DNA of 64,000 bases from an uncultured delta proteobacterium. Lineage in GTDB: Bacteria; Desulfobacterota; Binatia; UBA9968. A model generated the notes under the pieces. That model did no database searches. It was not told the DNA's origin and saw only the letters and a list, made by a program, of their open reading frames with translations. The translations under genes were made by a program, and so were the position numbers. The stretch lies in NCBI GenBank assembly GCA_963755715.1, contig CAVWLW010000057.1, positions 1 through 64,000 on the forward strand. Reading direction: 5' to 3'. Positions 1-64,000 of this stretch are shown here, piece after piece (the first letter of the stretch is position 1; each line of letters begins with the position of its first letter).

Positions 1-860
1 TCACATGGCCTTTCTCGAATAAATACGCCCTCACCCCCTCCCGCCATGAACGAAGCTCACTCGGGGCGATGCTCGCTCCGAAGCGCCGAGTTCTTGGGCC
101 GGCGTGCGGGGCTCCTGAATTCCTTGCTCGAGACCGGATTAATGGCAGCGTCGAGCCGATCATTCCAGTATCGCTTTTGCAAACTCGTACCAAGTGCAAG
201 CCCCGCTATTTGTCAAGTGGAATAGCCCCGTTGCTCTGTTGAGTTCCATCAGCGCCAAAGCCGCCGATGCATCTCGCGCGTAAGTCGGTGACATGGTCAT
301 GTCGTTTACTACCTGGCGCAAATCGCCTGCTTGCGCTTTTCTGATAACAGTCTCGACGAAGTTACCGCCCTTGCCGCGCGCGCCGGTTTTGCCGAACAGG
401 CTCGACGTTCTCACAATCAGTGAATGTGGCGCGGCCTGCTGGACCAGATGCTCGCCCGCTAACTTCGATGCACCATAGACGTTGATGGGGCGAGTGGGTC
501 CGATTCAACATACGGTGATCCCTTGGAGCCATCGAAAACGTAATCCGTGCTGATATAAACGCACAGCGCTTCCACTGCCGCGCAAGCGCGGGCGACGTTG
601 AGCGCACCAATGGCGTTGACCGCAAATGCTTCGCGCGCATGATCCTCGCAATCGTCGACGCGAACGTAAGCGGCGCAATTGATCACCACATCGGGATGCA
701 ATTTGCTCAGGATCTCGCCTACCTGATTCGCGTCCGTGCAGTCGCAGTCCGCGTGGCTCAACGGCAAGGTTTCGCCTTTATCGTCCAGCCGCAGGACTTC
801 AACTAAATCCGTTCCGAGCTGTCCAGTACTGCCGATGACCGCAATACGTTGTGAGGCCAT
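1..860 (-). CDS. rfbD: dTDP-4-dehydrorhamnose reductase (frameshifted; 3' end at or just beyond window edge)
   Basis: ORFs 459..860 (VIGSTGQLG Rossmann motif, INCAAY, YISTDYVFDG) and 160..414 (VVNDMTMSPT, FHLTNSG..WYEFA); a third frame reads LRSWREGVRAYL to position 1. Confidence 0.9.
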
Positions 861-962
861 GAACGTTAGCAGGTTGCAGTTAGCAGCAGGCAGGGAGCAT
901 GAGCAGTTAGCAGGCCGTTGGTGACAACCGAGGACCGCTGCCAGCTGCGATCTGCCAGCTGC

Positions 963-2007
963 CTACTCTGCATTCCAAGCGTGCCGGTAGACCGAATCGT
1001 AATAATTGCGATACTCACCCGAAGTGACACGCGAAATCCAATCGAGATGATCGAGATACCAATCGACGGTTTGCTTGATTCCAGCGGCAAAATCCATATT
1101 GGGTTGCCAGCCGAGCTCCGCGCGAACTTTTGATGTGTCAAGGGCGTAGCGACGATCGTGCCCCGGACGATCGGTGACATAGCGGATTCGTTCCGCTATT
1201 TTTTTTGGATTGAGTTTTTTCCGGTCAGCAATGGCGGCACATATGCCTTCCGCGACATCAAGATTTGTTCGTTCTTCCCCCGTGCCGATATTGTAAATAC
1301 AACCGATCTCGCCCTTTTTCAAGAACGCTAAGAATAGCCCGGCAATTGTCCTCGACGTAAAGCCAGTCGCGAATCTGCTTGCCGTCACCGTAGATCGGTA
1401 ATTCCAGGTCATTGAGTCCGTTTCGGATCAGCAGCGGAATCAGTTTTTCCGGGAACTGGTAGGGACCATAATTGTTCGAGCTCCGCGTCACGATGATCGG
1501 CAAACCGTAAGTACGTCGATAGGAAAAGCACAGTAGATCGGCCGCAGCTTTCGTAGCGGCATAAGGACTGCTCGGCAACAGTGGCGATTCTTCGCTCGAT
1601 AACTCTTGTCCTTCTTTGTCACCGTAAACCTCGTCGGTGGAGATGTGGAGAAAGCGCTCCACCGGATATAAGCGGATTGCTTCCAGCAGTGTTTGTACTC
1701 CCCCGATGTTTGTTCTCAGGAATGGTGCGGCGTCGAGAATGCTTCTGTCGACGTGCGACTCCGCGGCGAAGTTTACAATAGCCCAAGGTTTTTCGTCTTT
1801 GAGAATCCGTTCGACGAGCGCTCGATCGCAAATATCCCCTTGCACGAAGCGGTTGTTCTCGCCGGCGAGATCCGCAGTATTTTCAAGATTACCAGCATAA
1901 GTGAGTTTATCCAGATTGACGACGCGATAGCTACGCTGGGCGCTTAACAACCTGACAAAACTACTGCCGATAAAACCGCAGCCTCCGGTCACTAGGATGG
2001 TTTTCAT
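963..2007 (-). CDS. rfbB: dTDP-glucose 4,6-dehydratase (frameshift near 1320)
   Basis: [50 protein letters not shown]; C-terminal [10 protein letters not shown] in ORF 963..1412. Confidence 0.95.
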
Positions 2008-2078
2008 GATTTGTTAGGTTTCAGCGATCAGCTTTCAGTTGTCAATACTGAGTTCTGACAACGGACTAGGGACTCTGT

Positions 2079-2630
2079 CTACTCAAAATTAGTATCCGTG
2101 TCGCGCAGTCGCGGCCAGGCGCGGTCTCGCGGCGAAAGTATGGGCTCAGCGACCGGCCAATTGATTGCTAAATCGGGATCGTTCCAGATGACGCCGGACT
2201 CAAAATCCGGCGCGTATTCCTCGGTGGTCATGTACTGGATTTCGGCATCCTCACTGGTGACGCAAAACCCATGGGCAAAACCCGCCGGTACATAGAGCAT
2301 TCGTTTACTTTCCGCCGAAAGTGCAACAGCCACCCATTTGCCGAACGTCGGAGATCCCTTGCGGATATCGACTGCCACGTCATAGATCTCTCCGCCGAGC
2401 GCGCGAATCAGCTTGCCCTGCGCCTTTGGTTGCTTTTGATAGTGCAACCCGCGCAAAATTCCTTTCGCTGATTTTGAGTGATTGCACTGAACGAAGACGT
2501 CGCTGATTCCGACGGCCGTAAAGTCCGAACGCTTGTAAGTTTCCATAAAAAAGCCGCGTTGATCGGGGATCACCTGGGGGTCGATCACAATTACGTCGGC
2601 AATAGCCGTACGCGTAAACTGAAACGGCAT
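2079..2630 (-). CDS. rfbC: dTDP-4-dehydrorhamnose 3,5-epimerase
   Basis: DQRGFFMETY, LRGLHYQ, DVAVDIRKGSPTFG, VPAGFAHGF motifs. Confidence 0.96.
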   Translation of the reverse strand: MPFQFTRTAIADVIVIDPQVIPDQRGFFMETYKRSDFTAVGISDVFVQCNHSKSAKGILRGLHYQKQPKAQGKLIRALGGEIYDVAVDIRKGSPTFGKWVAVALSAESKRMLYVPAGFAHGFCVTSEDAEIQYMTTEEYAPDFESGVIWNDPDLAINWPVAEPILSPRDRAWPRLRDTDTNFE

Positions 2631-3709
2631 CAGAGCTGTACCTCGGAGTCGTCACCGATCATCAGACGATAGGCTTGGTGAACCTTGTCGTCTTTTAGGA
2701 CAACGGAATTCTTGCCGATCAAACTGTCTTCCAGCCGATCGACCTGTTCAATTCGCGCATTTTCAAGCAAGACACAATGCTCCAGCACAGACGAGACAAT
2801 CCGGCAGCCGCTTCCAATGGAGGTAAAAGGACCGATGAACGAATTCTCGACCAATACGTTTTCACCTACCACTATGGGACCACGAACCGTGCTGTTGATG
2901 ACACGGCTTCCTCGGCCCAGTTGAACTCGCCCGGTCACCTGGCTCTGCGCATCGACCTCGCCCTCTATCCGCCGGGTCACCCATTCGTCGAGGACAACCG
3001 TGTTGGCAGTCAGCAGATCATCCTTTTTCCCGGTGTCGAGCCACCAAGAATCGATGCGATCGCTCAAAACCTCTCCACCCGCATCTAACAAATTTTGAAT
3101 CGCGTCGGTGATCTCGAGCTCGCCGCGCCACGAGGGTGAAATCCGGCTAATCGCTTCGTGGATGGCCGGCGTAAAAAAATAAATTCCGACCAAAGCCAGA
3201 TTGGATTTCGGCTCCTTGGGTTTTTCCACCAAACGAACCACTCGTTGCTGGCTATCCACCTCGGCGATGCCGAAGCTGGATGGATTTTCGACTTCTTTGA
3301 GCAGGATCGACGCCTGCGCGTCCGATCGCTCAAATCGACCGCGATAATCGCTGATTCCGGAGCCGATCAAGTTGTCGCCCAGATACATCACGAAAGAATC
3401 GGAGCCCAAGAACGGCTGCGCTACCTTGACGGCATGGGCAAGTCCCAGCGGTTCGCTTTGCAAGATATACTCGATGTTCATTCCCCACAATTCACCCTTA
3501 CCAACAGCTTCTCGGACGGCATTGCCAGTCTCCGGTGAAATCACGATACCCACTTCCTTAACCGCCGCCCTTTTCAAATTATCGAGGACATGAAACAGGA
3601 TCGGTCGATTTCCGACCGGCACGAGTTGTTTGGCGGCTGTATGCGTTAGCGGACGTAGCCTCGTTCCTCGTCCGCCGCTCAGTACCAGCCCTTTTAGCTT
3701 AGCGGCCAT
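2630..3709 (-). CDS. rfbA: glucose-1-phosphate thymidylyltransferase, long form with C-terminal hexapeptide-repeat domain
   Basis: GLVLSGGRGTRLRPLT, KQLVPV, QSEPLGLAHA, EKPK, RGELEITD, WLDTG; probable start ATG at 3709. Confidence 0.92.
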   Translation of the reverse strand: MAAKLKGLVLSGGRGTRLRPLTHTAAKQLVPVGNRPILFHVLDNLKRAAVKEVGIVISPETGNAVREAVGKGELWGMNIEYILQSEPLGLAHAVKVAQPFLGSDSFVMYLGDNLIGSGISDYRGRFERSDAQASILLKEVENPSSFGIAEVDSQQRVVRLVEKPKEPKSNLALVGIYFFTPAIHEAISRISPSWRGELEITDAIQNLLDAGGEVLSDRIDSWWLDTGKKDDLLTANTVVLDEWVTRRIEGEVDAQSQVTGRVQLGRGSRVINSTVRGPIVVGENVLVENSFIGPFTSIGSGCRIVSSVLEHCVLLENARIEQVDRLEDSLIGKNSVVLKDDKVHQAYRLMIGDDSEVQL

Positions 3710-3805
3710 TGCCAAAGGCGACCTGTGAATTGCCGATTGTGATCTTTTGCACTGACTGGTTTCGCTTGCCTGGGTTTTCCAGTGCGCCGTCGCCACTATT
3801 CCGCG

Positions 3806-3834
3806 CAGGCTTCCGCCATTGCCGCATCAGCAGC
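3806..3834 (-). promoter_or_regulatory. ops/JUMPstart-like antitermination element upstream of rfbACBD
   Basis: minus strand reads hairpin GCTGC-TGAT-GCGGC, then AAT, then GGCGGAAGCCTG (ops consensus GGCGGTAGnnTG), about 100 nt before rfbA. Confidence 0.4.
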
Positions 3835-4081
3835 TCTTGCCTGCCAAGCACCCCGATCGGAGCGACTTGACCTAAATTGTACACGAGTCTCCACTCTAGC
3901 CGATCTTTTCGTGACACAATTTGCCAAGCCACGAAAAGAAAATGACCCTAGCGCTACTAATTCAACACAAAACAGGGCAAAAATGCTTTAGCTTAAACAA
4001 GCTGAAATCAGACGCTCCGACGAATGGCAAAAAGCATTCCAAGCTCGCAAATTTGAAACAATTTTTCTGCTCGAAGCACAC

Positions 4082-5972
4082 TTACCCGGAAGTTACATCA
4101 GCGTGATGGCGATGCCAAAGTTCAAGCATCATTAGGTACCAGATATAGGAACCGTAATAGCCGCTACGCTCCTCATCGTGCAGCCGGAGCAAGCGTTCGA
4201 GCGCCGGGCGCTTGAAATAGCCGCGTTGAACAGCACGAGGTTCCAGCAAAAGTGACCGCGCCAGATCCCTAAACCCAGGGTGATGTCTCAACCACTCGCC
4301 CGTGGGCAGGCCAAACCCATGTTTTTTCTTACGCAAGATTTCGCGGGGCAAGAAATTCTCGAAAGCCTTTTTGAATATGTATCGCTTCGACCATCCTTTG
4401 ACTTTTAAACCAGCGGGGATCCTACCCGCGGTGGTCCCGACGTGAGTATCGAGAAAGGGGTAGCGAACTTGAATGCCGTGAGCTTCCGCCATGCGGTTGA
4501 CCTTGAATAAATCGTTGTCGGCAACGGCTAGCTTCAAATCCATGTACAGAAGACGATTCAGCGGCGCGCAATTAGCCACTCGAGCGTAATGACGCCTCGG
4601 GACATCAAGGGGAAATTCGCGATCGATTGCGTCTCTAAACTCTTCCGATAGCAATTCGTCGGCGTTATCTCGAAAATACAACTGATAGGAAAAAAATCGG
4701 TCGACGGGATTCTGGTTGGCTTTACGAACGTAATTTTTGACTTTCCGCCACGGATAGAAAGCGGGAATGATTTCAGTAGTCCGATCGATCGCCAGTCTTA
4801 TCGGGCGTGGTACCTGCTGATACAGCGTAAAAAATTTTTCGGTAATATAGCGTTCATTCCCGCCATAAAGCTCATCCCCACCATCTCCGGCGAACATGAT
4901 TTTTACACCCGCTTCACGCGCCATCTTCAAGCAGAAGAACGTAGGAATCGCCGAACTATTCCCAAAGGGCTCGTCGTACGCCGCTGCCAGAGTCGGCATC
5001 GCATCGAGCGCTTCTTCGGGTCGAACAAAATATTCGTGGGGATCGCTGTTGAAATGCTGCGCCGCCACTCGGGCATAATGAATCTCATTGTACGCAGCTT
5101 CTTCGAAACCAACAGAGAAGGATTTGACCTGCCGGGACGCAGCTTTGCCAAGTAAGCCAAGAATCGTGCTGCTATCCGTACCGCCGCTTAGAAATGCTCC
5201 CACTTCCGAGACTTGAGGAGAGCCGCCCGCAGGGCAAAACGGACGTAATCTTCCACGGATGTGGACAAACTGGCCGCAACCGCTGCTTGGTTCAGACTGA
5301 AATGTTCGGCATAAGCAACATCCCAACACATTCGTGACAGCGGCGAAGATATTAACTCTTATCAGCACATGACCAGGTTCCAATCGTCGAATATTCTTAT
5401 AAATCGTGTAAGGCGCGGGGATGAATGAGTGGTTGAGATAGAAATACAGACTATTCGGATCGACTACCTTCTTTAATTCCGATGCAGCAGCGAAGCAACT
5501 GATACGAGGCGCGAAACCGAATGAAGAGTCAAGATTCGTATAATAGATTGGGCGGGTGCCAAAATGGTCCGTTGCAAGAATGAGTTTTCTCTCTCGCGCG
5601 TCACACAACGCGATGGCAAACGATCCACGCAGAGAGTCGACGAAGCCAGATCCTTTGCACTTATATAAATCGATAATTTGGGCTGCGTGATTCTCGATGC
5701 AGTCGAGTATCGTTTCTAGGTTCAATGCCCGGGTCTGGAGCCGCAAATCCATCCAGAAACAAATGAACGGAACCGTCGTTGTACGCTTCCTTCCAGCCGT
5801 TCCAACTCCAAGAAAGGATACCGCTTTCCATTTCATCCACGGGTTTTGCTGCAGTCGATTTTTTAACGGCGTTGATCAATCTTCAATCCTCAGAGTTATT
5901 AGCTTTACCGGCTAACCTGTCTATTCCGTCGATTTGAAGCTTCAGTACTTGTTTCAATGAATTAAGATTCAC
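4082..5972 (-). CDS. asparagine synthase-family amidotransferase/ligase (EPS-associated; N-terminus disrupted)
   Basis: DHFGTRPIYY, FLSGGTDSS, AGDGGDELYGG, KVNRMAEAHGIQVRYPFLD, KKHGF; likely GTG start at 5972 after GGGAG. Confidence 0.85.
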
Positions 5973-6018
5973 GAGGCTCCCACCATGCGATACCCGAGCT
6001 AAACTCAATCCTGCACCG

Positions 6019-7074
6019 TTAAGGAATATGCCTGACGATATGCGGCCCCAAAGAGTTTGTAATCGCGAGCGGCAATCCGCGCCAAATACGGATCGCCCAT
6101 TGAAGCTTAGGATTGAGCGGACTCGTATCCGGTAAAGCTTGTCCATTCGGCGCGTAATACCAGTAAGGTAGTGCCATGGGCTCGAAACCCCAGTGCCGCT
6201 TGAAGTTGTAAGGTCCGGTTCCCTCTTTGCTTCTACCAAAGTCAAAAATCTTGCAGCCCTTGGCTCCGGCATAACGCATGAGCTCCCAGTACATGAAATC
6301 ATTGGGCGCTAGGTGAAAATAATCCTTCAAGGCCCCGCCATAGTACGGCAGAACTTGCTCTCGATAAAAAAAAGACAGTACTGCGGCGATTATTTTTTCA
6401 TGGTATTCGACGAGCAATATTCATTGATCGCTGAATGACGAGACGAGATTTTCAAAATACGAATATCCATATACGGGCGTCCCCAGATTGCGCACGCTCT
6501 CTGCGTAAACATCGTAAAATTCCCGCAAACGGCCATTGTCGAAAATCGCTTTGAGACCGTGCTTATCCCCCTGGCGGACCATACGGCGCTGTTTGCGCGG
6601 AATCCGCGCCAGGTTCGCCTCGTCTGTAGAATCGATCTGGCCCTTGAAAGTGACGTAAAGATCTTTGCGCGACCAGCGCGAAGAATCGCCGTCGACGTGC
6701 GGCGCGATCGGCGTTTCAGCATACGGATTGCCGCGGATCTCCAAATAACGGACGTGGCGTTCTTTGGCGAGCTCAGTCGCTTGCTGCAAGAGCATTCGAT
6801 AGGATTCTTCGTCACTGGCAAGCGGCCCGCCATAAACTCCGACCGGCATAGCGACTAAACTACGACCGAAAAGCATGCTTTTGACGAGAAATAAGGGCAG
6901 CAAACCACGAATGCGGCCTGAAGAATCTCGAACCCAAAGATAGACCGGCTCGTAGCCAAAACTCTTTCGGAGGATCTCGCGCCACGCCAGCAAATGAAAA
7001 AACGTACCCGAGGGATGACCGATTACGAATTCATCCCACGAAGGATCGTTATCGCGAAGAAAAGAACATTCCAT
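6019..7074 (-). CDS. FemAB-family XrtA/PEP-CTERM system-associated protein (GNAT-like); in-frame TGA at 6421-6423
   Basis: TFFHLLAW, RKQRRMVRQG, VRNLGTPVY, LPYYGG, NDFMYWELM, FDFGRSK..YNFKRHWGF. Confidence 0.88.
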
Positions 7075-7091
7075 CGATCTAGAGCTTCGAA

Positions 7092-8351
7092 TCAGGCATG
7101 CCGAAGGTCGCCCGCGACTGCTCCAGGGCGCCAGTCCGAAAGATCGACTTGCTGCGCCGGGATCTCATCCTCGATGAGAGTTTGGATAATTCGTTTAGCC
7201 GCGCTACCGTCCCAGAATTGCGGTGGCCGCGGAGCTCCCGTATGCCTGTCAAGACACGGGCAAATTCGTGCATGATTCTTTCCGAGTCCGAGCCGACCAG
7301 TACGTTCGTTCCATGGGTCAAAGTCACCGGTCGTTCGGTATTCTCGCGCAAGGTAATACAGGGAACCCCCAAAATCGTGGTTTCTTCCTGCACGCCGCCA
7401 GAGTCGGTGAGAACGACTTTGGCGCAAGACATTAGATGGAGAAAATCGAGATATCCCAACGGCGGGACGAGTCGAATTCTCACGCGGGAATCCCACGGTT
7501 CCGGACCGTCCAAAAAGTGATCGACGAAGTAATCGCCCAAGTCCGCCTCTTGAATTTGTTTCAAGGTACGCGGGTGTGCGGGAAAAATAAGCGGCATATG
7601 CTGTGAAATATCCAAAAAAGAGTCGAGGATCTTTGAAAATGTTTGGCCGTCATCGACATTTGCTGGACGGTGCAACGTTAAAATCGCATACGGCTTGATC
7701 CGACCTTCCGCGGAAAGTAGCAAATCATTGAGAATCGTCGATTCCTTCGCTTTCGAGCGATAGCCGCAGCAGGGTGTCGATCATGACGTTTCCGACAAAA
7801 TGGATTTTATTGAGAGCGATCCCTTCGCGCTCGAGATTTTGGTTGGCGCTGTCTTCCGTCGTAAAAAGATAGTCGGAAAGCGTATCGGTTACGACCCGGT
7901 TGACTTCCTCCGGCATCGTTCTGTCGAAACTCCGCAAGCCCGCCTCCACGTGGGCCAATTTAGGAATAAAATCTCGTCCATCCTCGCCGACACACCATGT
8001 TTTTTTGGTCACCAGCGCGCAAGCCACTGTCGAATTTACGTCACCGACGACGATCACGATCTGCGGTTTTTGCTCCTCAAGAACCTTCTCGAAGCCTTCC
8101 ATCACCTTCGCAGTCTGCGTCGAGTGAGAACCCGAGCCGACTCCCAAGAACAAATTTGGCTTGGGAAGCTCCAGGTCATTAAAAAATGCGTCCGACATGT
8201 TGGCGTCGTAATGCTGGCCGGTGTGCACCAGGACGTGCTCGATCTGCGGGTTTTTGCCGTTTGCATTGTATTCTTTGATGGCTTCGCAGAGGGCGGCGAC
8301 TTTCATGAAATTCGGTCTGGCGCCGACCACTGAGAGAATCTTAAAGGCCAC
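7092..8351 (-). CDS. wecB: UDP-N-acetylglucosamine 2-epimerase (non-hydrolysing), frameshifted
   Basis: VGARPNFMK, HTGQHYD, VVGDVNST, HVEAGLRS, MPEEVNR, TLHRPANVD, DSGGVQEET, RENTERP, WDGSAAKRI. Confidence 0.92.
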
Positions 8352-9216
8352 GGTTCACCTCGTTCGCCGGTTCGATCGCGCTCGCGCAACATGATAGGAC
8401 CTCCGACATGGGCGCCCATGAAAATTCGTCCAGGAGCCGCGCGAATTTTTTCTCTGTTGTTCGCAAATTTTGGTAGTGACGAAATCGTGAGCGCCAAGAC
8501 GCAGCGACTCTGGGTTGACCGGGATCAATCTCCCAGGGATGGAGATAAACCATGGCCGGCTGATTTTCTTTTTGGTTGATGCGGCGAATCGCCCAGGCGG
8601 TCAGCCGATACGGCAACAGCCTAAAATATCCGCCTCCCGCAACGGGGAAGTTAGTCGCGCCGGCACGCAGAGTTGACGGCGGGAACTCTAACAGACGCGC
8701 TCCGCTGCGGAGCCGTTGATAATGGGGAAAGCGCGGCGCATCCGGAATGCCGTAATAATCGTGTCGTACGGGAAAGATGCTCGAATCGTATTCGAAACCC
8801 AACTCGCCCAGAACTTCCAATGCCCAAAGCGTCTTCGAGGTGATCGAATAACTGGGCGCGCGGTAGCCTTTGATCTTGGTGCCCGTTTGATCTTCGAGGA
8901 TCGATTTAGCGCGACCCACGTCCCTACGAAAAGTCTTTTCGTCTCCCCGACTGATCATTTGATGACCATAGCCATGACTGCCAATTTCATGGCCGCCATC
9001 GAGGATATGGCGCACGAGACTCGGACACCGTTCAGCCACCCAGCCCAGCATGAAAAATGTCGCGCGAACAGCGCGCCGGTCCAAGAGCTCCAACAGTCGG
9101 TAGGTATTGCTTTCAACTCGCATCGGATACCGGCACCAATCATCCGGTACAATGACGTTCGCAAACGCCTGCACGTGGAAATAATCTTCGACATCGATTG
9201 TCAGCGCGTTCATCAC
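8341..9216 (-). CDS. XrtA-system polysaccharide deacetylase (DUF3473)
   Basis: NALTIDVEDYFHV, ATFFMLGWVAE, HEIGSHGYGH, GYRAPSYS, GGGYFRLLP, YLHPWEIDP. Confidence 0.92.
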   Translation of the reverse strand: MMNALTIDVEDYFHVQAFANVIVPDDWCRYPMRVESNTYRLLELLDRRAVRATFFMLGWVAERCPSLVRHILDGGHEIGSHGYGHQMISRGDEKTFRRDVGRAKSILEDQTGTKIKGYRAPSYSITSKTLWALEVLGELGFEYDSSIFPVRHDYYGIPDAPRFPHYQRLRSGARLLEFPPSTLRAGATNFPVAGGGYFRLLPYRLTAWAIRRINQKENQPAMVYLHPWEIDPGQPRVAASWRSRFRHYQNLRTTEKKFARLLDEFSWAPMSEVLSCCASAIEPANEVNRGL

Positions 9217-9224
9217 GTCGAACC

Positions 9225-10628
9225 TCAGCGAGCGCCCGAACCGAAAAGAATAACCTTGAAACTCTCGAAAATGATCTGGAGATCGAATACCGGCGACATA
9301 TGCTTGATGTAGTACAAATCGTATTGCAACTTCTCCACCGCATCCTGTTCGCTATCGCCGTAACGGTAACTGATTTGCGCCCACCCCGTGATCCCCGGTT
9401 TGACGGAGTGACGCAGATCGTAATAAGGAATATTTTGTTTCAATCGTTCGACAAAGAACGGCCGCTCCGGCCGTGGCCCGACAAAACTCATTTCACCCTT
9501 GAGGACGTTGATCATCTGCGGGATTTCATCGATCCTGAGTTTTCGGATAATGGCTCCGACCCTTGTAACTCTAGGATCGTTTTCCGTGGCCCAGACGGGT
9601 CCCACTTTCGCCTCGGCGTCTTGCTGTCATGGAGCGAAACTTAAAGAGAGTAAAATGCTTTTCGTTCTGGCCGACGCGCTCTTGGCGGTAAAAGATCGGC
9701 CCCGAGCTCTCGAGTTTGATGGCGAGCGCCGTCATCAGCGCCAATGGCATGGCCAAAAGCAAACCCAAAAACGCGACGATCACATCGATAACTCGCTTCG
9801 CCGCGAGAACAATGCGGTCTCGTCGAAAACCCTCCGACAGCGCAATCCACTCGGGCGGCAGATCGGTAATAGCGATTTTGCTTACCAGCCGTTCATAAAA
9901 AGAATGGCAATGCTCAATCGGCACGCCCATCGCCCGCACATTCACGAGCTCCTGGAAGTACGTCAGCGGACAATCGTCCGTGCCGGACAAAAGAATTCTG
10001 TCCACGCGGCGGCTGGCGACTAGGCTGGCGAGCGATGATGGGGCGCAAAGATTGGGAGCTCGACTTTTTTTGGATTGCCGTAGGATAACGTGATTAGACC
10101 CGCTTCGGCGCCGACAAAACCTATCACTTCCATGCCTAGTTTTCGTTTTAAGTAGAGTTCCTCAGCGATAAGCTTGCCAATACCGCGAATGCCAATAATC
10201 AGTACATTGGCACGAATAGCGGCTTGTTTGATCACTCGCATAAAACCGAAACGCCATATGCCCAATGATATTCCCATCATCAGCATTTCGCTCATATAAA
10301 TTGACTTACCAAAGTTCGGAATAGGGTAACTAATAACACCGATGACAATACACGCCGCGCCCAACCCTGCGACGAATCGATGCATTAACTCTTGAACGGA
10401 AAGCGTCTGATCGATTGCATATAAGTTCGAATAGTAAAAGGCGATCACGACAACCAAGGCCATCGCCATCCCGTGCAGCAAGAAGTCTGAGCCAGTGATT
10501 ATTCCCGGCTGGATCTGCCGCGTCCATAATCCCGCGCAACACGACGACTCGCGCCAAGCGCGCACACGATATCGCCCAGCACGTAGGAGAGAATCGAACC
10601 GGGTATAATATCTATTGAAGATCCTCAA
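9225..10628 (-). CDS. priming sugar transferase (polyprenyl-phosphate glycosylphosphotransferase, TIGR03013-like), frameshifted
   Basis: N-terminal TM helices, KRVIDVIVA, GPIFYRQERVG, FKFRSM, DPRVTRVG, DEIPQMINVLKGEMSFVGPRPERP, KPGITGWAQ. Confidence 0.92.
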
Positions 10629-10631
10629 TGT

Positions 10632-11553
10632 TTAGCCGTGACCGTTGCTCGAATAGTAGTAATAGTATTTTGAACCCAGCCCGAGATCCGCCCCGTTCAG
10701 CACGACACCCAAAACTTTGTCGGAACTGAACGAGCTCAAAGCCTTTGCGAGATAATCTTTCGGTGTTTTGCCGGCGCGGATGACCATGATCACGCCGTCT
10801 ACCTGTCTGCTCAAAACCAAGGGATCAGGAGTCGCTAGGACCGGTGGCGAGTCGATGATGATCGTATGGCCGGGCAGCGTCGTATGAATTTCATCAATCA
10901 TTCGTCGCATTCGGTCTTTCGCGAGCAATTCCGAAGCAAAGCGCGACGGCTTCCCGGCAGGAATAATCCGCAAGCCGCTCAAATGCGTAGCCCTAATCAG
11001 ACTCTTCACTCCTGCAGCTGAATTGGAGCTGAGATAGTCAGTGAGTCCGGGGGAAACGTCGCCCTTAAAATATCGATGGACGCTCGGTGCCCTTAAATCA
11101 GCGTCAATCAACAGCACTTTCTCCTCGTATTCTAAAGCAATTGACGCTGCCAGGTTGACGGCGACCGTGGTTTTTCCGTCCCTCTTGACAGGGCTCGTAA
11201 TCGCAATGGTCCGAATACCGGCTTCCGTGCGCAATCTTTTAAGCTGTTCGCGCAGAATCTTGTATTGCTCAGAAGCCGGCGATTCCTCCTCCAAGGCGAC
11301 GATTGGATGAGTCGCATAACGGCCAAGATCCCAACCAAAGACCAGCTCCTCTATTGTTTCACGCCAAGATCTCGAACCGTTCGTTGACCCTGCTAAAGGC
11401 CGCTGGAATTTCATTATGGTGGCCATTATTGTGGCCATTAGGGGTGATCGACCAATCCGCCGTGCTCGAAGGCACACTCTCCAAAACCATGCCTTCATCA
11501 GCGTCGGGATCAGCTTGCATTGGCTTCGGCTTCCGGCTGGTGCTCTTTCTCAT
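10632..11553 (-). CDS. CpsD/CapB-family BY-kinase (Wzc kinase half)
   Basis: EQYKILR, Walker A SPVKRDGKTT, LLIDADLR, IIDSPP, C-terminal tyrosine cluster KYYYYY; N-terminus in ORF 11359..11553. Confidence 0.92.
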
Positions 11554-11727
11554 GGCTTGCCTTGGTTAATGCCTCAAACACTCTGCTCATGCGTTGATCT
11601 CCTAATCTATTCGTTCGATGTCAGTCTTGGCCAAAGTCGATGATTCTCTTGATGACCGGAAAGCTCGATGGACACAGCCGATTTCGCCTCAACACTGTTC
11701 AATTCTAAGCGATCTAAAAAGAAATTT

Positions 11728-12952
11728 TCAAGTCCTTTGCAGGGCGCTTATCCTCTCGGACATGTTCTGGCGAAACCGCGCTCTGATCGACTCATCAAAG
11801 ATTTCTCGGCTCACGGAATCAACTAAGCGGTCAATCTTTTCCCGAGGAAAACGATCCGAAGACGCGCCAAGAAGCTTTACATGCTCCGCTAGGACGATAT
11901 GAGCCATGGGACCCATGGCATCGACTAACGCCTCGCGAAGAGAAAGGAAAAATTTTTCCGGGACAACACCGCTCGCGGAAACGATATTCGAATGATCCGC
12001 AACCCGATTGGCCTGATTCCCTTTGACAAGCTGTACAGCCTGAAGCCTAGTTCCCTGGGGTTCCGGTAGAGCGCTGCGCTCAACCCGCGGTGTGCTATCT
12101 CGTCGAGGTACCGGTGGCCGAAAGGACACACCGGAGAGACACAAATCATCAGCTACTTCTTGGATGATTAACTGGCTCAATCTCTTTTTTATCAAGAGCA
12201 TAGGCGTTGATCATCGCGTTATCGCATATCACGTTAATAAGTCGTGGAATCCCGCCGGAATAATGATGAATTCTCTCGATCGCCCTAGGGGTAAAAAGAC
12301 CCGGCCCTCCGCCCGCGTGCCGAAGACGACTGACGATATATTCCTGACATTCGCTAAGTGAAAACGGCCGGAGATGATGACGCAGCGTTACCCGCTGTTT
12401 CAATTGCCGCAATTGCGGAGTATTCAAGCGTTCGTTCAGTTCCGGTTGTCCCACGAGCAAAATCTGTAAAAGCTTATCCTTAGTGGTTTCGAAATTTGAA
12501 AGGAGTCGAATACTCTCCAACACATCGGACGCTAAATTCTGCGCCTCATCGATGATAAGCGCGGCGTTCTCCCCTTCACGGTAGCGCTGGAGTAAAAACT
12601 CATTCAGCAAAAAAATATAATCGTGCGTGTCGTGGAGTTCTCCAAAAGGTTCAACGAGTTTGAACTCTTCACAAACATAACGAAGAAGATCCAGCGGACT
12701 TGCGATCGCGCTAAAGATCAATGCCGTTTGAGTGCCTTCGGCAAGCTGGCTGAGTAACGTTTGGATCAGCGTGGTTTTTCCGGTACCGACCTCTCCGGTC
12801 AATACGATAAATCCTCGGCGCGCGTTAATACCATACTGGAGCTGGGCCAATCCCTCCCTATGACTCGGGCTGAGGTAGAGAAAGCTCGGATCGGGAGTGA
12901 TATTAAACGGGACTTGGGCGAGCCCAAAATGCTGTTGATAGACGGGTTCCAT
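11728..12952 (-). CDS. ExeA/GspA-like AAA ATPase (XrtA-associated) with extra C-terminal domain; frameshift near 12190
   Basis: YQQHFGL..PF..TPDP, GEVGTGKT, LIIDEAQNL, LVGQPEL, SGGIPRLIN; continues in ORF 11728..12201. Confidence 0.88.
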
Positions 12953-12959
12953 GAGACGC

Positions 12960-14496
12960 TCAGAAGTAAATGGGTCCGAATATTCGAAGACAGATAATCC
13001 CGACAAGGAGAGCACCCAGAGAAGCCAGCACCAGCACACCTTGCGACCGTCTTTGTTCGATAACGCTACCGCGCGTCATCAAAGCGGGGATGGTCACGAG
13101 CAACGGCACATTGACGTAAGCGCTAATTTCATCGCTCCTCTTAAACGACGTATCGAGATTCTCCCACACAAAGGCTAAGCCGAAACCGCCCCCCAAGCCG
13201 ATTAAGAATCCCATCAGAATGATCATCGGTCGATTGGGACGAACAGGCTTGAGCGGCAAGTTAGCCGGATCGAGAATCTGGAACCGTTCACCCTTTTGTT
13301 TTTTTTCCATATTTTCCGACAATTCCGACTCAAGGCTCTTGGCCAGCAAGTCTTGATATTTTCGCAGCGTGATCTCATAGCCCCGACTAATTTTCGAAAG
13401 CTCTATGGCTCGAATCGGAGTGGCAGCGACCCGCGATTGTAGGCGTGCCAATCTGATTACGAATACGATCGCTCTGGGATCGGAGCGTCTGGATTTCGGC
13501 ATCGATATCAGCGATCTGGGTTTGCAAAACCTGTTTCAAGGGATTATCGCTCGATGCACTCGTCGAGGTCGTAGGCTTGTTGGAACTTACATCCCGGCCC
13601 TCAGCTTCTAGAGCGTCAATTTCCTTTTTGATCCGAACGACATCGGGATGCTTGCTGCTGTACCTTTGCAGCAAGGAGTCCAGTTCTTTTTTTCTCATTT
13701 GAACTTGTACACCCTGGGTTCCAGTCTCTGCTGGTCCTGTAAATGCGCCGCCTAAGAGATCCACTCCGAGTATGTCGGATTCGACGGTTTGTTTTTGGAG
13801 AATACCCTTGCGTTCCTGTAGAGCGGTCAGCCGTTGATTGCCGGCCTCCATCTCCCGTCGAAGCTGCTCGAGTGTTCGCAAGTTACTATCCTGCTGGTCG
13901 GGAAGTTCATAACGATTAGCGGCTTTGTACTGATTTACCACGACTTCCTGCTCTTCCAATTCCTTTCGCAATCGGTCCGCTTCCGCGGACATAAAGGCTT
14001 TGGTTCCCATGGCCTGCTGTTCCCTGACCTGCAGATTTTGCTCGATGAATAGCGATGCCAGACGGCCGGTAACCTGTTTCGCTTTTTCCGGATTGTCTGA
14101 TTCAAATGACAACTGAAAGACATTATTGCGGCGAAATTCCACTTTGATCGTTTTGCGGAGTCTTTCAATGCGGTCCTCTAACATTGATGACTTGTCAGAA
14201 GGATAAAGATCAAATTCTTGAACGATCTTTTCGAGTTGAGTTCGACTGAGAATTTCCTGGATGATCGCCTGCATGCGCTCTGCAAGATCTGTCGTGATGG
14301 TTGAGGTTACAAAAGAGGAGGGAACTCTTTGCGGGCTCACAAGTATGAGGCTGCTAGACTGATAGATATTGGGGAGAATGGTCGCCGTATATATAGCCAA
14401 TAAAAAACCACAACGGCATACACAGATAATGAGGCCCTTTCGTCTATAAAGGCTATTGAGTATTTGTGAAATATCAAAATCTGCCATGCCGTTCAT
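12960..14496 (-). CDS. polysaccharide chain-length determinant / co-polymerase (Wzc membrane half), frameshifted
   Basis: N-terminal TM, periplasmic coiled coils, YSSKHPDV, ERFQILDPANLP..P..PNR, second TM. Confidence 0.88.
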
Positions 14497-14544
14497 GAAA
14501 AAAGCCTCCCGGCTCTACTGTGTTCAATTTGTAAATTCGGCGGG

Positions 14545-15153
14545 CTAAGGAACTATGATTCTATCGCCAGGTCTCAACAATACGTCTTGTTTGAGATCTC
14601 CCTTAATGATGGCGTCATAATCCACAATGTACTCCGTCACCCTACTCCCGTCCCGTCGCACCACACGAATGTTGCTGCGGTCCGCGAAAACTCCGAGCCC
14701 GCCTGAGCGCGTGAGAAGTTGGAGCAAGGTCTCGTTGCCACTCAGAGGAAACGCACCTGGTTTTCCGACCTGCCCAACCAAAAAGACCTCACTTGAAGCA
14801 ATTCCTTCGACCCGAATCGTAACAAACGGATCTGTGGTAAATTCCTTGTACTTATCCTCTAATGCTTTTCTCAACTGCCCGGTCGTTTGGCCGCTGACTT
14901 GGACTTCGTTAATGAGCGGCAGTGTCACGTAACCATCGGGACGAACTTTAACGGTTCCCGAAAGCGTCGGTTCCTTCCAGACATTTATGTTAAGCGTGTC
15001 GCCTGCTCCGATTTGATAGAACTCCTCCGGAGGTTTAGCAGGATCCGGAGTATCGGCGGCGACCCGAAACTCCTGCACGCGCAGATCTTTGGTTGCGCAC
15101 CCCGAAACCAAAGCAACAATCACAATGAAAACCGTCAACAAACTGCTCCGCAT
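14545..15153 (-). CDS. wza: polysaccharide export lipoprotein (short OPX/Wza)
   Basis: lipobox VSGC, YQIGAGDTL, VRPDGYVTLPLI, SLBB domain, ends LRPGDRIIVP with no C-terminal helix. Confidence 0.88.
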   Translation of the reverse strand: MRSSLLTVFIVIVALVSGCATKDLRVQEFRVAADTPDPAKPPEEFYQIGAGDTLNINVWKEPTLSGTVKVRPDGYVTLPLINEVQVSGQTTGQLRKALEDKYKEFTTDPFVTIRVEGIASSEVFLVGQVGKPGAFPLSGNETLLQLLTRSGGLGVFADRSNIRVVRRDGSRVTEYIVDYDAIIKGDLKQDVLLRPGDRIIVP

Positions 15154-15233
15154 GGCCGCCCCCAGAAATTTCTTCATTAGTAATGTGAGTACACTCAAAA
15201 ACTGTCACAATTTTTTACAGACTTAGGCACTCA

Positions 15234-15249
15234 CGCAACTTCCGCACCA
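15234..15249 (-). promoter_or_regulatory. sigma54 -24/-12 promoter for the wza-wzc EPS operon
   Basis: minus strand TGGTGCGGAAGTTGCG (GG-N10-GC), about 80 nt upstream of wza. Confidence 0.7.
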
Positions 15250-15406
15250 TATACTTGTGGAGACCTAAACGACAAAAAGATCTGAGTTTAAGCCCCTTCA
15301 TTCGTTTTTGACGAGTTCGCAGTCGCAATGCAGCTGCGATTTTTTGCCCTAATAAAGTAATTGGGCGCCGGAATGGGCAATCTCGCCCGGCGGCGACAAT
15401 TTGTCC

Positions 15407-15423
15407 TGTAAACCAATTTTACG
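15407..15423. promoter_or_regulatory. putative sigma54 enhancer (PEP-CTERM-box-like) TGTAAA-N5-TTTACG
   Basis: palindromic 17-mer about 160 nt upstream of the sigma54 promoter; related copies at 15203, 19408 and 19530. Confidence 0.55.
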
Positions 15424-15432
15424 GTGAAAGAT

Positions 15433-16804
15433 CTAGAATGCAGTTAGGGAGAGGGTTGTGGAACGTTGTATTGGGAACGGCGTTGTCAAAACTGGCGATA
15501 AGGCGGAAGAAGATATGCTTCTGGCGAGGCCGGTGTTGGGCCAAAGATCAAAGCGGGTCGTTATGGATAAAAACACGCTATTCGACTTAACAACTCCCTT
15601 TTGTAGCAAATCCGTCGAATTCGCGCCGGACCCGCTATCGATCCAATTGAAGTTGTAGCTGAGCGCGGAGGAAAGCCAGGTCGTAAATAAGTATTGCAAC
15701 CCTAAACTAGCCTGAAATGTCTTGAAGTTGACGTCGTCGGTGTCAAAAAACGAGAAGTTCGCGCTGGAATAGGTCGAGAGCTTTTCGGTAAGACGCCAGT
15801 TAAAATTTGTGAATAAACTGGTGGTATCCGAGATTCCCGATACCCCGAGACTGGGAGTCAACCCTTTTCTCAAACCACCATTTAACTGCGCCGTCTCCCA
15901 AAGCTTGGTTATTGTTATGCTCGTATTGTTCGCTACTCGCGGCCCGCTATCGCCCGTGTTGAGCGATAACCCGGTGCTGGCAGCCAGAGAGAGGGTGGGC
16001 GTGAGTTGTATGTTATAATTTGTAAAATAATCATCGCCCAAGTCGAAATTGTGAATGACCCCGTTGTCGCCATTGCGCGAGTTATTGATCGAAATTGTGT
16101 AACCGGCATGGAGATTGTGCTCCTGCCTCCAGTTGTAAATTCCGCGAGCGCCAATCGAAGTAAATACGTCTGTGCCACCAGCGCTGCCGGTGAAACTCGT
16201 AAAGCTGTTTGCAACCCCGCCAGTGAAACTGATGTCCGGTCGATACAGATATGAGCCTTGCAATGAAACGTAGTTACTTGTCTGCGTACCTTGTGTAAGG
16301 CCGTTAAGATTTTGGGACAAGGACGGCGTTGCAACGCCGCCTACTGGCGGAGGCGAGGTCGGCCCGGTTCAGAAACTGGCCAACTCCACCTAAGCTTGAG
16401 GTGCGGGTACTCCCTAGGCGTTGGAATGAATCGGATAAATTAAAATTCAGCCGTGGGGAATATTGGTAGGTATATCCGGCGTTTGCCGATACGTTATCAA
16501 AGTTATTCAAATCACTATGACGCGCAAAGAGCTGATAACTGGGGCTGATATTGGCGGTCAGAGTTGGAGCAACCTGACCTTCCGGCGCATAAAGCAAGGT
16601 CAGGGTTGGGACGAAAAACGTAATGAAATCATGTTCCCTACTTTTCGAAAAAAAAATATTGTCGTTATACTCTTCCCCCGTTGTCAAAGAAAATTGGGTT
16701 GCAAAAGCAGCCCAAGACTCGGCGGGAATCAGCAGGCAGAGAACAAGCCCTGCAACAATACTCCACTCAACCCAGATCCTTGAATGATTCCTTGTGCAGC
16801 CCAT
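15433..16804 (-). CDS. outer-membrane beta-barrel protein of the EPS export system (frameshift near 16330; start uncertain)
   Basis: signal peptide (AESWA), GEEYNDNIF motif, alternating amphipathic beta strands rich in S/T/N/Y/F; located directly upstream of wza. Confidence 0.75.
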
Positions 16805-18152
16805 GCCTCCTCATCTTTCTGTAGAGCGTCTTGTTGTCGACCTTCGCCTCGATTGCAGTCAAGGAAATGGCACCTTTGTATTTGATTAACAGACTTCTGA
16901 GATATTCCTTTTCACTGCGCAGCAACCATTGCTTGAGTGAAAGATCGCCGTCGCCGTTGCCGATGTAGGAACGATCCGGCACCCTTTGAGGCGGCGCCGG
17001 GAGATCAACATCCTCAATAATTTCGCCTTGGCATTTGACGATAGCCCGCTCAAGGATATTCTCAAGCTCTCGAATATTCCCCGGCCAACGATAGGCGAGC
17101 ATATGATCGAGAACTTGAGGGCCCACGTAGCGGATCTTTTTCTCCTGCGCCACTGGATGTTTGCCGAGGATGTGGTTGATCAGCACGGGAAGATCTTCCA
17201 GCCGATCCCGTAATGGCGGCAGTTGCAGCGGAATCACATTGATTCGATAGTAAAAATCTTCACGCAGCGTTCCGCGCGCCAAGCAGATTTTCAAATCCAC
17301 GTTGGTCGCCGCCACCACCCGCATATCGACTTTTACCTTGCGGTTGCCGCCCAGCCGCTCAACCTCTCTCTCTTGCAACACGCGCAAAAGCTTGACTTGC
17401 ATCGGCGGCGCCATGGTCTCAATTTCGTCGAGAAAAAGGGTCCCACCATCGGCGATTTCGATTTTGCCCGCTCGGCTTTGTACCGCGCCCGTAAAAGCTC
17501 CCTTTTCGTAACCGAACAACTCGCTTTCCAGGAGGGTGTCAGGAAAAGCACCGCAATTGATCGCGACGAATTGCTTTGCTTTACGCCGGCTCAAATTATG
17601 GATGGCACGAGCGACCAATTCTTTTCCGGTTCCAGTTTCGCCCGTGATCATCACTCCCGAATCCGTCTCGGCCAGAGATCGAATCAGATCGAACACCTTA
17701 AGCATTTTGGGACTCTTGCTGAGGATGTTTTCGAGATGATGTTCCTCCTCATGAACCTTTTGGCGAAGCTCTCGAACTTCATCGAGTAAACGTCGCTTCT
17801 CGATCAGTTTTTCACTTACTAGTCGAATGGCCTCGGGCTGGAACGGCTTAGTGATATAATCGCTCGCTCCGAGCTTCATGGCTTCGACCGCTTGTTTAAT
17901 ATTTCCAAACGCAGTGACCAGGATAACATCGGTATCCGGGCACTTTTCACGCACGTGGCGAGCCAATTGAAATCCGTCCATGCCCGGCATTTTAACGTCG
18001 GACACAACGATTGCAAATTTTTCCTCGGACAGTATCTTCACGCCCTCTTCACCGCATGACGCAGTGGTGACCCGAAAACCCTCCTGCTCATAGAACTGCC
18101 CGAGTTGCTCTCTCAACCGATCATGGTCTTCAACGATTAGGACGTTATACAT
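16767..18152 (-). CDS. NtrC/AtoC-family sigma54-dependent response regulator
   Basis: receiver (VEDHD, SDVKMP, KPF), GETGTGKE, ESELFG, GAFTGA, FLDEI, WPGNIRELEN, Fis-type HTH. Confidence 0.95.
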   Translation of the reverse strand: MYNVLIVEDHDRLREQLGQFYEQEGFRVTTASCGEEGVKILSEEKFAIVVSDVKMPGMDGFQLARHVREKCPDTDVILVTAFGNIKQAVEAMKLGASDYITKPFQPEAIRLVSEKLIEKRRLLDEVRELRQKVHEEEHHLENILSKSPKMLKVFDLIRSLAETDSGVMITGETGTGKELVARAIHNLSRRKAKQFVAINCGAFPDTLLESELFGYEKGAFTGAVQSRAGKIEIADGGTLFLDEIETMAPPMQVKLLRVLQEREVERLGGNRKVKVDMRVVAATNVDLKICLARGTLREDFYYRINVIPLQLPPLRDRLEDLPVLINHILGKHPVAQEKKIRYVGPQVLDHMLAYRWPGNIRELENILERAIVKCQGEIIEDVDLPAPPQRVPDRSYIGNGDGDLSLKQWLLRSEKEYLRSLLIKYKGAISLTAIEAKVDNKTLYRKMRRHGLHKESFKDLG

Positions 18153-18180
18153 AGAGATAGCGCTGGAATTGCCGTCGCTC

Positions 18181-19324
18181 TTATCGCTCGGAGCGCGCAA
18201 GGGCGTCGGTGAGCGGGAGCAGAATTTCCACCTGGCTTCCGATTTCCTCTTGGCTGGAAATACTCAAGAGCCCGCCGTGAATCTCGACGATGCGCATTGC
18301 CATGCTCAGTCCGATACCATTTCTTTCGGGTTTGGAGGTGAAAAAAGGTAACGGAGCCTTGGCCAATAGTTCTTTTTCCATGCCGCTTCCAGTATCGCCA
18401 ATACAAATCTTGGCAATCGCCGGCGAGGTTCTCGTTGATGCTTCCCGGCTCGCGGCCAGTATGACTTGATCGGCACTTTTTGTCGCATCCAAGGCGTTCT
18501 GGATGACTTCGATCAACGCAAGCTCCAACAGAAATGGATCCGCAGAAAGGACTGCCCCATAGAGCGATTCGTGGCCGAGCAACTTATAGGAAACGTTCTT
18601 TTCACTAAAGAGCGGAGCCGTAGATTGGAACACCGAACGAATGACATCGCCAAGATCGACCGCCGCCAAATAAACCGGCGTCTGGCTGTAATGTGAAAAC
18701 GAACGGGTGAACTCGACGGCTCGGTCGACCGTATCTTGCAAACCTGCTATTTCATCGACGGACGCTCCACTTCGCTTTAGCGAACCGATCAAAAGATTAA
18801 TCAACTGAAAATGATTGCCAATCTTATGAATGAAGTGCGAAATAACGGCGCAATCGAGAGACTTTGCCCGAGCTCTCCCTCGGTATAGGCGTGATGCAAC
18901 CACGTATACAAGCGTCGTTATTTTTTCCGATCTTTTGAAATCGATGGGACACCCATACCGGTAAACCTTGATCATCGAGGAGTCTATGATTTTCCGACAC
19001 TATTTCCGATGATTGAAGTTGTTCGAGGCGCCCCAGAAGCCGCATACGATCCTCATGGTATAGTCTCTCGCCCCAAAGTGCACGTGTTCCTTGCAAAGCG
19101 TCCAGCTGAATACCGATCAAATCGAAGACATTTTGCGAAATTACCCGGATGGTCAAATCTGCAGCCGACTCATAGACGACGCACGGCAAAGAGGTTAGGA
19201 ACTCGACAAGCTTAGGCTCGGTGTTGAAGGGAGACGACGGCATGAGGCGCTTCGCGCGGCTAGCCGCCGTTGAGATGTCCGAATCAACATCGTCATCAGG
19301 GACACGAGTTAGAATGCCGGGCAA
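18181..19324 (-). CDS. cytoplasmic PAS-domain sensor histidine kinase (frameshift near 18880)
   Basis: PAS-like N-terminus (ORF 18824..19324), H-box FIHKIGN, N-box QNALDA, DTGSGM, PFFTSK, GIGLS; RBS GAGGAGG. Confidence 0.8.
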
Positions 19325-19407
19325 TACAACCTCCTCTGAGCCTCAACTGAATTCGGGACAAACTATCTGGCATTTTTGCCATAACCTCCAAAATTTTTCA
19401 AGAATTT

Positions 19408-19546
19408 TGTTACTAGTTTTTACACATTTTAGCGAGCAAGGTGTCTAAATATAGTTAAGGTAAGTGATTAACTTGACTTGGTTTCCACTTGAACGCTTCC
19501 AATAAGCTTCCTGAGCTGCCAACTGTTCTTGTAAATTCTCTTTACA
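19408..19546. promoter_or_regulatory. two TGT-N8-TTTACA enhancer-like boxes (19408-19424, 19530-19546)
   Basis: TGTTAC-TAGTT-TTTACA and perfect TGTAAA-TTCTC-TTTACA in the AT-rich divergent intergenic region. Confidence 0.55.
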
Positions 19547-20053
19547 CTGACTTATCTATCTGCATTCACCAAGCTCCCACTGCCTTCATCGCACTTCCAC
19601 GCAATGGCACTTCCAAGAACGGAAATTCTCTGATACATAAAAGACGTGGCAGCGAAACGTCGAAAGAATGGCTCATTCACCAGTCAAGGCAACCAACCGC
19701 AGAAAATAGCAAGCTTCGCATTAACAACGGCGTTCGTAATTATGAAATTTGGATCGGGCACAACTGACTCAGCCGAATTGTCTCCTTGCGAGTTGGAATC
19801 CACGTTTAAATCGAAGTGAGGAGTTTTGTTAAATCGATTTTCGGTTCTGCCGAAGCCAGGAATGGTCACCCCGAATCACACTATTGCCCAAAGCGCTATG
19901 CCAAGACGTTTGAGAATTGTTTGTTTTTTTCATCTGTTAGAGTCGGTTAATGATATGGGTTTCAACCCTCACGGACATGCCGTCGCCGGAAAAAGCGGCA
20001 AGCGGGAACCATAATCGGCAAAGAGTTGACAAAGTAGTGCAGCTGAATTTGTT

Positions 20054-20069
20054 TGGCATATGCCTTGCT
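20054..20069 (+). promoter_or_regulatory. sigma54 -24/-12 promoter of prsK-prsR
   Basis: TGGCATATGCCTTGCT (GG-N10-GC), 48 nt before the ATG at 20118. Confidence 0.8.
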
Positions 20070-20117
20070 CATCATGGTAAGGATTTTCCTCTTTCCAAGT
20101 CATGACTAGCTAAACTA

Positions 20118-22232
20118 ATGGACGCTATCTTCAGCTTCAACACGCTGCTCATTGTGAACTTAAGCCTCTTGGGCGCGTTGTTCCTCTATTTGTTGACCAA
20201 GATTAAAGCTCATCCAAGCGTCGGTTATCTGGTTGCTAGCCTCACGCCTTTGATTGGGTTTCAGCTCGGCTGCTATCTTTTTACTAATCGGCCGACCTCG
20301 CCGGAGGGCGCGACGCTGATCGTGCTAGGCGTTGCCCTCATCCCGATTGCAATCACGCCCGTGAGCCATACGCTGGGGCGCGCGGCGCACAACGCTCGAT
20401 CGATTGGCTGGACTGCGTACTATGGCCTGCAGATCGTCTTGCTCATTCTCGTGCTCCGCGGAGTTTTCGCCGGGGGAATCATTGAATGGGTGACGGGAAT
20501 TCTCGACCAGCCGATCATCATCATCGGCGAAACCTGGCGCTATGTTTTCATCAACGTGGTTGGCGCGAGTGTTCTTGCCTTGTTTTGTTTTGATAGAACG
20601 CTTCGCGACGCGAGCAAAGCACAGCGAAAGGAACTCAAGTTCGTTTTGATCGCCTTTCTCGGCTTCGCGGTCTATTTCAGTTACTTATCGATCTCGGTTC
20701 TGTTTTCATCTTATATCTCACAGTCGATGCTGCAGTTAGGATCGCTCGTTGTCTTTATCGGATTGGTTCTGCTCGTGTATGGATTTCGCAAAGTATCCTT
20801 CCTGGGAAGTAAAAATACACGTTTCCAGGCGCCTCGTTTTTGGTTGCCTGTCGGGCACCGCAGCTCTGATCTATCTCATCATTTCAGGAAGCATCCTCGA
20901 CATCTTACGGTTGATGCAACCTCTCGGTTTCAATGTCTTGGTGCCTGCGGCAACTATTACTCTCGGTTCTTTTTTTCTATTATTTTACCTGTCGCCGAAT
21001 TTTCACAGCAGCATCAGAGGCTTCATCACGAGAAATTTCTTTCGTAACAAATATGACTACAGAGACCTTTGGATGAAATTTTCGGACAAATCCAGCGGCT
21101 CACTCAATATCCGAGATCTTTTGCCGAAGGTCGGAGATTTTGTCGCCGAAGGGATGTTCGTCCGACAAGTGGCCTTTTGGCTTCCGGCACCGACATCGGA
21201 AACGTTTCATCTCGCTTATTGTCATGATTCTTTTTATGCCAAGAAGGTCGGCTCTGCATCTTTGCATCTCGATCGCTCGCGCACCAAAGATACGAATGGG
21301 AGCATTTTTCGTGTTCCCGCAGACGATCTCGAAGCGCTCGCAAGTGGCTTCCCGATCGACGGTGTGAGGACTCTTCAAAGAACTGGGGATTCACCGCTTA
21401 GTGCTCGTTGAGAAGGGAAATCAAGTGCTGGCGTTGATCGGCATCGGCGCCCCGCCGCATGAGCAAGAGTCATCAAGCGAGGACAATCAGTTTTTATCCA
21501 GTGTCAGCACTCAGCTGAGTCATTTGATCTTAACGCACAAATTGTCGGAAGAACTCTTGCTGGCGAGAGAATGGGATTCTTTCAACCGGTTCGCCTCGTT
21601 TATCCTGCATGATTTGAAAAATCTCGCGACACTTCAGGGCATGACGCTGGAAAACGCCAAACATCTGCGCCACAATCCGAATTTTATTTCCGATGCTTTT
21701 GAAACTTTCAGCCAGACGACGGAAAAAATGATAAATCTAATCGCCAGCCTGTCGGTCCAAAGAGGGCAATTCTCCTTGAAGCAGCAACCGGTCAACATTC
21801 TTGAGGTGATCGCTCACACCTTCGATGATCTCAAACTCGATCAGAGAAACGGTCGTAAGGATTTCGACTGCTTTTCCGCCGAAAGATCAACTGTCGACGA
21901 TCTCCGGCGACCCCGACCTTCTTCAGAAGGCTTTCACCAATTTGCTCCTCAACGCAATTCAAAGCCTGCCGAAAGGTGAAGGCGCGGTAGAGGTCTCGGT
22001 TTCGCAGCAGAATCGCGGCAAGATCACCGCTTCCATCCGCGACAGCGGATGCGGCATTCCTCCCGAACAACTGGAAAAACTATTTCGCCCCTTTCAAACA
22101 ACCAAGGAAAAGGGCCTGGGAATCGGTCTCTGCCATACGCGCTCCATCATCGAAGTCCACGGTGGACAAATCCGCATCGAAAGTCAGGTCAATTCCGGCA
22201 CCAAAGTAGAAGTTGAATTGCCGACGCTGTAG
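20118..22232 (+). CDS. prsK: PEP-CTERM system histidine kinase PrsK (frameshifted into 4 ORFs)
   Basis: multi-TM N-terminus, hallmark FFRNKYDYRDLW, GAF, FNRFASFILHDLKN H-box, NAIQ, DSGCGI, FQTTK, GLGIGL. Confidence 0.88.
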
Positions 22233-22258
22233 TCGAATAAAGAAAGGAAACCAAAATT

Positions 22259-23663
22259 GTGAATCCAAAAATTCTTCTCGTCGACGACGAGGAAAATATT
22301 CTCAAGCAGATGCGCTGGGCCTTGGAACCGGATTATCAGGTCCTGACGAGCTCGATCGAAGGCGAGGCCCTGAGCTTATTTGAAACAGAAAAGCCTGCCG
22401 TCGTCACGCTAGACCTGTCGTTGAATCCGCATAACCCGGCGGACCTCGGCGGCATGCGCTTGCTCGAACAAATACTTTCCCAGGAGCCGTCGACCCGCGC
22501 GATCGTCGTCACCGGCAACGACGATGAACAAAATGCTCTGCGCGCAGTCCGACTGGGCGCCTTCGATTATTACGCCAAACCCGATTCGGCTCGAAGAGCT
22601 GAAAGTCATGATCAAGCGCGCCCATCGAATTCATGAGTTACACCAGCGCGTCCACCAAGACACGCAAAGCTTTGGCGACGGATTTCACGGCATGATCGGC
22701 ATATCGAAGAGCATAAAAACCATCTTCCGTTTCATCGAGCGCGTGGCCGTGTCGGATATTTCCGTTTTGATCTGCGGTGAAAGCGGCACCGGCAAGGAAG
22801 TCGTTGCTCATGCGATCCATCTGCAGAGTCAGCGAAAAAACAATCCCTTTGTCGTAGTAAATTGCGGCGCGATTCCCGAGAATCTATTGGAAAGTGAATT
22901 ATTCGGTCATGAAAAAGGCGCCTTCACCGGGGCACACGCGCAAAAGCGCGGTAAATTCGAGCTCGCGCACACCGGCACGTTGTTTCTCGACGAAATCGGC
23001 GAACTGGCGGCGCCGCTGCAAGTGAAGCTTCTGCGTTTCCTGCAAGACCGAAAGATCGAACGAGTCGGCGGAACCCAACCCATGGAAGTCGACGTGCGGA
23101 TTATTGCCGCGACCAATCGCGACTTGAAAAAAGACATGGAAAACCATTTGTTCCGCGAAGATCTTTATTATCGATTGAAAGTCGTGCCCCTCGAGATGCC
23201 GCCCCTTCGCGAGCGCAAGGAAGATATCATTCCCCTGGCGCAGCACTTTCTCAAGAAGTTCTGTAAAGACCACCGCAAGCCGCCGGTCACGCTTTCACCG
23301 GAAGGGGAAGGCGCGCTGCTAATGCATCCATGGCCGGGAAACGTCCGCGAGCTGGAGAATTTGATCAGCCGCGCGGTGGTTCTCAGTTCTCGTTCCGTTC
23401 TCAAGCCAAGCGATTTAGGCTTCGCTTTCGATCAAATTCCGACCGACGTCAATTTAAAGTTTGCCAAAAAAGCCATCGAGATGGATTTCGTCAAGAAAGC
23501 GCTGTATCGAAACGGCGGTATCGTCAGCCGGGCGGCGCGCGAGCTCGGCATCAGTCGCGTCAATCTCTACGAGCTCATCGAGAAGTACAACATTCGGATC
23601 CAGGAATTTAAAGCGCTGCGAGCCGGGAACAAATTCCCTATGAAAACACGGGAGGTCTCGTAA
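22259..23663 (+). CDS. prsR: PEP-CTERM-box sigma54 response regulator PrsR (frameshift near 22580)
   Basis: KQMRWAL, VVTLDLSL, GAFDYYAKP receiver; GESGTGKE, GAFTGA, WPGNVRELEN, HTH; directly follows prsK. Confidence 0.88.
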
Positions 23664-23664
23664 G

Positions 23665-25048
23665 TTGAATACGTTAAAGACCAAGCTCGAAACTCGAAAA
23701 GCGACCGCGGCCGTGATCGGACTCGGTTATGTCGGCTTGCCGTTGGCGATGGAGATCGCGGCGGCCGGATTCAAGGTGATCGGCATTGATCTCGATGCGA
23801 CTAAGATCGCCGCGCTCAAACAGGGTAAATCCTATATCTTGGATGTTCCCGAAAAACTCATCGCCGACACGATTCACACCGGCCAGTTTACGCCGACGTC
23901 GGATTTCAGCGCGCTCTCACGAGCCGATACCGTCAGCATCTGCGTACCGACCCCTCTCAGCAAGAGCCGCGATCCGGACATCTCGTTTATTCTTTCAGCG
24001 ACCGAAGAGATTCGGAAGTATTTGCATGAGGATCAACTGATCGTCTTGGAGAGCACGACCTATCCAGGAACGACCGATGAACTGATCGTGCCGGAGCTCG
24101 AAAGCTCCGGGCTTAAAGTTGGCAGTGACTTTTACGTCGCATTCTCGCCGGAGCGGATCGATCCCGGTAACGCGACGTTCAACACCCACAACACGCCAAA
24201 AATCGTCGGCGGGATCACGTCCCAGTGCACCGAGATCGCCCGGCTTTTTTATTCGCAGTTTATTGAACGGGTCATTCCGGTGACGAGCACCAAATGCGCC
24301 GAGATGGTCAAGCTTCTCGAAAATACTTTCCGCAGCGTGAATATCGGCATGGTGAACGAGCTCGCGTTGATGTGTGACCTTTTGGGAGTCGACGTATACG
24401 AAGTCATCGACGCCGCCGCCACCAAGCCCTTTGGGTTCTCCCCTTTCTATCCGGGTCCCGGACTCGGCGGACACTGCATTCCGATCGATCCGCACTATTT
24501 GGCGTGGAAGCTCAAAGCGCTTAACTTTCAAGCCCGGTTTATCGGGCTCGCAGCGGAGATCAACGGCATGATGCCGTCGGTCGTCGCCACTTTGGTCGCG
24601 GATGGGCTCAACCGTGCGTCCAAGAGTATTCGCGGCTCGAAAATCATGATTCTGGGCGTGGCCTATAAGAAAGACGTGAGCGACTGCCGTGAGTCGCCCG
24701 CTCTGGACGTCATGCGGCTGCTCAAGGACAAAGGCGCGCTTCTTTCCTACAACGATCCGCTCGTGCCGAGCTTACGGCTCGGACGGAGCGTGCTTGAAGT
24801 CGATCGAAGCATCTCCGGAGGAAATCGCCAAGCATGATTGCGTGATCATCTTGACGGACCACAGCGCCTATGACTTTCGAAAAATCGTCGGCGCGGCAAA
24901 GCTCGTCGTCGACACGCGAAACTCGACGAAAGATCTGCATGAATTCAAAGATCGCGTCATAAAGCTCGGCGCCGGCAACAAAGTTCCAACGGAAGCGCAT
25001 CATGACGACGGTCATGACGCAACGGCTCCGGAAGCAACGGCGCACTGA
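23665..25048 (+). CDS. UDP-N-acetyl-hexosamine 6-dehydrogenase (WbpA/WecC family), frameshift near 24800
   Basis: IGLGYVGLPLA, ICVPTP, ESTTYPGTT, FSPERIDPG, KLLENTFR, GGHCIPIDP, DCRESP, TDHSAYD, VVDTRN. Confidence 0.92.
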
Positions 25049-25212
25049 AGCTCACGCGGATTCGTCGAGTCAAACGCAAGGTCGGATAGTCAATGAGCTC
25101 GGGCTGGAGTAGATCAGGCTGGGACGGAGTCGAATAATATCGGGGCGCAGAACAAGTTAATTGACGCGAGAGAGAACCGCCAAACTGGGTTCCGGCACTT
25201 CATTCACGGCCG

Positions 25213-28200
25213 TTATTTTCCGTGACAGCGTTTGTATTTCTTGCCGCTGCCGCATGGGCAGGGATCGTTGCGGCCGACTTTCTCCCCTTCTCGTTTGGCC
25301 GCGTTGCCGGCACGCGCCGGTATCGCGTCTTCGCCGTGGCTCAGCACCATCCGCTGTGGGCGTGGTTGCTCAATCTCGATTTCCCGCGCGACGGTTTCCC
25401 GTGCCAGCTCGACCGTGAATAGTTTTTGCACGACATCTTCTTCTTTTCGCCGAACCATCTCTTCGAACATGTCGAATCCCTCTTTCTGATACTCCTGGAG
25501 CGGATTCTTTTGCCCGTAGCCGCGCAAGCCGATGCCTTCTTTCAAATGATCCATATTCAGCAGATGGTCTTTCCATAGGCTGTCGATGGTTTGCAGCATG
25601 ATAATTTTTTCCAGCTGCCGGAGCATCGGCTCGCCGAAGCGCTTCTCCTTATCTTCGTAGGCTTGGAGCACCCGCTGGTTCGCCATTTCCCACAGACTTT
25701 CCGGCGATAAGGAGTCTTCCTCTTCGGTGGAAAAATCCAGGCGCAGATTGAACTGATGATATAAACTTTCGCGCAAACCGGCGAGATCCCAATCGGAAGG
25801 ATGGGTTTCTTTATCCGAGTATCGGCCGACGATGTCTTCGACGAGGTCCTCAGTCATGTCGACGACCTGCTGCTTCAGCGCTTCGCCCTTGAGAACCTCG
25901 CGGCGCTGGTTGTAGACGACCTCGCGTTGCTTGTTCAGCACGTCATCGTATTCCAAAAGATGCTTACGAATGTCGAAGTTGTGTCCCTCCACCTTCTTCT
26001 GGGCATTTTCGATGGCGCGGGTCACTAGTCCGTGTTCGATGGGAACGCCTTCCTCCATGCCGAGCCGGCTCATGATGCCCTGGATTCGATCCGCGCCAAA
26101 TATCCGCATCAGATCGTCCTCGAGAGATAAATAGAAGCGCGACGATCCGGGATCGCCTTGACGGCCTGCGCGCCCGCGCAGCTGGTTGTCGATGCGCCGG
26201 CTTTCGTGACGTTCCGTGCCGAGAATATGCAAGCCGCCGGCCGCGATCACCCGCTCTTTCTCCGCGCTGCATACGTTATTGTAGTTTGCCAAAATTTCAC
26301 CGAATCTCTGACGATTTTCGTCCGGCGCTTTATCGAGCTCTTCACGGACCTGTTCCACCATTCGAAGATACTCTTGCCGCTTCGCTTCGTAATTTTGTTG
26401 AGCCTGTTGGATCGATTCTTCATACGGCACGCGAATCTCTTCGCAGCGAGCTTCGGCTTCATCAAAGGCTCGATGAGCCTCCTCATATTCCGTGATTACC
26501 GCAGCATGGTCACCGTCCGCGAGGGCCGCGCGAGCATTTTCGAATTCCAGGTCAATCAGGTATTGCTCGTAAACCCGGCGTTTCTCATCCAGCGCCTCGA
26601 TCAGCGTTTCACGTTCACCGCTATTTTGTTGCCAACGTTCCAATGCCTCGCTAAACCCCTCACGCGCCTCTTGAAATTCGCCGGCAATTTCTGGCGCCGT
26701 GCCGCCGGATCCATTGAGAACTGCCGTTTCAAGGACCTCCTTCGCGCGCAGGTACCCTTCCGGAATTGGCCGCATGTTATGAAGCGCTTCTATGAGCTGC
26801 GTAGCCGAAAGATCCTCGTAGCGCTCCCGCGCCTCGCGAAAAGGAGATATGGAACGAATCTCACGCTGCAGCTCTGTAGTCCGCTTTAAGGCCTCACCAC
26901 GTTTTTGGTCAAAACTTTCGCTGTCCTTAATATATTTCTTTTCGATCCGTTGCACTTCTTCTTCATGTTTTTCCCGGAGCTCGCGCAAGGCGTCTTCATA
27001 GCGCGCCGCACCTTGAATCGGCAGCTTTGCGGCACGGCTGATCCACTCGTTTTCCATATCCGAGCGAGAGAGAAATTCCGGATTGCCGCCGAGCAAGATA
27101 TCCGTGCCACGCCCCGCCATATTGGTAGCGATCGTTACCGCGGCGAACCTTCCGGCCTGAGCGATAATGCTCGCCTCCGCTTCATGGTTCACGGCATTCA
27201 AAACATTGTGCTTGATATTCTTCTTCTTGAGCATGCGCGAGATCCGCTCGGACTTGGCCACGGACGTAGTTCCAACCAGTATCGGCTGCCCATTCTTGCT
27301 TCGCTCCTCGATCTCCTGCACAACCGCGTCGTATTTTTCATTGTCCGTGCGATAGACGACGTCGGGAAGGTCCTGGCGCACCATGGCGCGATGAGTCGGG
27401 ATGACAACCACATCGAGTTTATAGATTTTTTTGAACTCTGGCGCCTCGGTATCCGCCGTCCCGGTCATGCCCGCGAGTTTTTTGTACATGCGGAAATAAT
27501 TCTGAATCGTAATCGTCGCGAGCGTTTGGTTTTCCTCGCGGATGTGCACCCGTTCCTTGGCTTCGACCCCTTGATGCAAGCCATCCGACCAGCGCCGGCC
27601 GGGCATCAATCTGCCGGTGAACTCGTCGACGATGATGACTTCGCCATCCTTGATGACGTAATCGACGTCGCGCTTGAAAATCGCGTGCGCTTTGAGCGCC
27701 TGTTGCACGTGATGCAAGGTATCGATCTGGCGCGGATCATAAAGATTATGCACGCCGAGTAACCGCTCGACTTTCGCCACGCCGCCCTCGGTCAACGTCA
27801 CGGAGCGGCTTTTCTCGTCGACCGTATAGTCGCCCTTGGCTTCGATCGCGGCGCGATCTTCTTGCGAGGGGTCGCCCTGAATGACCGCGCCGCGTTGCAG
27901 CTTGGGAATGATGCGATCAATGACGTAATACTTGTCGGTGGATTCTTCGGCCGGTCCGGAGATGATCAGCGGCGTGCGCGCTTCGTCGATGAGAATGTTG
28001 TCGACTTCGTCCACCACTGCGTAATTAAGCTCCCGTTGGACGTATTCCTCCAAGGAAAATTTCATATTGTCGCGCAGATAATCGAAGCCAAACTCATTAT
28101 TGGTGCCATAAGTGATGTCCGCGAGGTAAGCCTCTTGGCGGCTGATCGGGCGGAGGTTCAGGTAACGATAGTCCTGCGTGATAAAGGCCGGATCGAAAAG

Positions 28201-28812
28201 ATAACTCGCTTCGTGCACGATCGACGCGGTGGACAATCCCAGCTTGTGAAATATCGGCCCCATCCACTGCACGTCGCGCCGCGCCAAGTAGTCATTCACG
28301 GTGATCAAGTGGACGCCGCGCCCCGTCAAGGCATTTAAGTAAAGCGGCAAGGTCGCCACGAGAGTCTTGCCTTCGCCGGTTTTCATCTCCGAGATCTTGC
28401 CCTCGTGAAGCACGACACCGCCGATTACCTGCACGTCGAAGTGGCGCAGACCGATGGTGCGTTGTGATGCCTCGCGGACCGCCGCGAACGCTTCCGGCAA
28501 AAGCTCTTCAAGAATCTCCGCCTCTTTTTCACGTACTTGCTTATCGAGCTCTTCGCATTGGGTCTTGATCTCTTCGCGTCGCTCCGGTTCCGCGCTCGCG
28601 CTCTCGGCGCGCGCTTCTTCGAGCTCTTGTTTCAAACTTGCGGTGGCTTCGGTAAGACGTGCTTTGAACTGGTCGGTTCGAGCCTTGAGTTCGGCATCGC
28701 TGAGGCCCTGATAGTCCTGCTCCAAATCATTAACCTCATCGACGTAAGGATGAATCCGCTTAATTTCGCGGTCATTCTTTGTCCCGACGATTTTTTTAAT
28801 CAAATTAAGCAT
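25213..28812 (-). CDS. secA: preprotein translocase ATPase SecA (1199 aa, large insertion)
   Basis: [16 protein letters not shown]-like motif, [50 protein letters not shown]-terminal [19 protein letters not shown]. Confidence 0.98.
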
Positions 28813-28930
28813 GCGTCGAATTTTCTCCCTGCATGATGGACAACGTAGGAGGTACAGGTTTAGCCGAGAATATTAAAATACCTGATTCCGAGGTCAACTT
28901 AAAGCCATTCTTGAGGAACACAAAGCATCC

Positions 28931-29731
28931 TCAACGCTCGATGCGCACTGCCGATTCGACCTTTTCACCGAGAAAGCGGCGGCCGACTTTAATGAAACGG
29001 TCCGGCGCGTCGGTGACAAAAAAGCTGTGCGCCCCTTTGCCTTCTTTTCTCACGATCGATGTCTTTTTCAGCACCGACTCGACCACCTTGGCCGTTTCCT
29101 CGGCGGAATCGACCAGGCGCACGCCAGGGCCCATGAACTTGCGAATGGCTTTCTTCAACAATGGATAGTGCGTGCAGCCGAGAATCAACGTGTCGATACC
29201 GCTTTGCTTGAAACCTTGAAGATAGGCTTTAGCCGTCATCTCGACGACTTCGTTATCCGTCCAACCTTCTTCGACCAGCGGCACGAAGAGTGGACACGCG
29301 CGGCTGTACACTTCGATGGCGCTGTCCGCGGCCTTGAGAGCGTGAGTATAAGCGCCGCTTTGAATCGTCGCCTCGGTGCCGATCACGCCGACCTTCTTAT
29401 TTTTCGTGCGCTGGATCGCGCGCCGCACGCCCGGCTCGATCACGCCGATCACCGGCATCGCCAAGCGCTCTTTCAGCTGGCTTAAGGCGATGGCCGTGGA
29501 AGTATTGCATGCAACGACTACGACCTTGACACCCTTTTCAACGAGAAATTCGCTGTTTTCGTAGGAATAGCGCAGCACGGTCTCGACGGATTTCGTGCCG
29601 TAGGGCGCGCGCGCCGTATCGCCGAGATAGACCGTATTTTCCTTCGGCAGCGCTTCGATAATCTGATGTAACACCGTGAGACCGCCGATGCCGGAGTCAA
29701 ACACGCCGATGGGGCTGTCCTTGTTCGTCAT
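28931..29731 (-). CDS. murI: glutamate racemase
   Basis: IGVFDSGIGGLTV, APYGTK, VACNTST, LGCTHYP. Confidence 0.97.
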   Translation of the reverse strand: MTNKDSPIGVFDSGIGGLTVLHQIIEALPKENTVYLGDTARAPYGTKSVETVLRYSYENSEFLVEKGVKVVVVACNTSTAIALSQLKERLAMPVIGVIEPGVRRAIQRTKNKKVGVIGTEATIQSGAYTHALKAADSAIEVYSRACPLFVPLVEEGWTDNEVVEMTAKAYLQGFKQSGIDTLILGCTHYPLLKKAIRKFMGPGVRLVDSAEETAKVVESVLKKTSIVRKEGKGAHSFFVTDAPDRFIKVGRRFLGEKVESAVRIER

Positions 29732-29738
29732 GAAAACG

Positions 29739-30833
29739 TCAAGCGAGTGGCGCCATTTGATTACCGAGCTCTTTTTCGCAGGCCGGCGCAAAGCCAAAGA
29801 CCTGCTGCCAAACTTCGCGGGACTCCATGCAAAGATAAATCTTGACCGTCGGCGCCTGCCGGCGAATCCACTCGACCATCTTTCGGTACATCTCGACGCG
29901 CAAGGGCTGGAAGTAACGCATCTTGCCGTCCGGGCAGAGCACTTGCTCGCCGGTCAAAAGCCGGCTTTGCGGATAACGCTGACGCATGGTTCGTTTAAGC
30001 CCGGGCGTTTCGCGCAACACCCCGAGGCTCAGCCAGGAAAGCCGCCGCCAGTCGACGACCGCAAAAATCGCCTCGAGCATCGCCTGGTAATCCGCTTGCC
30101 AGCCTTCGTACTCGATCATCGGATCGAAGTGAAAGCCAAGACGATAACCGGCATCCTGACAGCGACGCGCCGCGGCGAGCCGCTCGCTGAAAGAGGCGGT
30201 ATCGTGTTCTTCAAGATCGATCACCGGTTGCGGGTTCATCGACCACGCGACCACGACCCGCCCTTTCGGATCGAGATCGAGCAAGCTCTCGACGCAGTCG
30301 CTCTTGGTCTTCAACTCCAGCAACACGTTCGCTTGCTCGGCAAAATAGGGGATCAGCTCGCGCGCCATGCCGGTGTACGGTTCCAGCGCGAGGCTGTCGG
30401 TGATTTCGCCGGTGCCGATGCGAAAAAAGACGCCGCGGTGCTTTTGCAGCGTTCGCTCGGCCTCATCGATCAAATCGCCGACATTGCTGAATACCTTGAG
30501 CGCAGCATTGTCTTGTAAATATTCCTGTAGGTAACAATAACTGCAATCCATCGGACAGTTGCTGGCGAAATTGATCACGAAGTAATTACAGCAGACTTGG
30601 CCGTCGCTGCCCGGACACTTTTTGAAAAACTCGCCGCGATGGCGCATCAAATAAAGCTTCTTCTTGGCCGCGCCGAAAAAATCGCCGTGGCGGAAATCAC
30701 CGACGTTCACAGAGTCGACATCCTCGACAATTTTCACCGGAACTTGCGGCAAGGTCCGGCGCAAGTTTTGGTAGATCGGGCTCGACTCCGAACCGGTCTC
30801 GACGATCAGCTCTGCGGGGAGAAATTTTTCCAT
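29739..30833 (-). CDS. spore photoproduct lyase-like radical SAM protein
   Basis: CxxxCxxC (NCPMDCSYCYLQ), KCPG..CCNY, RIGTGEITDSL, ELKTKS, FHFDP, YLCMES. Confidence 0.85.
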   Translation of the reverse strand: MEKFLPAELIVETGSESSPIYQNLRRTLPQVPVKIVEDVDSVNVGDFRHGDFFGAAKKKLYLMRHRGEFFKKCPGSDGQVCCNYFVINFASNCPMDCSYCYLQEYLQDNAALKVFSNVGDLIDEAERTLQKHRGVFFRIGTGEITDSLALEPYTGMARELIPYFAEQANVLLELKTKSDCVESLLDLDPKGRVVVAWSMNPQPVIDLEEHDTASFSERLAAARRCQDAGYRLGFHFDPMIEYEGWQADYQAMLEAIFAVVDWRRLSWLSLGVLRETPGLKRTMRQRYPQSRLLTGEQVLCPDGKMRYFQPLRVEMYRKMVEWIRRQAPTVKIYLCMESREVWQQVFGFAPACEKELGNQMAPLA

Positions 30834-30854
30834 GTTTTCGATACCGATTTGTAG

Positions 30855-31406
30855 TTACTCTGGTTTTTCGTCGGCTGGCCGCCCGGATAATAAGCCGAAG
30901 ATTTCCGCCACCGAGGGTGCCGCCACGGTTTCGCAAAGTTTTCCGGCCAGCGCGCGCAACTCCGCCGCGCTCGTGGCGGCGAATTCGACCTGGAGCCGCC
31001 CGCCTTCCAAACCGGGCGGCACGCTCAAGCGGATCTGCGGATGAAGCTTCAACGCTTGTACCCTTTTGTGAATCTCTTCCTCGGTCGCGGCTAAGCGCGG
31101 ATACCTCAGCCGGCGGAGCTGTTCTTTGATTTGCTTGAGCCGATCGGCCCGGCCTAGGCGCGGGTCGGTTTTCAACTCTTCGATCTTTTTTGCCGCCAGG
31201 ATGTCGCCAATGCCCACATGATCGCGCAGCGCGATCTCTTCGAGCCAATCCATCATGTCGCGCAGGTGATTTTCGCTGGCTTTGAGACTGACGGCAAGAT
31301 CTTGCAGTGCCGCTCTATCTTTTGTCTCCCAGCCGAGCCAGCGTTCCAGCGTCTGTCGATGAAATCCTCTTTCCTGCGCGTAAGCCCGAATCTCGCTCTC
31401 CGACAT
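30855..31406 (-). CDS. hypothetical helical protein co-located with the SPL-like radical SAM gene
   Basis: 183-aa ORF with RBS CAGGAG; LRRLRYP motif; sits between the GT2 and radical SAM genes. Confidence 0.7.
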   Translation of the reverse strand: MSESEIRAYAQERGFHRQTLERWLGWETKDRAALQDLAVSLKASENHLRDMMDWLEEIALRDHVGIGDILAAKKIEELKTDPRLGRADRLKQIKEQLRRLRYPRLAATEEEIHKRVQALKLHPQIRLSVPPGLEGGRLQVEFAATSAAELRALAGKLCETVAAPSVAEIFGLLSGRPADEKPE

Positions 31407-32322
31407 TCATTCTCTCCTGATTGAATTGCGTGAGCACCGCTTCGTAGCCGCGCGCTTCCTGCTCACGGCCGCGCTTGCGCGCTCCCTGTGCGAGGATAGC
31501 GACTTTACGCCGCAGCACTACTATCGTCGCCGCCCTTTGCGCTTCATCAAGACAACCTGAGCGCAATAGTTTTTGCAAGGCCAGGATCCGATAACGATCC
31601 ATGCCCCAGGTGGAACGCGATAACTGGTCGGCATGACCGCCGTGCTTCACCACTAGCGCCTCGGCAATCAACGGCACGGAAAATTCAGCACCGATACGCA
31701 ACCAAAGGTCGTAATCTTCGCATACGGGGAAAAATTCATCGAAGCCGCCGGCCCGCTCGAACAACTCCTTGGTCATCATCACCGCCGATGGACTCACCAG
31801 GCAGAGAGCCAAGCTTGGCAGGAAAATGTCGCCGGAGGGCTTTCGATGGACTGCTCTCGGGTTGACTCTGACGCCATTACGAATCCAGATCTCCTCCGTC
31901 TGGCAGATCTGAAATTCGGGGTGGCAAACCATGAATGCGGCTTGTCTCTCGAGCTTGCGCGGGAGCCAGATGTCGTCGGAATCGAGAAATGCGATATAGC
32001 GGCCGCGCGATTGGCTGACGCCCAAATTACGCGCTGCGGCAACGCCTTTTCTAGCCGTGACAAAAAGGCGCAAACGAGGGCCGATTTTTTTTAGCTCTTC
32101 GGCCGTGCCATCAGTCGATCCGTCATCGACCACGAGCAGTTCGAAATCCCGAAAGCTCTGCGCGAGCACGGAATCGAGCGCTTGCCGAAGCAGCGGCCGA
32201 CGGTTGAAAGTCGGCACAATGACGCTAATCAGAGGCGTCACAACGGAATCACTGGATAAGATCGGGTTAGCTGAATCGCAGGGCACGGCGGTCGACAAGG
32301 GTTTGCCGGCGCGGCTAGACAA
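31315..32322 (-). CDS. glycosyltransferase family 2 (true start probably near 32241)
   Basis: ISVIVPTFNR, VVDDGSTD, AARNLG, FLDSDD, EDYDLWLR. Confidence 0.92.
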   Translation of the reverse strand: MSSRAGKPLSTAVPCDSANPILSSDSVVTPLISVIVPTFNRRPLLRQALDSVLAQSFRDFELLVVDDGSTDGTAEELKKIGPRLRLFVTARKGVAAARNLGVSQSRGRYIAFLDSDDIWLPRKLERQAAFMVCHPEFQICQTEEIWIRNGVRVNPRAVHRKPSGDIFLPSLALCLVSPSAVMMTKELFERAGGFDEFFPVCEDYDLWLRIGAEFSVPLIAEALVVKHGGHADQLSRSTWGMDRYRILALQKLLRSGCLDEAQRAATIVVLRRKVAILAQGARKRGREQEARGYEAVLTQFNQERMNVGERDSGLRAGKRISSTDAGTLARLGDKR

Positions 32323-32746
32323 AAGTTTCCATCTTCTTGAAAAACTGTTCGACCATCATTTTGGCGACGCCGTTCATCATGCGTTGTCCGACGCTGGCGA
32401 TGAGACCGCCGATCTTGGCGTCGGTGCTGTATTTGAGCACGGTTTGACCGTTGCTTTCTTCCAGGTCGATGGCGACGTCGCCCTGCATGAAACCGGGTCC
32501 GCCCGAACCCTGCCCGCTCAAAACATAATGCGACGGAGCTTGCTTGTCCTTGATCGCCACCTTGCCTTTATACGTGCCTTTGACCGACGCAACGCCGACC
32601 TTCATGATGGCCTCGAATTGATCCGGCGCCACTTCGTTCATGCTCTCGCATCCCGGCATGCACTGCGCGATGATTTTTGGGTCCAGCAAGACCTGCCAGA
32701 CCCTATCCCGTGGTGCGTTGAACGTGTAATTGCCTTCGATCTTCAA
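32315..32746 (-). CDS. coxG: CoxG/SRPBCC-family protein
   Basis: APRDRVWQVLLDP..CMPGCE, GGLIASVGQRM..FF; RBS GAGGAGG with TTG start. Confidence 0.8.
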   Translation of the reverse strand: MKIEGNYTFNAPRDRVWQVLLDPKIIAQCMPGCESMNEVAPDQFEAIMKVGVASVKGTYKGKVAIKDKQAPSHYVLSGQGSGGPGFMQGDVAIDLEESNGQTVLKYSTDAKIGGLIASVGQRMMNGVAKMMVEQFFKKMETFV

Positions 32747-32966
32747 GAAAAGCTTCCTCCTCGCTCGTCCGAGCCGGCTATTTCAACCACGACCCGTCGA
32801 CCAAAAGCCACCGGCTTCGATCGAAAAAACCATAACTGCCATCAATGTAAAAAACAATACGGCCATCGACCTGCGGTTTTTCCGCCAAAATCCCGCCGAG
32901 CGTGCTATTTGTCGACAGAGATTTAATTGAATCAACGCGCCGGCTTCGCTAAACTTGCCTTAAGTC

Positions 32967-35013
32967 ATGATGCGCGCGATCGCCGTACTATTGTTGGTCC
33001 TATCCGTGGGAGCCTTTCCCGCGCCGCTCCTTGCCCAGACTAACGAGCAAAACGATACCTTTGCCAAAGCTTACGCGCTTTATGCCAACGGCAAATCGGC
33101 CGAAGCCCGGGAACTCTTCGAGAGGACTCTCGAGACAAGGTTCCGCCTGATCGATTACAGCTTGTATTATCTCGCCGTGATCCATTTCAGTGGGTCGAAT
33201 TGGGATCAAGCGCGCCAGCTTTTGACCCAACTCAGGCAGAAGTATCCGCAGAGTATTTGGCTTCAGCCGGCAACCCTGCTGCAAGCCAAGATCGATATAG
33301 CGGAAAAAAAATACGCCCAGGCCGACACAACGCTTCGGCAAATCCGCGCGGACAAAACCGCGCCGCGCGATACCACCGATGAAGCGCTTTACCTACAAGC
33401 ACAGATCCAGGAAAACCGGGACGATCCGAGCCGCGCATATGCGCTTTATGATGAGCTGCGCGACAAATCACCCAACTCGCGCTGGACGGCCCCGGCGCGC
33501 AACGGCGCAAGCGCGCTTGCGCGAGGCCTTTCCCGAGCTTTTCGCCTTCCACACGATCGAATCCCTTGCCAACGATGCCGACCGTCTGACCCGCGAGCGG
33601 CAAACCGGCGACGCCGAAGTTCTCTACAAAAAAATTCTGAACAACGTTTCCGATGCCGACTCGCGGGCGCGGTTCTTGGGCAAGCTCGCCAACCTTTACC
33701 TTTCCACCCGCAGCCGAAACGACGCGATTCCGATCCTCGAGCAGATCGCTCGCGATTTTCCCGACAGCAGCGAAGCTCCGAAGGCGCTTTATCAGATCGG
33801 GCAAATCTTCTGGAACCGTCACGAAAACTCCCAGGCGCTCGGCTATTTTAAACAGGTATTAGAAAACTACCCGAGCAGCGACTACGTCGACCGTGCCCAG
33901 TTTGCCGCGGCCGATATTCATGAATTCTTCGGCCGAAAAGAAGAAGCGATTCAGCTCTACAACAGCGTCATCCGGCAGTTTCCTAAAAGCCAAGTGCGCG
34001 ATGATGCCGCCTGGCGGCTCGCGTGGCTCTATTATCAAAACGGCGATCTCGCAACCGCAGCGGCGGCTTTCAAAAGCCTGGAGAGCCAGTCCAAGAATGG
34101 TCCATTCGCCGTGGCGGCGCTGTATTGGCAAGCGCGTGTCACTGAAAAATTGGGCGAATTGGAATCGGCCCGGCAACTTCACCGCCAGATCATCGACGGC
34201 GCGGCCGAGTCTTATTATCAAATGCTGTCGCTGCGCGCGCTGAAGCGACTTGGCGAAACCGTCAACGAAGTCAAATCAAATAAAGCCGCCGTGACGCCGG
34301 AAGCCGATCCGCCGATTGCGCCGGACCTGATGTTTCACTTGACTCGCGCGCGCGTGCTTGCGTCGCTGGCTTTGCGCCAGTTGGCCGTGGCTGAGTTGGA
34401 CGCGGTTGATCGCCAGAGCAAACCGAACGGTGCTTTGCGCGCTTTCCTCATGCGCGAGTATTTTCAGACGGCTGCTTATGGACGGAGCCTTCAGCTTGCC
34501 AACCAGTTGCCGAGCTCGCGCCCGGAGCGCGATCTTTACCGTTACCCGCTCGCTTTTTGGGACCTGATTCAACAGAAAGCGCAGGACCGCGATCTCGATC
34601 CCTATCTGGTGCTCGGACTGATTCGCCAAGAGAGCCTATTCGATACGCGCGCCCGTTCACCCGCCACGGCGCTGGGTTTGATGCAACTGATACCGCCGAC
34701 CGCGGCGCGAATCGCCAAACAGTTGGGCTTGCCCGCGCCGACCCAAGAAACCCTCTTCGAGCCAGAAACAAACCTGACGCTCGGCACGCAGTATCTCAAA
34801 GATCTGCTGCAAAGATATTCGAACAACTGGCACAAAGCGCTCGCTGCCTACAACGCCGGCGAGGCCGCGGTGGATCGATGGGAAAAAGAAATCGTCACCG
34901 ATGATATCGAGGAATTCGTCGAGCGCATCCCCTATGTGGAAACACGGGGCTATGTTAAGCTCGTGCTACGAAATCAGCAGATTTACAAACGGCTCTACGA
35001 CACGCAAAAATGA
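32967..35013 (+). CDS. TPR-containing soluble lytic transglycosylase (frameshift near 33500)
   Basis: signal peptide, many TPRs, SLT motifs IRQES, GLMQL, AYNAG, ETRGYV. Confidence 0.92.
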
Positions 35014-35768
35014 CGAGGGACGCTCGGCCGTTCATCGGCGTCACCGCGGATCTTTCCGAAGCTCCCGGGAAACTCGACAATTATCAAGAATCGACCCTGT
35101 TCGTACCGCAACGGTATTTGAGTGCCATCGAACAAGCCGGCGCGATTGCGCTGGTTTTGCCGCCGAATCAGTCTGAGGCGGCGCTGCACCGGATGATCGG
35201 TCTGGTGGACGGTTTAGTGATCACCGGCGGTAACTTTGATATCCACCCGCGCTACTATGGCGAACGACCGATTCGGGAACTCGGCGCGATCAAAGCGCGC
35301 CGGACGAAGTTCGAGCTGGAAATGACCGCTGCGGCCTTAGAACAAGACGTGCCCATCTTGGGCATCTGCGGCGGCGCGCAAGCGATCAACGTCGCCTTGG
35401 GCGGCTCGTTGTATCAAGACATTGAAAAACAGGTTGCCGGCGCCGGCGCCCACGAACAAGGCGCGCGCAAAAACCATGGCGGCCATCAAGTGAACGTAAC
35501 AGCAGGCACGCGGCTTCACGCCATCGTCCGCCGCAGAAAAATGGAAGTAAACACCACCCATCATCAGGCGGTGAAAAAAGTCGGCCGCGGTCTGGTGGCC
35601 AACGCCGTCGCCGAGGACGGCATCATCGAAGGCATCGAGAGCACCCAACATCGATGGGTTCTCGGCGTTCAGTGGCACCCGGAAGTTTTGGCGCCGCGGC
35701 GCAAGGACCAGCAACGCATTTTCTCTCTTTTCGTCGCCCATTGCGCTCGGCGACGCCGCGGGGCTTGA
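35010..35768 (+). CDS. gamma-glutamyl-gamma-aminobutyrate hydrolase / peptidase C26 family
   Basis: DGLVITGG, LGICGGAQ catalytic Cys, VNTTHHQAV, VQWHPE. Confidence 0.9.
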   Translation: MTRDARPFIGVTADLSEAPGKLDNYQESTLFVPQRYLSAIEQAGAIALVLPPNQSEAALHRMIGLVDGLVITGGNFDIHPRYYGERPIRELGAIKARRTKFELEMTAAALEQDVPILGICGGAQAINVALGGSLYQDIEKQVAGAGAHEQGARKNHGGHQVNVTAGTRLHAIVRRRKMEVNTTHHQAVKKVGRGLVANAVAEDGIIEGIESTQHRWVLGVQWHPEVLAPRRKDQQRIFSLFVAHCARRRRGA

Positions 35769-35784
35769 TGCCTCCCATCCGCTC

Positions 35785-38103
35785 ATGATCGTCGAGATAC
35801 TCAATCCGGATAACTATCAAACGAGTCTCTTCGCTCTGCCGACCTTGCTCACCGCGAGCATCATGTTGGCGCTCGGTCTTCGCGTCCTCATCGGCGAACA
35901 CCGCTCACGCGTCACTATTTCTTTCTTCGTCATGACCACGACGGCGGCGCTTTGGCTGTCGAGCTATTCGCTGATGTATTGCGCACTCGACGAGCGGGTG
36001 GCGGCCGGCTGGAGCCGGATTGGCCAGGTCGGCATCCTGTTTATTCCCGCGTCGGTTTATCACTTTACCCTAGCGGCTTTGGGAAATTATGAGCGCCTCA
36101 AGCGCCGGGTCTGGTTGATCTGGGAGATCTCCCTCGGTTTTTTGCTGACTGTTTTTACCGGCGATGCATTTATCGGCGGCATGCGGCACTATGACTGGGG
36201 CTACTATCCCAAGTACAACTGGATGGGAACGCTCTTCATTTGCTTTTTTTGCGCCCTGATGGCGTTGAGTTTGCACGGCTACTGGCGCGCCTACCGCGCG
36301 GCGCCGGCGGGCGCCGCTAGATTGCGGAGCCAGGGATTACTACGGGCTTTTGGTATCGCTTACCTGGGATCTTTTGATTTCTTTGCGGCGTACGGCATCC
36401 CGCTCTATCCCTTCGGCTACATTCCCGTGTTGGGGTTCATCCTATTTGCCAACCGCACAATTCGACGCTACCGCTTGGTCGATATCACCCCGGAGCTCGC
36501 CGCGAAACAAATTATCAATGCCATGGAGGATGCTCTTTTGATTCTCGACAGCGACGGCATTGTGCGCGTCGCGAATCACAGCGCCTGCGAAATCTTTTCT
36601 CGATCGGGAAGCGACCTCGAAGGCTCGCCGTTATCAACGCTCGCGCCGGCCTTTGCGCCGGTCACGGATTCTTTCGCGCGTGAGCTTCTCGACGGCAGGT
36701 TACGCAACTCTGAATATTCGATCCGCCACGGCGCCACCACCGTGAGCCTGTCATCCTTCGTCATGCGCGACGCGGACCAAGCTCCGATCGCTACGGTTTG
36801 CATGATCCGAGACATCACCAAAGAAAAATCCACGCAGCGTGAAATCCAACGTCATATCGAGCGCCAAACCGCGCTCTACGAGCTCAACCTGGCGGCCACC
36901 TCGACGCTCGAGCTACGCGCCGTACTGGACGTTCTTTTGGAATGGCTCGCCGGCTTGGTCCCCAATACCGCCACAACGGTCTTATTGGTCGGGGAAGCCG
37001 GCGAACCGCTGCGACGAGTCGCTTGCCGCGGCATCGATGAAGCGGCATGGCAATCGACATCCCCGCGCGAAAGCGCGGCGCTTCACCCGGTACTGCGCTC
37101 TAAAGACGTTATTTTGGTATCGAATATCCAGATCGCCAATGACGGACTGGACTCGGCATTTTTTGTCGCCCGAGGATTTCGTTCTTACCTCGGTTTACCT
37201 TTGATCGCGAAAAATCACGCCGTCGGCATTCTCTCTTTTTATTCCCAACAAGAGCGCCACTACAGCGATGAAGAAGTCAATTTTCTCCGCAGTCTGGCCG
37301 GCCAAGTGGCTGTCGCGATCCATAACTCTCAGCTCTACGAGGAGACCAGCCGACAGGCCTCGGCATTGGAAAAAGCCAATCTGGTGAGAGAGGATTTTTT
37401 GGGCGTTATGTCCCACGAGCTGAGAACGCCGCTGAACGTTATCTCAGGCTACGCGCGACTTGTTCAAGAAGGCGTGATGGGCGAGGTGAACGCCGAACAG
37501 AAAAAAGCCTTGGATAAAGTCGGACATCATGCCGACGAGCTCTTATTTATGGTCAACAGCATCATGAACGCGACCAAGATCGAAGCAGGAGCGCTGTCCG
37601 CGGATCGTGAAAGCTTTCTCTTGTCCAGTTTTTTGGACGAGCTGAGGATGCTTTACGATTATCCGTTCGGCAAAGAAATCACTATCGAATGGGACTGTCC
37701 GGAGGATCTGCCTCAGCTGTTTACCGATCGGGACAAGCTAAAACACATCTTGCAGAATCTCATCAATAACGCGCTCAAGTTTACCGAAGAAGGCTCGATC
37801 ACGGTCACGGCTCGCTACGTGGCCGAAATAGACCAGGTCGAGTTGACGGTAACCGATACCGGCGTGGGCATTCCACCGGCAGATTTGCCGCTCATCTTCG
37901 ACCGTTTCCGGCAAATTGATAGCACAAGAACGCGGAGTCACGGCGGGGTTGGCTTGGGACTACACATCGTCAAGACATTCACCGACCTTCTTAACGGTCA
38001 GATTCTGGTCACTAGCAAACCCGGCCGGGGCTCGAGCTTCTCGATCACATTGCCCTGTGTGGGCGAGGAAACCGACGCGGCAAACATTTCAGGCGGCCGC
38101 TAG
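35785..38103 (+). CDS. orphan sensor histidine kinase (7TM-PAS-GAF-HisKA-HATPase)
   Basis: N-terminal TM helices, PAS, GAF, SHELRTPLN, NLINNALKFT, DTGVGI, GVGLGL. Confidence 0.92.
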   Translation: MIVEILNPDNYQTSLFALPTLLTASIMLALGLRVLIGEHRSRVTISFFVMTTTAALWLSSYSLMYCALDERVAAGWSRIGQVGILFIPASVYHFTLAALGNYERLKRRVWLIWEISLGFLLTVFTGDAFIGGMRHYDWGYYPKYNWMGTLFICFFCALMALSLHGYWRAYRAAPAGAARLRSQGLLRAFGIAYLGSFDFFAAYGIPLYPFGYIPVLGFILFANRTIRRYRLVDITPELAAKQIINAMEDALLILDSDGIVRVANHSACEIFSRSGSDLEGSPLSTLAPAFAPVTDSFARELLDGRLRNSEYSIRHGATTVSLSSFVMRDADQAPIATVCMIRDITKEKSTQREIQRHIERQTALYELNLAATSTLELRAVLDVLLEWLAGLVPNTATTVLLVGEAGEPLRRVACRGIDEAAWQSTSPRESAALHPVLRSKDVILVSNIQIANDGLDSAFFVARGFRSYLGLPLIAKNHAVGILSFYSQQERHYSDEEVNFLRSLAGQVAVAIHNSQLYEETSRQASALEKANLVREDFLGVMSHELRTPLNVISGYARLVQEGVMGEVNAEQKKALDKVGHHADELLFMVNSIMNATKIEAGALSADRESFLLSSFLDELRMLYDYPFGKEITIEWDCPEDLPQLFTDRDKLKHILQNLINNALKFTEEGSITVTARYVAEIDQVELTVTDTGVGIPPADLPLIFDRFRQIDSTRTRSHGGVGLGLHIVKTFTDLLNGQILVTSKPGRGSSFSITLPCVGEETDAANISGGR

Positions 38104-38250
38104 TTGGCCTTTTGTTCGCGCTTACCAGCTTCCTTCATTGCCCGCGGCCAATAGTTCTACTCTGCTCCCGGCTTGTGGTTGCAATCTACCTTGGCCTGGG
38201 GCAAACAGAAGAACGAAAACATTTCTGCAAGCGCGGGAAGGAGAAGATTC

Positions 38251-39387
38251 ATGGTAAACAAAACCGGTGGAGACGTGTTCGACCGCGCCGAAGCGGAAAA
38301 GCTGCTCTTCCCCGCGAGCGGCTTGCCGGGCGGCGGCCAACTCGAAGTGCGCATGGAAATCTCGCCCGATCATCCCGATCCGGACATTCGCGGCGTCGCG
38401 CGCCGGGTCAAGTTTTTCAATCTCGAAAGTTGGCACAAGGAATGGACTGAAGTCGCCATTAAGAACGAAGAGCTGGCCTCCGCTTTCGAGCAGGACAACC
38501 GCAAACAGACCGCCCATGAGTTCTATTTGCGCGCCGCCGATTTCTATCGCCGCGCCGTGGTTTATATGGCTGAGAGCGATCCGCGCATGTTGCCGACGTA
38601 TAAAAAACTCGAAGAGAATTTTAACAAAGCCTGGAGCACTGCGACGCCGCCTTTCGAGCGGGTCGAAATTTCCTACGAAGGCCACAAGCTGCCGGCCCAT
38701 TTCTGGCCGGGACGCGGCAAGCCGGGATCGAAGCTTCCGGTTGTCTACAATTACGGCGGCGCCGACGGCATTTTGCTGCGCGGCGAAGACGGCGGCGCGG
38801 GCCAGTACGTCCGCCGCGGCATGTCGTTTATCGACGTTGACGGTCCCGGACATGGCGGCACGCTACGTTATCACAAACTCTACGCGCCGCCGGATTCGGA
38901 GCGTGTCGCCAAAGCGGTGATCGATTACCTCGTCACTCGCGCCGACGTCGATCCCGAGCGCATCGGCCTGCACGGTTCGAGCATGGGCGGTTATTCCGGC
39001 CCGCGTTGCGCCACGATCGAGAAAAGAATCAAAGCCGTCGCCGTCTGGAGCGGCGCATACGATCTGGTCGATGATATATTCGATAATTATCCGCCGATAC
39101 AGGAACGTCTGCGCTGGCTGATAGGCGCCAAAGATCTAAAAGACGCCCGCGAAAAGATCAAAGAGTTTACGCTCATCGGCAGAGCAGACAAAATCGAATG
39201 CCCCCTGCTCGTCGGCTATAGCATCGACGACCGGGTGATGGACCCACGCGGCGCCCTCAAGCTCTACGAGAACGCCGTCAACTCGCCAGACCGCTCGATG
39301 GTCGACGGCGTCGGCCATGGCCAGAAAAAATTCGAAAGGCGGACTTACATCGCCGACTGGTTCATGAAGCAGTTAAAGGCGGGGTAA
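38251..39387 (+). CDS. alpha/beta hydrolase (FrsA / 2,6-dihydroxypseudooxynicotine hydrolase-like)
   Basis: FYLRAADFYR, DGPGHG, nucleophile elbow GSSMGG, DDRV acid, GVGH; RBS AAGGAG. Confidence 0.82.
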   Translation: MVNKTGGDVFDRAEAEKLLFPASGLPGGGQLEVRMEISPDHPDPDIRGVARRVKFFNLESWHKEWTEVAIKNEELASAFEQDNRKQTAHEFYLRAADFYRRAVVYMAESDPRMLPTYKKLEENFNKAWSTATPPFERVEISYEGHKLPAHFWPGRGKPGSKLPVVYNYGGADGILLRGEDGGAGQYVRRGMSFIDVDGPGHGGTLRYHKLYAPPDSERVAKAVIDYLVTRADVDPERIGLHGSSMGGYSGPRCATIEKRIKAVAVWSGAYDLVDDIFDNYPPIQERLRWLIGAKDLKDAREKIKEFTLIGRADKIECPLLVGYSIDDRVMDPRGALKLYENAVNSPDRSMVDGVGHGQKKFERRTYIADWFMKQLKAG

Positions 39388-39412
39388 GCCGCCAAGAAAA
39401 TTGGAGTAAGCC

Positions 39413-40254
39413 ATGCCATCTCTCAATTTCGCCGAGTCTTTGGATCATTTCGTCGTGCCGGTCGACGACATCGTCGTCGCCGAAGAGTTTTACGCGCGCG
39501 TCTTCGGCGGCGTGATCACCAAGCGCAACGGCCTGAACGTCCGTCAACGCAAGCGCGGCGCGGTGCCGCACACGTTTATTCAGATCGGCGGCAAACGCAT
39601 GGGCGTGTATCTGCAAAGCGACGAACGACCAGCGGCCGACCCATGCTCGCGGTTTGCCCACCTATTCGTTTACGACGACGCCGCAAGGTTTGGCTGAAGT
39701 GGCAACAGAGCTGCAAGAGCTGGGCACGGACGTTGAAGGACCGGTAAAAAACACCTATCCATTTACTGATAAGTGCCTTTTCTTTTTCGATCCGGCAGGA
39801 AATCACTACGCGGTTTACACTCCGAAGCGCTCCGACTAAAAATGCAAATGGCGCCATTGGCCGCATGACTGGAGTCGGCTATATCGAGCTCGAAGCTCCC
39901 GACGTAGCGGCTTCGATCCAATTTTACACCACGGTTTTGGGCTTTGAATTGATGAACCGCTCGGAAGACATGCGGCAAGCCACGCTCAAGATGGCTAGTG
40001 GCCAGACTTTGATCTTGACCCAAGCACCCTTCTCTTCCAAGGGACTCGTCATGAGCCGCAAAGTGCCGGGACCGCATATCGCTTTTTACGTTCCGGCTGC
40101 GAGTTGGAGCGCCGCGATATCGCGGTTGGAGCAATTGGAGATTGCCAATGGCGACCGCGGTGCGGCCAAGGAGCGCCACGATGGCCAAGGCGGCACGTAC
40201 ATGGACGATCCCGCCGGCTACGTGATCCAATATATTACGGACGGGATGGAGTAA
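39413..40254 (+). CDS. VOC/glyoxalase-family protein, probably a single two-domain protein split by frameshifts
   Basis: LDHFVVPVDD..AEEFY, FFDPAGN; second domain YIELEAPD..FY, HIAFYV, YMDDPAG; no RBS before 39865, and the upstream frame reads through (TKNANGAIGR-MTG). Confidence 0.75.
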
Positions 40255-40264
40255 GTTTTTGCCG

Positions 40265-41102
40265 ATGAACGATCAAGACAAGCGTGCGCTGCTTCGTAAA
40301 ATTTTCGACGACCCGAAAGGCGCGATCGCGCCGGGGATCACAGACGCTCTGTTCGCTCGCCTCGCCCAAGACTGCGGCTATAAAGCGCTGCATCTGTCGG
40401 GCAATGCCATTCACAGAAACTTTTGTCTCCCCGATCGAAATCTCTTGACGGTCACGCAAATCGCTCAACGCGCCGCGCAGATCGCCGAGGCGACCGACAT
40501 CCCGCTAATCGTGGACGGTGGATCGGCCTGCGTCGAAACGATCGCGCTGGCCCGCGCAGTCAAGCACTATGAGCGCGCCGGCGCCGCCGCGTTGCGCTTC
40601 GAAGACGCGCTTGTGAACGAGTATGGGGCTTCCGTCGACGCGCTGGCGATCGCACCAATCGCGCTTATGACGGAGCGCATCAAGGCGGCCGCCGATGCGC
40701 GCCGCGACCCATCGCTCGTGCTGATCGCGCGCTGTGATTCGCGTCCGCAAGAATCCCTCGCGCAAGTTCAAGATCGCCTGGCGGCGTACGCCGAAGCCGG
40801 CGCCGATGCGCTCGGCGTGCAGCTTTCCGAGATCGACGATTTTCGCCAAGTCGGCGCGGCCGCGCCGGCGCCGCTGGTCAGCATGTGGCCGAGAGGGACT
40901 CATGACAGCGCACGAATTTATTCAAACAGGTTTTCGTGTCGCGCTGCTGCCATCGAGCGTGCCGCTCGCGGCCCTCACCGCCGCGCGGGCAATGCTGATC
41001 GAATTGCAGCGCTCCGGACGGGACCGAGATTACTTCGCGAGACAAAGCGAATTCGCCAAGACCGAAAGCTGGTATAAAGACTTGGGCTCAGGTCTGAAAT
41101 AA
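40265..41102 (+). CDS. isocitrate lyase/PEP mutase-superfamily protein (atypical), frameshift near 40895
   Basis: APGITDALFARL, GYKALHLSG, LPDRNL, IPLIVDG, LRFED, IARCD, AYAEAGAD. Confidence 0.8.
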
Positions 41103-41126
41103 CCCAAATCATTCACTGGAGATTCC

Positions 41127-41627
41127 ATGCTGCAAGAAGTCGCATTGCCACAGGCCTACCGCGTCACACCCACCGGGCTCTACCTGATCTCGACCGCCCA
41201 CGAAGGCAAGCGCAACGTGCAATTCGCCTTCCGCGCGCTAGGGATTTCCGACGAGCCACCGCTGCTCGTTATCGGCATTCAGGACAAAAATTTCAGCCGG
41301 GAGGTCATCCAGAAAAGCGGCGAGTTTGTTGTCAACGTCTGCTCGGAGAATCAGCTGCATGCGGTGGACAAAAGCCGCACGCTTTCCGGACGCGACGTCG
41401 AAGATAAATTCTTGGCCCTCGGCCTGGAAACCATTCCAGCAAAACACGTACAAGCGCCGCTCGTGGCCGGCTGTCACGCCAATGTAGAATGCCGGGTCGT
41501 GCATGAATTCACCGTGGAGGGATTGTTTCTTTTCGTTGGCGAGGCGCTGGTTGCGCACGTCGACAACCAAGTCGCACCGATCGGCCGATTGGCCGGAAAG
41601 AGTTTTCGCCTTGGCAGCCCGATCTAA
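41127..41627 (+). CDS. flavin reductase-like (DIM6/NTAB) protein
   Basis: SDEPPLL, SGEFVVNV, SGRDVEDKF, APLVAGCHANVECRV, FVGE. Confidence 0.85.
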   Translation: MLQEVALPQAYRVTPTGLYLISTAHEGKRNVQFAFRALGISDEPPLLVIGIQDKNFSREVIQKSGEFVVNVCSENQLHAVDKSRTLSGRDVEDKFLALGLETIPAKHVQAPLVAGCHANVECRVVHEFTVEGLFLFVGEALVAHVDNQVAPIGRLAGKSFRLGSPI

Positions 41628-41651
41628 CCAGCCTCAACGAGGAGGCATACC

Positions 41652-42725
41652 ATGAGGAATCGAATCCGGCTTTGCGCTGCATCTTTTGCTCTCGTCATCG
41701 TCTGCTCCATGGCATTTTCGCGCGCCGAAGCTGCCAGCGCCGAAGAAACTCTGGCGAAAATCAATCGGCTGCCAGCCGCCGAGCGCCAGGCGGCGTTGGT
41801 GAAGGAAGCTAAGAACGAAAAAACCGTAATCTGGTATGCACCGATGAACCGCGAGGATCTGCGCCAGTTCACCGCCGGGTTCGAAACGGAATACCCTTTT
41901 CTCAAGGTCGAAGTCCTGACCGGCGGGCCGCAGAGCCTGCTCAATCGCATTTTGACCGAGCGCCGCGCCGGCAAAGATAACTTTGATATACTCAATATTC
42001 GAAGCTCCGCGCTCTACACGCTCAAGAAAGCTGGCGCCATCGGCCGCTACGACTCGCCGCAGCGGCGCGGCTTGCGCACAGGCTTTTACGACAAAGACGG
42101 TTATTTCAACGGCATCTGGGCGTCGCTCATGGTTTACCTGTTCAACACCAAACAGGTCAGCCGCGCGCAGGCGCCCAAATCCGTCGACGATCTGTTGCAA
42201 CCCAAGTGGAAAGGGAAAATGGGCATGGATCAGGACGCCGACGATTACCTCGCCGCGCTGCTCGATTATTACGGCGACGACAAAGGTAAACAGATCACGA
42301 GGAGCCTCGGAGCGCAGCAGTTGAATATCCGCAAAGGCCGCTCGCTGGTTTCTCAACTGGTCGCCGCCGGCGAATTTCCCGTTCAGATCGACGCGCATCA
42401 TCACGAAGCCGTCGCGCTGCGCCAAGCCGGCGCGCCGGTTGACTACGTATTTCCTGAACCGTTCATCCCGGTAAAATCCGTCTCCGCGTTACCGATGTCA
42501 TCCCGTCCGCCTCATCCCCATGCCGCAGCCCTGCTCGTGGATTTTATGCTCTCGAAGAGAGGTCAGGAACTCGCCTTCAAGCAGCGCCGCTGGCCGGCGT
42601 TCAAAGAACTTGCCACCGGCGGCCCCGACGACGTCGGCAACCGCAACACGCTGGTCCCCGACGCAGACAAATGGGGCAGCCGCTATGAAGAGCTGGTGCA
42701 ACTGACTGCATTACTGGGACGCTAG
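41652..42725 (+). CDS. ABC transporter substrate-binding protein (Fe3+/thiamine-type)
   Basis: signal peptide, VIWYA, DDLLQPKWKGK, AAGEFP, PHPHAAALLVDFMLS. Confidence 0.85.
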   Translation: MRNRIRLCAASFALVIVCSMAFSRAEAASAEETLAKINRLPAAERQAALVKEAKNEKTVIWYAPMNREDLRQFTAGFETEYPFLKVEVLTGGPQSLLNRILTERRAGKDNFDILNIRSSALYTLKKAGAIGRYDSPQRRGLRTGFYDKDGYFNGIWASLMVYLFNTKQVSRAQAPKSVDDLLQPKWKGKMGMDQDADDYLAALLDYYGDDKGKQITRSLGAQQLNIRKGRSLVSQLVAAGEFPVQIDAHHHEAVALRQAGAPVDYVFPEPFIPVKSVSALPMSSRPPHPHAAALLVDFMLSKRGQELAFKQRRWPAFKELATGGPDDVGNRNTLVPDADKWGSRYEELVQLTALLGR

Positions 42726-42757
42726 AAATTTCAGCCATTGGTACCACCCTGGCGTCC

Positions 42758-42973
42758 ATGGACAAACGAGAGACACCTCTAAGGGGCGGACGGACGATCC
42801 CAGCCATCGTTCGCATCGAGGATAGCGTGCACCGTCCAGTCAGCCCGCACTCCGCTTTCGTTCATCAACTGCTCATTAATCTGGAAACGCGAGGGTTTTC
42901 CGGTGCGCCACGATTTCTCGAGATTGACTCATCGCACCGAGAGATACTTAGTTACAACGTTTCGGAAGAATAG
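42758..42973 (+). pseudogene. N-terminal fragment of an aminoglycoside-phosphotransferase-like protein
   Basis: LRGG..VRIEDSVHRP..FVHQLL..LE..GF.GAPRFL.ID...REILSY resembles the N-lobe of this family; stops after 71 aa. Confidence 0.55.
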
Positions 42974-42990
42974 CACGAAAGGAAATTCCG

Positions 42991-44004
42991 ATGCGGCAAA
43001 TTTCTTCGATGAAGGCAAAATTTTTTGCACTCGTCTGTCTCATCATTCTTTTAATGATTGCGATTGGTCGTTCGCTCTATGCCGCTTCCCCGTCGCCGAC
43101 CATCGTTCGCGTCGGCTACCCGCAACTGAACGGCGCCGTCATACCGCTCTGGACCATTCAAGAAGGCAAGCTCGATCGGCCTTACGGCGTCGACTTCAAG
43201 CCGATTTATATCCCAGGAGGCTCGCGTCTGACGCAGACCGCGGTTTCAGGCGACGTCGACATCGCCTTGACCGGTGGCGCGGTGATCAACGCGATCTTGA
43301 GCGGCGCCGAGTTGATGTATATCGCGCTTCAAGTGCCGACCTATGCCTTTTCGCTGTACGGCCGGCCCGAAGTCAAAGAGGTGTCGGACCTGCGCGGCAA
43401 GATTCTCGGCGTCATCACCAAAGGCGCGGCTTCCGACCACGCTTCCATCGCGCTTTTGCGGCTACACAAGATGACTCAGAAAGACATGAAGGTTTTATAT
43501 TTTTCGCGCCAGCAAGACGCCCTCGCCGCGCTCGATAAAGGCATCGTCAATGCCGCGGTGCTTTCCGCGCCGACCACACTGATGGCGCGCCGTCTCGGCT
43601 ACAAGCAGGTCGTCAACATTGGATCGCTCAAGCTCCCCTACACCTTTATCGGTGCGGCGGTAAACCGCTCCCTCGCGCGCCAAAATCCTGAGGTGATCAA
43701 GTCGTTCTTGAAAGCCTTCATGGCAGGTTTGAAAGCTTCTAAAGACCAACCGGCTCTCGCCAAGCAGTCCTCGGCGCGCCATTTCGGCAGCCAAGATCCG
43801 GAAATTGCGGACGAGGCTTACAATTCTTTTGTCCCGCTGTTTCCGAGAGTGCCTTATGTCCTCGAAGAAGCCGTGCGCGGCACCCTTGCGGCGACGGATC
43901 ATCCCAAAGCAGCCACGGCAGATCCGAAGATGTTTTTCGACAACCGCTTCCTTCAGGAACTCGAGTCGAGTGGATTCGTTAAAGAGCTTTACGGCAACAA
44001 GTAA
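42991..44004 (+). CDS. ABC transporter substrate-binding protein (NMT1/SsuA type)
   Basis: signal peptide, VRVGY, DLRGKILGV, FFDNRFLQELESSGF. Confidence 0.88.
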   Translation: MRQISSMKAKFFALVCLIILLMIAIGRSLYAASPSPTIVRVGYPQLNGAVIPLWTIQEGKLDRPYGVDFKPIYIPGGSRLTQTAVSGDVDIALTGGAVINAILSGAELMYIALQVPTYAFSLYGRPEVKEVSDLRGKILGVITKGAASDHASIALLRLHKMTQKDMKVLYFSRQQDALAALDKGIVNAAVLSAPTTLMARRLGYKQVVNIGSLKLPYTFIGAAVNRSLARQNPEVIKSFLKAFMAGLKASKDQPALAKQSSARHFGSQDPEIADEAYNSFVPLFPRVPYVLEEAVRGTLAATDHPKAATADPKMFFDNRFLQELESSGFVKELYGNK

Positions 44005-44055
44005 AGAATGGATTAGCTTTTCTTGGCGTGGCGCGGCTCATGGCCGGCTTTGTGA

Positions 44056-45279
44056 TCAGCTCTCGCCGCCCAACCGGACTAACGCCGCCTTGATGCTCGA
44101 GCGCATGCGTTCGAGCGCGCGCGATAGTTCGCCGAACTCGCTTTTGTCGTCGGTCCCCAGCGCGGGAGCATCGAGATCGCCGCTGCTGATTCGGTGCGCC
44201 GCTCGGACCAAACGCAGGATCGGCCGATTGATTCTCCAAGCGAGATAAACGGCCATCAAGACGCCGCCGCCAACTACGAGCAACAGAACTTTGACAAGCG
44301 GCATCACGTCTCGATTGATCTCGGAGGTGATTTCATCACGCCATAACCCAAGCCGCACTGCGCCGATTTTACCATCCATCACCGGTACGGTCACTTCATA
44401 GACAACGCCATCGCCCAGTCGAAAACTCCGCTGGCTCTCGGCCCGGATGTCGCCCAAGGCTGTCGTGTTTTGAACTTCCTCGGGCAAGATGTCTAAACTG
44501 TGAGCGAAGATTTTACCGGCGCGATTCTGCACAATGATATAGGCCACCTCCGGTTGATTGACGTGCTTGCGCAATAGTTCGCGGAGCCCTTTGGCGTTAT
44601 TTTTAAATAGATACCCGGCCGCATTGTCGCCGACGTTGATCGCCGTCAGCCGAGCCCTTTCAATCACCTGCCGGCGCAGCGAAGCGAACAGTGTAAAATG
44701 AACCAGAAAAATCGTGAATAGGCCGAACATCGCAACCACGCCGGTGAAACTAACAACCAGCCGGCACGTTAGGCCGTACCTGTACGACGCCCAGCGTGCC
44801 CACACGCTGCTCGGCGCAGATCGGCGTCTCCCCAATGCGAAATCGGCGCGGGTCTCGGCTGAGGCGATGGGCCGCTCGGAATAAGTTTCTTCGGTTTGAG
44901 CGTTTTGCCGCCACTGGCGGTTTCGGACTATGACTACTTCCGGTGCTTGGACAATGTTTGACCGGGCCGGAGCCGGCATTTTTCGCGAGCGCTCTTCCTT
45001 GATGATGTACAGAGCCGAAATGATGGCCCGCAACGCCAGGAAGATACCACAGACGCCGAGCACTCCATAAAAGAACGATTCCAGTCCCACGCTGGCCAAC
45101 CAGGCTCGCCCACCAACCGGCTCATTGAAGCTCTTTGCTGAATTAACGCCGCTCTTCTGCGGCGTTGAGAGTTCCGCCAAGGTTATCGAATTGCTTCGCT
45201 CGAAGTATGCGAGCAACACGGCAAAGGATCCAAAGGCGAGAATGAAAATCAAAGTCAAAATGAAGAAACGGCTTCTCAT
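44056..45279 (-). CDS. membrane protein with sensor-like domain and C-terminal HAMP, no output domain
   Basis: 4 TM segments; HAMP PILRLVRAAHRISSGDL..EFGELSRALERMR, then stop. Confidence 0.78.
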   Translation of the reverse strand: MRSRFFILTLIFILAFGSFAVLLAYFERSNSITLAELSTPQKSGVNSAKSFNEPVGGRAWLASVGLESFFYGVLGVCGIFLALRAIISALYIIKEERSRKMPAPARSNIVQAPEVVIVRNRQWRQNAQTEETYSERPIASAETRADFALGRRRSAPSSVWARWASYRYGLTCRLVVSFTGVVAMFGLFTIFLVHFTLFASLRRQVIERARLTAINVGDNAAGYLFKNNAKGLRELLRKHVNQPEVAYIIVQNRAGKIFAHSLDILPEEVQNTTALGDIRAESQRSFRLGDGVVYEVTVPVMDGKIGAVRLGLWRDEITSEINRDVMPLVKVLLLVVGGGVLMAVYLAWRINRPILRLVRAAHRISSGDLDAPALGTDDKSEFGELSRALERMRSSIKAALVRLGGES

Positions 45280-45578
45280 CGAGATGGTCCGTTAGAAAGC
45301 AAAAGCTGAACTCAAAACAGCCTGACGGCGCCGACAGTCCTTCCCATAATGACCGAATCTTGCAAAAATCGCTGAAAAACTCAATCACGACAAAATTCCA
45401 TACACGACGATGCGGCGCCAGCAAGCGCAGAGACGCGTCAATGACCACTGGAAGTCAGCGCTCAAAGCTCCAAAAGTCAACGTGTGGCACGGTAGCGATT
45501 TACCGGACGCTCGAAGGTTTCGCCGCAGGGCCTGCGCCGCCCCGGATAGCCGGAACGTAAGTGGCGCTAGCGCTTCGG

Positions 45579-46694
45579 CTAGATCAGTTGGTTTTGATCG
45601 AGACGGCTCATCACCGCGCGCAAGCTGGATCGCATCCGCTCCAACGATCGCGCGATCTCGCCGATTTCGTCCGCGCGCTTGAGTTGGAGGGGCACGCCGA
45701 ATTCGCCTTTACTGATTCGGTCCGCATGCTGGACAAGATCAAGGAGGGGCCGATTTAGAGACCACGCGATGTAGACGAATGCCACCGAGATGCCAAGGAG
45801 CGCAACCGCCATCATTGCGACCATCGGTGCCAAAGCGCGCCGCGATTCCGCTTCAATTATCCCGCGCCAAAGACCGAGATGAACGAAACCTTGTCGGCCG
45901 CTACCAACGCGTTTGGCAACTTCATATACGGCCGAGCCGCGATATTGGACCACAGCACCGGGCAACGCGCGTTCGGCCGATCTGGGAAAATCTCGATCCA
46001 AATAGATCGGCAAGTCCTTGGGATGGTGTACGATGATCCTGCCTTGAGCGTCCTCGATAAAAATAAACGCGACCCCGTCTATCGAAGCGTACTTGGCAAT
46101 TATGTTGGCAAGGCTCTGAATCGTTCCCGCTGCCAGATTGCGTGTTGCGATTTCATTGATGCCAAACGCCATGTCATCAGCGCGACTCTCGACTTGCTTG
46201 TCCATAACCCGGCTTAGAAACCCGTAAACGATGATGCCGGCGCTGATGCCGAAGAAAATACCGACCGCGCAAAATGAAACCGTCAGCTTGCCGAGCAAGC
46301 CGTATTGACGCCGTTTGTTTTGTGGCGGCTCTTCAGCGCTAGGCAGCGCGCCCGTCGGCTTGTTCTCGACGTACGCTGTCGGCACCGCGCCTGTAGGTAT
46401 AGCGGCATCCGGCTCGGGGGTCGCTTCTCTCATGGCCCTTTTTGCGCGGGTTACGACCAATAAAAGGGAAAATATCGCCGCGCCGACTATCGTCACCGGG
46501 ACAACTATGTCATTCATCCAACCGTAGTTGGTGCGGTCGAGCGCGGGGGCGAAAATCGCGCCGAATATCGAGACAACTTTTCCTAGTAGGCCGACCACGC
46601 TCCAATGCGAATCGGTAAAATAGAGATAATCTGCCAGTAATCCGCAGAACACGATCGAAAGGATGGTGGGACCGATTAATCGTCGCTTATTCAT
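45579..46694 (-). CDS. paralogous membrane HAMP-only protein
   Basis: 4 TM segments; HAMP PLLDLVQHADRISKGEF..DEIGEIARSLERMR, then stop. Confidence 0.78.
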   Translation of the reverse strand: MNKRRLIGPTILSIVFCGLLADYLYFTDSHWSVVGLLGKVVSIFGAIFAPALDRTNYGWMNDIVVPVTIVGAAIFSLLLVVTRAKRAMREATPEPDAAIPTGAVPTAYVENKPTGALPSAEEPPQNKRRQYGLLGKLTVSFCAVGIFFGISAGIIVYGFLSRVMDKQVESRADDMAFGINEIATRNLAAGTIQSLANIIAKYASIDGVAFIFIEDAQGRIIVHHPKDLPIYLDRDFPRSAERALPGAVVQYRGSAVYEVAKRVGSGRQGFVHLGLWRGIIEAESRRALAPMVAMMAVALLGISVAFVYIAWSLNRPLLDLVQHADRISKGEFGVPLQLKRADEIGEIARSLERMRSSLRAVMSRLDQNQLI

Positions 46695-46928
46695 GAAATG
46701 CGCTTATTGTAATCTATCCGGCGAGCTACTCAAAGCGATCGATTCGCGCCGTCGATTTGAAATGAACGTTCCGCGGCAAGACAATCCGACAGCCAACATG
46801 CGTCGCGAATTTAGCAGTAAACAACTAGATCTCGACCGCAGCGCGCAGCTTACCGCATACTTTTTATTGGCAAGCAGCGAGGCAAGCAATTCCGATACGG
46901 ATCAGGCGCTGAGTCAGGCGAGTGAGCC

Positions 46929-48215
46929 TCAAGCGGATTTGTCATCGAGCTGTAAAGCCGCCAGCGCTTTTTCGATCAACAGGCGTCGGACTTTCTTTTC
47001 CTCCGCCGCCGATACTTTGGCATCGCCCACAACGTGAACAATGCCGTTACCAAGCACCAGTCGATTCGCGCCGACCATCTGGGCGACGGACAGCGCCGAG
47101 GTAATTTGCACGGTGGGGATACCCGCCTTCTCCAACTCGGTTGTGATCGCAGCGCCGCTGCGCGTGCTCGTCCCTCACGTGGAAGTAAGGATGACGGCGT
47201 CGATACCGAGTCTTTTTACCTTGTCGGCCATCTCGCGTCCCATGCGCCGCGTATTCGATAATGGGTTGGCCAAACCGGAAGTTGAAATAAATTCGTCGCA
47301 TAGCGCGCCGATGGCGCCCTCACTTTCAAGCTCGCGCAGGACATCCAACGGCACGAGGCGGTCGGGATCTTGCCGGACGAACTGCGGATCGTAGCCGCCG
47401 TGTGAAATCTCATAGTCTTCGCTCTTCAAGTCGTCGCAATCTTTAATGCTATACGAACCCCAGCGTGTTGCCGCCGAGCCTTGGATCTTGTCGGGATTGC
47501 CCTTCGGTACCAAGCCGCCGTCGGTAATCAACATCACCTTCGCGTTCCGCAAGTCTTTGATGCCCGCAGGCATGGGCACCGGTTGAAACGTCGCCGGCGC
47601 CATTTCCGTCTCGAACGGCTCGCCTCGGGTTTTCGCGAGCACCATTTCGACCAGCCGCTCAGCAGCGCTCTTTTCAACGAACTGATCGCGGATCAGACCG
47701 CGCGCAATATAACCCTCCTCGGCGGGAAAACCGATTGGCTCGTGGCGCATCAATTTGACCGCGAGATGCGCCATCTTCTCCAACACGTCGCGCATCCGCG
47801 CCGCGCTGTCGCCGCTGTCGATGATGTACAGCGGTTCGCGATAAAGATCCGCGCCGGGATTTTCCCGCGCCATACCGGTCACCACCGGGATGCCGATTTG
47901 CGATTGTACCGCCGAACCAAGCGCACCCGCGGCCACGCCATATCGCCCGGCCAAAAAACAGGGTCCGGCGACGAACAAATCGGCCTTGCACGCGCGAATT
48001 TTTTCCAACGCCGCAGCAATCAACGACTCTTGATTCTCGACCGCGTAGTTGTCGCCGCAGATAAGGGTCATCACCAGTCGGGCTTCGGCCCCAAGCAACT
48101 GCTCCAGAAGCTTTCCGGGACCTATCGCACCGTCGCGCGTCTCGAGCGGAGTCCCCGCTTTCTCTTCCCCGCCAAGTCCGCCGAAGAACTGATTTAGATA
48201 ATGAATGACGCGCAT
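46929..48215 (-). CDS. grdB: glycine/betaine/sarcosine reductase selenoprotein B-like (Sec at TGA 47175-47177)
   Basis: HYLNQFFGG.GGEEKA, ICGDNY, AGPCFLAGRYG, GGLVPKGNPD, HGGYD, DPDRLVPLD; ORF 47175..48215 ends ILTST-TGA and continues in frame as GTSTRSGAA..ELEKAGIP (ORF 46929..47135). Confidence 0.9.
47148..47162 (-). other. bacterial SECIS-like hairpin of grdB
   Basis: CGCAGC-GGC-GCTGCG starting 13 nt after the UGA, with G as the first loop base. Confidence 0.7.
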
Positions 48216-48227
48216 GATTCCTCCGGA

Positions 48228-48307
48228 AAGGCACTAGGCATTGGGCAACAGGCAACAGTAAGAAACTTTTGTTCTACTTTTGCCAAATGCCTTTTGCCTC
48301 ATGCCTT
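48228..48307. repeat. intergenic palindromic short tandem repeat (AGGCA-like units facing TGCCT-like units)
   Basis: aaggcactaggcattgggcaacaggcaacagta...tacttttgccaaatgccttttgcctcatgcctt. Confidence 0.6.
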
Positions 48308-48308
48308 C

Positions 48309-49583
48309 TCAATACACCATCGATCTTAGCCGCGACGCGCCCTGTTGGTTCGCAACGCCGACCACGTTCAGCGATTCAATTTCGAACGGTCCGGCAAGCA
48401 ATTCGGCCAGGCCGCTGTTCGCCGCGATCACGCGCTCGACCGGGGGCAGAGTCCAGTTCGTGCTATTGCCGCCAACGCAAACAATCGCGTTCACCTCAGG
48501 AAAATTGAACAACAGCGCCGACTCGACGCGATGATCGCGCGCCAGATCGGTAACCTGCACGGCGGTCTTGATGCCGTCGCATTCCAATAGCCGCGCTGTT
48601 TCGGATAAATCGGTGTGTGGCACTCCGCCGCCGAATTTTGTCAGCACTGCAGCATCGGCTCTGAGCGCCCATTTGACCAGATTGGCGCTAAAGCGCGTGT
48701 TGCGCTCTCGGTCGAAGTTATTAGCCGAGGCGATGGTCGCGACCGTGCCGACAAAATTTATTTCATCCGCTCGATGGCGCCGATAGAGTTCCAGAATCAC
48801 CGGATGGTTTTGATAAAAATAAGTTTCCGCGCCGCCGAGCGAGGTGTGATACGAGGTTACGACTGCGCCATCGAGCCATTCATTCGGATGCAGCAGAGTT
48901 GGCAGCAAGCCGTCGGTGTCCGCGCCGTAAATAATCTGTTCATCGGCTTCCGGCTTTCTCTGGCGTGAAAAAATTTGCCCGATATAAGCGATTCGCGGCA
49001 ACCCGCTTCTGTCGCCTGGGGCGGCAAGCTCGAAGGTCTCCGCGCGCTCGGGTGACTTGTCGAAAGCCGCCCGCGCCAAATGCACGGCGACTTTCAATTG
49101 CGCGGAGCGATAAGCTTTGTGGCGGGAATGGATCGGCAAATCGCCGCGCGTATGCGGGATGACGATCAAATGATGCAAAGCCGCGTAACGCGAGCCCGCC
49201 GCCGCGGCGCCGCTCATCTCCAAAACATAACCGGTGGCGCCACGGGAATCGCCGGGCGATTCTTCGCGCAATGCGGTGACCGCTGCACCCGACAAGACAT
49301 GGGTCGTGCCATTGCCGGCCGTCTGCGGCGGACCGATAATACCTGGCCAATCGGGACTTCCGCCCGGCGCCTTAGCTCTCGGCTCGACGATATCGAAGAT
49401 CGGTCCCGCGCGGCAACTCTCGCCGGGGCGCGCGATCTGAAAGTCGACGGCTTCGATCGCGCCATCTTCGAGGATCAATCGGCTGAGCTCCGCTGCGTCG
49501 ACAACTAGCCTCTTCCCTTCGAGATCGAGTCTTTTTCCAAAACAGATTTCCGTGATCGGGTGGATGGCAAGTGTCAGCGGCAT
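48309..49583 (-). CDS. grdE: glycine/sarcosine/betaine reductase component B proprotein-like (GrdE/GrdI family)
   Basis: IARPGE..DIVEPRAK, GTTHVLSGAAV, PTLLHPNEWLDGAV, TYFYQNHPVI.ELY, ADAAVLTKFGGG, AIVCVG; directly upstream of grdB. Confidence 0.82.
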   Translation of the reverse strand: MPLTLAIHPITEICFGKRLDLEGKRLVVDAAELSRLILEDGAIEAVDFQIARPGESCRAGPIFDIVEPRAKAPGGSPDWPGIIGPPQTAGNGTTHVLSGAAVTALREESPGDSRGATGYVLEMSGAAAAGSRYAALHHLIVIPHTRGDLPIHSRHKAYRSAQLKVAVHLARAAFDKSPERAETFELAAPGDRSGLPRIAYIGQIFSRQRKPEADEQIIYGADTDGLLPTLLHPNEWLDGAVVTSYHTSLGGAETYFYQNHPVILELYRRHRADEINFVGTVATIASANNFDRERNTRFSANLVKWALRADAAVLTKFGGGVPHTDLSETARLLECDGIKTAVQVTDLARDHRVESALLFNFPEVNAIVCVGGNSTNWTLPPVERVIAANSGLAELLAGPFEIESLNVVGVANQQGASRLRSMVY

Positions 49584-49611
49584 GAAAGAACCCTGCAAGA
49601 AATTTGATATG

Positions 49612-49685
49612 AATCTAGTTCTGAACGGACTGCCTTGTCAATTCGCATGATTGGCTTGACATCGGGCCTTTGGCGGCATTACGCT
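49612..49685. promoter_or_regulatory. back-to-back sigma70-like promoters for grdEB and the amidohydrolase operon
   Basis: minus strand TTGACA(49641-36)-N18-TAGATT; plus strand TTGACA(49656-61)-N18-TACGCT. Confidence 0.5.
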
Positions 49686-49707
49686 CGTGACAAGAGAGGT
49701 TAACGTC

Positions 49708-50887
49708 ATGGCGAAACAAGGATTCAAAGTATTCGACAGCGACATGCACATCATGGAACCACCCGATCTTTGGGAGCGCTACATCGATCCGCAGTTTCGT
49801 TCCCAAGCGCCGCGCGGCAGGACTTCCGAGAACGTGCGCGATCTCGGCACGATTTTTCCGAAGGTACCGGTAGATACCCGACGCACCGGCGGCACGCCTC
49901 ATCGCGGCCGCAACTTTGACAAAAACCAGGACATCTATCGAAACCATGCGGAGCGTGGCTGGACCGGCGAAGTCCAGCTCGAAGCGATGGACACCGAAGG
50001 CATCGACACCGCCGTGCTGTTTCCCACCCGTGGCCTCGGCATCCTCACGTTCCCCGACCAAGACCCGCGTTTTGCCGCGGCGATGGCGCGCGCCTACAAC
50101 GATTGGCTGCACGATTTTTGCCAAGCCGACCCGAATCGCCTGCTCGGCGCCGGCATGATTTCCGTCTACGATATCGACGACGCCGTGCAGCGAGACCCGC
50201 CGAGTCGCAGAAGAATACGGTTTTCGCTCGGTGTTTCTGCGCTCGAATATCGTCAACGGCAAGAACTGGTACGATCCTTACTACGAGCCGCTGTGGAACC
50301 TGCTCGAAGAACTTAATCTACCGCTCGGTTTCCACGAGGCGTCCGCGTCGCGCTCGCGCCAATGCGCGGAAAATTTCGAGCCGAACTTCGGCCTGCGCCG
50401 GGTTTACGCGCAACCGTTCGAGCAGATGCTCGGCCTCGGCAGCTTCGTCGGCGGCGGCATTCTCGAACGCCATCCGAAAATGAAAGTCGCGTTCCTCGAA
50501 GCAAACTGTTCGTGGCTGCCTTGGCTGCTTTGGCGTCTGGACGAAGGCTACGAGCGCGAGGGCGACATTTTCATGCCGGACTTAAAAATGCCGCCGAGCG
50601 AATATTTCAAGCGCCAGTGCTTCATCTCCGTGGAGCCCGACGAGGCGCCCGCGCGCCATACCATAGAAGAAATCGGTTGCGACCATCTGGTCTTCTCCAC
50701 CGATTATCCGCACGGCGATTCCAAATATCCGCATGCCGTAGAGAGCTTTCTCAAGCTTACGTTGCCCGACGAAGACAAGCGCAAAATTCTCTGGGACAAC
50801 TGCGCGCGCTTCTACGGCGCAACCGATTCGGCAAACGAAAACAAATCCCCTGCGGCCAAAACGATTCCACAACAACCGCATCCATAA
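49708..50887 (+). CDS. amidohydrolase_2 family metal-dependent hydrolase/decarboxylase (frameshift near 50190)
   Basis: DSDMHIMEP, MDTEGID.AVLFPT, AYNDWL, GFHE, FLEANCSWLP, FSTDYPH. Confidence 0.9.
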
Positions 50888-50896
50888 GGAGGAAAA

Positions 50897-51538
50897 ATGG
50901 AAACACAGACCGAGAGCCAGTCGCAGCCGCAAACCCAGAGCGAGAACGCAATGGATCGCTTTATCCGCAAGACGCGGGCGCTTTTTGCCAAGGAACCCGA
51001 TCTCGACAAGCGCTGGAATGCGCTGCGGCCGATTCTGGCGGAATTGCTCGCCGATCCGCAAGTCATCGCGGCAGCGAAGCAATGGCCGGACTGCGTGCCG
51101 GCGAACGGCCGCGCGGAAAATTTACTTTTCTACGAAGATCCCGATTACGGCTTTGCGATCAACGGCCTCACCAAAGGCGAGGCCCGGCACGGCCAGCGCG
51201 CGCGCATTCATGATCACGCGCATATCTACACGCTCTACGGCGTGCTCGACGGCCGGGAGCGAGTCGTGCGTTATGATCGCCTCGACGATCGCTCGAAACC
51301 CGACTATGCAGAGATCCGCGAGAGCAGCAACGTGCTCGTTAGTCCTGGCGAAATCGACTTGGTCAAGCCGTATGAAATTCATACCGAGCTAACCGTCGGC
51401 GAACGCACCGTGGCCGTCATCATTCGCAGTCAAAAAGGCGGCGATTTCAATCAAGGCCGTTACATTCCGGAGGAAAACAAATACTACGAGAGTCTCGGAC
51501 CGCGGCAGACTCCATGTGAAATGCTGCCGAGAAACTAG
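50897..51538 (+). CDS. cysteine/thiol dioxygenase-like cupin
   Basis: LFYEDPDYGF, IHDH..YGVLDGRE, EIH (3-His facial triad pattern); RBS AAGGAGG. Confidence 0.7.
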   Translation: METQTESQSQPQTQSENAMDRFIRKTRALFAKEPDLDKRWNALRPILAELLADPQVIAAAKQWPDCVPANGRAENLLFYEDPDYGFAINGLTKGEARHGQRARIHDHAHIYTLYGVLDGRERVVRYDRLDDRSKPDYAEIRESSNVLVSPGEIDLVKPYEIHTELTVGERTVAVIIRSQKGGDFNQGRYIPEENKYYESLGPRQTPCEMLPRN

Positions 51539-51576
51539 GGTCTGATCGGAGCACCCACAACGTTACGGAGAATTTT

Positions 51577-52413
51577 ATGTCACGACCCGAAAGAGTCGAA
51601 GAATCCCTGCCCGCCTTCGAAGCCTTCGTCAATTATTCGGTCGATACCGGTGAGAAGCCCGCCAGCTACGGCGGCATCAACACTTTCGAAGCCGACAAAA
51701 AGCGCACAGGGAAGTATCAAGAATACAAGATGCCGATCTACAATGGCCGGGCAATCGCCAACAATCTCTCACTTGAAAGAGAGGGATTTATCCTTGTTCG
51801 CCATGACACCAGGGTAAAAGATTTTTACGAAGAGAGTGAAATCCGTTCGGTTTACTATCCGGAGATCGAGCAGCTGGTAAAGCAAACTGCCGGCGCGAAA
51901 AGAGTTCTGGTGTTTGACCACACGCTCCGCTCGGCCGACAGCGCAACCCGCGAAGCGAAACAGATCAGCGGTCCGGTGCGCAATGCGCATAATGATTACA
52001 CCGAATGGTCGGGACCTCAACGCGTGCGCGACCTATTGCCGGGCGAAGCCGAGGAATTGCTCAAGCGCCGCTTTGCTGTCGTCCAGGTGTGGCGTCCCAT
52101 TCGCCATCCAGTGCAAAGAGAACCTCTGGCCATTGCCGACGCGAGAAGCATCGGCATGAAGGAGCTATTTCCCAGCTCGCGCGTTTACCCGGACCGGGTC
52201 GGTGAGGTGTATCATTGCGCTTATAACCCGGAACACCGTTGGTATTACTTTCCCAATATGCAGCGTCACGAAGCAGTGGTGTTCAAAACCTTCGACTCGA
52301 TAAAAGACGGCCGCGCCCGGTGGACGGCTCATACGGCCTTCGACGATCCAACCAGTCCGCCCGATGCCCCACCGCGGGAAAGCATCGAGATGCGAACCTT
52401 GGCTTTCTTCTGA
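51577..52413 (+). CDS. CmcJ/NvfI-family oxidoreductase (methyltransferase-like annotation)
   Basis: SLEREGF, YYPEIE, FDHTLR, AHNDYT, QVWRPI, PLAIADARS, HTAF, RESIEMR. Confidence 0.8.
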   Translation: MSRPERVEESLPAFEAFVNYSVDTGEKPASYGGINTFEADKKRTGKYQEYKMPIYNGRAIANNLSLEREGFILVRHDTRVKDFYEESEIRSVYYPEIEQLVKQTAGAKRVLVFDHTLRSADSATREAKQISGPVRNAHNDYTEWSGPQRVRDLLPGEAEELLKRRFAVVQVWRPIRHPVQREPLAIADARSIGMKELFPSSRVYPDRVGEVYHCAYNPEHRWYYFPNMQRHEAVVFKTFDSIKDGRARWTAHTAFDDPTSPPDAPPRESIEMRTLAFF

Positions 52414-52437
52414 TTTCGGTAGCCGACTCGGATAAAC

Positions 52438-52472
52438 AAAAAGGCCTGCGTTTTAGTATCGCAGGCCTTTTT
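52438..52472. terminator. bidirectional rho-independent terminator
   Basis: AAAAAGGCCTGCG-N9-CGCAGGCCTTTTT. Confidence 0.85.
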
Positions 52473-52541
52473 AGTGTGGGTTTTTGCGAAGCGCAAATTT
52501 AAAGATCTTTTCAAGATCTTGGCAACTCGGAGACCATCCGA

Positions 52542-52607
52542 TTATTTGCTGGTTTGTTTCTTTCTCGGCCGTTTCCGGCACGTCATACAGTCGATCTTTG
52601 CAGCCAT
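52542..52607 (-). CDS. putative 21-aa small protein MAAKIDCMTCRKRPRKKQTSK
   Basis: strong RBS AGGGAGGGAAATC-ATG, upstream TTGACG-N16-TACAAA, downstream terminator; below the ORF-track size cutoff. Confidence 0.5.
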   Translation of the reverse strand: MAAKIDCMTCRKRPRKKQTSK

Positions 52608-52963
52608 GATTTCCCTCCCTGTAGTGCGGTTCTTTGTATCATCCAATCCTTAGACGTCAACCGGCTAAGCTCCATCAAATCGCCCGCAATCGTACACTTT
52701 CCATTGACTGTCTAGGCAGTTAGGCCATTCTAGAAAATTCTACGCCACCACTTAGCAGAACATCTTGAAGTAAAAAGCCATAAACCACGGTAAAGCGCCT
52801 TGAAATACAGGTAATTTGCCGGATCGAAGACGACGTAAAAAACTGTCTGGATGGGGGATTGGACGGTTTCGCGCACATTCGACAAGCACTTGTCTTGAGG
52901 TCCCAACTTCCGGTAAAGTCCGTTAGACATTGAAATCTAGAATCAACTTACAGGAGGGAAAAG

Positions 52964-53401
52964 ATGGCTAAGATAGACAAGATTACGGTGGTGGACGTGG
53001 AAAAACAGGCGCAATGGGGCCGGCCAACCGGGCGCAACTACGCGCGCCCAACTCAGACCGACCGCGTTCACATTGCACTCAACAGCTACGAACCGGGAGT
53101 CAACGATGAGCTGCATTGCCATCCCGGCTCCGATCACACCTTTTTCGTAGTCCAGGGCGAATGCACCATGAAGGGCCTGAAACCGGATGAAGAGTTCGTT
53201 TTAAAGCAGCACCAAGCGGTACATGTTCCCGCAGGCTTCTTTTATCAGCTCAACAATACGGGCAAGGAACGTTTGATCCTCTATCAGGTCAGCACCGAAC
53301 CCAAGCCACGACCGAAAATCGGCAAAGTCATCTACGGCGTTCACACCGGCCTCAAAGAGCATCTCCTCAATCCCGTCGAAGCGAAAGTCGCGCGCCCATG
53401 A
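52964..53401 (+). CDS. cupin domain protein
   Basis: ELHCHPGSDHTFFVVQGE, VHVPAG..Y.L.N.G; RBS AGGAGG. Confidence 0.85.
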   Translation: MAKIDKITVVDVEKQAQWGRPTGRNYARPTQTDRVHIALNSYEPGVNDELHCHPGSDHTFFVVQGECTMKGLKPDEEFVLKQHQAVHVPAGFFYQLNNTGKERLILYQVSTEPKPRPKIGKVIYGVHTGLKEHLLNPVEAKVARP

Positions 53402-53655
53402 CCTTTGCCGAAGTTCTCGATTGGTGCCGAAAAAATCATGCTGACGTGCGCGGTGTTTACCGCGGCAAAGATGTTTCTATTTCGCATAAGGATAGCGCAC
53501 TTCCTGCGGAGCTGCCGTCTATCGGCGAGATCTTTCACTGGGATGTCGAAATGCCTGAGTTGAATCACTACGTGAGCAGCTCGGACTTTGAGCGCATCGT
53601 GACCGGCAAGCTCACCATCGACGGCTTCAAGAGCACACTGCGCGGCAGCGATTAA
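53398..53655 (+). CDS. hypothetical protein translationally coupled to the cupin
   Basis: ATGA overlap with the cupin stop; followed by a terminator. Confidence 0.7.
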   Translation: MTFAEVLDWCRKNHADVRGVYRGKDVSISHKDSALPAELPSIGEIFHWDVEMPELNHYVSSSDFERIVTGKLTIDGFKSTLRGSD

Positions 53656-53677
53656 GCGAATTCTCGACTGTGCATAA

Positions 53678-53721
53678 ACAAAATCGCCACCCGCGGCTTT
53701 AGCCGCGGGTGGCGATTTTGT
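53678..53721. terminator. bidirectional terminator (21-bp perfect inverted repeat)
   Basis: ACAAAATCGCCACCCGCGGCT-TT-AGCCGCGGGTGGCGATTTTGT between convergent genes. Confidence 0.85.
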
Positions 53722-53739
53722 CTTTGCAGCGTAGATCTA

Positions 53740-54498
53740 TTATGCGGGCAGGTTCGGATTCCCGACCTCGGGCGAGTTCCACTTCAGGTGGCGCTCTAAG
53801 AAATCAGTCACCAACGGCCACGAAAGGTCGGCGGTGTGAGCGTTATACCCGGGCGCTCCGGGGTCGACGTAGCCGTGGCCGCCGAATGGAAAAAAGTGCC
53901 ACTCCAACGGCTGGCCGTTCTCTTTAAATGCCTGCCACATTTGCTCCTGCACCGGCAGCACCGTAGTGACATCATCAGCGCCATAAAGATTAATCGATGG
54001 ACAGCGAATCTTCCGTGCGCTGACCGTTGGGTGCACCGGCCGGAGCGGCGAGTCGGGCTCGGCGCGCACCGTCGGATAATAGCCGACGAAAGCGCGCACG
54101 TCGGGAGTCGCCGCGACGAAATGGATCGCGATGCGGCCGCCCATGCAGTAACCACAGACCGCCACTCGATCTTTGTTGACCGTTGCTTGCTTGAGCAGAA
54201 AACGCCAGCCTTCCGTCAGCACACGGGTAAATTCAGGATCCGGCGTTTTCGCTTGAATCTGCGAACCCGTGACAATATGGGTTGGCTCTGGATAACCCAG
54301 TTGCTCGAAGACATTGATCGCGAAAGTGGTATAGCCAAGCTTGGCGAACTTTCGCGTTTCGGTTTTGATATATTCGCCAAGCCCTCCTTTTGGATGAATT
54401 AAGAATAATGCCGGACCGGGCTCAGACCGCTCCGGGTAGGACAGAAATCCCGCCACTCCATGATCTTTGGTGCTAAAGGCTTTCTCAATAATCCGCAT
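53740..54498 (-). CDS. dienelactone hydrolase family protein
   Basis: nucleophile GYCMGG, YGADD, GGHGY, SWPLVTDFL. Confidence 0.9.
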   Translation of the reverse strand: MRIIEKAFSTKDHGVAGFLSYPERSEPGPALFLIHPKGGLGEYIKTETRKFAKLGYTTFAINVFEQLGYPEPTHIVTGSQIQAKTPDPEFTRVLTEGWRFLLKQATVNKDRVAVCGYCMGGRIAIHFVAATPDVRAFVGYYPTVRAEPDSPLRPVHPTVSARKIRCPSINLYGADDVTTVLPVQEQMWQAFKENGQPLEWHFFPFGGHGYVDPGAPGYNAHTADLSWPLVTDFLERHLKWNSPEVGNPNLPA

Positions 54499-54852
54499 TA
54501 CCGACTCCTCGGAAATTTGATATAGAAACGCAACCTAACACGATCCCTCGAGATCGGTAAAGAGCTGTGCGTTAACAAAGCATCGATCACAAGTTTTTAT
54601 ACGACAGTACGGCCGATTTCGGGTTTGGCGCAGCCCGCGGGAGAGAAACTTATATGCCCGTATATTGCAAAAATGCCGATCTGGCACCCCTTGAGGTATA
54701 GTCTCGCTAACGCGCAGCTTCCTCTATCGTGAAAAAGTGAACATTATTGGCCGAGCAAACAAAAGAGACGTGGCCACGACCAAAAAGACGACTACGCTCA
54801 ACCCTGATTTTTTAAGCATTTAGAAGAACTATTTAATGCCAAAGCTGATGGA

Positions 54853-55824
54853 ATGAGAATTGCTCAGTTTCGCAGTGAGCAAAAGCTTGCCTCGAGACCA
54901 CAGGAGAACTTTGGCGCAATGCAAGACCAGGGATCCATACGACCGCTACCCCCATCAAATAAGAACCAAGAGAATAAAGGAGATCTGATAGCGTTTCCGG
55001 CTACTCCGTCGTTTTCTCTCGCCGAGGCCAATTCCATCGTCGACATAGAAATTCAGGCCGACCAACTTCTCGCCTACATTAATAAACTTACTTCGCTCGC
55101 CGATCGGGCGTGCAGCACGGCGATAAGCCAAAACGAAACGACGCACCTAATCGAAGAAAACCGGCGCAGCGAGATGATCAACTTGCGCAGTCATTTGGAT
55201 CAGCAGAGCGCTCAACTGCGCGAACAGCAACTTGCCCTGCTCCGTCTCGAACATGAATCAAAAACCAAAATCGCAAGTTTGGAGAATCAGTTACAACAGA
55301 CCAAGTTTCACCGAAACGAAGAAAACAGACTGGCGTTATTGCGCGACGAGAATGCGAAACTTGCCAGCCAGCTCCGTGAAGCCGAGTCGCGGGCCGAGCA
55401 GACCCAGTCGCACACTCAAGGCGATCTCGCACCCCATAGCCAGGAAGTCGCCGAATTGAGGCTACAGCTCGCCAAACGGGATGAAACGATTCAAAGTAAA
55501 AACAACGCGATCAAAAATATCGAAGTCGATTTTCGCGCTAAGATCTTGGCGTTGGAGCAGAGCCTGCGGGACACCCAAGCCGAATTAAGAAATCACGAGG
55601 CGCAACTCAAAGAAAAAGACGCTCTAGTTCAAGCAACTGCCGCCAAAGAGGCGGAAATGGGCAATCTCATCAAGCGTTTATCCACCGAGTGCTCGACTCT
55701 GAGTAAGGAACTTCATCAAAAGAACCGCAAACTCGCGCACACCGAGTCAAAACAAGGGCAACCTATCGCTGACGCAAGAATTTGGCGCCGAGTGATCGGA
55801 CGCCTGCAAGAAGATCCGCAATAA
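54853..55824 (+). CDS. long coiled-coil hypothetical protein
   Basis: 323-aa Q/E/L/K-rich heptad pattern; no catalytic motif seen. Confidence 0.7.
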   Translation: MRIAQFRSEQKLASRPQENFGAMQDQGSIRPLPPSNKNQENKGDLIAFPATPSFSLAEANSIVDIEIQADQLLAYINKLTSLADRACSTAISQNETTHLIEENRRSEMINLRSHLDQQSAQLREQQLALLRLEHESKTKIASLENQLQQTKFHRNEENRLALLRDENAKLASQLREAESRAEQTQSHTQGDLAPHSQEVAELRLQLAKRDETIQSKNNAIKNIEVDFRAKILALEQSLRDTQAELRNHEAQLKEKDALVQATAAKEAEMGNLIKRLSTECSTLSKELHQKNRKLAHTESKQGQPIADARIWRRVIGRLQEDPQ

Positions 55825-55860
55825 GTCGTTCTGGCATTAGATCCGTCCGTTGCCAGAGAC

Positions 55861-56462
55861 TCATCGATCAAAAACCCCTTCTCTTTCCAGCTGCTCGACG
55901 AAAGACGAATCGACCAGTGATGCCAGGTCGATGTTCCTTGCCTTGGGATTCGCTTCGGCAATCATCGCTGTTAGAATTTTCATCGCGCTCGGATCGGCGT
56001 ATGGCTTCTTGAGCATCAGCTCGCGATAGGTTTCGTAACCTTCCTCAATCATCGCGCGGTTTTTCTCCAATGGCATGCGCAAGTACTTGGCCAAGATCTT
56101 CGACTTGTTGCGATTAAACTGCATCCCTTCAGCCAGCGCCGCGACGAATCCCGACACGGTGCGCGAATCTTCGCGCAAAGAATTCTCCGAAACCGCGACG
56201 ATATTGCGCAGATAGGGCACGTCCATCGGCGCCAGATCCACGAGCAGTTTGTAACCTTCCTTGGCTGCCATCGTTGTGTACGGCGGATCCAATATCGCCG
56301 CCGGCACTTTGTTGCCGAGCAACGCTTCGAAACGCGCCGATTTGCCGCCGATATTGAGCGGCACTACTTAATCCTTCGCGAGCCCGAGCCCAAATGCGTT
56401 TTGCGCCATCAGAGCGAACCCAGCCAACCAGACAAACCCAGGAATGATTTGCCTCGATTCAT
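55861..56462 (-). pseudogene. internally deleted ABC substrate-binding protein (NMT1/SsuA type)
   Basis: signal-peptide-like start at 56462 joined almost directly to the C-terminal half (IGGKSARFEALL..VDSSFVEQLEREG); in-frame TAA near 56368; N-terminal lobe missing. Confidence 0.6.
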
Positions 56463-56497
56463 TGAAACACCGGTTATTCCACCATTCCAATACTCGG

Positions 56498-58123
56498 TCA
56501 TTCCAACCGTTCCTGCATCACCGCCACAGTCTGCATATGTGTTCCGGTGCGTCCCGGCAGATACGCCGATTTGGCGCCCGCCCCACCGGCGACGACGAGC
56601 CAAATATCCTCCGGTCGGTCCACGGCGCCAATTTCACGAGCTGCGCCATTTTTTTGAAACCAGCGCGGCCGCCGCTTGGACAACAGTTCGAGATTTTCAT
56701 CTGAAATCTTTTCATGAGGCAGTCGCGCCATAGCGAACAATTCCTGGCGAATGGCATCTTTCGAGTATCCGCCGGCAGCGAAGATCGCCGCGTGCTCCGG
56801 GCAAATTACGAATAGAACCTCCGTCGTGGTCACGCCGCTCGCCAAACCGCCGGTCATCGTCAGCGCGAAGGTCTTGAGCAGTCCTTTGGCCGTCTGGCTC
56901 GCCATATCGACGGCGCTATACACGCCGCTGCAACCCGTGACGCTGACTGTGTCCACGCCCTTACCGACGCTGCGTTCGACATGCAGCGGCTCCCACGGAC
57001 TCGCCTCTTCGTTCTCACCGAAGCAAAAGGTGTACTTGGCCGGCTGCCCGACCGTCGACTTGTCGAATTGCCCGGGAGTCGCCCCGCCGATATTGGCCAT
57101 AATCAATCGCAGCGCCCTGCCGATGGTCGCATTGGCGCGCCATCCCTGGCCGAGCACATTCGCCCCCGAATTGATTTTCAAGCGGTGCCGGCACGGCCCA
57201 TTGACGATAATCATCGGTGCGACATTGCCGGTGGTGGTTTGCACGCCGTCGAGATTGAATCCCGGCAGCAGCACGCCTTTTGTCGCGGCGACAACCAGCG
57301 GAAAATATTCCGGCAAACAGCCGGCCATCACCGCGTTAGCAGCAAGCTTTTCGATCACCGCCCTGCCGTTTAATGGTGGCATCGCGCCGAGGGAAAAATG
57401 CTTATCCAATCCGCTCGCCGCGACCATTATTTCAACCGCCGCCCCCGTCGGCGGCAGAACCGGCAGGCCGTCGCTCCAGCCGCGCTCGATCATCTCGTTG
57501 AATAATTCAGCGGGCTCGCTTGAAACCATAATGAGTGAATCGGAATCATCGCCGTTCGTCCTGTTTATCGCCGTCGCGCCGGCAGCAAATTTACTATTGC
57601 GCAGCAACTGCTCCGCAATCGCGTCAACCGTCGACTCCGCCAACGAGCGCAATCGGTCGAGAGCAATCGATCCCACCGGGTGCGGCACCTTCACCAAAGG
57701 CAAATCGGCCATGCCGCGATTTTGCGACTCGCTCTGAGCCAGGGAAAAGAACTCGTCGGTGACCACCGTGGCGGTCGGAATCGCCGCGCTTTCGAGTTTG
57801 ACGGAGTCGTGGACACTCCACGACGTGCACGAGCCTCAATCGGCAAAGGCGTTGATCACGACATCACAACGCGCAATCAGCTCGGGCAAACAGTCCGCCT
57901 CGGTCCGGCTCATTTTGCACAGCGCCACGAGCTCGATGTCGCCGGCGCGCCGCTTGAGCAGGTCACCGACAAATTGCAGAAACTTGTCGGCATTGGGCTT
58001 GTTGTTGTCGAGCAGACCGACACGCAATCCGTGCAGAGAATCGTGCTTGCGCCGAGCCAGACCGGTTTGCTTGCTCTCGCCGACTCCTACCGGATTGACG
58101 ATTTCGATCGATGTCTCGCTCAT
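56498..58123 (-). CDS. UGSC-motif selenoprotein fused to a conserved uncharacterised domain (Sec at TGA 57836-57838; 541 aa)
   Basis: ORF 57836..58123 (GLLDNNKPNAD..VVINAFAD) ends in TGA, continues in frame as GSCTSWSVHD..IPT..VTDEF and runs into ORF 56498..57766 (HPVG, GWSDGLPVLPPT, NAVMAGC.PEY, RANATIGRALRL, ENEEASPW). Confidence 0.88.
57806..57824 (-). other. bacterial SECIS-like hairpin of the UGSC gene
   Basis: GTCGTGGA-GTG-TCCACGAC, a perfect 8-bp stem starting after an 11-nt spacer from the UGA, with G as the first loop base. Confidence 0.8.
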
Positions 58124-58169
58124 AGAATGCCTCCGATTAGCCGCGCCGAAATTACGCGCCCGTGGGGAT

Positions 58170-59279
58170 TCAGCGAATTTTTAACATGCGCTCGATGGGC
58201 ACCCGAGCGCGCGCAGCCAGCTCCGGGGCCACGGTAATCTCGTGGACGCCGTCGCGCAAGGATTGATAGACTTTGCGCAAGGTATTCTGCTTCATGAAGG
58301 CGCAGACCGCCTCACGGCTCGCCGGTACGATAGTCTTGTCCGGCGCCGCTTTTGAAAGTGGATAAATATTCCCGACCTCGGTCGCCATGATGACGACTTT
58401 TTGCGGCGTGTCGCGCACGAATTGCACCATCCCTTGGGTCGAACGAAACTGCATCATCTCCACAGGCGTTTTCTCTTGCGCCATCTGGCGCATGCAAGCA
58501 CTGGTGCAACCGCACTCGGGATGGACCACCACCGCCGCATCGGGATAGACGCGCCGTTGCTGCTCGACATGATAGGGACGAATCCGATCGTGCACGTGGC
58601 AGGCGCCCATCATCAGCCACAGCCGGTCCAGCGGTTGGTTTTGCTGCTCTAATAATTTCGCCGCATAGAATCCTAAATAAACATCCGGCAGAAAAAGGAT
58701 CGGCTGGCTCGTCTCCGAGTGTCTCAACACGTGGAGAATGACCTGAGCGGCATTGGCCGATGCGCAGCAGTAATCGCTCTCCGCCTTCACGTCTAAATAC
58801 GTGTTCACGTAACTGATCACGATACCGTCGCGATGCTCCTGCTTCCAGCGGCGGATCTTGTCGACGTCGGCGTGGGCGGCGAGGGAACAGAGCGCGCCGA
58901 GATCGGGCGCGAGCACGCGCTGGTGCGGCTTTTTCATAATCGCGAGAATTTGATTCATGAACAGGACGGAAGCTTCGAGCAAGATTTCCGCGTCCGACTC
59001 GGCGCCCTTCTGCGCTAAATAGAGCGAATCGCCGACCGCGTCGGAGACGTCCTGGATGTCCGACGGCGCATAGTTGTGCGCCAGAATGTAAGCGTTTTTT
59101 TCTTTCTTGAGACGGGCGATTTCTGCCAAAAGCCAGCGATGCTCTTCCGTCGGCACATTCTTCGGCTCGGCTTCCGGCGGCAGCGGTGGGATTTCGAGAG
59201 GCAAACCAAGATCGATCTGATCAATCAAATCGATCGCCTCGCGGGCGGGGAAAATATCACCAGACATCGGTCCGTCCAT
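58170..59279 (-). CDS. nadA: quinolinate synthase
   Basis: ILAHNY, GDSLYLA, ALCSLA, YVNT, FLPD.YLG, CHVH, HPEC, TEVG, CAFMK. Confidence 0.95.
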   Translation of the reverse strand: MDGPMSGDIFPAREAIDLIDQIDLGLPLEIPPLPPEAEPKNVPTEEHRWLLAEIARLKKEKNAYILAHNYAPSDIQDVSDAVGDSLYLAQKGAESDAEILLEASVLFMNQILAIMKKPHQRVLAPDLGALCSLAAHADVDKIRRWKQEHRDGIVISYVNTYLDVKAESDYCCASANAAQVILHVLRHSETSQPILFLPDVYLGFYAAKLLEQQNQPLDRLWLMMGACHVHDRIRPYHVEQQRRVYPDAAVVVHPECGCTSACMRQMAQEKTPVEMMQFRSTQGMVQFVRDTPQKVVIMATEVGNIYPLSKAAPDKTIVPASREAVCAFMKQNTLRKVYQSLRDGVHEITVAPELAARARVPIERMLKIR

Positions 59280-59508
59280 GGTAAAAGCCTCGGTTTCTAA
59301 GAGCCTAAATCCTGACGGGAATTTAAACAGGAGTTAGAGGAGAGTTAAAGAGCGCCCAAATCAAATTACTTGCACCCCAGGTCGGATATCGGCGCAGCAA
59401 AATAACCCGCGAAAGCAAAACGGATTTGGCCTGCGCCCGTACCGTTCGAGTGCATTCAACCAGTGGCTTACGAAGAAACAATCGTTCTTACGTCGTATGG
59501 GGACGCGT

Positions 59509-62500
59509 TCAAAAGTCCGGCGCGCCGTCGCGCAGCGGTTCCCTTTTACGTTTCGGTTGGCCGGGCGCGGCGGCTTGGATCGGCAGCGTGACCGTAAACG
59601 TCGAACCCCGTTCAAACTCACTTTCCACGGCGACGGTTCCACCAAGCAGCTCGGTAAACTTTCTGACGATATAAAGTCCCAATCCGACGCCGCCGAACTT
59701 CCTCGTCGCCGAGCTGTCCACCTGTTGAAACATGTCGAAAACAGTTTCAACCTTTTCTTTCGGAATCCCGATGCCGGTATCGCTGATTTTGAATTCTATC
59801 GCGCGCGTCTGCGCCAAGTGGCGCACGGCAACAGTGACTTTTCCTTTCTCGGTGAACTTGATCGCGTTGTTTATCAGATTCTGAATCACTGCCTTCAATT
59901 TTTCATCATCCGTCCAAAGGATCGGCAGGTCCGCCGGGTAGTCCCAGCTAACGGTCAAATCTCGGCCGAGCGGAATACCGTAGTTGGATCGTAGTTCGTC
60001 CAGGAGCTCCGCGAGATTCACTTCCCAGGAAGCCGCGCGAACGGCGTCGGCCTCGATCCGGGTCACTTGCAACACGCCGTTGATCATGTTGAACAGCTCC
60101 ATCGACTGATTGCTGATCGTTTCAACGGCCTTTTTTTGCTCCGGAGTAATTTCGCCGAGTACGCCTTGCATCATGATTTCTGTATATCCCTTGATGACGT
60201 TCAGCGGCGTTCTCAATTCATGGGAGATGACCCCCAGAAACTCATCTTTTCCCCTGCTCGCGGTTTCGAGCTCAATGGTTTTCTTGTTCACTTGGGAAAA
60301 GAGCCGCGCGTTCCCCACCGCCACGCCCAGATGATAGGCGATGGCGTTGATCAGTTGAATGTCGGCTTCAGAAAAATGATAGCGCTCCTTGCCGAGAAAA
60401 TTCATCACGCCCAATCCCTCTCCCCGGACTCGAAGGGGAATAAGAAATGAGCTGTGAAATCCTGCCTTCAACATATTCTTGTTATGAGCCAGCTTGTTAT
60501 AGAGCGTGTCGGTGGCCATATCATCGACATACATCGCCTCGCCGGTTTCGATAGCCCGGCCTAAGTGACCCTCTCCAGCTTTATAAACCGCGACCAGCGG
60601 CACACCCGGGGGAATGCCGTAGTGCGTGACCAGGTGCAGATCGCCGCTATCTTCATTACAGAGATAGATTCGCGCCGCATCGAAATTAAAAATCGCCAAT
60701 AGCTTTTCCATTGTCTTTTTCAAAACGACGTTGATATCCAAGGACTCGCTGGCGATGCCGGCGACCGAATAAAGCGTGGCGAGCTCCTTGGCCTTGGCGG
60801 CCGTCTGCTGATACAAGGTGCTGTTCTCCACGGCGATGCCAATCTGGTTATTCATAGACTCGAGCAAATTAATTTCGTTGGCCTTGAGCAGGCGAGGCAA
60901 CGTTCCAGCGCATACCAGCACTCCCCAGGTTCTCAGCTTCGTCTTGATCGGAAACATCGCCAGGAAATGAGCGCCCGCCTGACTCGCGCCGTGATTTCCG
61001 CTCATTGCCCAATAGCGCGGATCGAGAGCAATGTCGGCAGAGACAAATGCCTGGCCGGTCTCGGCGACCTGTCCGACGAGAGATTCTCCGCGCCGAAAGT
61101 AACTGGCTTCACGCCAGAATTCCGGCCGAGCCTCGAAAGCGGCTTTTACCCCTAGCTCGGTCATCTCCGCATTGAAAAGAAACACGCGGGTAAGGTCGAA
61201 ATGGAACAGCTGCGTGATCTTTTGGATCGTCTGATGGAGCACCACGTCTAGGTCCAACGATTGTGTGGCTGCCACGGTAAGCGTATGCAAAGCCGATATT
61301 TCAACCTCGCTGCGCCGAGTCTCCTCGTAGAGTTTTGCGTTTTGGATCGCGATCGCGGACTGACCCGCCAAGGTGCTCAAAAATTCGATCTCGTCGTCGT
61401 TGAAGGCGTGTTCCTCTTTCGTGTAAAAGGCGATGAGTCCAAGCAATTGATCCTTAGCGACGAGCGGAATACCGAGGTAGGAGACCAGACCGAAGTGCTT
61501 TGCGAACTGGCGTTTATCGTTGCGCGGATCGGTTTGCACGTTGGCCACGGTTAAGGGAATCTTGTTTTCCAAAACAATCTTGGCGAATTCATGAAGCGAC
61601 CCCGAATTGGCGGCGCGCCATTCGGTTTCGTCGAGGTTTCGACAAGCCACGGCCTCCAGCTTGCCGCTCTCCTTGCTGATCAGCCGAATCGTGGCCACAG
61701 CGCCGGGCAGCACGAGATCGACCTTTTCCATGAGAATTTTCAACACGGCGTGCAAATCCAGCGTCGAAGTGATCGCCATGTCGATATCGTGCAGAGCATT
61801 GAGACGCTGCAGGTTTCGCTCCAAACGTTTTTCGGCGGCAACGGCTTCGGATCGACGCCCTTGGAGAGACTTTGCCATCTCGTCGAAGGAAGTGGCGAGA
61901 CGGCCGATTTCGTCGTTTCGGTGCGGCAGTCCCGTGCGCGCGCCGAGATCACCGGTGCGCAAGCGCTCCGTTACAGTGAGCAATCTTCTCAATGGACCGA
62001 GAACGAACGCGTCGCCGCCGTACCAGGCAGCCAGGAGCGCCAACAAGCCTACCAGGAACAGAGCCGCCAAATTGCGCCAGAGTAAACCATCGGCGTTGGC
62101 CAATGCGACTCCGATCGGAACACCGATATGGAAAAAAATTTGTCCTTCGCGAGAGCCATCCCCGATGCTGGTAAATCCGTAGATGCGCCTTTGGCCGTCG
62201 GGGCCGGCTGCCTCAACCACCCCCTCGGAGCGCGCTGAAACGATTTGAGCAAGCTCGCCTTCTGGGACAGGTTTACCCACCAGACGGTCGGCGTCCGGAT
62301 AGCGCGCGAGGATGGTGCCTCGGCGATCGTAGACGGCGAGCGAAGCATAGCTCGGTAAATTGAGCGCGCCAACGGTCTGTTGGAACCACGCTAAATCCAG
62401 CGCGGCAAAAACGACGCCAGTGACGCGTCCCTCGGTAGCACGGATCGGATAGGCCAGGTTTAAGGTCGCCCGGTCGGTCGCGCGGCCGATTTGATACTCG

Positions 62501-62928
62501 CCGATGGCGAAATTGCGCCGCTGCAGCGCCTGGCGGAAATAGCTTCGGTCAGAAATATTGACGGGCATCTTGGCAAGACGAGCGCCGCAAAACTGCTCAC
62601 CGTGAACATTCGCGGCGCCTAGGTTGGCATACATCGGATATTCGGCGAGCAGACTGCTAAAAAGATCGCTGCACGTCGAACTGTTATGTGCGCGTACCTC
62701 GGGAAGCAGAGATAACGCGACAAGCAGATGTTGAGTGCTGTCGATGAGCCGCTGCTGGCTGGTGGAAACGATTCGCACCAGCTTGAGCGCGTCGCGCCGC
62801 GCCTCTTGACTGTCTGTGATGCGTTGTTCACCGGCGCTATAAACGATGACACCGAGGGCCGGAAGCACGGCAAGAAGAACCAACTGGATCAAGCGCGCGC
62901 GAAGGCTTGAATGAAAGTGGCTTTGCAT
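59509..62928 (-). CDS. orphan sensor histidine kinase (TM-Cache-TM-HAMP-3xGAF-HisKA-HATPase)
   Basis: Cache motif DRSYF, HAMP DEIGRLA..FDEM, three GAF repeats ending IAIQNA/IAVENS/VAVGNA, SHELRTPLN, NNAIKFT, GVGLGL. Confidence 0.92.
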   Translation of the reverse strand: MQSHFHSSLRARLIQLVLLAVLPALGVIVYSAGEQRITDSQEARRDALKLVRIVSTSQQRLIDSTQHLLVALSLLPEVRAHNSSTCSDLFSSLLAEYPMYANLGAANVHGEQFCGARLAKMPVNISDRSYFRQALQRRNFAIGEYQIGRATDRATLNLAYPIRATEGRVTGVVFAALDLAWFQQTVGALNLPSYASLAVYDRRGTILARYPDADRLVGKPVPEGELAQIVSARSEGVVEAAGPDGQRRIYGFTSIGDGSREGQIFFHIGVPIGVALANADGLLWRNLAALFLVGLLALLAAWYGGDAFVLGPLRRLLTVTERLRTGDLGARTGLPHRNDEIGRLATSFDEMAKSLQGRRSEAVAAEKRLERNLQRLNALHDIDMAITSTLDLHAVLKILMEKVDLVLPGAVATIRLISKESGKLEAVACRNLDETEWRAANSGSLHEFAKIVLENKIPLTVANVQTDPRNDKRQFAKHFGLVSYLGIPLVAKDQLLGLIAFYTKEEHAFNDDEIEFLSTLAGQSAIAIQNAKLYEETRRSEVEISALHTLTVAATQSLDLDVVLHQTIQKITQLFHFDLTRVFLFNAEMTELGVKAAFEARPEFWREASYFRRGESLVGQVAETGQAFVSADIALDPRYWAMSGNHGASQAGAHFLAMFPIKTKLRTWGVLVCAGTLPRLLKANEINLLESMNNQIGIAVENSTLYQQTAAKAKELATLYSVAGIASESLDINVVLKKTMEKLLAIFNFDAARIYLCNEDSGDLHLVTHYGIPPGVPLVAVYKAGEGHLGRAIETGEAMYVDDMATDTLYNKLAHNKNMLKAGFHSSFLIPLRVRGEGLGVMNFLGKERYHFSEADIQLINAIAYHLGVAVGNARLFSQVNKKTIELETASRGKDEFLGVISHELRTPLNVIKGYTEIMMQGVLGEITPEQKKAVETISNQSMELFNMINGVLQVTRIEADAVRAASWEVNLAELLDELRSNYGIPLGRDLTVSWDYPADLPILWTDDEKLKAVIQNLINNAIKFTEKGKVTVAVRHLAQTRAIEFKISDTGIGIPKEKVETVFDMFQQVDSSATRKFGGVGLGLYIVRKFTELLGGTVAVESEFERGSTFTVTLPIQAAAPGQPKRKREPLRDGAPDF

Positions 62929-63087
62929 GGAAAAGTCAGTTGGTTATGGGGCGTTCATGCTTCTGAACAAGTTTGCTTCAATACCTTTTTCGCCAATCGA
63001 GTCACCTTCATGGAATTATCGTCACTTGGCCGCGGTTCACGGCCAGCTATCGACGCGCCGCAAATTGAATCCAGCCAGCCGATTCAA

Positions 63088-63103
63088 TTCAAGCCCCGTG
63101 CCA
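63088..63103 (-). promoter_or_regulatory. possible sigma54 promoter for the Cache/GAF kinase
   Basis: TGGCACGGGGCTTGAA (perfect -24 box, GA instead of GC at -12). Confidence 0.35.
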
Positions 63104-63450
63104 TCGCCTCGTGAAGCGTAACGATTGAATAATGAATGGATTATCGAACAGCGGGAGCTAATTGCCGGTGAATAAATGGCAAAAAGTTGGCATCAACGTG
63201 CAATAAACGCCTAGAGTAAGGGCTGAGTGTCACTTCAAAGCCTAGAACGGCGATAAATCACGCCCGTCCGCTCTCGCCAACCAAGCGAAGAACGGAGTTT
63301 ACGCTCCCGCGGCGCCTACAATGAGGATAACAATCCAAGTTGACAGTGCACTGGACTTTACACTACCCTCCGTTTCGCCGCGCGCCGTGAGAGCAACCAC
63401 GGTTTGCAATAGCGCCAAAGGCAAAGACGACGAGGCCGCAGCACCGATCC

Positions 63451-64000
63451 ATGAAGCACCGCTTGCAAGCGCTCTTTCGAATGATTCTAATTATCGCAGT
63501 ATTCGGCGTCCCGCCGGCCGTTTGGGCGCAAACCCAAAGCAAAACTAAAATCAGAATCGCCACAGCGTCACCGTCGCTGAGCTATCTGCCGATTTACATA
63601 GCCGTTAAAAAGGGCTTTTTCGCCAAGCGCGGCTTCGACGTGGAAATGATTCAGATGAACGCGAGTCTGACCGCTCCTGCTTTGCTCAACCGTTCAGTGG
63701 ACTACACGACTATTCCCAGTACGATCGCTACCGCGGCCGCTCGTGGCGCGCCCGCCAAAGTGATTTTTTTCGCGTCGGTGAAGTTGCAACACATGCTCCT
63801 CGCCCGCCCGGATATCGCCACGGTCAACGACTTGGCCGGCAAGAAGATCGCCGCCAGCGGCTTTGGCAATCTCACTTCCTACGAGATTCAGTTTTTGATC
63901 GACCGCTACCGTCTTGGTCCCAAGACAACGATCGTCTCGGTCATAAGCTCGACCGATCGGCTGATCGCGATGCATAAAGGAATCGCCGACGCGGCGATCA
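63451..64000 (+). CDS. ABC substrate-binding protein (NMT1/SsuA type), 3' partial
   Basis: MKHRLQ.. signal peptide, KIRIA, LPIYIAVKKGFF, DLAGKKIA; open to the window end, so absent from the ORF track. Confidence 0.85.
   Translation, partial: MKHRLQALFRMILIIAVFGVPPAVWAQTQSKTKIRIATASPSLSYLPIYIAVKKGFFAKRGFDVEMIQMNASLTAPALLNRSVDYTTIPSTIATAAARGAPAKVIFFASVKLQHMLLARPDIATVNDLAGKKIAASGFGNLTSYEIQFLIDRYRLGPKTTIVSVISSTDRLIAMHKGIADAAI

Follow-up and report, generated by a model that had tools for sequence, protein, structure and literature searches.

The UxxCxxC motif, in which two cysteines follow the selenocysteine (Sec), has been used as a family criterion for selenoprotein B (Wagner 1999, as cited in passages of PMC6778437 and PMC13188914). 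The stretch of DNA analysed here (hereafter the window; 64,000 nucleotides of contig C57 from an uncultured delta proteobacterium, whose 7.4 Mb genome is assembled in 76 contigs and is 93.6% complete) carries a GrdB-like gene, grdB', in which both of these cysteines are serine. Is this gene a real selenoprotein, and, if so, on what does it act and with which partners? We find that it belongs to a new and widespread subfamily of real selenoproteins B, the UxxSxxS clade, and that, together with its neighbour grdE', it probably encodes the substrate-specific 'protein B' of a glycine-reductase-type system whose GrdA (with a CFVU motif) and GrdC have their genes at another site of the genome.

A full-length GrdB-family protein encoded through an in-frame UGA

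The grdB' gene is located on the reverse strand at 46932..48215, starts with an ATG at 48215 that has GGAGG 5 nt upstream, and ends at a TGA at 46931-46929. It forms one frame of 428 residues if an internal TGA at 47177-47175 (reverse strand) is read as Sec347, in the context DAVILTST-U-GTSTRSGAAITT, with the motif STU-GTS-TRS-GAA. A preliminary description of the locus had proposed this read-through, giving LTST-U-GTSTRSGAA, and its coordinates for the gene, the TGA and a downstream hairpin all proved exact. The product matches the selenoprotein B family over its full length, with 441.1 bits against PF07355 (GRDB; cut-off 22) and 465.4 bits against TIGR01918 (cut-off 65.45; residues 2-424), and a subunit of the PF09338 type (GrdE/G/I) is encoded next to it. 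A UGA at the conserved ST-U-G, a SECIS hairpin and genomic Sec machinery are all present; the UxxCxxC motif is not, the sequence from Sec onwards reading UGTSTRS in the window protein and in 39 of 39 related loci.

The GrdB family as a whole is large: our database search scored 7998 candidates, and 7446 of these proteins have E<=0.001. The 120 relatives listed share 76–99% identity with the window GrdB' and are only 346–360 residues long, so that every one of them stops at the UGA, where gene callers truncate the protein; this is the mishandling by standard annotation that had been predicted for the gene. The names they bear, 'glycine reductase', 'betaine reductase' (some, from JGI) and 'family reductase selenoprotein B', are family-level or guessed. 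An AlphaFold model of GrdB' has a mean pLDDT of 91 and a pTM of 0.58. Neither GrdB' nor GrdE' finds a match in a sequence search of the PDB, and a Foldseek search of the PDB with the GrdB' model returns only generic two-Rossmann-domain folds (glycosyltransferases, periplasmic binding proteins, KaiC) at a TM-score of about 0.2, which is uninformative on function.

A covarying SECIS hairpin and a complete selenocysteine machinery

The SECIS hairpin, CGCAGC-GGC-GCUGCG, spans 47162-47148 on the reverse strand and begins 13 nt past the UGA. Folded as a single sequence, this region is no better than shuffled controls (z = 0.54, not significant), and it is covariation that supports the hairpin. Across 51 aligned sequences (48 distinct), among them Cys-type relatives and the other paralogs of the genome, the six core pairs are 100% paired, a level that is never matched when the 3' partner is slid by 1–3 columns. 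Two of the pairs show compensatory changes, C-G/U-A in 7 sequences and A-U/U-A in 8. The latter pairs the second Ser/Cys codon (AGC/UGC), at its first base, with the third base of an Ala codon (GCU/GCA), so that the change from Cys to Ser came with a compensating synonymous change in the alanine. Both the hairpin and the pairing of the second serine codon within its stem, as put forward in the preliminary description, are thereby borne out, the first base of AGC being paired with the wobble base of Ala. The genome also encodes what is needed to read the UGA: selA (617 bits), selB (416 bits) and selD lie together on contig C3, and tRNA-Sec (selC) lies on C69.

Both serines are real and maintained by selection

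The two serines, Ser350 (47168-47166) and Ser353 (47159-47157, both AGC on the reverse strand), stand in place of the first and the second Cys of UxxCxxC. A scan of one genome per species yielded 48 related loci, of which 39 are at least 54% identical to the window protein (best segment) and reach the Sec codon, two (L067 and L073) end before it, and the remaining seven (41–47% identity) carry UGTCTRCGA (six) or UGSSTRCGA (one). The TGA is kept in 39 of 39 loci that reach the codon and in four paralogs of the same genome, and the same 39 loci all read U-GTSTRSGAA, as do 37 of 37 when L035 and L063, from genomes flagged as unpublished, are set aside. The motif TSTUGTCTRCGA, given in the preliminary description as clostridial, agrees with the canonical UGTCTRCGA found in 22 of 28 reference loci of a Firmicutes class. 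Among 41 rows of the serine type (the 39 loci, the window and a paralog on contig C56), the first serine is encoded by AGC (35), AGT (5) or TCC (1) and the second by AGC (40) or AGT (1). Conservation in 39 of 39 loci through synonymous codons shows that serine is under selection at these sites in the UxxSxxS clade.

These observations bear on the simplest alternative, that the gene is a pseudogene or an artefact of sequencing or assembly, with a true stop at 47175 or with TGC misread as AGC. Gene callers do terminate the protein at 346 residues, and in a passage of PMC6778437 a B component that lacks UxxCxxC is scored as a probable pseudogene. However, the frame past the UGA stays open and conserved for a further 81 residues in the 39 loci, and the C-terminal part is confidently modelled by AlphaFold. 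Logan contigs from two DNA runs of different studies (record 2 of X1 and record 17 of X3, the latter 1281 nt long) cover the UGA and both serine codons with no difference listed. With the synonymous serine codons and the covarying SECIS stem added to these, we regard decay or misreading as excluded for all practical purposes. Purifying selection acts on the UxxSxxS GrdB clade, which has many members in public collections.

A partner subunit without the pyruvoyl-forming cysteine

Upstream of grdB', at a distance of 93 bases, lies grdE' (48309..49583, reverse strand), which encodes a 424-residue substrate-binding subunit of the GrdE/G/I type (PF09338, 255.3 bits). Its start was placed by alignment at the ATG at 49583, the longest open reading frame beginning with a TTG at 49598. 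The E'-B' pair is found in 40 of 41 loci compared. The best NCBIfam matches of GrdE' remain far below their cut-offs, with 186 bits against 780 for GrdG and 137.8 against 675 for FarE (NF053623).

Where GrdE-type subunits have the canonical self-cleavage (pyruvoyl-forming) site SGN-C-V(A/S)ACDK, the window GrdE' reads TSY-H-TSLGG, with His246 (48846..48848, reverse strand) in the column of the cysteine at which SGN|C is cleaved. None of the 37 clade partners has Cys in this column, which is occupied by His (31), Ser (3), Asn (2) or Val (1), and the GrdH-type partners in loci L062 and L064 also lack GN-C. GrdE' is accordingly predicted from its sequence to remain unprocessed and without a pyruvoyl group. 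According to a passage of PMC10838667, glycine and sarcosine need a carbonyl for Schiff base formation, and FarE and GrdI alike are not matured into pyruvoyl proteins. Taken together with the missing precursor cysteine, this leads us to infer that the substrate can bind without a Schiff base; E'B' is most likely a B component specific for such a substrate, glycine and sarcosine appear unlikely, and a quaternary ammonium, sulfonium or halo-acetate would be the most plausible class.

A separate clade with a rebuilt set of cysteines

We placed the clade relative to the characterised reductases in a tree of 53 rows (LG+G4, quick search), for which 16 of the 40 S..S rows and all other rows were kept and in which 26 loci of a Firmicutes class were labelled with NCBIfam models. 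The S..S rows form a single clade (SH-aLRT 100), whose sister is a clade with UxxSxxC motifs (SH-aLRT 88), and both stand apart from the labelled GrdB, GrdF and GrdH clades. In line with this, the window GrdB' falls below the cut-off of every function-level model, with 437.6 bits for the glycine reductase GrdB (TIGR01917; cut-off 602.2, reference loci 606–734), 477.2 for GrdF (NF040794; cut-off 800) and 427.8 for the betaine reductase GrdH (NF040795; cut-off 775, true GrdH loci 791–846). The GrdB and GrdF motifs given in the Methods part of PMC9751293 are matched by none of the 40 S..S clade members, and four of the six parts of the GrdB motif fail in the window GrdB'; as a control, these motifs match 6 of 12 loci labelled GrdB by TIGR01917 and 2 of 2 labelled GrdF.

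A comparison of 24 S..S clade members with 18 UxxCxxC proteins (alignment A3) identifies nine positions that are fixed differently, including Ser350, Ser353, Cys86, Asp232 and Asn317. Cys86 (TGT, 47958..47960, reverse strand), in the sequence GPCF, is specific to the clade, being present in 24 of 24 S..S rows, whereas 17 of 18 UxxCxxC rows have Ala there. Conversely, position 96, where 17 of 18 UxxCxxC proteins have Cys, has it in none of the 24 clade members and is Ala96 in the window protein (47928..47930, reverse strand). Three cysteines (96, 350 and 353) have thus been lost and one (86) gained. The suggestion that the protein is a 'Sec-only' reductase is therefore inexact, given the conserved Cys86. 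With the cysteine set around Sec rebuilt, the role of the clostridial UxxCxxC would be carried out differently here, or would not be needed. Our full-text search of openly accessible papers retrieved no description of a selenoprotein B with UxxSxxS, nor any use of that term.

The same data bear on the possibility that E'B' is an ordinary betaine reductase, a non-clostridial orthologue of GrdH/GrdI that acts on glycine betaine and has merely drifted in its motif. Betaine is a common osmolyte, and the JGI name 'betaine reductase' on some relatives would fit this idea. So would a GrdE' without the cleavage cysteine, which resembles in this respect the GrdH-type partners of L062 and L064 and, according to a passage of PMC10838667, GrdI. 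Against it stand the distance from the GrdH model noted above, the position of the clade beside the UxxSxxC proteins and away from GrdH, the nine fixed differences from UxxCxxC proteins, and the scanned neighbour genes, among which no betaine transporter was identified. We consider orthology to GrdH/GrdI distinctly improbable.

A single grdC-grdA pair, encoded away from the module

The preliminary description had noted that the window contains no grdA, grdC/D or thioredoxin gene, which is true of the entire contig C57. It had further taken the module as an orphan with a different partner, and here the genome says otherwise. Its only matches to grdA and grdC lie on contig C69, where the sole grdA (C69:65256-65690; 181 bits; motif ATECFVUTAAG) is directly downstream of grdC (C69:65810-67096; 507 bits, cut-off 450), and thioredoxins are encoded on contigs other than C57. 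Five GrdB-family genes are found in the genome, each with a TGA and with four different motifs between them: UGTSTRS on C57 and C56, UGTCSRS on C64, UGTGTRS on C25, and UGSSTRC on C14, where the gene is split over two frames.

The component of the classical Grd set (A, B, thioredoxin, and C composed of GrdC and GrdD) that finds no match in this 93.6% complete genome is grdD (NF040747). No grdD exceeds the cut-off in any of 121 genomes of the class, which include closed ones with grdC-grdA, nor in five carriers from other phyla, while the same model recovers GrdD at 589–602 bits in two anaerobic Firmicutes genomes and therefore works. GrdD is also without a match in two Bacilli with GrdH-like proteins (Effusibacillus and Brevibacillus) and in the delta-proteobacterial MAG of locus L068. 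If GrdD is the subunit of protein C that bears the acetyl-thioester cysteine, the last steps of the reaction must differ here. At 16 loci we found no convincing substitute for GrdD beside grdC-grdA; the genes nearby include an SthA-like flavoprotein (5 loci), HAD-like hydrolases, a macro-domain protein and an SsuA-like binding protein. That a canonical grdACD set might exist elsewhere in the genome, with homologs inside the characterised reductases, thus holds for grdA and grdC, but grdD was not found and the homologs fall outside those reductases.

Co-occurrence of the clade with GrdA and GrdC

In the class sample of 121 genomes, 11 have a homolog of 66% identity or more. These all belong to one order, and 10 of them have grdA with an adjacent grdC. 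The exception, G081, is a MAG (95% complete, 80 contigs). Among the 110 non-carriers, only G055 has both grdA and grdC, with a 41%-identical GrdB-family gene from outside the clade on the same contig; G035 has just a 22-bit grdA match. The grdC-grdA pair is also present in five of five carriers labelled Nitrospinae, Dehalococcoidia, Verrucomicrobiia, SAR202 and Chloroflexota, and grdA is found in 26 of 31 further carriers (24 of 29 without two unpublished genomes), one of which, G224, has the contig coordinates of G011 and is probably the same genome. Overall, 41 of 47 clade-carrying genomes have grdA, and the six that do not are all MAGs. The clearest case is G047, a closed genome of one contig, in which a grdC-grdA-grdE'-grdB' operon is found, with a DUF255 thioredoxin-like gene divergent from it. 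Its GrdB' is 70% identical to the window query, reads UGTSTRS and is the sole GrdB-family match at E<=1e-30.

Linkage points the other way. None of the 40 clade loci of the species scan has grdA or grdC within about 8 kb, as opposed to six of six other loci tested. The two-gene module of the preliminary description is therefore a true trait of the clade, which is not proof that the enzyme works alone. A stand-alone selenoenzyme, in which E'B' would break a C-N, C-S or C-halogen bond alone or with some other partner and without GrdA/GrdC, would account for this consistent separation, for the loss of the cysteines thought to face GrdA, for recurrent neighbours unrelated to the Grd system and for the 6 of 47 carriers without a grdA match. 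It does not sit well with grdA in 41 of 47 carriers, with a strong grdA in just one non-carrier of the class (G055, which itself has a GrdB-family gene), or with G047, where the module lies inside a grdC-grdA operon and supplies the genome's only GrdB-family gene, and we judge it unlikely. Most carriers also have other GrdB paralogs, which are possible real clients of GrdA; several B components on one A/C set are a known pattern, as a passage of PMC10838667 shows. Co-occurrence and one operon thus point to a link of the clade to GrdA and GrdC.

Neighbourhood and distribution

Across the loci, only the E'-B' pair is constant, and no neighbouring gene names a substrate. The recurrent neighbours comprise two Amidohydro_2-family genes, an unknown 278-residue protein, tandem HAMP membrane proteins, NMT1/SsuA-like and SBP_bac_6/8 binding proteins, a dienelactone hydrolase and a cupin. 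A DUF255 thioredoxin-like protein occurs in 8 loci and marks a second subclade that includes the C56 paralog. The split of the Amidohydro_2 genes at 13 loci was considered as a possible second selenoprotein and rejected, as two separate genes lie side by side there, closed by TAA, TAG or TGA, and no in-frame TGA is conserved.

Members of the clade were collected from MAGs labelled Binatia, delta proteobacterium, Nitrospinae, Dehalococcoidia/SAR202, Verrucomicrobiia and Chloroflexota, not from clostridia, in keeping with the supposed occurrence outside Stickland-fermenting anaerobes. The grdC-grdA neighbourhood is syntenic between Verrucomicrobiia- or Chloroflexota-labelled and Binatia-labelled MAGs, and the labels may partly reflect mis-binning. 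The window itself is matched (0.79–0.88 of sampled words) by 14 DNA runs from 11 studies, 12 of them from soil, one from freshwater sediment and one from sediment. Two RNA libraries yield contigs over parts of the module, one of which, 177 nt long (X16, 9 differences), spans the UGA; such contigs are not proof of transcription, and the uncovered parts are uninformative.

A possible reaction and its significance

Under the reading that we favour, in which E'B' is a protein B served by GrdA and GrdC, a substituted acetate X-CH2-COO- would bind without forming a Schiff base, and the selenolate of Sec347 would, by homology, attack the alpha-carbon and expel X, leaving a carboxymethyl-selenoether. 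The carboxymethyl group would then pass to the Sec of GrdA, a step suggested by the co-occurrence and by the operon of G047, and the Cys of GrdA would resolve it on GrdC. Since no GrdD turned up, the acetyl group would probably take a course other than the classical acetyl-phosphate route. Candidates for the re-reduction of GrdA are thioredoxin or a flavoprotein disulfide reductase encoded nearby.

A further-reaching possibility, which we put forward tentatively, is that a UxxSxxS B component with GrdA and GrdC and no GrdD makes up a non-Stickland, selenium-dependent pathway for the cleavage of X-CH2-COO-. Such a pathway would then occur widely among Binatia, Chloroflexota/SAR202, Nitrospinota and relatives from soil and sea. 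Its substrate, cleaved reductively, would be an abundant compound such as a betaine, sulfonio-acetate or halo-acetate, its acetyl unit would leave by a route other than acetyl phosphate, and Cys86 would take the place of the UxxCxxC cysteines around the selenol.

Whichever substrate is used, UxxCxxC has been taken as a required signature of selenoprotein B, and here a large clade keeps Sec and SECIS without either cysteine. The Sec chemistry of the family can hence do without these cysteines, and the clade offers a natural variant for testing their role. Together with the missing GrdD, it suggests that selenium chemistry of the Grd type operates in lineages of soil and ocean with no known Stickland fermentation, in which automated annotation cuts the UxxSxxS protein at its UGA and guesses its name.

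Comparison with known systems

The glycine and sarcosine reductase components GrdB/GrdE (TIGR01917) and GrdF/GrdG (NF040794) share with the clade their family, the position of Sec and the organisation of the B component in two subunits. The clade differs from both in scoring below their cut-offs, in matching their published motifs in 0 of 40 members and in having a partner without the pyruvoyl-forming cysteine. Betaine reductase, GrdH/GrdI (NF040795), resembles it more broadly, in family, length, Sec at STU, the shape of the SECIS element and a partner without GN|C; GrdH works with GrdA, and the GrdH-like genomes of Effusibacillus and Brevibacillus likewise have no GrdD match. On the other hand, the clade shares only 40–45% identity with GrdH, has UGTSTRS instead of UGTCTRC, has lost Cys96 and gained Cys86, is separate in the tree and is not adjacent to grdA/grdC.

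The UxxSxxC clade, which consists of L068 from a delta-proteobacterial MAG, L101–L104 from the Firmicutes class and the C14 paralog, already has Ser in place of the first Cys and shares Asp232, and the L068 partner lacks the cleavage cysteine. Unlike the S..S clade, it keeps the second Cys and Cys96, has no Cys86 and, in L068, has grdA/grdC within 8 kb. FarB/FarE of Synergistota (NF053623) differs in that GrdE' reaches just 138 bits against the cut-off of 675, and in that the E'B' module includes no antiporter or radical-SAM gene. Yet it is likewise a pair of the GrdB/GrdE type and, according to passages of PMC10838667, its FarE is unprocessed and its substrate is a non-amine X-CH2-COO-, namely fluoroacetate.

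GrdB-family paralogs and a sister clade

Besides grdB', the window gene for a GrdB-family selenoprotein in which both cysteines of the UxxCxxC motif are replaced by serine, the source genome (GCA_963755715.1) encodes four more paralogs of the GrdB family. All four are interrupted by an in-frame TGA, and beside each lies a GrdE-like gene of its own. They are on separate contigs, at C56:1283-2557 (motif UGTSTRS), C64:97335-98648 (UGTCSRS), C25:20091-21392 (UGTGTRS) and C14:73320-74598 (UGSSTRC). The coding sequence of the C14 copy is divided over two overlapping frames, and its GrdE-like partner is truncated to 253 aa; decay or mis-assembly of this copy is therefore possible. The C64, C25 and C14 copies adjoin genes for PhnS/SfuA-type binding proteins.

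The motif UGTSTRC or UGSSTRC, where the first cysteine alone is replaced, marks a separate GrdB-family clade (loci L101-L104, from a Firmicutes class, and L068), which is sister to the clade with both cysteines replaced and, like it, scores under every function-level cut-off (NCBIfam GrdB, GrdF and GrdH models).

Genomic neighbourhood of the module

Just downstream of grdB', two tandem membrane proteins are encoded on the reverse strand (44056-45279 and 45579-46694), whose C-terminal HAMP is the sole recognised domain, except for an additional sCache_3_2 in one of them; no output domain was recognised in these proteins. Their family adjoins the grdE'-grdB' module again in 16 of the 41 loci compared. 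A 278-aa protein on the forward strand (cluster 4; 51577-52413), with no Pfam match, is also kept beside the module in 16/41 loci.

Selenocysteine machinery

The selD match of the source genome (C3:71086-72013) lies directly downstream of selA and selB and comprises two pieces with a 20-base overlap; selD is possibly frameshifted in this assembly. Because its N-terminal piece contains an in-frame TGA, SelD is itself a predicted selenoprotein.

grdC-grdA pairs

The grdC-grdA pair of the source genome is found at C69:65256-67138. Of the GrdC model, all but the final 34 positions match C69:65810-67096; those 34 match C69:65710-65811 in a different frame, which suggests a frameshift or assembly error close to the 3' end of grdC; in its relatives, a single frame covers model positions 1-476.

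In other genomes, the grdC-grdA neighbourhood is syntenic between MAGs labelled Verrucomicrobiia (L116) and Chloroflexota (L118) and three Binatia loci (L010, L119, L120), and comprises one ornithine-cyclodeaminase-family, one macro-domain and one HAD-like gene together with those for an SthA-like flavoprotein and an SsuA-like binding protein. Such sharing across phylum labels suggests that the contigs were mis-binned or that transfer was recent, which tempers claims of taxonomic breadth. In G047, a one-contig genome, a radical-SAM/DUF3641 gene (L080:4680-5642) adjoins a grdC-grdA-grdE'-grdB' operon, and an SthA-like flavoprotein disulfide reductase gene lies ∼3 kb past it.

Where grdC-grdA pairs occur in the source genome and 121 genomes of its class, closed genomes included, GrdD (NF040747) has no match over cut-off, and the grdC-grdA pairs of Effusibacillus and Brevibacillus genomes that carry GrdH-like genes are likewise unaccompanied by one. 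These pairs appear to represent a Grd system that lacks GrdD.

Follow-up and report, generated by a model that had tools for sequence, protein, structure and literature searches.

A predicted UGSC-family selenoprotein fused to a conserved domain of the 'Unknown_1' type in an uncultured Binatia bacterium, and its probable link to selenoprotein B

In the 64,000-nt stretch analysed here (the window), from an uncultured delta proteobacterium of the Binatia, translation table 11 calls a 95-aa ORF (57836..58123) and a 422-aa ORF (56498..57766) in a single frame of the minus strand. The question is whether the TGA between them ends a short peptide or is read as selenocysteine (Sec) and, in the second case, what the resulting protein could do. 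An earlier note on this DNA had joined the two ORFs through this TGA into a protein with the motif AD-U-GSC, and had pointed to a perfect hairpin shortly downstream. Both observations hold: the frame is interrupted by one TGA only, in the context NAFAD-U-GSC-TSWSVHD, and the features of the gene are collected in Table 1. Upstream of the gene lie nadA and a gene for a GAF histidine kinase, and downstream a short SsuA-like ORF.

Table 1. Positions of the gene and of its predicted features in the window
Feature	Positions	Strand	Details and basis
Whole selenoprotein gene	56498..58123	-	541 codons and stop; UGSC profile match crosses the TGA
Start ATG	58123-58121	-	Read from the sequence
Shine-Dalgarno-like GGAGG	58130..58134	-	6 nt 5' of the ATG at 58123; read from the sequence
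Predicted Sec codon UGA (codon 96), opening the U-G-S-C motif	57836..57838	-	Translation and aligned relatives
Predicted SECIS hairpin (stem of 8 bp, loop GUG)	57806..57824	-	Loop starts 19 nt past the UGA; covariation
UGSC domain, residues 7-174	57602..58105	-	PF24696, NF041046, DSSP on the AF2 model, VIA, hhalign
Low-confidence linker, about residues 175-195	57539..57601	-	Drop in pLDDT
C-terminal conserved domain of the 'Unknown_1' type, residues 196-541	56501..57538	-	Homologue searches
True stop TGA	56498..56500	-	Homologues share the same end point

On comparative grounds, the gene almost certainly encodes a single Sec-containing fusion protein of 541 residues. The UGSC family profile PF24696 matches it with an E value of 2.6e-45 and 155.1 bits (cut-off 25) over profile positions 1-171 of 172, and NF041046 with 132.9 bits (cut-off 125). 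Both matches require readthrough of the TGA, as each of the two table-11 ORFs alone matches just half of the UGSC profile. The likeness to the family (Zhang and Gladyshev 2007-2008) consists of matches above both curated cut-offs, of the Sec/Cys-G-S-C motif at the conserved column, here AD-U-GSC, followed by TSWSVHD, and of a SECIS element immediately 3'.

The codon itself is conserved. We examined 78 related loci and counted the aligned codon in the 69 with a UGSC domain: it was TGA in 68 and TGC in one. Furthermore, Cys was found at the Sec column in 12 full-length database fusions, so that Cys-containing homologues, which the earlier note had proposed to look for, do exist. In a sample of 121 genomes of the phylum, 39 of the 41 UGSC matches contained one TGA. 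Two of the 41 carried neither Sec nor Cys at the site, as did the homologues P0147, P0171 and P0222, and for this reason not all family members can work via a Sec site. The Cys at Sec+3 was kept in all 13 N-terminal UGSC fusions examined. The genome, which is 93.6% complete, contains a complete Sec machinery, with all components above their cut-offs: selA (617 bits), selB (416 bits) and selD, matched in two pieces and with a TGA of its own, are clustered on contig C3, and tRNA-Sec (76.7 bits against a gathering score of 47) is located on contig C69.

According to the opposite reading, the TGA would be a genuine stop, the mark of a pseudogene or a sequencing error, and the locus would yield two products, a peptide of 95 aa and, from a start of its own, a protein of about 420 aa. 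The two ORF calls, the GTG at 57766 as a possible start of the second ORF, and the fact that homologue database entries are mostly such post-TGA ORFs speak in its favour. The splitting of the UGSC profile into halves, the TGA at the same column in both samples of relatives (with TGC in the remaining locus of the 69), the full Sec machinery of the genome and the covarying hairpin described below all speak against it. This reading is already contradicted by the comparative data, and we give it a probability close to nil.

The hairpin, GUCGUGGA-GUG-UCCACGAC, starts 11 nt past the UGA, has a perfect 8-bp stem and, folded alone, reaches -11.1 kcal/mol. The legend of Fig. 2 in PMC13188914 describes bacterial SECIS elements by an apical loop of 3-9 nt and an upper stem of 4-16 bp, a G in loop position 1 or 2, a distance of 16-37 nt from the UGA to the apical loop, and a minimum free energy of at most -7.5 kcal/mol. 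The loop of 3 nt beginning with GU, the 8-bp stem, the spacing of 19 nt and the folding energy all lie within these limits. Perfect 8-bp hairpins with loops of 3-9 nt occur 26 times in the window (128,000 nt on both strands), 11 of them with G at loop position 1 or 2, and the chance expectation of such a hairpin is about 0.002 per TGA at an allowed spacing.

The pairing is also conserved among relatives. Across 28 homologous loci, 83.9% of the cells were paired, compared to 65.7% after shuffling (0 of 500 shuffles as high), and the slid controls gave 20-46%. In three stem pairs both partners are exchanged, always at third codon positions: columns 21/39 (GC 13, AU 5), columns 24/36 (GC 20, AU 4) and columns 27/33 (GC 14, CG 10). 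Taken as a whole, the 81-nt stretch around the TGA did not stand out from its shuffles (z -0.77), of which 44 of 200 folded equally well or better. What marks the SECIS is the conserved local hairpin and not the overall stability of the region. We thus read UGA96 as a Sec codon, predicted to be decoded by the SelA/SelB/SelD/tRNA-Sec system of the genome under the direction of this hairpin.

The earlier note had called this fusion hidden, which it is not: curated Pfam and NCBIfam models of the UGSC domain exist, and a 'UGSC/Unknown_1' fusion was reported in 2008 by Zhang and Gladyshev (PMC2398784, Fig. S1A and Dataset S1). In their Global Ocean Sampling (GOS) survey, UGSC is among the most abundant predicted selenoproteins of aquatic metagenomes, with Sec in 255 sequences and Cys in 21 (Table 2 of PMC2398784). 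As far as Dataset S1 and the accompanying text allow the type to be identified, it has the same order as the protein described here, an N-terminal UGSC domain followed by a conserved unknown domain in one chain. Indeed, the reads of the UGSC section of Dataset S1 contain GWTDGLPIVPPT, VNGVMAGCRPEY and AENE, which correspond to GWSDGLPVLPPT, NAVMAGC and GENEE in our protein. Those reads are of the 'GMxCUGSCTPAV' subtype, nearer to a second UGSC fusion of the same genome, with the motif U-S-T-C, than to this gene. As a type, then, the fusion is not new, and its function is still deduced from sequence; a 2026 review counts UGSC proteins with those selenoproteins whose biological functions "remain largely uncharacterized" (PMC13188914).

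The family models are confined to the N-terminal domain, about 170 residues long, to which this protein adds a domain of 345 residues. Among the 149 best representative relatives of the C-terminal domain, 42 have the appearance of post-TGA fragments of such fusions. In a larger protein database, the top matches are for the most part ORFs of 400-436 aa annotated as 'hypothetical protein', with their start inside the UGSC domain. Therefore, a large share of the public entries of the family is truncated.

The UGSC domain had been taken as thioredoxin-like in the earlier note, and its fold was called 'likely Trx-like' in the 2008 report (PMC2398784). The AF2 model points elsewhere, since the domain models as CheY/flavodoxin-like, which is new with respect to that assumption. 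After an N-terminal strand, DSSP assigned five alternating strand-helix units to the model (E34-39, H45-60, E64-69, H79-85, E88-94, H97-112, E117-122, H123-135, E143-146, H155-174), and VIA retrieved CheY-like and flavodoxin-like chains with Z of 9-10.7 and rmsd of 2.5-3.2 A over 112-135 residues. Sec96 is placed between the strand 88-94 and the helix 97-112, at the N-terminus of the helix. A thioredoxin fold would have the order beta-alpha-beta-alpha-beta-beta-alpha, with a mixed sheet and the CxxC/UxxC motif at the N-terminus of helix 1; in the predicted model, on which this rejection rests, Sec follows the third core strand (E88-94) and does not precede helix 1. The full-length model has a pTM of 0.93 despite a disordered linker, where mean pLDDT is 79, 51 and 78 in the blocks 171-180, 181-190 and 191-200.

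Comparison of alignments points to a relative of the UGSC domain. Very probably, it shares its ancestry with the C-terminal module that bears Sec in selenoprotein B (GrdB/GrdF/GrdH/PrdB), and this homology is new here; in the searched literature, the portions that deal with UGSC list it separately from GrdB and gave no statement of homology with GrdB/PrdB. An hhalign comparison of 28 UGSC with 9 GrdB-family segments gave a probability of 97.4% (E 1.2e-11, score 72.3) over 72 columns, placing Sec on Sec and matching a PHP-x-G motif. One of these columns was fixed in advance, because both sets of segments were cut around Sec. The controls stayed far lower, with at most 16.5 for 30 column-shuffles and 14.6 for the reversed alignment, and full-length GrdB alignments gave 96.8%. 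A single GrdB sequence as template gave only 15%, the stronger result needing alignments on both sides. Around Sec, the profile matches between the two families are reciprocal and sub-threshold, and BLASTP gave an E value of 0.003.

The shared elements over the 72 columns are a strand, U-x-x-C, a helix, E-x-x-G-[IV]-P-[TA] and the PHP-x-G loop. Many UGSC proteins carry U-x-x-C-x-x-C (e.g., UGSCTSCS), the motif given for GrdB in the 2026 review (PMC13188914). In selenoprotein B, the Sec module acts together with a distinct part that binds the substrate, as is proposed below for the UGSC fusion. The likeness ends there: we found no match to PF07355 (the GRDB N-terminal domain), the protein falls outside full-length selenoprotein B (TIGR01918, TIGR01917, PF07355), and the NCBIfam cross-matches are far under their cut-offs (TIGR01917, 13 bits against 602, over profile positions 334-402 only). 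No GrdE/PrdA-type pyruvoyl partner was found among the genes neighbouring this one, and the C-terminal domain is unrelated to either protein, with hhalign scores of only 18.7 against the GrdB N-terminal domain and 15.6 against GrdE. The carriers of UGSC fusions also differ, as the 600 or more loci found include some from what we take to be aerobic soil and water lineages, unlike the amino-acid-fermenting anaerobes. A GrdE-like gene (48309-49598) is present in the window about 9 kb from the UGSC fusion, where it adjoins a GrdB-like gene of its own; the protein of the latter had no PDB sequence match at E<=1 to 10.

The C-terminal domain (about residues 196-541) was described in the earlier note as a conserved domain of unknown function, and the searches agree. 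Its homologues place it in a very large family that is uncharacterised and corresponds to 'Unknown_1' in the 2008 report, with 4,670 representative clusters at E<=0.001 and, in the larger protein database, 7,872 of 8,000 scored candidates at the same threshold. The motifs GWSDGLPVLPPT, NAVMAGC, RANATIGRALRL and ENEE..SPW are all present and fall on conserved columns, and the conserved residues are D218, T226, T298, N331, R336, E370 and W377. The domain has no Pfam or NCBIfam model: at E<=1, the Pfam search on 70 members returned 13 families, each in one member and none recurrent. In the ESM Atlas, a stand-alone paralogue of this domain from the same genome falls into clusters automatically named 'Thioredoxin family protein', with no common Pfam domain, which we note as a lead only; the name probably stems from fused forms.

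The two domains are repeatedly found together, which supports a functional link between them, as the earlier note had proposed, and the pTM of the full-length model points the same way. Members of the C-terminal domain family occur alone, beside UGSC genes, or fused to UGSC in either order, the reverse-order fusions having Sec near the C-terminus. In the same genome, a split pair on contig C59 consists of a UGSC gene followed directly by a 360-aa C-terminal domain gene. The proposal that Sec insertion gates the translation of the whole downstream domain is true in the trivial sense in which it is true of any selenoprotein with an early Sec; it does not hold as a conserved design, because reverse-order fusions and split gene pairs exist.

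The best overall explanation of these data, to which we give a probability of roughly 0.55, is a Sec-containing UGSC/Unknown_1 fusion that works as outlined here. Its more specific part, a two-module substrate reductase, is a tentative proposal by analogy that we hold somewhat short of even odds. The UGSC domain would correspond to the C-terminal Sec module of selenoprotein B, here existing as a unit of its own, and the C-terminal domain would be its substrate-binding or catalytic partner, with the conserved residues listed above. In the redox pair Sec96-x-x-Cys99, Sec96 would attack or reduce a small-molecule substrate held by the C-terminal domain, Cys99 would resolve the intermediate to give a selenenyl-sulfide, and a thioredoxin or thioredoxin-reductase-type system would reduce the latter again. 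The fusions of C-terminal domains to AhpC/TSA-like modules (4 proteins) and to a Pyr_redox_2 flavoprotein (P0250), and the Pyr_redox_2 gene next to the second fusion of this genome, speak for such a redox partnership.

A thiol-selenol relay is a different way to connect the two domains. Here, UGSC would serve as a dedicated thioredoxin reducing a Cys269-Cys367 disulfide (or a sulfenate) of the C-terminal domain, which would itself be a thiol-dependent enzyme. Cys269 (in NAVMAGC) and Cys367 (in FCFGENE) are at least 90% conserved in two sets of 150 and 70 sequences, the C-terminal domain is alternatively fused to AhpC/TSA-like domains of thioredoxin-fold type (4 proteins) and to a thioredoxin-reductase-like Pyr_redox_2 flavoprotein (P0250), and conserved Cys in domains fused to UGSC were noted in the 2008 report (PMC2398784). 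Among the 13 N-terminal UGSC fusions of the phylum sample, however, Cys269 and Cys367 are each present in just 7, compared to 13 for Sec and Cys99, and the second fusion of this genome has Ala and Thr at the two columns. As both Cys can be lost while U-x-x-C is kept, U-x-x-C has a role independent of Cys269 and Cys367, and we regard the relay as unlikely.

The last alternative comes from structure comparison, which the earlier note had suggested for the C-terminal domain and which yielded little. The domain is modelled with a pLDDT of 94.6, and the best Foldseek match was 7xky_A, a class I fumarate hydratase (E 9.8e-4, TM 0.25-0.29). Against 48,161 chains, VIA gave a best Z of 7.0 over 81 residues and none of 8 or more, and the PDB sequence search with the full protein and with the C-terminal domain profile (70 sequences) gave no match at E<=1 to 10. 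As modelled, the domain has no convincing solved structural relative, which is not proof of a new fold. The sole extended structural matches are, weakly, to Fe-S hydro-lyases: 7xky_A (VIA Z 4.8, 187 residues), the Leishmania major class I fumarate hydratase 6mso_A (Z 4.2, 192 residues) and CyuA (Z 4.2). They could suggest a metal, Fe-S or chalcogen-carrier site, where Sec96 and Cys99, alone or joined by Cys269 and Cys367, would ligate a metal or cluster or carry a persulfide or selenide, the C-terminal domain being a hydro-lyase-like or transfer enzyme. The main subfamily offers four Cys/Sec residues for such a site. All these matches, however, are in the VIA range common for unrelated folds, the two Cys of the C-terminal domain vary across subfamilies, and the UGSC module is homologous to a redox-active Sec module. 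Such a site seems improbable to us.

Returning to the substrate reductase, we surveyed the neighbourhoods of 20 loci (207 ORFs from a rough longest-ORF call), and found them heterogeneous and without a single conserved partner. A Pyr_redox_2 gene lies directly downstream of the second fusion of this genome, and in the survey such a gene was directly adjacent in only one of the 20 loci. The recurrent neighbours were organic-acid transporters (TTT, TRAP, MFS), NMT1-type binding proteins, Amidohydro_2, TPP enzymes, CoA ligases and transferases, and MmgE/PrpD. The family also expands by paralogy, with up to 14 copies in one genome.

In a broader reading, UGSC and 'Unknown_1' would form a widespread, unrecognised class of selenoprotein-B-like reductases beyond the classical Stickland fermenters. 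In this class, a portable Sec/Cys module homologous to the active-site module of GrdB/PrdB would be paired, by fusion in either order or by adjacency, with a substrate-binding domain of new fold, and the pair would reduce or reductively cleave various small organic acids or amines; the expansion of paralogues would diversify substrate specificity, and the electrons would come from thioredoxin-type systems. At present we consider this extension rather doubtful.

The link to selenoprotein B gives the UGSC family a concrete chemical hypothesis that can be tested, in which Sec is the nucleophile, a Cys resolves the intermediate and another domain binds the substrate, and the recurrent pairing with one domain that lacks a Pfam model supports the same two-part picture. 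UGSC fusions are present in the cultured Xenophilus azovorans DSM 13620, Vineibacter terrae CC-CFT640 and Robertmurraya sp. 2P01SA, and therefore genetics and biochemistry on these proteins are feasible.

Read through its single in-frame TGA, the gene (see table) encodes a product of 541 residues with the motif NAFAD-U-GSC-TSWSVHD. The matches of both family profiles span the TGA: Pfam PF24696 (UGSC) covers residues 7-174 of the read-through protein (E 2.6e-45), and NCBIfam NF041046 reaches 132.9 bits against a cut-off of 125; the separate table-11 ORFs cover only profile positions 1-92 and 117-171. The genome of origin (7.4 Mb, 76 contigs, 93.6% complete) carries selA (617 bits), selB (416 bits) and selD clustered on one contig, and a tRNA-Sec scoring 76.7 bits (gathering score 47); the selenocysteine (Sec) machinery, whose absence (no selB/selC) the earlier note had listed as a refutation, is present. 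Its selD consists of two overlapping partial matches, with one TGA in the N-terminal piece, and SelD is probably itself a selenoprotein. The profile matches, the Sec machinery, the hairpin downstream of the TGA and the conservation of the TGA column all identify this TGA as a Sec codon: the fusion is a genuine selenoprotein gene, mis-split by standard gene calling.

Coordinates of the features discussed (positions in the window unless a contig is given)
Feature	Position	Strand	Basis or detail
UGSC fusion frame	ATG at 58123 to TGA at 56500-56498	-	read from sequence
Shine-Dalgarno-like GGAGG	6 nt upstream of ATG 58123	-	read from sequence
Single in-frame TGA, codon 96	57838-57836	-	read from sequence
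Table-11 ORF 1, 95 aa	57836..58123	-	ORF calling
Table-11 ORF 2, 422 aa, GTG start	56498..57766	-	ORF calling
Perfect hairpin GUCGUGGA-GUG-UCCACGAC	57824-57806	-	starts 11 nt after UGA
GrdB/GrdF-like selenoprotein B	46929-48215	-	TIGR01918, 465 bits
Its Sec codon 347, in-frame TGA	47177-47175	-	
GrdG/GrdE-like gene, directly upstream of the GrdB-like gene	48309-49598	-	PF09338
FemAB/GNAT-like frame	6022-7164	-	PF13480, E 6.7e-17, match 190-323
Its TGA, residue 248	6423-6421	-	
Other open stretch joined by TGA	41241-42488	-	
Other open stretch joined by TGA	33862-34635	-	
Other open stretch joined by TGA	21077-21976	+	
Three further UGSC genes, own genome	C59:34705-35214, C59:16982-17488, C64:149739-150218		loci L025-L027, L054-L056
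selD, own genome	C3:71086-72013	-	two partial matches
Frame with the C-domain before UGSC (L061), another genome of the phylum	G036:C27, ~5078-7636	-	912 aa, TGA read through

The bacterial SECIS criteria given in the Fig. 2 legend of PMC13188914 are an apical loop of 3-9 nt (here 3 nt), an upper stem of 4-16 bp (here 8 bp), a G within the first two loop positions (here the loop begins GU), a UGA-to-apical-loop distance of 16-37 nt (here 19 nt) and an MFE of at most -7.5 kcal/mol (here -11.1 kcal/mol for the isolated hairpin); the hairpin agrees with every criterion in that legend. Perfect 8-bp hairpins with loops of 3-9 nt are rare, occurring 26 times in 128,000 nt (the window, both strands), 11 of them with an early-loop G, and the expectation of such a hairpin with an early-loop G at permitted spacing is ~0.002 per TGA. 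Pointing against it, the complete 81-nt stretch around the UGA does not exceed its shuffles in stability (z -0.77).

Covariation was evaluated by pair counting against 500 shuffles on a gap-free alignment of 28 Sec sites. These were the sites, among 30 loci, with at least 70 open codons upstream of the TGA, at least 60 downstream of it and [GSAN][SATN][CST] directly following; locus L052 had no TGA and L046 failed the filter. The hairpin was paired in 83.9% of cells (65.7% in shuffles) with a covariation score of 0.448 (0.166 in shuffles), and 0/500 shuffles were as high for either value. Sliding the partner column by 1-3 positions left 20-46% of cells paired, and the unpaired cells came mostly from seven divergent rows whose fold uses a different register. 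Three hairpin pairs link third codon positions, with both sides switching: columns 21/39 (GC 13, AU 5), 24/36 (GC 20, AU 4) and 27/33 (GC 14, CG 10). The last switch couples Trp-to-Cys (UGG to UGC) to the replacement of one Val codon by another (GUC to GUG), which protein-level selection does not explain. Thus, the well-placed SECIS-like hairpin described in the earlier note agrees with the published legend and keeps its pairing across relatives.

The search of 121 genomes of the phylum with PF24696 gave 41 matches in 14 genomes, own genome included, with one TGA in 39 and none in two. Among species-representative genomes there were at least 601 related loci; the best 78 of these include 69 with a same-strand UGSC domain and nine with no UGSC nearby, and the codon aligned with Sec in the 69 is TGA in 68 and TGC in one (L089). 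Full-length database fusions with Cys at this column, anticipated as a check, numbered 12, and three had Ile or Ser; some UGSC family members lack both Sec and Cys there. One genome of the same phylum holds 14 UGSC-fusion paralogues (open frames of 558-607 aa), two of which likewise lack both.

Other in-frame TGAs in the window read differently. The one in the FemAB/GNAT-like frame is followed by no stable hairpin (-5.2 kcal/mol, weaker than shuffles) and appears to be a nonsense mutation, a sequencing artefact or the boundary of two genes, not a Sec codon. None of three further pairs of long open stretches, each joined by an in-frame TGA, had a Pfam match when read through; they are therefore probably fortuitous frames or lie antisense to real genes.

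The fusion had been presented as hidden, but it belongs to a known family. PF24696 and NF041046 are curated, a database relative is already titled "UGSC family (seleno)protein, partial", and Zhang and Gladyshev (2008, PMC2398784) reported UGSC proteins as a major GOS selenoprotein family (255 Sec, 21 Cys homologues) with a "likely" Trx-like fold, fused to a conserved domain named "Unknown_1" (Fig. S1A). In the UGSC section of its Dataset S1, reads run on into GWTDGLPIVPPT ... VNGVMAGCRPEY ... AENE; matched on those dataset sequences, this is the same C-terminal domain (C-domain) as here. A 2026 review (PMC13188914) places the family under NF041046, with functions that "remain largely uncharacterized". 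The fusion architecture is hence known and little studied.

One of the new points here is how large the family of the Pfam-less partner domain is and how modularly it behaves. Residues ~196-541 matched nothing in Pfam or NCBIfam, and no Pfam family recurred among 70 C-domain family members scanned at E<=1. The family is very large: at E<=0.001 it counts 4670 representative clusters (50% identity), 1194 of them at E<=1e-30, and in the 90%-identity database it takes in 7872 of the 8000 candidates scored. In the 149 best representatives, the C-domain stands alone (~340-375 aa) in 76, follows an N-terminal stub of 60-159 aa in 42, the length to be expected if the ORF was called from behind the TGA, and carries an N-terminal extension of at least 160 aa in 22 or a C-terminal one of at least 70 aa in nine. 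A Pfam scan of 17 of the 149 placed UGSC N-terminal to the C-domain in P0124 and C-terminal to it in P0143, P0197, P0207 and P0216, ending at profile position 92, that is, at Sec. AhpC/TSA-type domains are N-terminal in P0244, P0267, P0200 and P0253, and a Pyr_redox_2 flavoprotein is C-terminal in P0250. The own genome has four UGSC genes with one TGA each: the present fusion; a second fusion with the motif GH-U-STC and a different hairpin, with a Pyr_redox_2 gene directly after; a stand-alone UGSC gene directly before a separate 360-aa C-domain gene; and a stand-alone UGSC gene before a TPP enzyme. Fusion in both orders and adjacency as separate genes are strong sequence evidence that the two domains act together, as had been proposed from the single fusion. 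In L061, the order is C-domain, then UGSC, then 413 aa past Sec, the last part aligning poorly to the C-domain.

A failure of insertion at Sec, codon 96 of 541, would leave a 95-residue fragment and no C-domain, and reading of the linker revealed no evident internal start preceded by a ribosome-binding site. Any early-Sec selenoprotein loses its downstream part in this way, and only in this trivial sense does Sec insertion gate the downstream domain, as previously claimed. Gating is not a conserved design, because the two domains also occur as split pairs and fused in reverse order, with Sec ~80 residues before the end of the chain.

A GrdB/GrdF-like selenoprotein B, one of a family with six matches in the own genome, is encoded in the window too. 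Its motif, ST-U-GTSTRS, has Ser where GrdB has both Cys of U-x-x-C-x-x-C, and a 6-bp hairpin with a GGC loop lies ~12 nt downstream of its TGA. In BLASTP of the UGSC fusion against it, the two Sec residues align (33% identity across 67 residues, E 0.003). Sub-threshold NCBIfam matches occurred in both directions around Sec: gly_red_sel_B positions 334-402 aligned with UGSC residues 83-157 (E 0.035), and UGSC_fam positions 56-96 with GrdB residues 335-374 (E 0.0045). Against one GrdB sequence as template, hhalign reached a probability of only 15%. This single-sequence and curated-profile support is weak but consistent. With alignments on both sides, 28 UGSC segments and nine GrdB-family segments (12 loci examined), all cut around Sec, which fixes one aligned column beforehand, hhalign gave 97.4% probability (E 1.2e-11, score 72.3 over 72 columns), against at most 16.5 for 30 column-shuffles and 14.6 for the reversed alignment. 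Against full-length GrdB alignments, the match fell at columns 334-407 of 439 (96.8%). The profile comparisons argue strongly that the UGSC domain is homologous to the Sec-bearing active-site module of selenoprotein B, a relationship new here. The C-domain resembled neither the N-terminal domain of GrdB nor the GrdE-like protein, and a search of the PDB yielded no structure of GrdB or PrdB.

The full-length AF2 model (150-row alignment) had pLDDT 93.5 and pTM 0.93, with low confidence only at the linker (~181-195). The modelled N-domain alternates strand-helix units, with Sec96 between strand 88-94 and helix 97-112. Its structural matches, with Z 9-10.7 and rmsd 2.5-3.2 A across 112-135 residues, are to CheY receiver and flavodoxin-like domains and to related three-layer alpha/beta domains. 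This layout and these matches leave the thioredoxin-like fold given in the earlier note unsupported, and the model favours a CheY/flavodoxin-like fold, also new here. The C-domain modelled alone (pLDDT 94.6) has no convincing solved structural relative: the best Foldseek hit was the class I fumarate hydratase alpha subunit 7xky_A (E 9.8e-4, TM 0.25-0.29), and VIA against 48,161 chains gave at best Z 7.0 over 81 residues only, with none at 8 or above.

At the level of sequence, the comparisons establish a Sec-x-x-Cys pair on a selenoprotein-B-type module associated with one conserved domain. Across 13 N-terminal fusions from the phylum sample, Cys99 (Sec+3) is kept in 13/13, D218, T226, E370 and W377 in 12/13 each, T298, N331 and R336 in 11/13 each, and Cys269 and Cys367 in 7/13 each. 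The C-domain may bind a small substrate, which Sec96 would attack or reduce; Cys99 would resolve the intermediate to a selenenyl-sulfide, and a thioredoxin-type system could recycle it. The alternative C-domain fusions to AhpC/TSA and Pyr_redox_2 modules, and the Pyr_redox_2 gene beside the second fusion, fit this reductase picture. The neighbourhoods of 20 loci are otherwise heterogeneous catabolic clusters, with organic-acid transporters, NMT1-type binding proteins, Amidohydro_2, TPP enzymes, CoA ligases and transferases, and MmgE/PrpD. Together with the 14 paralogues in one genome, this heterogeneity suggests that the substrates have diversified.
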